A stretch of DNA of 11,121 nt from a virus: the UHGV virus genome UHGV-0151769; one strand, 5' to 3'. Below, piece by piece: positions 1-11,121 of this stretch. The notes beneath the pieces are model-generated. The model saw only the letters and a list, made by a program, of their open reading frames with translations. It made no database searches and was not told the origin of the DNA. A program made the translations under genes and the position numbers. How positions within the stretch are numbered: the stretch's first letter is position 1; every line of letters starts with the position of its first letter.

Positions 1-51
1 CGGCGACCACCGAGATCTACACTCTTTCCCTACACGACGCTCTTCCGATCT
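1..51. other. Illumina TruSeq universal (P5) adapter fragment; technical contamination at the contig end
   Basis: Bases 1-51 read CGGCGACCACCGAGATCTACACTCTTTCCCTACACGACGCTCTTCCGATCT, which I recognise as the 3' 51 nt of the TruSeq universal adapter. Recognised from memory, not aligned. Confidence 0.9.
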
Positions 52-148
52 TTATCAAAACGAGAATGACGCGGGTTTAGTGGCACCGGGCTGAACTCAC
101 CGGGAGGCACCCGGCACCATGTGCATGATGATACAGATACGCGGCTTT

Positions 149-176
149 AGCCCCTCTCCGGAGGGGCTTTCTTATG
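149..176 (+). terminator. Putative rho-independent terminator for rightward transcription
   Basis: GC-rich 8-bp inverted repeat AGCCCCTC / GAGGGGCT with a 4-nt loop (TCCG), followed by TTCTTAT. Confidence 0.5.
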
Positions 177-178
177 GA

Positions 179-208
179 CAAAAAAAGCCCGCGCTGGGAG
201 ACGCGGGC
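179..208 (-). terminator. Putative intrinsic terminator oriented for leftward transcription
   Basis: A-run (179-186) directly followed by inverted repeat GCCCGCG / CGCGGGC with an 8-nt loop. On the - strand this reads as hairpin plus a run of 7-8 T. Confidence 0.35.
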
Positions 209-401
209 GGCAAGGAATAAACAATAAAACGTGAAGTAATATTTCAGCTGGCGAATAATACCCCATAGTAATCACTCTGCGCAACTGCGCGGTCTTTTTC
301 GAATTGCGGGCTGTAGTCTCCCTTCTGCCATTGTCCTGTAACTTCCGGACTTCAGCCTGCTCCTTATCTGACTCACAACATTATCCCGCCCGGGAGGATT
401 C

Positions 402-2363
402 ATGGCATTTAAACACTATGACGTGGTCAGGGCGGCATCGCCGTCAGACCTTGCGAAACGACTGACACAAAAACTGAAGGAGGGCTGGCAGCCGTTTGGT
501 AGTCCGGTGGCCATAACGCCTTATACCCTGATGCAGGCCATTGCGGCGGAAGGTGATGTCACCACACCTGTGGTGGTGAAGCCGTCGGATGGAGAAGGCG
601 CAGTTATCAGCACCACCAGCAACCCGGAGTATTACTTTGTTGTTGCCCTGGCCGGGCAGTCAAACGGTATGGCGTATGGTGAAGGGCTTCCGCTGCCGGA
701 GACATATGACCGTCCGGACCCGCGTATTAAACAGCTGGCGCGTCGCAGCACTGTCACGCCGGGTGGTGCGTCCTGTAACTACAATGACATTATTCCTGCG
801 GACCACTGCCTGCATGATGTTCAGGATTTGAGTAAGTTTTCACACCCGAAAGCCAGCGCAGCTCAGTATGGATGCGTGGGGCAGGGATTACATATCGCGA
901 AGAAATTGTTGCCGTTTATTCCGGCGAATGCCGGTATTCTTCTGGTTCCGTGCTGCCGTGGTGGTTCTGCATTTTTGGCGGGCGATGAAGGTACCTTCAG
1001 CGAATCCACCGGCGCAAGCGAGACCTCGGCACGCTGGGGTGTTGATAAGCCACTGTACAAGGACCTGCTTACCCGTACTCAGGCCGCACTGAAGGCCAAC
1101 CCTAAAAATATTCTGCTTGCAGTGGTCTGGATGCAGGGCGAGTTTGATTTGAAACAGGGTGCATACGCCACTCAGCCGGGGCTGTTTGATTCCATGGTGG
1201 AAAAATATCGTTCTGACCTGTCGGAATTCGGAGGTCAGTGTCTCGGGGGCTCTCCGTCATCGGTTCCCTGGATTTGTGGCGACACGACCTACTACTGGAA
1301 GCAGACTTATTCTTCGCAATACGATGCGGTGTATGGTGCATACAAGACGAAATCCGCAAAAAAAATCTTCTTTGTGCCGTTTATGACGGATGAAAACGGG
1401 CGAAATGTGGGTACCAACGAGCCGTCAGAAGATCCGGATGTTGCGGATATTGGGTATTACGGAGCCGGTGGTCGAACGGACGCCAAAACCTGGACGACGG
1501 CCGACCGTAAAACGCATTTTGGATCATGGGCACGTCGTGGGATTATTTCCGACCGTCTGGCAACGGCGATTCTTGTGCATGCCGGGAGAAACGCTGAATT
1601 CATTACCGGAAAACAGCCTGATACGGTGAAGCCCACCGGACCTTCCGGTGAAGGTACGGAGAGAGAGCCGGAAGCCCCGGTCAGTAACCGAACCCTGATG
1701 AGTCTGCTGGCGTCCGGCGAAGACCTGGCATCACAGGGCTGGCGCTATTATCACAAACCGGCGAGCGGAGACAATGTTAACAAAAACATTGCTGAAGCGG
1801 TGGTCAGTGATGCGGGGGCTACGGGAGGTAAGGCCCTGCAACTGAATAAACCGGAAAACCACATCTGGTTTCTGGAGCATGATGCAGCCGGACAGGGAGT
1901 GGAGTTACTGAAGAAGGGGGGACGTGTGAGCGTACGGTTTAAGTTGCCGGGTTCACTGGTGCCGAATCAGTTTGCCCTGGGCATTTACTGGCAGTTGTCG
2001 TCCCTGCCGGAGGGAGTGACGCTGGCAGAGGAAGGCAACGACATGCTGATGTCCTTCTTTCTGCAGACGGATGCGACGAACCTGAACGCGATGCACCACA
2101 AGAAGCCGAATGCGAAGCTGGAAACGTTCGGGGTCTTTGATAACGGATGGCACACACTGGCTTTTGAGTTTGCCGGAAACAACAGCATTCAGGTGACGCC
2201 GGTACTGGATGAGAAACGGGGGACGCCGTTCACACTGGTGAAATCTCCGGCATCAGGGGCGGCGGACAAACTGCAACTGACAGGCATATCAAAGGCGGCG
2301 ACATATACGCTGCTGATTGACAGTGTGAAGGTGGAAGTGAACAACGCGGACATCGCGGCATGA
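402..2363 (+). CDS. nanS-p: Prophage NanS-p-type sialate O-acetylesterase (N-terminal DUF1737-like region, SGNH-hydrolase domain, C-terminal putative carbohydrate-binding region)
   Basis: 653-aa ORF with a strong RBS (GGGAGGA, 5 nt before the ATG). A GQSNG block near residue 85 matches the SGNH/sialate-esterase catalytic-serine motif. The N-terminus (MAFKHYDVVRAASPSDLAKRLTQKLKEGWQPFG) matches what I recall of the large ORF downstream of stx in Stx phages such as 933W L0105. Position upstream of the lysis cassette is typical. Confidence 0.8.
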   Translation: MAFKHYDVVRAASPSDLAKRLTQKLKEGWQPFGSPVAITPYTLMQAIAAEGDVTTPVVVKPSDGEGAVISTTSNPEYYFVVALAGQSNGMAYGEGLPLPETYDRPDPRIKQLARRSTVTPGGASCNYNDIIPADHCLHDVQDLSKFSHPKASAAQYGCVGQGLHIAKKLLPFIPANAGILLVPCCRGGSAFLAGDEGTFSESTGASETSARWGVDKPLYKDLLTRTQAALKANPKNILLAVVWMQGEFDLKQGAYATQPGLFDSMVEKYRSDLSEFGGQCLGGSPSSVPWICGDTTYYWKQTYSSQYDAVYGAYKTKSAKKIFFVPFMTDENGRNVGTNEPSEDPDVADIGYYGAGGRTDAKTWTTADRKTHFGSWARRGIISDRLATAILVHAGRNAEFITGKQPDTVKPTGPSGEGTEREPEAPVSNRTLMSLLASGEDLASQGWRYYHKPASGDNVNKNIAEAVVSDAGATGGKALQLNKPENHIWFLEHDAAGQGVELLKKGGRVSVRFKLPGSLVPNQFALGIYWQLSSLPEGVTLAEEGNDMLMSFFLQTDATNLNAMHHKKPNAKLETFGVFDNGWHTLAFEFAGNNSIQVTPVLDEKRGTPFTLVKSPASGAADKLQLTGISKAATYTLLIDSVKVEVNNADIAA

Positions 2364-2401
2364 TAAAAAAAGCCGCCAGCGGCAGGAATGGAAGCTGGCG
2401 G
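2364..2401 (-). terminator. A-tract plus GC hairpin just after the nanS-p stop; reads as a terminator for leftward transcription
   Basis: ATAAAAAAA followed by GCCGCCAGC / GCTGGCGG around a 13-nt loop. There is no T-tract on the + side, so rightward termination is unlikely. Confidence 0.35.
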
Positions 2402-2499
2402 AGGTAATCCCAATGGAGAATGTAAAGAAAAGATGCTTTCGACATCAATCATTTCTAAATGAAAACAGTTCTCATTGTCAACCATAACGGTAAGAAATT

Positions 2500-2682
2500 A
2501 TGACATTTATTCATCAGGTAATGCTGTACTTCTGTATGGCAGTCTGTGTTATGTATCTTCTTTCGGGTGGGTACAGGGCAGTGCGCGATTTCTGGCGCAG
2601 GCAGATTGATAAAAGGGCCGCTGAGAGAATCAGCGCCAGTCAGTCAGCCGGAAGCAAACCCGAAGATCCGCTCATTCCGTAG
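2500..2682 (+). CDS. Hypothetical small protein (60 aa) with a hydrophobic N-terminal segment
   Basis: ORF in an otherwise non-coding gap. The N-terminus (VMLYFCMAVCVMYLLSGG) is hydrophobic. The RBS is weak, so it could be spurious. Confidence 0.3.
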   Translation: MTFIHQVMLYFCMAVCVMYLLSGGYRAVRDFWRRQIDKRAAERISASQSAGSKPEDPLIP

Positions 2683-2719
2683 TCACTTTCTTGACAACAC
2701 CTTTCAACGAGAAAATCCC

Positions 2720-2965
2720 ATGTCAGAAATCACATCCCTGGTCACTGCTGAGGCAGTGAAGGAAGTCCTGCGCTCTGAAGAAGTCCTGAGCGCACTGAAA
2801 CAGAAACTCCGCCAGAACCTTGAGTCGCGTCTTGATGCAGAAGTGGATGCCATTCTGGATGAGCTGCTGGGCGTACCAGCGGTTCCGGAGCCGGAAGGTA
2901 TCGCGGGTGACGGGAGTGCTTCAGATGGCGGTGAACCCACACCTGACAGCGACATGATGATGTAA
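2720..2965 (+). CDS. Hypothetical small acidic, probably helical protein (81 aa)
   Basis: The ORF is continuous from 2546 with no obvious RBS; I chose the ATG at 2720 because the protein from MSEITSLV onward looks like a real helical domain with an acidic tail ([19 protein letters not shown]). It sits just upstream of the holin, where Stx-type phages carry small conserved ORFs. Confidence 0.5.
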
Positions 2966-3041
2966 GCCTGCGCAAGGGACCATCGGTGTGTGCCGGTGGT
3001 CTTTATATTGTTGTGAGCTTCCGGATAACGGGAGACGGGGT

Positions 3042-3257
3042 ATGTACCAGATGGAAAAAATCACAACAGGTGTGTCATACACCACGTCAGCGGTGGGAAC
3101 GGGCTACTGGTTCCTGCAGTTGCTGGACAGGGTTTCCCCGTCTCAGTGGGCGGCAATAGGCGTGCTGGGGAGTCTGCTGTTTGGGCTGCTGACGTACCTG
3201 ACTAACCTGTATTTCAAAATCAAAGAGGACCGGCGTAAGGCGGCGCGGGGAGAGTAA
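3042..3257 (+). CDS. S: Pinholin (phage 21 S21-type class II holin) with dual-start motif
   Basis: 71 aa starting MYQMEKITT (Met1 and Met4 mirror the S21 antiholin/holin pair). Two TMDs ([13 protein letters not shown] and [23 protein letters not shown]) and a basic tail ([13 protein letters not shown]). GGAG lies 7 nt upstream. Strong resemblance to phage 21 S21 as I recall it. Confidence 0.85.
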
Positions 3258-3261
3258 AGTG

Positions 3262-3582
3262 ATGAATAAAAAATATGAACTGGTTGTTAAGGGGATAAAT
3301 AATTACGGGGATAAGGTTACTGTTACTGTGAAGCCGGAAGGTGACGGGCAAGCGTCGCTGTTGTTGCCAGATGTGGCGATTAGTCTTGACCGTACTGAAG
3401 GTGCCACGCTGGAGTTTTACGAAGCTGAGGCGAAAAAGCAGGCGAAGCAGTTTTTCATGGATGTTGCTGCCGGGTTATGTGAATGGAACGAACCGTTGCC
3501 GGAAAAGCGCCCCGTAGCTACCGGGAAGAATTACTTGTTCTCTGAAGATGCCGCCGTCAACACTGCGGTCAGAAAAAGATGA
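3262..3582 (+). CDS. Hypothetical protein (moron ORF A, about 106 aa); unknown function
   Basis: Starts 4 nt after the holin stop (GTG at 3259 or ATG at 3262) with GGGAGAG 7 nt upstream. Predicted soluble and charged, with no motif I recognise. Visibly more AT-rich than flanking lysis genes (by eye, not computed). Confidence 0.55.
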   Translation: MNKKYELVVKGINNYGDKVTVTVKPEGDGQASLLLPDVAISLDRTEGATLEFYEAEAKKQAKQFFMDVAAGLCEWNEPLPEKRPVATGKNYLFSEDAAVNTAVRKR

Positions 3583-4111
3583 TGTTGAATCACGTATTGA
3601 AAAACTGGAGAGCTACGTCGTTGAGCTGAATAAGAAATGGTCGATATTGGTGCCTTCTGGCGATGAAAAGCAGTTTGCTGCGTTTGACGATTATTGTCGG
3701 AAAGTGATGAGCAGAAATCTCGCAGAGTGTTTCAGTATTCATAATGATAATTTCAGTGAGCTGGAATGGGAGTGTAACCGGCCATCCTTTGTTGTATCCG
3801 GTGATGCTGGGAAAATAACCATCTCAGAAAATGGGAAAGTAACACCTCCATCGCACCAGCACAGTGAGGAGCTCATTGAATTTGCCATTGATTACCTGAA
3901 GAACAATAAAAAGCAGGGGCTGATGAAGCGCGTTGGCCGTTGCATGGGATATCTTCAGGTAGCCGCTGAGATTGAAGCGCTGGCCAGTGGTGCTGATAAG
4001 GATGCAATTGTGCGGGAGGCTCTTCTTCGTGATTTTAATACTCCACCCTTTAAAAAAGTGCCGGCTTACTGGCTTCATCCGGGGCTGACTTATCTTAAAG
4101 TGCGTATTTAG
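3548..4111 (+). CDS. Hypothetical protein (moron ORF B, 187 aa); unknown function
   Basis: ORF in the +1 frame relative to ORF A, overlapping it by 35 nt. No TMD, no signal peptide, no recognisable catalytic motif. AT-rich. Ends 36 nt before the endolysin start. The true start is uncertain; this frame is open from 3518. Confidence 0.55.
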   Translation: MPPSTLRSEKDDVESRIEKLESYVVELNKKWSILVPSGDEKQFAAFDDYCRKVMSRNLAECFSIHNDNFSELEWECNRPSFVVSGDAGKITISENGKVTPPSHQHSEELIEFAIDYLKNNKKQGLMKRVGRCMGYLQVAAEIEALASGADKDAIVREALLRDFNTPPFKKVPAYWLHPGLTYLKVRI

Positions 4112-4147
4112 TGGGCCAGGGACAGCGGCTGAATATTTAATATATCC

Positions 4148-4681
4148 ATGAACACCAAAATCAAATACGGCCTGTCGGCTGCCGTTCTGGCGCTGATTGC
4201 CGCTGGTGCGCCTGCGCCTGACATTCTCGACCAGTTTCTGGATGAAAAGGAAGGCAACCACACCACAGCATACCGTGATGGTGCAGGTATCTGGACCATC
4301 TGCCGTGGTGCCATCATGGTGGATGGCAAACCTGTCGTTCCGGGCATGAAGTTGTCGAAGGAAAAATGCGACCAGGTTAACGCCATTGAGCGTGATAAAG
4401 CGCTGGCGTGGGTGGAGAAAAACATCAGAGTGCCGCTGACCGAACCCCAGAAAGCGGGGATCGCGTCATTCTGTCCGTACAACATTGGTCCCGGTAAGTG
4501 TTTCCCGTCGACGTTTTACAGACGAATTAATGCTGGTGATCGAAAAGGTGCCTGCGAAGCGATTCGCTGGTGGATTAAGGACGGTGGCAGAGACTGCCGT
4601 ATTCGTTCAAACAACTGTTACGGTCAGGTATCCCGTCGTGACCAGGAGAGCGCGCTGGCGTGCTGGGGTATCGACAGATAA
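4148..4681 (+). CDS. R: SAR endolysin (T4-lysozyme-family muramidase with N-terminal signal-arrest-release domain)
   Basis: 177 aa. The N-terminal Gly/Ala-rich weakly hydrophobic segment (YGLSAAVLALIAAGAPAP) is a typical SAR domain. The catalytic triad is spaced as in T4 lysozyme and R21: E, then D 9 residues later, then T 6 residues after that (EGNHTTAYRDGAGIWT). Paired with a pinholin. Confidence 0.85.
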   Translation: MNTKIKYGLSAAVLALIAAGAPAPDILDQFLDEKEGNHTTAYRDGAGIWTICRGAIMVDGKPVVPGMKLSKEKCDQVNAIERDKALAWVEKNIRVPLTEPQKAGIASFCPYNIGPGKCFPSTFYRRINAGDRKGACEAIRWWIKDGGRDCRIRSNNCYGQVSRRDQESALACWGIDR

Positions 4682-4837
4682 GCAGAATATTTTGCTGAAA
4701 AATGAGGAATGGCCACGCGGGCGGATAACACGAAATCCTGCGAACTGGCGAAACGTAAGTGAATAAAAGTAAAAACCCCGTTTGTTGGCACCAAGCGAGG
4801 TTTTGTGTTTCTGACCTTGAGTAAGGCAAGGGAGAAC

Positions 4838-5020
4838 ATGGCGAAGTGTAAACGAATTCTGTTGAGGTTGACTATGAAAAATGGCCTTGAACTGAAAGCG
4901 CCTGTAACTGATGACATCAGCAGAGCACTGGCTTTTGCCATTAAGTGGGTGGCGGTCGGTGTTGCTGTGTCCCCGATGCTGTATGGGCTGGCAAAACTGG
5001 TCATTGCGTTGAAATCGTGA
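4838..5020 (+). CDS. Hypothetical small membrane protein (60 aa; alternative start at 4874 gives 48 aa)
   Basis: Basic N-terminus ([12 protein letters not shown]) followed by a hydrophobic segment ([28 protein letters not shown]). An RBS is present for both candidate starts (GGGAG before 4838; GAGG 6 nt before 4874). Confidence 0.4.
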
Positions 5021-5034
5021 AGGGAGGATTAAGC

Positions 5035-5166
5035 ATGTCAGACAAACTCATAACGCTGGCGAAGATCCTCTGTGTAATTGTCGGCATTTCATTTTCACTA
5101 ATGCTGGTTGCTCTTTTTCTTTCCATGGCCTGGATGATGTTGTCTTCGTCGGGGTTGCTGGGGTGA
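5035..5166 (+). CDS. Hypothetical small single-TMD membrane protein (43 aa)
   Basis: Strong RBS (AGGGAGGA) 6 nt before the ATG. One clear TMD ([26 protein letters not shown]). The stop overlaps the Rz start (GTGA), suggesting translational coupling. Confidence 0.5.
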
Positions 5167-5636
5167 ACATAAACCGAATGCTTTCCGCGTTTATCGTTAT
5201 TCTGCTGGTGGCCTGTGGTGCGCTGTGGATGGCAACAGACCATTACCGTGATAACGCGATTACCTACAAAGCGCAGCGCGATAACAAAGCCAGTGAACTG
5301 AAGCTGGCGAACGCAACCATTACTGATATGCAGGTGCGCCAGCGCGATGTTGCTGCGCTCGATGCAAAATACTCGAGGGAATTAGCCGATGCGAGAGCTG
5401 AAAATGAAACTCTTCGCGCTGACGTTGCCGCTGGTCGTAAGCGCCTGCGGATCAACGCCACCTGTCCAGGCTCCGTGCGTGAAGCCCCCACCACCTCCGG
5501 CGTGGATAATGCAACCGGCCCCCAACTGGCAGACACCGTTACACGGGATTATTTCACCCTCAGAGAGCGGCTGATGACGATGCACAAGCAACTGGAAGGG
5601 GCACAGGACTATATCCGCACTCAGTGCCTGAAATAA
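5163..5636 (+). CDS. Rz: Rz i-spanin (inner-membrane spanin subunit)
   Basis: N-terminal TMD, then a coiled-coil region closely resembling lambda Rz as I recall it ([63 protein letters not shown]). Start is GTG 5163 or ATG 5178. Confidence 0.85.
5389..5574 (+). CDS. Rz1: Rz1 o-spanin (outer-membrane lipoprotein) nested in the +1 frame of Rz
   Basis: Entirely inside Rz in another frame. Signal peptide with lipobox (LPLVVSAC) and a proline-rich mature part ([30 protein letters not shown]) matching lambda Rz1. Confidence 0.8.
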
Positions 5637-5946
5637 GTTTTGTTGATGCGCCGTATCGTCGCTATATTCCCTCATTAACAGAGACCGCAGCCCGACAGGG
5701 AGACTCCTCTGCGCGAGTGTGCGGGGATAATTAAAAACGATGCACACCGGGTTTTTACCGCGTTAATGATTCGCGGGTTTATCCCGGTGCGATGGTGGAA
5801 GAAACAGGAAGCTGTATTACAGAAAGTGCTACTACTGTATCCCGATGCGATGTATGTAATGTGAGTCAGATAATGGCACAGGATGTGGTGATGTGGCAGT
5901 CTGGAACACAGGATATATTGTCAGAATAAGACCCGTAGGAATAAAA

Positions 5947-6273
5947 ATGAAAAGACGCCTTTTACTACTTTTTCTGTTATCTGTCCTGGCAGTGGGATGC
6001 TCACAGCAAAAAGCTGATGAGCCCCGGCAATTAGTGACGGTGTATCCACGATATCCGGAATATGCTGCAGCAAATTATATCAAGGGGCTGGTTGAGGTTA
6101 AGTTCGATATTGGTGCTGATGGGACTGTGACACGGATCGTTTTTCTCCGCTCAGAGCCTCATAATTTGTTTCGTGATGAAGTGGTGAAGGCCATGGCGAA
6201 ATGGCGATTTGAAAAGAATCGCCCCTGTCAGGGAGTGAAGAGACAATTTATCTTTACGCCGTCACGTCCCTGA
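5947..6273 (+). CDS. Prophage lipoprotein with a TonB C-terminal-like domain (108 aa); probable moron
   Basis: AGGA 6 nt upstream. Signal peptide with lipobox (LLSVLAVGC). The C-terminal part (GLVEVKFDIGADGTVTRIVFLRSEPHNLFRDEVVKAMAKWRFE) lines up block by block with the E. coli TonB C-terminal domain as I recall it ([43 protein letters not shown]). Confidence 0.7.
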   Translation: MKRRLLLLFLLSVLAVGCSQQKADEPRQLVTVYPRYPEYAAANYIKGLVEVKFDIGADGTVTRIVFLRSEPHNLFRDEVVKAMAKWRFEKNRPCQGVKRQFIFTPSRP

Positions 6274-6395
6274 TGCTTCCAGGTAGAGAGGGGCTGGACG
6301 CAGGAGAAAAATGAAAGAGCCAGCGGTTATATTTTTGTCATGGCTGACGAGGAATGATGGAAGAAGGCGTTGTATGCCACACAACGCCTCACTGT

Positions 6396-6575
6396 TCATT
6401 TCTTCTTTTTCTCTGGTGGAACCCGATGAATAAGAGTTGCACTGGTTTCCGATGAGATGGCGATATACTCGGGCAAAGTATGCTGGCAGTTTTCCAACTG
6501 GTCAAAAATACCTGCTCTCGTCTGTTGCAATGCCTGCAGCATGCGGCGGCAATGCGCCTTGCTTTTACTAACCAT
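6396..6575 (-). CDS. Hypothetical small protein (59 aa counted from the internal Met that has an RBS)
   Basis: The leftward ORF is open from 6749, but only the ATG at 6575 has a good RBS (AGGAAGGAAAG). Ends in a lysine run (PPEKKKK). No function recognised. Confidence 0.25.
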   Translation of the reverse strand: MVSKSKAHCRRMLQALQQTRAGIFDQLENCQHTLPEYIAISSETSATLIHRVPPEKKKK

Positions 6576-6636
6576 CTTTCCTTCCTCTATCAGTCGCTGC
6601 GTGAACTCATCATGTAATACCAGGTAAATGCGGATG

Positions 6637-6888
6637 TTATCGGTTTTGGCTACGCAGCATAGTACAAAACGGACAGGTGCATCCCGGGACGGGGGAGGCG
6701 TCACATGTCCCTGTGATGGTTGTTCCGGGTAATGCACTGTGTGGGGCATAAAAATGTCCGATAATTTTACTTTCTACCGCAGTTAGTTGATTCGTTGGTC
6801 CTGGTAGCACATTGGGCGAGGATTTAAATGCCAGGCAACTGAAGGATGATGTTGCAAGGGAGATAGCGAGAATATTTCTGATTTTCAT
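6637..6888 (-). CDS. Hypothetical small secreted, Cys-rich protein (83 aa)
   Basis: Leftward ORF with GAGG 9 nt upstream of the ATG. Signal-peptide-like N-terminus (MKIRNILAISLATSSFSCLA). Overlaps the next leftward ORF frame out of phase; may be one arm of a frameshifted gene. Confidence 0.3.
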   Translation of the reverse strand: MKIRNILAISLATSSFSCLAFKSSPNVLPGPTNQLTAVESKIIGHFYAPHSALPGTTITGTCDASPVPGCTCPFCTMLRSQNR

Positions 6889-7036
6889 TTGATGATGCCT
6901 CTGTGTGAAATGACGGTAAACGACGCACTTGTGCCGGCACATAATAGCAAGCACCATAATAGATCAGATTCGATTCTTGCTGTAAGTGATAATCATTCTC
7001 GTTTTCGGGTCCTTTCCGTCGATCCAACAGGTTACG

Positions 7037-7048
7037 GGGCGGCGACCT
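7037..7048. other. cosN: lambda-type 12-nt cohesive-end sequence
   Basis: Exact string GGGCGGCGACCT, preceded by ACAGGTTACG (lambda right end) and followed by CGCGGGTTTTCGCTATTTATGAAAATTTTCCGG (lambda left end), all as I recall the lambda termini. Confidence 0.9.
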
Positions 7049-7225
7049 CGCGGGTTTTCGCTATTTATGAAAATTTTCCGGTTTAAGGCGTTTCCGTTCT
7101 TCTTCGTCATAACTTAATGTTTTTATTTAAAATACCCTCTGAAAAGAAAGGAAACGACAGGTGCTGAAAACGAGCTTTTGGGCCTCTGTCGTTTCCTTTC
7201 TCTGTTTTTGGCCGTGGAATGAACA
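7049..7225 (+). promoter_or_regulatory. cosB region (terminase small-subunit binding sites and IHF site) between cosN and Nu1
   Basis: Sequence matches the lambda left-end leader as I recall it. It contains the inverted pair AAAGGAAACGACAG (7147-7160) and CTGTCGTTTCCTTT (7186-7199), consistent with R-element repeats. Individual R1/R2/R3/I1 boundaries are not assigned. Confidence 0.7.
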
Positions 7226-7745
7226 ATGGAAGTCAACAAAAAGCAGCTGGCTGACATTTTCGGTGCGAGTATCCGTACCATTCAGAACTGGCAGGAACAG
7301 GGAATGCCCGTTCTGCGAGGCGGTGGCAAGGGTAATGAGGTGCTTTATGACTCTGCCGCCGTTATAAGATGGTATGCCGAAAGGGATGCTGAAATTGAGA
7401 ACGAAAAGCTGCGCCGGGAAGTTGAAGAACTGCGGCAGGCCAGCGAGACAGATCTCCAGCCAGGGACTATTGAGTACGAACGCCACCGACTTACGCGTGC
7501 ACAGGCCGACGCACAGGAGCTGAAAAATGCCAGAGACTCCGCTGAAGTGGTGGAAACCGCATTCTGTACTTTCGTGCTGTCGCGGATCGCAGGTGAAATT
7601 GCCAGTATTCTCGACGGGATCCCCCTGTCGGTGCAGCGGCGTTTTCCGGAACTGGAAAACCGACATGTTGATTTCCTGAAACGGGATATCATCAAAGCCA
7701 TGAACAAAGCAGCCGCGCTGGATGAACTGATACCGGGGTTGCTGA

Positions 7746-7771
<26 letters not shown>
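7226..7771 (+). CDS. Nu1: Terminase small subunit gpNu1
   Basis: 181 aa, MEVNKKQLADIFGASIRTIQNWQEQGMPVLRGGGKGNEVLYDSAAV..., essentially the lambda Nu1 sequence including the N-terminal winged-HTH. Sits immediately downstream of cos and overlaps the A start. Confidence 0.95.
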
Positions 7772-11023
<3,252 letters not shown>

Positions 11024-11121
11024 GGCACTGTTGCAAATAGTCGGTGGTGATAAACTTATCATCCCTTTTTGCTGATGGAGCTGCACATGAACCCATTCAA
11101 AGGCCGGCATTTTCAGCGTGA
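11024..11121 (+). mobile_element. IS26-like (IS6 family) insertion sequence, left end only; continues beyond the window
   Basis: The 14-bp terminal inverted repeat GGCACTGTTGCAAA at 11024-11037 is followed by TAGTCGGTGGTGATAAACTTATCATCCC...GCTGATGGAGCTGCAC and the transposase start, which is the IS26 left end as I recall it. One base in the CCCTTTTT run may differ from my memory of the canonical copy. Confidence 0.85.
11087..11121 (+). CDS. tnpA: IS26-type transposase (Tnp26, DDE), 5' fragment only
   Basis: ATG at 11087 translating to MNPFKGRHFQR..., the known N-terminus of the IS26 transposase. Truncated by the window end. Confidence 0.8.
   Translation, partial: MNPFKGRHFQR

Follow-up and report, generated by a model that had tools for sequence, protein, structure and literature searches.

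A long-form YdfR-family gene split by a 41-bp deletion in the lysis cassette of a lambdoid Escherichia coli prophage

Positions 3262-4111 of the prophage analysed here proved to be a single accessory gene of the YdfR family, of the long 296-aa form (phrog_1085), at the usual place of this family between the holin and lysozyme genes. The two ORFs that can be read there, originally predicted to form a two-gene system, are collinear halves of this one gene and are split by a private 41-bp deletion. The locus is a known, functionally obscure family in a rare broken allele rather than an undescribed two-ORF system. Taken as a whole, a split long-form YdfR-family gene in the lysis cassette, whose product would act as a late protein, is considered the likely explanation of the segment.

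The window is the whole stretch of DNA analysed, 11,121 nucleotides of the UHGV virus genome UHGV-0151769. According to its ORFs and its Pfam and PHROG matches, it represents the start of the late operon of a lambdoid, Stx-phage-like E. coli prophage. Its features are as follows.

402-2363, nanS-p-like sialate esterase gene (DUF1737, SASA and DUF6645 domains)
2720-2965, DUF826 gene
3042-3257, plus strand, S21-type class II holin (pinholin) gene with a dual start (MYQM...); PF04971, E 7e-33; phrog_9876 and phrog_20, holin
3259-4111, segment under study, with two ORFs
3262-3515, plus strand, N-terminal DUF1327/YdfR domain, the in-frame part of ORF1; PF07041; phrog_1085 positions 1-87
3515/3516, unstranded, deletion joint; lacks 41 bp (AATTTTAGAGGCGCAGGATGTGTTGATAACCTACAAAGGAA) that ATCC 25922 and other genomes have
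3516-3582, plus strand, out-of-frame tail of ORF1 (ATGKNYLFSEDAAVNTAVRKR, then stop), from translation against the intact allele
3548-4111, plus strand, ORF2, the C-terminal 187 aa of the ancestral gene; phrog_1085 positions 110-296, E 6e-119
3770-4108, plus strand, conserved globular C-domain with a three-strand meander and four helices; motifs GRCMGxLQxAAEIE and NPPFK..P..W..PG..YLK.RI
4148-4681, plus strand, lysozyme gene (SAR-type); PF00959, E 2e-24; Ala/Gly-rich, weakly hydrophobic N-terminus; E-X8-D-X5-T triad
4805-5020, 71-aa ORF between the endolysin and Rz genes; phrog_1115, unknown function
3' of the 71-aa ORF, Rz gene with embedded Rz1
5947-6273, lipoprotein-like ORF with a TonB C-terminal domain; PF03544, E 7e-13
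from 7226, Nu1, then the large terminase subunit, W and portal genes, at the end of the gene order

Apart from the split gene, the late region appears intact in its ORFs and Pfam matches. The esterase gene encodes 653 aa and is unbroken in the window; the near-identical copy in E. coli ATCC 25922 is annotated as frameshifted. A strong terminator-like hairpin (2975-3004; 13 pairs, 6 of them G-C) lies about 40 nt 5' of the holin start, and a terminator is annotated at the corresponding place in phage 434. This hairpin is presumably read through by the Q-modified polymerase. In the lysozyme, the hydropathy maximum of 1.74 falls at residue 9, and the catalytic-type triad was read off the sequence. 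The 71-aa ORF has a hydrophobic C-terminal stretch (hydropathy 1.88), indicating a small, probably membrane, protein inside the lysis cassette. The TonB-domain ORF occupies the position of bor in lambda, and its copy in ATCC 25922 is named 'TonB family protein' in RefSeq. Near-identity to ATCC 25922, to a metagenome scaffold (L004) and to a further contig (L005) stops at position 7081, shortly before Nu1; scaffold L004 simply ends there. Position 7081 may be a mosaic joint between the lysis and packaging modules. The GC content of the 6.3-7.2 kb stretch is also low.

The positions and sizes of the two ORFs (about 106 and 187 aa) and the spacings on either side (4 and 36 nt) were found exactly as originally described. 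ORF1 extends from ATG 3262, or from GTG 3259, to 3582, giving 106-107 aa. The ATG is the likelier start, lying 4 nt past the holin stop at 3257 with a Shine-Dalgarno sequence (GGAG) 9 nt upstream. ORF2 overlaps ORF1 by 35 nt, and 36 nt separate its end from the lysozyme ATG (4148); inspection of the sequence upstream of its start, ATG 3548, indicates an internal Met codon with no usable Shine-Dalgarno sequence. The predictions that both products are soluble and that the segment is richer in AT than its neighbours were also borne out. The 19-aa hydropathy maxima are only 0.59 for the ORF1 product and 0.75 for that of ORF2, compared to 1.7 for the holin and the endolysin N-terminus, and the hydropathy scan revealed no membrane-spanning or signal segment in either. 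GC content is 46.5% over 3259-4111, compared to 52.5% for the window, 55.1% for the holin gene and 54.3% for the lysozyme gene, and only 2.5% of all 853-bp windows are lower. In agreement with the expected lack of a terminator, the hairpin scan yielded no convincing intrinsic terminator in the segment, only a single weak hairpin at 4070-4087, against a background of 8 such sites in the region where 3.9 are expected by chance. The placement of the segment is consistent with expression from the Q-dependent late transcript. Minus-strand ORFs that overlap the segment, including one annotated as 'DUF1823-containing' in PhiR5_1, have no Pfam support and were treated as spurious.

Neither ORF had been thought to carry a recognisable motif. 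ORF1, however, matches PF07041 (DUF1327/YdfR) with 129.4 bits (gathering cut-off 25; E 6e-38) over profile positions 1-86 of 93, and it occupies the slot between a class II holin and a lysozyme. Nor is the segment unrecognised, as the same gene is a 'YdfR family protein' in RefSeq, DUF1327 in Pfam and phrog_1085 in PHROGs, and ydfR lies at the same place in E. coli K-12. The 296 positions of phrog_1085 are matched collinearly, by ORF1 at 1-87 (E 4e-47) and by ORF2 at 110-296. The two ORFs thus encode successive parts of a single protein; the whole profile is covered in order, but a single uninterrupted reading frame is absent in the window. Full-length 296-aa homologues named 'YdfR family protein' are common in the protein collection (P0001-P0030).

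The cause of the split can be seen by comparison with ATCC 25922. In a global alignment the DNA is 100% identical apart from 41 extra bases at 3515/3516, and restoring these bases yields one ORF of 296 aa. The idea of a fusion had been raised in the original prediction. Window positions 3000-4200 match more than 25 complete E. coli genomes at 100% identity, always in two pieces (1,242 bases against 1,201). The ends of the deletion share at most 1 nt of microhomology and have no flanking repeats. Loss of the 41 bp removes part of a conserved linker, shifts the frame and brings a new TAG into the downstream frame. As a result, ORF1 retains the whole DUF1327 domain followed by 21 nonsense residues, and ORF2 is left as an orphaned C-terminal part. 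The Pfam and phrog_1085 matches of ORF1 run out at about residue 87-94, and the tail lies outside the family sequence. At the end of ORF1 (3574-3582) the codons AAA AGA TGA would allow the Lys tRNA to slip by +1 ahead of the rare AGA, into the ORF2 frame, and give a 282-aa fusion. This idea is speculative, and programmed frameshifting here was counted as coincidence because in the intact allele these bases are merely read in frame.

The ancestral 296-aa protein consists of the N-terminal DUF1327 domain, the conserved linker (ILEAQ.V.ITYKGKLPGRIT.SLK.PP), a helical hairpin and a globular C-domain of 113 aa. In the structural model of ORF2, residues 5-62 form the hairpin with moderate confidence, and residues 75-187 form the globular domain, which is modelled confidently (pLDDT 90.5, pTM 0.83). 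Invariant residues are concentrated in its two motifs. The dN/dS of the ORF2 region is 0.27-0.34 against three homologues, indicating purifying selection, and the region therefore evolves as a real protein. ORF2 gave nothing meaningful against Pfam, NCBIfam and PADLOC. Searches of PDB sequences with profiles of both domains gave chance matches only (E >= 0.09). Structural comparison of the C-domain yielded only chance or generic helical matches in the PDB and none in BFVD, and the domain has no recognisable fold or motif that points to an activity.

The family is very small. An exhaustive HMMER search of 1.84 billion representatives recovered 27 relatives, all unannotated. The most distant are 31-40% identical in the C-domain and keep both domains, and a nucleotide search of complete E. 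coli genomes gave no match to them. At the N-terminus they are similar to DUF1327 (hhalign probability 80%, E 1.4e-5), and 85% of one of them can be aligned (tblastn) to the phage 86 protein, across both domains. Judging by these sequences, the two-domain layout is old. The genes of the distant relatives lie downstream of the Q antiterminator and adjoin the lysis genes, upstream of a holin that belongs to a different family in two cases. The conserved location is thus early in the late operon beside the lysis genes, and not specifically between S and R.

Concerning function, all PHROG matches are labelled 'unknown function', NCBIfam and PADLOC assign none, and there was no PADLOC match below E 0.02. 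A literature search on DUF1327, on ydfR together with holin, and on genes between holin and endolysin found no functional study besides that of Göpel et al. (RNA Biol 2026; PMC13232886). There, K-12 YdfR was recovered in two-hybrid screens with the N-terminal catalytic half of RNase E as its partner, and it co-purified on StrepTactin with Rne1-598. The interaction surface lies within YdfR residues 1-72, and RNA co-purifies with the protein. YdfR overproduction altered few transcripts and was non-toxic (PMC13232886). ORF1 is 47% identical to K-12 YdfR over 78 aa (E 1e-22), across the interaction region; RNase E binding is known for the K-12 protein alone.

By analogy with K-12 YdfR, a mechanism can be proposed tentatively. 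Proteins of the family would be soluble and cytoplasmic, and would be produced late in infection along with the lysis proteins. Their DUF1327 domain would dock onto the catalytic half of host RNase E, as is reported for residues 1-72 of K-12 YdfR, and this docking could adjust the turnover of RNA at that stage. Oligomerisation or a second activity would then come from the variable C-terminal modules. Since natural short forms of 103-116 aa exist, ORF1 of this prophage could still be able to dock. ORF2 is probably poorly made or not made, as its start has no usable Shine-Dalgarno sequence. If translated, it might still function in the manner of a natural free-standing form, since it starts 8 residues upstream of the start of the free-standing C-domain proteins described below.

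The first alternative is that the locus in this prophage is a dead pseudogene in which neither ORF does anything. The frameshift with its nonsense tail and the poor start of ORF2 are as expected for such a gene, and PGAP marks such loci as pseudogenes. Other broken alleles are also known. One of them (P0146, with 20 cluster members in Logan assemblies) arose independently by a one-base slip in AAAGGAAAG within the linker, and its product is 107 aa long with a different nonsense tail. However, ORF1 retains a complete DUF1327 domain and a ribosome-binding site, it resembles the natural short forms, among them K-12 YdfR with its interaction surface in the first 72 residues, and the remaining late region appears intact. 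A wholly inactive locus is possible, though on this evidence we doubt it.

The occupancy of the holin/endolysin junction in other phages places the split gene in context. In the Qin prophage of K-12 the order is essQ (holin), ydfR and rrrQ (lysozyme); ydfR also starts 4 nt after the holin, and its stop overlaps the rrrQ start. YdfR-family genes occupy the same site in the functional phages BP-4795 (114 aa), 2H10 (183 aa), PhiR5_1 (211 aa), Stx1_14040 (263 aa) and Stx2_95 (329 aa). In phages 434 and PA28 the site is empty and the endolysin comes straight after the holin. Within the phage collection, an S21-type holin is present in 434 records and a DUF1327 domain in 101 (about 23%), leaving about 77% of the holin records without the gene. 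Wherever both coordinates are listed, DUF1327 starts 4-8 nt past the holin. Five records of this collection contain the full C-terminal part of ORF2, and a further 15 contain its helical-hairpin part. Elsewhere among E. coli prophages, the C-terminal part exists as a free-standing protein of 213 or 216 aa right after the holin, beginning 8 residues downstream of the ORF2 start. In such loci (L011-L017), what comes after the free-standing protein is a DUF1327 fragment of 75 aa and/or an ORF of 95-104 aa, called on the opposite strand, that has no Pfam match. A partial phage record that ends in a YdfR-family gene beside a lysozyme (ON470600.1, L022) was considered as the same phage as the window and rejected, because its layout and sequence differ.

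The states seen at the junction are thus an empty site, YdfR-family genes of 103, 114, 183, 211, 263, 296 or 329 aa, and the free-standing C-domain, and the site seems to have been rearranged repeatedly. The junction is a genuine variable site, as had been proposed, and it is filled by variants of one family rather than by arbitrary cargo. The view that the segment is accessory and not core also agrees with its absence from 434, PA28 and about 77% of the phage records with this holin. The premise that a pinholin gene is normally followed directly by its endolysin holds for about three quarters of the records with the same holin, but not for the roughly 23% that carry DUF1327. The family is named but not functionally characterised, and it is not universally present at this position; therefore, the original interpretation is regarded as partly supported.

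The close association with S and R could mean that the YdfR-family protein regulates lysis timing by acting on the pinholin or the SAR endolysin. The gene is tightly packed with both, at 4 nt after the holin stop here and with the stop overlapping rrrQ in Qin, and it always adjoins lysis genes, even in the distant relatives. A ydfR mutant was also among the hits of a screen for envelope integrity (Paradis-Bleau 2014, cited in PMC13232886). The K-12 envelope phenotype, however, is suspected of being, and could be, a polar effect on the downstream rrrQ lysozyme. Moreover, the protein is soluble, while its supposed targets, the pinholin and the tethered SAR endolysin, work in or at the membrane. 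The gene is missing from about 77% of phages with the same holin, with R directly after S in those checked, and the distant relatives lie upstream of holins from a different family. Neither a transmembrane or signal segment nor a match to a lysis-category PHROG, Pfam or NCBIfam entry was found. A timing role is accordingly considered unlikely. A more ambitious form of the preferred reading would make the family a modular class, in which the DUF1327 domain serves as the RNase E dock and swappable C-terminal modules, including the orphan 113-aa domain that could also work as a free-standing protein, join it in retuning RNA decay or coupling it to lysis during the final minutes of infection, with the split gene as a viable two-piece version. 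This extension is likewise given a low probability.

The split itself is a private and rare allele, as the joint is absent from complete genomes and IMG/VR and is known from one scaffold only. None of the 5,426 complete E. coli genomes searched was matched by a 56-base query centred on the joint, and the exact 34-base joint had no match in IMG/VR. A 200-base query across the joint was matched over at least 80% in 502 of the complete E. coli genomes, and among the matches listed all were in two pieces separated by the 41 extra bases. Only one contig on record, an ENA metagenome scaffold (L004) from short reads, encodes the exact 106-aa product of ORF1; it is 99.94% identical to window positions 447-7081, with the same joint and 4 differences over 6.6 kb. 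Other records of the 187-aa ORF2 are mostly contigs that begin inside the gene. Scaffold L003, which seemed to offer a third arrangement, was discarded as an N-gapped chimera of several prophage copies.

Such rarity raises the question of whether the 41 bp were lost only in assembly or sequencing, with an intact 296-aa gene in the source genome. Besides the missing matches and the short-read origin of the sole other record, prophage paralogues are seen to break assemblies within this gene (contig ends in L005-L010). But exactly the same joint occurs in two records that differ at 4 positions, and a clean loss of 41 bp without flanking repeats is untypical of assembler error. An artefact is therefore thought improbable, even more so than a role in lysis timing.

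The least tenable explanation, that two separate co-operating genes form an undescribed cargo system for abortive infection, superinfection exclusion or anti-defence expressed at lysis, can point to the two ORFs being present as described, to the low GC and to the C-domain occurring elsewhere as a free-standing protein of 213-216 aa right after the holin, sometimes beside a DUF1327 fragment, but it is largely refuted by the collinearity of both ORFs with one 296-position family and with one 296-aa ORF in otherwise identical DNA, by the single other record of the split, by the lack of a ribosome-binding site for ORF2 and by the lack of any PADLOC or NCBIfam match. Nothing was found to support a defence role.

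The split long-form gene shares with K-12 YdfR (P76160, PF07041) the N-terminal domain, the slot between a class II holin and a lysozyme and the 4-nt spacing after the holin. Unlike the K-12 protein, a short form of 103 aa that ends in an unrelated tail, it derives from the 296-aa long form, which also has the helical hairpin and the globular domain, and its frame is shifted. It is collinear over its whole length with phrog_1085 and with the 296-aa protein of ATCC 25922, and the DNA outside the deletion is 100% identical; in contrast to that form, the absence of 41 bp breaks its frame into ORFs of 106 and 187 aa. The longer orf5-type proteins of Stx phages 86 and Stx2_95 are related to the ATCC 25922 form.

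Several phage proteins target RNase E, among them T4 Srd, the T7 gp0.7 kinase and phiKZ Dip, and Srd binds the N-terminal catalytic half of the enzyme. If the YdfR interaction (PMC13232886) holds in infection, the family would add another phage RNase E binder, directed at the N-terminal half like Srd. The YdfR-family gene is unrelated in sequence to Srd, gp0.7 and Dip (Dip is part of the PDB, where profile searches gave nothing), and unlike them it would be expressed late with the lysis genes and not early. The gene also resembles the morons of lambdoid late operons between Q and the lysis genes (stx, nanS-p, bor, lom) in its presence/absence variation at a fixed site, in a GC content below that of its flanks and in its location early in the late operon next to a nanS-p-like esterase. 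Classic morons usually come with a promoter and a terminator of their own and are active in the lysogen. Unlike these, the gene in the window has neither and is packed tightly into the lysis cassette.

As a discovery, the segment carries little weight, since Pfam, PHROGs and RefSeq already have entries for the family, E. coli K-12 carries a member, and the appearance of two ORFs here is due to a rare deletion. Nevertheless, the family resides inside the lysis cassette of roughly a quarter of phages with an S21-type holin, many Stx phages among them, with no phage phenotype assigned to it. The binding of RNase E, reported in 2026, is the sole experimental lead on the family, and its C-terminal domain stands without a structural relative in the libraries searched. 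The residual value of the locus therefore lies in the RNase E link, the modular C-termini and the orphan-fold domain. The natural series of empty, short, long and split genes, together with the C-domain alone, provides ready material for a genetic test of the role of the family.

Follow-up and report, generated by a model that had tools for sequence, protein, structure and literature searches.

A 41-bp gap upstream of a short A-run separates two overlapping reading frames that match the halves of one YdfR/DUF1327 gene in a putative lambdoid prophage of Escherichia coli

Organization of the locus

The window, by which we mean the whole stretch of 11,121 nt that was analysed (UHGV virus genome UHGV-0151769), has the gene content of the late part of an E. 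coli prophage of lambdoid (Stx-phage-like) type. Pfam matches identify a NanS-p-type esterase with DUF1737, SASA and DUF6645 domains (402-2363) and a DUF826 protein (2720-2965), followed on the plus strand by a P21-type class II holin (3042..3257; PF04971 Phage_holin_2_1, 112.8 bits), for which identical RefSeq loci give the name "class II holin family protein". Immediately downstream of the holin gene lies ORF A, which overlaps ORF B, and immediately downstream of ORF B lies an endolysin gene, also on the plus strand (4148..4681; PF00959 Phage_lysozyme, 86.5 bits; "lysozyme" in RefSeq). Beyond the endolysin are Rz (5163-5636; PF03245), with Rz1 embedded in it in the +1 frame (5389-5574; PF06085), a 108-aa TonB_C protein in the place where lambda has bor (5947-6273; PF03544, 49 bits; "TonB family protein" in RefSeq), the terminase genes nu1 (7226-7771) and gpA (7746-9671; both by Pfam), and a lambda-family portal gene recognized by Pfam from 9871 onward. 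The TonB_C protein has a lipoprotein-like N-terminus, and minus-strand ORFs are present at 6396-7110. ORFs A and B lie in a lysis cassette, and the order of holin, YdfR and endolysin genes is the same in loci L001-L005 and L023-L025.

Over positions 1-51 the window has adapter sequence: CGGCGACCACCGAGATCTACACTCTTTCCCTACACGACGCTCTTCCGATCT is an exact suffix match to the Illumina TruSeq universal (P5) adapter, covering its 3' part, which indicates that the contig was built from untrimmed short reads. At the other end, positions 11024-11121 are the left end of IS26 (GGCACTGTTGCAAA...), reaching as far as where the transposase gene begins; thousands of plasmids carry an IS26 family transposase region of 100% identity to it. 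This end abuts the portal gene at 11023/11024 and cuts it to 389 codons, compared with about 533 in relatives, and the truncated product is not on record. Either IS26 has really inserted into the prophage, or the contig simply stops in a repeat.

A check of the reading frames shows that ORF A runs on the plus strand from GTG 3259 or ATG 3262 to a TGA at 3580-3582, and that ORF B, in the +1 frame relative to it and on the same strand, runs from ATG 3548 to a TAG at 4109-4111. The relatives are annotated from the ATG, and GTG 3259 is an alternative upstream start. The two ORFs overlap out of frame over 35 nt (3548-3582), and frame B is open from 3518, with a TAG directly before it at 3515-3517. 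The first-pass annotation had given the overlap length, the start of ORF B and the opening of frame B correctly; it had placed the stop of ORF A at 3583-3585, which is TGT. The sequence AGAAAAAGATGATG at 3571-3584, with a run of five A residues (A5) at 3573-3577, lies in and around the overlap. When one A is removed from this run in silico the two frames are fused (...AVRKDDVESRIEKLE...), giving 284 codons from the GTG or 283 from the ATG, close to the single protein of about 290 aa that had been predicted earlier.

The signals for translation differ between the two ORFs. ORF A is preceded by a strong Shine-Dalgarno sequence, GGGGAGA, with an anti-Shine-Dalgarno duplex of -8.0 kcal/mol, and the best such duplex at ATG 3548 of ORF B is +0.2 kcal/mol, in a weak test in which the start of the endolysin gene scores poorly too. 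No promoter-like site was found in window 2950-4250.

One reading frame in the relatives, two in the window

The relatives read this locus in one frame. When window 3230-4150 was searched by megablast against 5,426 complete E. coli genomes, 490 genomes covered at least 80% of the query, and the best matches were 100% identical but in two pieces, spanning 962 bases against 921 in the window. In E. coli ATCC 25922 (L003), window 3230-3516 corresponds to positions 1501-1787 and window 3516-4150 to positions 1828-2462, with zero mismatches and 41 bases extra in L003; hundreds of other genomes likewise match both flanks at 100% and carry the additional 41 bases. In L003 a single ORF (296/297 codons; 296 counted from the ATG) runs through the gene without a break and reads ...EKRPV-ILEAQDVLITYKGK-LPGRITCSLKMPPSTLRSEKDDVESRIEKLE... 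across the junction site. The 41 bp are likewise present, together with a single ORF, in every one of L001-L005 and L009, and five more versions (MZ1211, 13P477T, Stx2_95, Stx2-86 and the P0061 allele) have a single ORF of 268-329 codons in which the overlap stretch is read in frame B. MZ1211, 13P477T, Stx2_95 and Stx2 phage 86 contain the 41-bp segment or a close variant of it in this single-ORF layout. The frame is continuous even in 13P477T, whose N-terminal domain is strongly diverged; the version of Stx2a phage Stx2_95 has 329 aa, and that of Stx2 phage 86, annotated as "YdfR family protein", has 268 aa.

Pairwise and multiple alignments place the junction at 3516..3517 on the plus strand, with an ambiguity of 1 nt. 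What is missing there is AATTTTAGAGGCGCAGGATGTGTTGATAACCTACAAAGGAA, the 41 bp of all relatives, amounting to codons 86-98 and two bases of codon 99 and lying about 57 nt upstream of the A-run. The relatives therefore hold extra sequence, with a length that is not a multiple of three, which restores one ORF. Upstream of the junction, codons 1-85 (Met1 to Val85; 3262..3516, plus strand) form the native 5' part of the gene, 100% identical to L003 1533-1787, and Val85 (GTA, 3514-3516) is the final native codon of ORF A. Since 41 is 3 x 13 + 2, ORF A then continues through wrong codons to the first TGA: its aligned tail (3517..3582, plus strand) consists of 21 non-native codons (ATGKNYLFSEDAAVNTAVRKR) and the chance stop at 3580-3582, over a stretch that all relatives read in the other frame as LPGRITCSLKMPPSTLRSEKDD. 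The native frame resumes at Leu100 (CTA, 3518-3520) and continues to the normal stop; this remainder (3518..4111, plus strand), which comprises codons 100-296 and the stop and encodes the end of the linker, the coiled-coil region and the conserved C-terminal module, is 100% identical to L003 1829-2423. In the alignments the ATG of ORF B (3548..3550, plus strand) is an internal codon of the intact protein, Met110, without a Shine-Dalgarno sequence, and it is not conserved, being Thr in the Stx2_95 and P0058 alleles (SLKMPP versus SLKTPP).

Two features of the layout that might appear meaningful are mechanical by-products of this one junction. Comparison with the intact alignment shows that the TAG closing frame B upstream of 3518 (3515..3517, plus strand) is made by the junction, with its T from the left flank and its G from the right flank. 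The 35-nt overlap has no significance in itself, since any frameshifting lesion yields such an overlap, and the out-of-frame run of ORF A past the junction, exactly 21 codons, has the length expected by chance (64/3, or about 21 codons). Taking a real deletion and an assembly artefact together, ORF A and ORF B are almost certainly the two halves of one gene separated by a 41-nt gap.

The gene and its modular family

Profile matches assign the split gene to the long form of YdfR/DUF1327 (phrog_1085), which has 296 codons when intact and lies between a P21-type holin and an endolysin in a lambdoid prophage of E. coli. ORF A matches Pfam PF07041 (DUF1327) with 129.4 bits over its residues 1-93 and positions 1-86 of the 93 in the profile, against a gathering score of 25 bits, and the intact relatives score 137-152 bits. 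The PHROG family phrog_1085 has 296 positions, of which the intact ATCC 25922 protein matches 1-296, ORF A 1-87 and ORF B 110-296. Neither the Pfam nor the PHROG match of ORF A reaches beyond residues 86-93. No single polypeptide of the window matches phrog_1085 from end to end, which marks this copy as a disrupted member of the family.

The family is built of an N-terminal DUF1327 domain, a variable linker, a coiled-coil segment with optional inserts and a conserved C-terminal module. Modelled with AlphaFold2 at low confidence (mean pLDDT 48), the intact form shows a β/α N-module at about residues 5-72 and a C-module at 191-255, with a low-confidence linker at 73-118, in which the deleted residues lie, and helices at 119-170 between them; on this model the intact protein looks like two modules rather than one compact fold. 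In the P0061 allele the linker has been swapped for an unrelated cassette. We considered whether that linker (…NNAYNTIQSEKDD) might be a frame-shifted and re-corrected version of the same DNA and rejected this, since homology resumes only at GTCAGAAAAAGATGAT. The short YdfR of K-12 has been reported to use residues 1-72 to bind RNase E in its catalytic half and to co-purify with RNA, which it possibly binds (PMC13232886).

By sequence comparison the YdfR family appears highly mosaic. In L017-L021 (2501-3397) and L022 (452-1009), a standalone C-module gene of 213 or 185 aa directly follows the holin gene, and in L017-L021 a gene for a 75-aa DUF1327 fragment comes after it, so that the order of the modules is reversed relative to the fused form.

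Pfam covers only the N-terminal DUF1327 domain of the long-form protein, and none of the NCBIfam models matches it. RefSeq/PGAP gives even the intact ORF of 296 codons a pseudogene label ("YdfR family protein; incomplete; missing C-terminus"), annotating the first 336 nt only (L003 1533-1868, L004 2706-3041, L005 2218-2553) and leaving the rest unannotated, although these ORFs are in fact uninterrupted. A family model limited to the N-terminal domain seems to have caused this pseudogene call, which would then be an annotation artefact.

Distribution of the split and intact forms

The intact gene is common, and the split junction was found in a single other assembly. A 44-nt junction query with 22 nt on each side was used, in which a megablast word can seed only where the deletion is shared. 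It matched none of the 5,426 complete E. coli genomes, 573 of which carry the locus with the 41 bp present, and none of 50,697 phage records; the exact 30-mer of the junction was absent from IMG/VR, GTDB representatives and JGI metagenomes. In contrast, the exact intact 296-aa sequence occurs on 966 contigs in a protein database, and the clusters formed by long single-ORF versions count 962, 648 and 584 members. The exact product of ORF A with its nonsense tail is on record once, in the ENA metagenome scaffold L006 (ERZ28634831 / VCHO16-1_SAMN05971691 scaffold_7261), which is 6,635 nt long, corresponds to window 447-7081 and has the same junction. L006 differs from the window by 4 mismatches, all in window 485-515 near its contig start. 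Since the two are near-identical and the mismatches are clustered at a contig end, L006 and the window may come from the same sample or strain.

Two further observations concern L006. The differences at 485-515 fall within 31 nt inside the multi-copy NanS-p-type esterase gene, and they are probably due to mixing of paralogues at the contig end rather than to strain divergence. In addition, the last position of the window covered by L006 is 7081, and precisely over the following stretch, 7082-7369, which lies just upstream of nu1, similarity to MZ1211, the closest complete genome, disappears; that segment is either another mosaic boundary or an assembly breakpoint.

The exact product of ORF B is found on 37 contigs. 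We rejected these as independent split alleles, as the places examined were truncations at contig starts (with the gene start at nt 12-130 of the contig), scaffolds with N gaps (L015 and L007), a messy chimeric scaffold, or L006 itself. Many contigs start within about 60 nt of the 41-bp segment, which is thus a recurrent breakpoint of short-read assembly, and runs of ten N lie inside the segment in L015 (329-338) and L007 (about 1950-1959). A likely cause of the breakpoint is the presence of several co-resident prophages that share one half of the gene and not the other.

Competing explanations

The first-pass annotation had centred on the A5 run and had offered a gene broken by a homopolymer indel, a genuine coupled gene pair, or a programmed frameshift, and had proposed a comparison of orthologues. 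That comparison gives one long ORF in the relatives, as a single gene would, and an A5 that is unchanged among them, which speaks against an indel in the run. Hence the idea of one broken gene stands, and the lesion moves from the homopolymer to the 41 bp missing upstream. The run (3573..3577, plus strand) is natively read as TCA GAA AAA GAT (S-E-K-D) and is invariant in the intact relatives: AGAAAAAGA is identical in every intact relative examined, and the exact context GGTCAGAAAAAGATGATG is present in 14 fetched loci. An insertion lengthening A4 to A5, whether by mutation or by sequencing error, that split a gene of about 284 codons would agree with the in silico fusion of the frames, but the fused product lacks residues 86-99 and carries 20 wrong residues that match no relative, and the 41-bp difference wholly explains the change of frame, so that an A-run insertion is hardly credible. 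We regard as similarly far-fetched a programmed +1 ribosomal frameshift at A-AAA-AGA that would make a fused protein from both frames. In principle, tRNA-Lys might re-pair from AAA 3574-3576 to AAA 3575-3577, before a rare AGA and with a stop nearby. However, the homologues read the same nucleotides in one frame and need no frameshift, and the two-frame architecture is not conserved but limited to this one allele. Moreover, no stable RNA structure was found in the 90 nt downstream of the A-run (MFE -15.1 kcal/mol against a shuffle mean of -16.25, z = 0.40). Both the A5 indel and the programmed frameshift were therefore rejected on comparative grounds, although low-level accidental slippage at A-AAA-A of ORF A may occur. 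The coupled pair falls as well, since the orthologues encode one ORF and not two, and the same two overlapping ORFs recur only in the near-identical scaffold L006.

With the lesion placed at the junction, what has to be weighed is whether the 41 bp are missing from the organism or only from the assembly. We consider that the loss is probably a real deletion in the sequenced DNA. The less likely account is an assembly artefact: the gene of the organism would have all its 296 codons, the 41 bp would have dropped out when a short-read or metagenome assembler linked contig ends across a repeat or mosaic boundary, and the two ORFs would not exist as such in the organism. It is favoured by the absence of the junction from all the curated and complete collections searched, with a metagenome scaffold as its sole other occurrence, and by the N10 gaps within the same 41-bp segment in L015, which has the same naming scheme as L006, and in the isolate scaffold L007. 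The contigs behind most public gene calls of ORF B have their start in this region, the window resembles a raw short-read contig in its 51 nt of adapter at the beginning and its IS26 repeat at the end, and the site is a mosaic boundary, with 13P477T and L013 diverging from the window immediately upstream. On the other hand, De Bruijn graph assemblers normally make no clean 41-bp loss on 1 nt of shared sequence without read support, and a scaffolder marks a join with Ns, of which L015 and L007 are examples, instead of making it silently. In addition, the identical junction is found in two assemblies of different extent (11,121 and 6,635 nt), and its presence in a second assembly with different contig ends argues for read support. 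Microhomology of only 1 nt at the junction, which leaves no obvious slippage mechanism, speaks against a real deletion. If the deletion is real, an improbable variant of that account is a functional gene fission, in which both halves would work as separate proteins, one a DUF1327 module and the other a coiled coil with the C-terminal module; ORF B would then be translated by reinitiation or coupling, with ORF A terminating 32 nt downstream of the ATG of ORF B. Fission is kept among the readings because both modules occur alone in nature: C-module genes of 185 and 213 aa stand directly after the holin in other prophages, and N-only forms have 162-211 aa (103 aa in K-12 YdfR). The break also falls within the low-confidence, variable linker, and residues 1-72, through which K-12 YdfR reportedly binds RNase E (PMC13232886), are still present in ORF A. 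Fission is made doubtful by an ORF B start without a Shine-Dalgarno sequence (+0.2 kcal/mol) or a promoter, by the lack of conservation of Met110, and by a layout that is confined to one lineage and so gives no sign of selection. Furthermore, the natural standalone C-module genes have a distinct N-terminus of their own and sit 4 nt after the holin stop, unlike ORF B.

A real deletion would leave a pseudogene that makes a truncated DUF1327 fragment. Translation would begin at the normal start, pass through 85 native codons and then 21 out-of-frame codons, and end at the chance TGA at 3580-3582. The rest of the gene would stay open in its native frame, now +1 relative to the start, where an ORF finder would restart at the internal Met110 (ATG 3548). 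ORF B is probably poorly expressed, and the C-terminal part of the protein is probably translated poorly or left untranslated. A repeat-mediated origin of the deletion was considered and rejected: the flanks share only 1 nt, and the nearby imperfect repeat GGAAAAGC/GGAAAGC would give another junction.

Implications

The overlapping pair represents an ordinary copy, disrupted or mis-assembled, of a phage gene whose family is known, and it is neither a recoding site nor an evolved overlapping gene pair. Its value lies mainly in annotation hygiene, for an overlap across a short homopolymer can mimic recoding or a sequencing error while comparison with close relatives puts the lesion elsewhere, here at 41 bp lost upstream. 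Between holin and endolysin, the YdfR/DUF1327 gene combines separable modules in a mosaic, joined by a variable linker at which short-read assemblies habitually break, and RefSeq labels even its intact long forms as pseudogenes. None of these points would surprise a specialist, and they open no new question. Should the improbable fission prove true, the window would have caught a two-module phage protein while splitting in its variable linker, in keeping with the mosaic YdfR family.

Comparison with known systems

The closest counterparts are the long-form YdfR genes themselves. Those of ATCC 25922-type prophages (296 aa) are the same gene in the same slot between holin and endolysin, with DNA that matches at 100% on either side of the junction, and the long-form relatives also include gp05 of Stx2-converting phage 86 (YP_794052.1, 268 aa) and the Stx2_95 protein (BCI50300.1, 329 aa), again the same gene in the same slot. 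All of these are single ORFs, whereas the copy in the window lacks 41 bp and is split into two out-of-frame pieces; combined, the halves in ORF A and ORF B give an end-to-end match to the phrog_1085 profile, as the intact ATCC 25922 protein does. The N-terminal DUF1327 module (PF07041) of ORF A also occurs in K-12 YdfR, a protein of the Qin prophage (P76160, 103 aa), but the latter is a natural short form without the coiled coil and the C-terminal module, whereas ORF A is a truncation with a nonsense tail of 21 residues. Similarly, the standalone C-module genes (185 and 213 aa, MNHEEMNQRF...) found in the same slot in other E. coli prophages are 60-86% identical to the region of ORF B. Each has an N-terminus of its own and a start 4 nt past the holin stop, in contrast to ORF B, which starts at an internal Met without a ribosome-binding site.

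The resemblance to systems in which two frames are used for a purpose is looser. Sites of programmed +1 frameshifting, such as that of prfB, have a run that allows the tRNA to re-pair close to an in-frame stop. The A5 run of the window is superficially like them in having a re-pairing run close to an in-frame stop, but its two-frame layout is not conserved and lacks a stimulatory element, and the homologues read one frame. The Rz/Rz1 spanin genes of the same window are likewise two same-strand ORFs in different frames in a phage lysis cassette. Rz and Rz1, however, each have a Pfam family of their own and form a pair that is conserved across phages, whereas the overlap of ORF A and ORF B is limited to one allele and its out-of-frame part matches nothing.

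Follow-up and report, generated by a model that had tools for sequence, protein, structure and literature searches.

Two small open reading frames (ORFs), here called A and B, lie in tandem between the endolysin gene and the spanin gene Rz of an Escherichia coli lambdoid prophage, and they are regarded with high confidence as real, late, accessory genes for membrane peptides. The two genes are part of a mobile accessory module in which a conserved terminator hairpin and a leader precede between one and four small ORFs for membrane peptides. The lysis of Gram-negative hosts by phages is usually taught as three steps, namely holin, endolysin and spanin; in this case two conserved and selected peptide genes reside inside the lysis cassette, and neither has an assigned function. 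Short ORFs like A and B also arise by chance, so the evidence that they are genes is comparative.

The DNA analysed, hereafter the window, is a stretch of 11,121 nucleotides (UHGV virus genome UHGV-0151769) and represents the late region of a lambdoid prophage from E. coli, and the 519 bases around the two ORFs are 100% identical to many E. coli chromosomes. The window carries a SASA/NanS-p esterase gene (402-2363), a gene for a DUF826 protein (2720-2965), a gene for a phage-21-type class II holin with an M1/M4 dual start (2988-3257), a frameshift-split gene of the DUF1327/YdfR family (3259-4111) and a gene for a SAR-type phage lysozyme, the endolysin R (4148-4681, plus strand; PF00959, E = 2.4e-24; phrog_7, endolysin), whose N-terminus MNTKIKYGLSAAVLALIAAGAP is SAR-like and weakly hydrophobic. 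The endolysin gene is the upstream boundary of the insertion, and all of the following features up to Rz are likewise on the plus strand. The spacer 3' of the endolysin gene contains a conserved stem-loop (stem-loop 1, 4718-4743), an intrinsic-terminator-like hairpin with a U-rich tract (4772-4811), which forms the 5' boundary of the small-ORF module, and a conserved leader, CCTTGAGTAAGGCAAGGGAGAAC (4815-4837), with a small hairpin and the Shine-Dalgarno site of ORF A. ORF A (4838-5020) encodes a predicted bitopic membrane peptide of 60 amino acids (RefSeq WP_001446668.1) and ORF B (5035-5166) another of 43 amino acids (RefSeq WP_001280932.1), both annotated by PGAP as hypothetical protein. 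The downstream boundary is the gene for the i-spanin Rz (5163-5636; PF03245, E = 2e-47; phrog_13), in which the gene for the o-spanin Rz1 is embedded (5389-5574, lipobox VVSAC). A gene for a TonB_C-domain lipoprotein (5947-6273) comes after these, and then lambda-type terminase and portal genes.

An earlier, sequence-only reading of this DNA had placed two small ORFs between a SAR endolysin and Rz/Rz1, and the present analysis agrees with it in the positions of the ORFs and in their lengths, 60 (or 48) and 43 amino acids. That reading also called the ORFs inserted, by comparison with phage 21 and lambda. R and Rz overlap directly in lambda, and in other genera of the Enterobacterales the endolysin gene abuts or overlaps Rz in 29 of the 30 informative Rz loci (31 loci were fetched and one, L128, being a fragment only, was left out), so the word was well chosen. 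In the lambdoid prophages of E. coli and Salmonella, the module is an insertion at a site that usually has the endolysin gene abutting Rz.

ORF A extends from ATG 4838 to a stop codon at 5018-5020, giving 60 amino acids, and an in-frame ATG at 4874 would give 48. Each of the two starts has its own Shine-Dalgarno site, GGGAG at 4830-4834 ahead of ATG 4838 and GAGG at 4864-4867, 6 nt before ATG 4874. ORF B extends from ATG 5035 to a stop codon at 5164-5166, giving 43 amino acids, and has a strong Shine-Dalgarno site, GGGAGG at 5022-5027, 7 nt before its ATG. All three sites are at a workable distance from their starts, in keeping with the good ribosome-binding sites that had been claimed. The best 19-residue Kyte-Doolittle window scores 1.88 in A (residues 38-56) and 2.89 in B (residues 11-29). 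AlphaFold models made with the family alignments give A a confident long helix at residues 23-59 (pLDDT about 88), preceded by a low-confidence basic N-terminal helix at residues 2-14 and a loop, and give B a single helix at residues 2-38 (pLDDT 89). Therefore, the earlier description of one transmembrane helix per ORF agrees with both the hydropathy windows and the models. Eight K/R residues precede the helix of A and four residues follow its best 19-residue window, while B ends in an uncharged tail of 14 residues. By the positive-inside rule, this suggests that both peptides are oriented N-in and C-out and that no more than about 14 residues are periplasmic; the conserved helix itself would then be the working part. 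The same anatomy is wrong for a spanin subunit. As an i-spanin, A and B are rejected on the grounds that neither matches PF03245, that at most 14 residues follow the helix, where an i-spanin has a long periplasmic coiled-coil domain, and that the true Rz is at 5163-5636; as an o- or u-spanin, they are rejected because inspection found no lipobox in either sequence. In addition, A and B occur together where Rz is absent.

The family of A has few members: when 1.84 billion representatives were searched with a profile, only 20 relatives, all of 20-87 amino acids, and no link to a known family were obtained. In the family alignment, conservation is concentrated in the helix and the tail, where the invariant columns are F33, A34, I35, K36, W37, A39, V40, G41, S45, L48, Y49, G50, A52, L54, A57, K59 and S60; such invariant residues point more strongly to specific helix contacts than to bulk hydrophobicity. 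The conserved part of B is a 25-residue stretch plus W33. Conservation in A also touches the second start. Met13, encoded by the internal ATG, is nearly invariant, and in eight of the nine copies compared a GAGG lies upstream of it on an AGG codon, a rare Arg codon in E. coli; the remaining copy, L013, has GGAGG. The spacing of the internal Shine-Dalgarno site to Met13 is 6-8 nt, and in the divergent L013 copy the residues have changed and GGAGG is retained at the same distance. Furthermore, the basic 12-amino-acid N-terminal extension is conserved at the protein level in distant members. These features make up a conserved dual-start signature by which A would yield two isoforms, one of 60 amino acids with a charged N-terminus (+4/+5) and one of 48 amino acids with a neutral N-terminus.

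Database searches placed the two peptides only in families that have no function attached. ORF A matches phrog_1115 (E = 3.7e-42, residues 1-60), phrog_4493 and phrog_3246, and ORF B matches phrog_4906 (E = 2.1e-23, residues 1-43), all of which are function-less PHROGs. Against Pfam, A had no match at E<=1 and B matched only DUF3930 at E = 0.08, below the cut-off; the Pfam holin families in particular matched neither A nor B at E<=1. NCBIfam, including its toxin families, gave no match for A or B, and PADLOC gave none at E<=1 for A, B or two other peptides of the module, C and An, described below. When the whole window was compared with Rfam, no family was matched in the spacer between the endolysin gene and Rz. 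A literature search returned no paper that describes A or B and no experiment or expression data for either, and the two ORFs go undescribed in a survey of 279 Stx-phage genomes whose focus was the lysis cassette. Consequently, the sequence-only reading was right in declining to assign the ORFs to a known family.

That A and B are nevertheless genes is indicated by the way in which they have diverged. Between E. coli copies of A and those of Salmonella or Citrobacter, dN/dS is 0.09-0.30 at dS of up to about 1, and the variable sites at the three codon positions number 21/13/44. For B, close comparisons are noisy and give dN/dS of 0.2-0.56 with one outlier pair at 1.68, and the diverged copies from Citrobacter and Cronobacter give 0.13-0.30 at dS of 0.45-1.3; the same sequences read in the two shifted frames give 0.67-1.97. 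Purifying selection on A and B thus marks them as protein-coding genes. Both ORFs are conserved in relatives and their dN/dS is low, so that the earlier reading withstood its own test, by which a lack of ORF conservation in related prophages would have refuted it. The 519-base region matches 2121 of 5426 complete E. coli genomes (about 39%), and in 990 of these the match extends across at least 80% of the region. Moreover, 276 phage records contain B, among them 933W and many phages that carry Stx1 or Stx2, and every match covers at least 80% of B. Three Stx-phage loci were inspected (933W, P13374 and phiSTEC1589), and in each of them B directly precedes Rz.

The module contains ORFs of several types, A, A', An, B and C, in varying order. 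A' is the 38-amino-acid conserved core of A; An is a relative that ends in RWW and has its N-terminal half in common with A (in the phage database, 47.6% identity at E = 4e-5); C is a 31-amino-acid peptide whose tail weakly resembles that of A, a suggestive pairwise match at E = 0.002. Fusions such as B-A' (P0214) also occur. The content of the interval between the endolysin gene and Rz is A-B in the window and in the PhiR5_2/PhiR12 phages, ant-B in 933W and other Stx phages, C-B-A'-An' in PhiR5_1 and vB_EcoS-705R7, A alone in Salmonella prophages, An alone in GER2, and A-B-A'-An' or A-An' in IMG/VR contigs. Such varied combinations indicate that the array is rich in families and that A and B, far from being an obligate pair, are units of it that can be separated. 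In nearly all of the E. coli and Salmonella loci, A or B is the ORF directly 5' of Rz. The distribution of the module is patchy and restricted to few genera.

The module lies directly behind the endolysin gene in five cassette types, and the lysis proteins encoded beside it differ widely. In the window, A and B accompany a P21 pinholin and a SAR lysozyme. Salmonella prophages provide three further settings for A: L010 combines an HP1-type holin with a lysozyme, L015 encodes a P21-type holin and a lysozyme and also carries ant, and L016 pairs a canonical holin of the lambda-S type with a GH19 endolysin that is soluble. A Citrobacter portucalensis prophage (L133) has A and B in the same order with the same hairpin upstream; its cassette encodes holin_8, holin_3_7 and a soluble GH108 endolysin and has no Rz, and the next gene encodes a 60-amino-acid lipoprotein of the function-less family phrog_7528. 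In Cronobacter prophages, B occurs with a phrog_7528 lipoprotein and no Rz, and in phiSTEC1575-Stx2k An occurs with a phrog_7528 lipoprotein behind an M15 endolysin. As this lipoprotein follows A and B in Rz-less cassettes, it was considered as a candidate replacement for the spanin. In GER2, however, a phrog_7528-like ORF coexists with Rz/Rz1, and in phiP27 the phrog_7528 lipoprotein is present and A and B are missing; because of these two phages, the lipoprotein is treated as probable cargo. Where Rz is present, B occurs with two different Rz N-terminal types. Since A and B stand beside four unrelated holin/endolysin combinations, and even where Rz is missing, they do not belong as subunits to any one holin, SAR endolysin or spanin.

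The same survey bears on the idea that the peptides regulate one definite partner, either as an antiholin for the S21-type pinholin or as a releasin or anti-releasin acting on the SAR domain of the endolysin. The window and all of the inspected Stx phages that carry B do use a P21-type pinholin and a SAR lysozyme, and the membrane helices would be made at the same time as these two proteins. However, A is also encoded beside a canonical holin and a soluble GH19 endolysin, the pair of A and B is encoded beside a soluble GH108 endolysin, and neither peptide matches DUF2730 or has a cytoplasmic domain like that of Mu gp25, so that this explanation is very improbable. A regulator specific for SAR endolysin or pinholin was rejected as an identity because A is found with a canonical holin and with soluble endolysins. 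Among the functions listed in the earlier reading, the partner-specific ones, that is, antiholin, releasin-like regulator and spanin-associated factor, are therefore weakened by the occurrence of A and B in unrelated cassettes.

Every array starts with a common non-coding element right after the endolysin stop codon, which is composed of the stem-loop, the terminator-like hairpin and the leader. Stem-loop 1 (GGCGGAT, loop, ATCC(T)GC) is kept in the E. coli and Salmonella copies, forms a perfect 7-bp stem in the aligned Salmonella copies and is part of the minimum free energy (MFE) fold of the window sequence. The terminator-like hairpin has the arms AAAACCCCG and CGAGGTTTT around a loop, followed by a U-rich tract (scan match at 4779-4797), and may also be written AAAACCCCG-loop-CGGGGTTTT (4772-4811). 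Its stem is invariant and its loop variable among 17 sequence variants from five cassette types, and one inner pair has changed on both arms in five of ten sequences and is still able to pair; the copy in the window has one stem mismatch, CGAGG instead of CGGGG. The leader is conserved in the window and in the Citrobacter, Cronobacter and Salmonella copies, and its hairpin, CCUUG/CAAGG, appears in the MFE fold. This terminator-like hairpin stands upstream of the small ORFs and not downstream. A crude consensus scan found no sigma-70-like site on the plus strand between 4500 and 6400, which includes the interval from the hairpin to ORF A. Because no promoter-like site follows the hairpin, the peptides should come only from the Q-antiterminated late transcript, alongside the lysis proteins. 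Late-only expression of A and B from such transcripts would be the simplest reading of the locus.

The layout of the transcript also bears on whether A and B are toxins, either of a type-I-like kind or abortive. They are very hydrophobic, and at 43-60 amino acids they have the size of Hok- or Ibs-class peptides; type I toxin-like peptides were among the suggestions of the sequence-only reading. The anatomy of a type I locus was not seen, however: within 4682-5200, weak consensus-based scans found no promoter-like site on either strand and no terminator-like site on the minus strand, Rfam gave no match, and no toxin family of Pfam or NCBIfam was matched. Both ORFs, moreover, are embedded in the late operon and translationally coupled within it. 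A toxin of this type is thus the most improbable of the explanations considered here.

The coupling is visible at the 3' ends of the small ORFs, whose last codons (CTG GGG TGA, TGG TGG TGA or GGT GGA TAG) form the G-rich ribosome-binding site of the next gene in every cassette type, and the next gene starts no more than 11 nt past the small-ORF stop codon. As these codons supply the ribosome-binding site, translation of Rz would be coupled to that of the small ORF before it, and coupling of the small ORFs to the next gene is supported by the junction sequences. The candidate starts of Rz in the window are GTG 5163 and ATG 5178, the latter being the choice of PGAP. The overlap of B with Rz through GTGA that had been proposed holds if Rz starts at GTG 5163, where the start overlaps the stop of B, and fails if Rz starts at ATG 5178, where the gap is 11 nt.

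Such junctions invite the explanation that the peptides serve the spanin gene, either mainly by reloading ribosomes onto Rz past the inserted terminator and leader or through contact of their helices with the membrane anchor of Rz. In its favour, the stop codon of the small ORF overlaps the next start or is separated from it by 1-11 nt, the G-rich 3' codons serve the next gene as its Shine-Dalgarno site in all cassette types, and A or B is directly 5' of Rz in nearly all of the E. coli and Salmonella loci. Yet the peptide sequences are under purifying selection, which pure coupling devices would not need, A and B together in Citrobacter and B in Cronobacter occur in the absence of any Rz, and B pairs with two Rz N-terminal types. 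Furthermore, the Rz anchor is not known to be more than a tether, nor is any regulator of spanins known. An explanation of this kind is accordingly held to be improbable, although less so than a partner-specific regulator.

The reading preferred here, and put forward tentatively, is that A and B may modulate lysis by a generic, partner-independent tuning of the inner-membrane step at the late stage. The peptides would tune this step whatever the partner holin; they could, for example, shift the membrane energisation or the lipid and protein environment that sets the trigger time of any holin. The dual start of A would make two isoforms, formally like the holin/antiholin pairs. This reading is preferred because five cassette types all have the module directly behind the endolysin gene, because A and B would be coexpressed with the lysis genes and are coupled with them and because A has a predicted dual start of the holin/antiholin kind. 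Several findings count against it. More distant members of the A superfamily follow tail-fibre genes, outside lysis cassettes (L013/L014, L136), the endolysin/Rz junction also hosts non-lysis cargo in the form of the ant-type antirepressor of Stx phages, and no Pfam holin family is matched. In addition, paradigm phages lyse normally in the absence of these genes.

The findings just named are among those that lend themselves to the main rival explanation, in which A and B are cargo of the late operon unrelated to lysis and the junction is a permissive insertion site. The peptides would then bind a conserved inner-membrane protein of the host, and they might, for instance, block the DNA entry of a superinfecting phage or silence a sensor for envelope stress or abortive infection. 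A position after tail-fibre genes, where the A-superfamily copies of L013/L014 and L136 stand, is a classic cargo site, and an antirepressor gene is found at the same junction. Envelope-directed accessory genes lie downstream, namely the TonB_C lipoprotein gene in the window and the phrog_7528 lipoprotein gene elsewhere, and the patchy distribution over few genera is also as expected of cargo. The conserved polar and aromatic residues in the helix of A (K36, W37, G41, S45, P46, Y49 and G50) fit protein-protein contacts. On the other hand, exclusion in a temperate phage usually pays in the lysogen, and expression in the lysogen, though conceivable given the crudeness of the consensus scan, is not evident here since that scan found no promoter-like site. 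The constant position of the module, which comes right after the endolysin gene in all five cassette types, and the empty PADLOC scan likewise count against cargo. This explanation is judged less likely than lysis tuning by a narrow margin.

Should the preferred reading, lysis tuning, be taken further, A and B would be the founding members of a new class of partner-independent, late, single-helix lysis modulators, with A as a one-helix dual-start gene of the holin/antiholin kind, and the genes would travel as a terminator-hairpin cassette between unrelated lysis systems. This proposal is bold and, taken as a whole, improbable. In a still bolder version, the peptides and the 60-amino-acid phrog_7528 lipoprotein may join in a spanin-independent disruption of the envelope in the cassettes that have no Rz (holin_8/holin_3_7 with GH108, or M15). 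If A and B tune lysis, burst timing and the release of Shiga toxin would be affected, as the timing of toxin release in Shiga-toxin phages would be set together with that of the burst, and a partner-independent type of regulator would be added to the lysis toolkit. If they are cargo, the endolysin/Rz junction would be a recombination slot bounded by a conserved RNA hairpin, which bears on the shuffling of lysis modules in enterobacterial prophages.

Judged by the comparative evidence, A and B appear as accessory late genes that move as a cassette between unrelated lysis systems and not as core lysis parts, and they may be compared with several known systems. The dual-start holin/antiholin genes (S107/S105 of lambda, S71/S68 of phage 21) likewise encode small inner-membrane proteins of the late lysis cassette, and A resembles them in having two in-frame candidate starts with a Shine-Dalgarno site each and a longer predicted product that is more positive at the N-terminus. 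Unlike these, A has one helix instead of two or three and starts that are 12 codons apart instead of 2-3, it matches no Pfam holin family, and the window already has a true S21-type holin (2988-3257). The morons of lambdoid phages offer another comparison. The superinfection-exclusion protein gp15 of HK97 is, like A and B, a small single-pass inner-membrane protein encoded between conserved late genes, patchy in distribution and with a terminator-like hairpin at its side. A moron, however, is expressed in the prophage from a promoter of its own, whereas the crude consensus scan found no promoter-like site at A and B.

The releasin gp25 of phage Mu has 99 amino acids, an N-out/C-in orientation and an acidic cytoplasmic domain of 73 amino acids, and belongs to DUF2730 (PMC9239132). 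Like A and B it is a single-pass membrane protein encoded near the genes for a SAR endolysin and spanins; A and B, however, lack both a DUF2730 match and such a 73-amino-acid domain, and they are probably N-in, that is, of the opposite topology, so their identity with the Mu releasin was rejected. The closest relation by sequence is direct membership in phrog_1115, phrog_4493 and phrog_3246 for A and in phrog_4906 for B, which names the genes but does not explain them. LysA of P2 and LydB of P1 are accessory lysis-timing proteins encoded beside endolysin and spanin genes. LysA has four transmembrane segments and about 140 amino acids, whereas A and B have a third to half of its size and one helix, and no homology is expected. 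The likeness of A and B to LysA and LydB lies in their arrangement, a gene for a non-essential membrane protein that stands between the endolysin gene and the equivalent of Rz and for which a role in lysis timing has been proposed.

The spacer directly 3' of the endolysin gene carries a conserved stem-loop (4718-4743) and, farther downstream and still inside the late operon, an intrinsic-terminator-like hairpin (4772-4811), neither of which matches an Rfam family. Both elements are common to prophages of E. coli, Salmonella, Citrobacter and, in part, Cronobacter, the endolysins of which are unrelated, and 933W possesses another, different terminator-like hairpin at the equivalent site.

Ahead of ORF A, the first of the two single-helix membrane peptides between the endolysin and Rz, Salmonella prophages (L010, about 2975-3003) and GER2 (L008, about 1470-1497) have a mini-ORF of eight codons, MCREVYSL, whose stop codon overlaps the GTG start of ORF A (GTGA). 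In the type represented by the window, a deletion of about 25 nt joins the ATG and the Shine-Dalgarno site of this mini-ORF straight to ORF A. On the minus strand, a 126-aa ORF (4624-5004) runs opposite ORF A and the spacer. Since the selection signal at the ORF A locus is that of the plus strand and the antisense ORF is shorter in related loci (79 aa in the Citrobacter portucalensis prophage L133 and 108 aa in L013), it is taken, from these sequence comparisons, to be a by-product and no gene.

A further component accompanies these peptides in a different kind of cassette. A 60-aa lipoprotein with three cysteines, belonging to phrog_7528, is encoded 3' of peptides of the A, B or An type (An being an A relative with an RWW end and the N-terminal half in common with A) in cassettes that combine holin_8 and holin_3_7 with an endolysin of the GH108 or M15 type; the lipoprotein gene lies at 2640-2822 in L133 and in the Cronobacter prophage L130, at 1655-1837 in L007 and at 2501-2683 in phiP27 (L134). 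Neither Rz nor an i-spanin is recognisable in these phrog_7528-bearing cassettes; in GER2, an ORF related to the lipoprotein stands alongside Rz/Rz1. Furthermore, the metagenomic contig L137 (325-737) encodes a tandem pair of A-superfamily peptides of 59 aa and 46 aa, each with an IRWW end, and therefore tandem arrays recur among the more distant relatives.

In one other Rz locus, L114, an unrelated ORF (about 2376-2474), small and hydrophobic, intervenes between the endolysin and Rz; it encodes about 33 aa (MSPSSICFIVAGILTCLGMSGWGWFVFVGVILL). Its record is titled a Geobacteraceae MAG and its lysis genes are of the enterobacterial type; the contig is probably misbinned.

Between the holin and the endolysin of the window, a DUF1327/YdfR-family gene (3259-4111) is present as two ORFs of 107 aa and 187 aa, which match positions 1-87 and 110-296 of phrog_1085. 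In comparison with the intact 297-aa copy of E. coli 7/2 (L003, 4037-4930), the gene is split by a 41-nt deletion (junction 3515/3516), and in the window strain it is probably a pseudogene. In addition, nucleotides 1-179 (plus strand) match the STnc100 sRNA family (RF02076, 78.7 bits, E=7e-16) upstream of the NanS-p esterase gene, the 5' part being missing at the window edge.

Downstream of Rz, the plus strand encodes a lipoprotein (5947-6273) whose signal reads LLSVLAVGC and whose C-terminal domain is that of TonB (PF03544, E=7e-13); the protein could interfere with TonB-dependent receptors. Its PHROG, phrog_1267, bears the label "Rz-like spanin", apparently in error. This gene occupies the place of bor in lambda. 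In Cronobacter prophages (L129-L132, 1-859), genes resembling those for heat-labile enterotoxin (PF01375 Enterotoxin_a and PF06453 LT-IIB) are found directly upstream of the lysis cassette, at the site of stx in Stx phages.

Follow-up and report, generated by a model that had tools for sequence, protein, structure and literature searches.

Ton boxes of outer-membrane transporters dock on strand β3 in TonB's C-terminal domain by β-augmentation (PMC11658791). TonB is limiting and the transporters compete for it, and over-expression of a periplasmic TonB domain inhibits iron import, according to PMC9841981, which cites Howard 2001. Phage proteins also act at these transporters: Llp of T5 and Cor of phi80, N15 and HK022 are small outer-membrane lipoproteins that inactivate FhuA, a TonB-dependent transporter, from the periplasmic side. 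A further outer-membrane lipoprotein of phage origin is Bor of lambda (Iss), a moron that is located in the interval between Rz and cos and is expressed in lysogens. Here we describe a gene in the window, i.e., the whole 11,121-nt stretch of UHGV virus genome UHGV-0151769, which encodes a short protein combining a lipoprotein signal with a TonB-like C-terminal domain (hereafter the TonB_C lipoprotein; Table 1). The domain assignment, the annotation and the moron status of this gene are already public, and what is new is the proposal for its function, a natural lipid-anchored TonB decoy.

With the C-terminal domain (CTD) of E. coli TonB (residues ~150-239; 1u07, 2gsk, 2grx), the TonB_C lipoprotein shares the fold, the YP motif and strand β3, and the two align without gaps at 40% identity. 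Unlike TonB, it has no N-terminal transmembrane anchor and carries instead a cleaved lipoprotein signal and a predicted outer-membrane lipid anchor; it has no proline-rich rod, only 7 residues lying between Cys18 and the domain; no exbBD genes are found nearby; it sits on a separate branch of short lipoproteins; and R158, Q160 and R166 of TonB are replaced. The NCBIfam equivalog models for full-length TonB score it at 45-69 bits against cut-offs of 265-448. It is thus a member of the TonB_C domain family, yet it fails every test for being TonB. TolA domain III has a distantly related fold and gave a weak Foldseek match only (E at least 0.1, rmsd 4-5 Å), and when TolA and TonB are compared, the protein is clearly TonB-like by sequence.

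The engineered periplasmic TonB fragments of Howard et al. 2001, as cited in PMC9841981, offer a precedent, being likewise motor-less C-terminal domains that inhibit transporters. The fragments are artificial, soluble and over-expressed, whereas the prophage protein is natural, predicted to be lipid-tethered, moderately expressed and 40% identical to TonB. Llp and Cor resemble the TonB_C lipoprotein in being small outer-membrane lipoproteins of phages, but they are specific for FhuA and exclude their own kind, whereas the carriers of the TonB_C lipoprotein have a lambda-type J. The earlier note had called the protein structurally unlike Cor or Llp, and we agree: the only strong fold matches of the model were TonB CTDs, no fold or sequence homology to Llp or Cor was found, and a search of BFVD returned no viral structural neighbor at E<=1e-3. 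By analogy, we propose that the TonB_C lipoprotein may work like the Llp/Cor exclusion lipoproteins without being a member of that group. Bor, for its part, is non-homologous and encoded on the opposite strand, and it co-occurs with the TonB_C lipoprotein gene in phage 21 and Perceval.

Lipoprotein signal and TonB-like domain

The open reading frame with a lipobox signal peptide that the earlier note had claimed is real. The N-terminus reads MKRRLLLLFLLSVLAVG, followed beyond the predicted cleavage point by C18-SQQ, and matches a PROSITE-type lipobox pattern that is kept in both allele classes of E. coli (A and B, described below) and in most family members. Under the +2 rule, the Lol system sorts a lipoprotein to the outer membrane when the lipidated Cys is followed by a residue other than Asp. 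In the TonB_C lipoprotein this residue is Ser, and family-wide it is Ser, Thr or Ala, which predicts an outer-membrane location. The earlier description of the product as a lipoprotein held up. The protein encoded in the window is 100% identical to CPT_21_73 of phage 21 and to PERCE_65 of Perceval.

The mature part had been said to align block for block with the TonB C-terminal domain, and profile searches, sequence alignment and structure modeling all agree with this. Pfam TonB_C (PF03544) gave 49.2 bits, where the cut-off is 24.6 (E=7.3e-13), and NCBIfam tonB_Cterm (TIGR01352) gave 47.4 bits, where it is 27.1. When PDB sequences were searched with phmmer, E. coli TonB came out on top (1u07, 2gsk_B, 2grx_C; E ~1e-14), and residues 24-103 align without gaps to TonB 151-230 (numbering offset +127) with 32 of the 80 residues identical. 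The 91 residues of the mature protein (C18-P108) match TonB 145-235, and monomeric, receptor-binding C-terminal TonB fragments of about this length (TonB 145-235) were reportedly described by Koedding and colleagues in 2004 and 2005. An AlphaFold2 model, built from a 20-sequence family alignment (mean pLDDT 87; 96-98 over the TonB_C domain), contains a three-stranded sheet and two helices as in the solved TonB CTDs, and every secondary-structure element of the TonB CTD is present, including the edge strand β3 (residues 94-103), which is exposed. When the model was compared by Foldseek, it matched 1u07, 2gsk_B and 2grx_C with rmsd values of 0.9-1.5 Å and TM scores of 0.91-0.92, and the closest structures were the receptor-bound TonB CTDs of the BtuB and FhuA complexes (0.9-1.0 Å, TM 0.92); the CTD of FusB complexed with ferredoxin was also among the fold matches. 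By alignment and model, the mature part comprises a TonB C-terminal domain in full, of monomer length.

At the level of single residues, conservation is mixed. The invariant or near-invariant positions of the family that are identical in TonB are P153, P161, Y163, P164, G186, P198, F202, W213 and F230 (TonB numbering). The YP motif (TonB Y163, P164) is kept, as are F180, F202, W213 and F230, so that among the five aromatic residues Y215 alone differs, by a conservative change to Phe. In the numbering of the TonB_C lipoprotein, Y36, P37, F53, F75, W86, F88 and F103 match TonB Y163, P164, F180, F202, W213, Y215 and F230 gaplessly, and most of them are invariant over the family. R158, Q160 and R166 of TonB, which have been implicated in receptor contact, are changed to T, Y and Y, respectively.

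Table 1 Features in and around the TonB_C lipoprotein locus, in coordinates of the window.
Feature	Position	Strand	Remarks
Rz i-spanin, end of lysis cassette	5163..5636	+	Pfam Phage_lysis E=2e-47
Rz1 o-spanin, embedded in Rz	5389-5574	+	Pfam Rz1 E=4.4e-20
Conserved lambdoid intergenic segment	5647..5812	+	
Candidate extended -10 element TGTCAGAAT (TGTTAGAAT in class B)	5919..5927	+	20-33 nt upstream of start codon
TonB_C prolipoprotein gene	5947..6273	+	ATG at 5947, 108 codons plus stop
Signal peptide of TonB_C lipoprotein	5947-5997		residues 1-17
Lipidated Cys18 of TonB_C lipoprotein	5998-6000		predicted
Linker of TonB_C lipoprotein			residues 19-25, short
TonB C-terminal domain	6022-6270		residues 26-108, equivalent to TonB 153-235
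Inverted repeat GGCGTTGT-7 nt-ACAACGCC	6366..6388		between convergent genes; read from sequence
Convergent 59-aa gene WP_000253883.1	6396..6575	-	phrog_4843 E=3e-46, RefSeq
Putative 83-aa secreted Cys-rich protein MKIRNILAISLATSSFSCLA...	6637..6888	-	ORF only
cosQ	7007-7013	+	phage 21 annotation mapped by blastn
cosN 12-base cohesive end GGGCGGCGACCT	7037-7048	+	phage 21 annotation mapped by blastn
Nu1 small terminase subunit, first packaging gene	7226..7771	+	Pfam Phage_Nu1 E=2.4e-101

The interval between the spanins and cos

The gene is flanked by the spanin genes on one side and by cosN and Nu1 on the other (Table 1), which agrees with the place given in the earlier note. The same note had identified this place as the bor slot of lambda, which is right as far as the Rz/Rz1-to-cos interval is concerned but not in the sense of a replacement of bor, since both genes stand side by side in phage 21, where bor (minus strand) is followed by an identical copy of the TonB_C lipoprotein gene. 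The two genes were found together in 13 of the 39 class A loci examined. Between 5647 and 7036, identity to the right end of phage 21 is 98.5%, and right of cosN it is only 66%.

The segment directly behind the spanins, 5647-5812, is ~90% conserved between class A and class B, compared with 73% for the coding region. It matches 432 phage records, occurs in lambda too, upstream of bor, and is also found in Stx2 phages that lack the TonB_C lipoprotein gene; judged from these sequence matches, it is a generic lambdoid segment outside the gene unit. An Rfam search of the locus including this segment gave no family at the gathering threshold or at E<=1, and the sRNA svsR, considered as a candidate for the locus, maps to the cI gene instead. 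Another candidate, orf45 (5792-5929), was rejected as a partner gene: it is not kept in class B, and the indels in the A/B alignment are not multiples of three.

On the downstream side, the convergent 59-aa gene is present in all class A loci and only in class A, and class B has an unrelated 66-aa gene instead, so that an obligate downstream partner was rejected as well. The inverted repeat between the convergent genes is possibly a terminator for the minus-strand 59-aa gene, and perhaps a bidirectional one; a terminator scan did not call it. The putative 83-aa ORF has a promoter-like site at 6909-6881 and was seen in the seven class A phage records and in no others, and searches of Pfam and PHROG gave no match for it.

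Distribution, selection and expression in lysogens

We found the gene in 1617 of 5426 complete E. coli genomes (~30%): class A is carried by 1225 of these and class B by 392, and a genome can contain as many as 4 copies. All E. coli phage and prophage loci share one arrangement, with the gene behind the spanins, on the strand of the late operon, and ahead of the packaging genes; the latter come in two unrelated types (Nu1/A with cos, or HNH with terS/terL). Homologs in Klebsiella prophages (41-44% identical) lie in this interval too, where the adjacent terminases are of two additional types, so that a corresponding position in other prophages, a point raised by the earlier note, is now seen with four different terminase types. 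Homologs with 43-52% identity also occur at chromosomal sites without nearby phage genes in several Enterobacterales: those of Raoultella and Enterobacter adjoin lacI-lacZ, that of Serratia grimesii lies between ycgN and dsbB-nhaB, and those of Erwinia, Pantoea agglomerans and Salmonella Choleraesuis are in other non-phage settings. The gene thus belongs to a bacterial family of envelope proteins, which is carried as cargo by temperate phages.

Two features of the carrier phages were inspected. The C-termini of their J proteins are lambda-type (57% identity to J of lambda and 55% to that of 434), with no matches to the phi80, HK022 or N15 types. Phage 21 and Perceval contain sitABCD, encoding a TonB-independent Fe/Mn importer, which would fit an idea of blocking the gates and compensating elsewhere; sitABCD was absent from the corresponding region in four other carriers examined, and we therefore regard the association as linkage within a single lineage.

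When 1.84 billion representative proteins were searched and a profile search followed, a family of TonB_C proteins of 105-135 aa, most of them lipoproteins, emerged across Enterobacterales. In a rough neighbor-joining tree, these short proteins stand apart from genuine TonB C-domains, and each is ~35-47% identical to the window protein and likewise to TonB. The 152-aa lipoprotein P0139 differs, as its C-domain is 61% identical to E. coli TonB and it groups with the true TonBs, implying that the combination of a lipid anchor and a TonB C-domain arose more than once. Within E. coli, class A comprises the window, phage 21, ev017, Perceval and the PhiR phages, and class B, which is 72% identical to class A in protein, comprises JLK-2012, the Stx1a phages and O157. 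Between the classes, dN/dS is 0.12 at a dS of 1.46, i.e., with synonymous sites saturated, and the gene is under purifying selection. All 83 copies examined in E. coli phages, prophages and viral contigs, as well as the window's own, are intact, 108 aa long and equipped with a lipobox. The annotations read ‘partial tonB-like membrane protein encoded within prophage CP-933N’, ‘TonB fragment’ and ‘TonB family protein’; the two allele classes, the low dN/dS, the 83 intact copies and the Enterobacterales family show that this is a functional gene and not a tonB fragment.

Class A and class B differ most at residues 31-35 (TonB 158-162), where four of six positions are changed, compared with 15 of 77 elsewhere (Fisher p=0.02; weak evidence, from a region that was picked from prior knowledge). 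In TonB this stretch around Q160 contacts the Ton boxes, and the clustering is compatible, if weakly, with an allele-specific Ton-box selectivity.

An identical gene is expressed in a lysogen. In RNA-seq data of the AIEC strain LF82, LF82_160/PERCE_65 (‘TonB fragment’, prophage Perceval) ranks among the morons at 8x the prophage background (PMC9928086). Its log2 expression is 5.0-6.6 in all conditions, compared with 2.3-4.3 for the flanking Rz and terminase genes and 2.3-4.4 once endolysin is included, and its change in macrophages is flagged as unchanged, with a log2FC of 0.26 (PMC9928086, supplementary table). The sitABCD genes are also expressed in this lysogen (PMC9928086). The moron status assumed in the earlier note is thereby confirmed for the identical LF82 gene, which is transcribed while the flanking late genes are silent, and this pattern would call for a promoter of its own. 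A simple consensus scan upstream of the gene found no full sigma-70 promoter. The block TGTyAGAAT at 5919-5927 is conserved within an otherwise diverged A/B stretch and scores highest in class B in a PWM scan, and we regard it as a candidate extended -10 promoter element. A Fur box upstream was considered and rejected, with 8 of 19 positions matching by eye and expression unaltered in macrophages.

A possible TonB decoy and its alternatives

Our proposal, which we put forward tentatively and with somewhat less than even confidence, is that the protein is a motor-less TonB surrogate tethered to the outer membrane, which would occupy Ton boxes and thereby damp the entry of TonB-dependent phages and colicins, perhaps selectively. 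Signal peptidase II would cut before Cys18, so that the TonB C-domain would hang ~7 residues from its lipid anchor at the outer membrane's inner leaflet, close to the periplasmic faces of the TonB-dependent transporters. There it might bind their Ton boxes by β-augmentation on the edge strand β3 in the manner of TonB and compete with the scarce, energized TonB while delivering no energy. The protein lacks a transmembrane anchor, a proline-rich rod and any link to ExbB/ExbD, so it should be unable to transduce energy. The result could be damping at some or all of the gates, i.e., of TonB-dependent phages (T1, phi80 and similar), group B colicins, microcins and the uptake of siderophores or B12, and the outcome would be heterotypic exclusion or bacteriocin tolerance. 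The lambda-type J of the carriers suggests that any exclusion is aimed at other phages, unlike that by Cor, and given these J C-termini, self-exclusion of FhuA-using phages finds no support.

The decoy reading is strengthened by the TonB fold, the conserved TonB residues, the lipobox, the purifying selection, the carriage in 1617 of 5426 genomes and the recurrence of the architecture in P0139. It is weakened by the loss of R158, Q160 and R166 and by the constitutive expression, which, including as it does siderophore-reliant pathogens, fits poorly with a strong general inhibition of TonB. Since the gene is constitutively on in lysogens of siderophore-dependent strains, a blanket inhibition of TonB is unlikely, and this expression, together with the variability between alleles being highest at the residues equivalent to TonB 158-162, suggests that the inhibition is probably partial or Ton-box-selective. 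The homologs at fixed non-prophage sites in Raoultella, Enterobacter, Serratia, Erwinia, Pantoea and Salmonella hint at a role unrelated to phages. A broader version of the proposal, which we consider doubtful, is that of a natural TonB-decoy family, in which prophages in ~30% of E. coli uncouple selected transporters, the alleles differ in Ton-box selectivity and the chromosomal relatives serve the cell likewise. The PADLOC defence models gave no match for the TonB_C lipoprotein, the full-text literature searched describes neither a function for the gene nor a natural lipid-anchored TonB decoy, and the phage 21 genome paper does not discuss the gene.

Among the alternatives, the one that survives best, although we hold it to be unlikely, is an envelope or virulence lipoprotein that uses its TonB_C fold to bind a ligand other than a Ton box, such as peptidoglycan, OmpA/Lpp or a host-animal factor, and that benefits the lysogen as Bor does with no TonB competition. 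The loss of the three TonB contact residues is in line with such a role, as are the housekeeping-type loci of the chromosomal homologs in several genera, which suggest a cellular function, and the moron slot shared with bor, whose product is a similarly small outer-membrane lipoprotein. TonB_C domains can also bind other ligands, and the FusB CTD-ferredoxin complex is among the fold matches. However, the residues that the family conserves are exactly the core of TonB itself plus the YP motif, the nearest structures are TonB CTDs bound to receptors, and there is no homology to Bor.

It is more improbable that the lipoprotein traps TonB itself, by pairing with the TonB C-terminal domain or with the periplasmic domain of ExbD and holding it at the outer membrane, which would give a decoy-like phenotype. 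The protein has the same fold as TonB, whose CTD fragments crystallize as dimers (1u07, the top fold match), and TonB dimer models are the remaining basis of this explanation. An identity to TonB of only 40% does not assure a conserved dimer interface, though, and the short tether would probably keep the domain at the outer membrane, far from ExbD.

Slightly less credible again is a modulator of iron or metal homeostasis that biases which TonB-dependent transporters are energized, possibly together with the prophage SitABCD, and that has no part in defence. Phage 21 and Perceval carry sitABCD, and the LF82 lysogen expresses it along with the TonB_C lipoprotein gene, but the four other carriers without sitABCD in the corresponding region and the unchanged expression in macrophages (log2FC 0.26; PMC9928086) speak against this.

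We give very little credence to a lysis accessory or spanin-like protein, an explanation that stems from the PHROG label ‘Rz-like spanin’ (phrog_1267). The match to phrog_1267 covers the full length (E=5e-43), and the gene always comes directly after the lysis cassette on the late-operon strand. That label is unreliable, however, as it is also attached to an unrelated ORF in phage Stx2 II, and a complete Rz/Rz1 pair is already present upstream. The protein is globular, is not proline-rich and has no C-terminal transmembrane segment, which corresponds to neither o-spanin nor u-spanin architecture; the gene is transcribed in lysogens while endolysin and Rz are silent (PMC9928086); and no lysis genes are found near the chromosomal homologs. 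The spanin label is in conflict with the globular TonB_C architecture, the intact Rz/Rz1 and the expression in lysogens, and we reject this reading. Finally, a decaying, functionless fragment of a captured tonB has next to no probability, being favored only by the wording of annotations (‘partial tonB-like’, ‘TonB fragment’) and effectively refuted by the selection analysis (dN/dS 0.12 across synonymously saturated alleles), with all 83 E. coli phage, prophage and viral-contig copies intact, a lipobox acquired and a family branch of its own apart from true TonB CTDs.

Even if the decoy reading is wrong, the gene is a widespread, expressed and strongly conserved moron with a precisely known fold, and the labels ‘TonB fragment’, ‘partial tonB’ and ‘Rz-like spanin’ are misleading. 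If the protein does act as a TonB decoy, nearly one-third of E. coli strains, including O157:H7, LF82 and IAI39, would carry a prophage gene that alters their TonB-dependent gates. This would affect their susceptibility to TonB-dependent phages, which is relevant to the choice of therapeutic phages, their sensitivity to group B colicins and siderophore-microcins, the uptake of siderophore-antibiotic conjugates and the acquisition of iron during infection. Exclusion would then operate at the energy coupler that many receptors share and not at one receptor, and the protein would be a natural reagent with which to probe the recognition of Ton boxes.

Sequence exchange around the lipoprotein gene

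The window was aligned with the phage 21 genome. The two are 98.5% identical from 5647 to 7036, left of cosN, and only 66% identical from 7037 to 7579, right of it, and a recombination junction is located exactly at cosN, at window position 7037. The window also differs from phage 21 in that bor, the lambda lipoprotein moron, is absent 3' of Rz. A non-coding segment (5647-5812) is ~90% conserved, which is above the neighbouring coding sequence, and is common to 432 phage records, including lambda, where it lies upstream of bor, and Stx2 phages. An Rfam search with this segment gave no match; it may be the promoter region of bor, or else serve as a recombination linker.

The same segment is overlapped in phage Stx2 II by an 81-aa ORF, C87 (record positions 2493-2738), which carries the label 'Rz-like spanin'. 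This label is also borne by the TonB_C lipoprotein family (phrog_1267), to which C87 is unrelated, and its double use is probably an annotation error spreading through databases.

Neighbouring genes and an sRNA match

The genes and other features listed below were found on both sides of the lipoprotein gene and in the prophage most closely related to the window.

Features of the window and of the KKo009 prophage (L095)
Feature	Location	Strand	Evidence or description
STnc100 sRNA match	1-179	+	Rfam, 78.7 bits vs gathering score 47, E=7e-16
653-aa protein	402-2363	+	DUF1737, SASA (sialate O-acetylesterase) and DUF6645 domains
187-aa protein	3548-4111	+	phrog_1085, E=6e-119
Convergent 59-aa gene	6396-6575	-	phrog_4843, RefSeq WP_000253883.1
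Possible 83-aa secreted protein	6637-6888	-	signal peptide MKIRNILAISLATSSFSCLA, Cys-rich C-terminus CDASPVPGCTCPFC
'TIR domain-containing anti-phage reverse transcriptase'	L095 15495-17099		existing annotation

Between the lipoprotein gene and cos, phage 21 is annotated with small plus-strand ORFs in place of the 59-aa gene, and because its annotators made this choice, the coding assignment from this gene to cos is inconsistent among the records. The possible 83-aa protein, which is preceded by a promoter-like site (6909-6881), is without RefSeq annotation and had no match in Pfam and PHROG searches; it was found only in the seven phage records with the class A allele of the lipoprotein gene, the E. 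coli allele class to which the window belongs. At the left end, the STnc100 match is incomplete at its 5' side, as the window edge truncates the sRNA, and it is located 5' of the NanS-like esterase gene. The 653-aa SASA-domain gene lies upstream of the holin gene, and we take its product to resemble the NanS-p esterases known from Stx and lambdoid prophages. Within the lysis cassette, the 187-aa gene is flanked by a DUF1327 gene and the lysozyme gene, and its product had no match in a Pfam search.

Carrier prophages and a free cysteine

Two carriers of the lipoprotein gene, phage 21 (record positions 21967-24502) and the LF82 prophage Perceval, have the sitABCD iron/manganese ABC importer as a moron in the same genome; sitABCD is absent from four other carriers examined. 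The E. coli KKo009 prophage is the window's closest relative; in it, the annotated TIR/reverse transcriptase gene lies at the tail-fibre end, where several tail genes are frameshifted, whereas the TonB_C gene is intact.

The mature lipoprotein has a single free cysteine, Cys94 (6226-6228), at the start of β3. Most E. coli alleles of classes A and B keep this residue and some have Arg instead; the chromosomal homologs have other residues at this position. Cys94 could form a disulfide in the periplasm.
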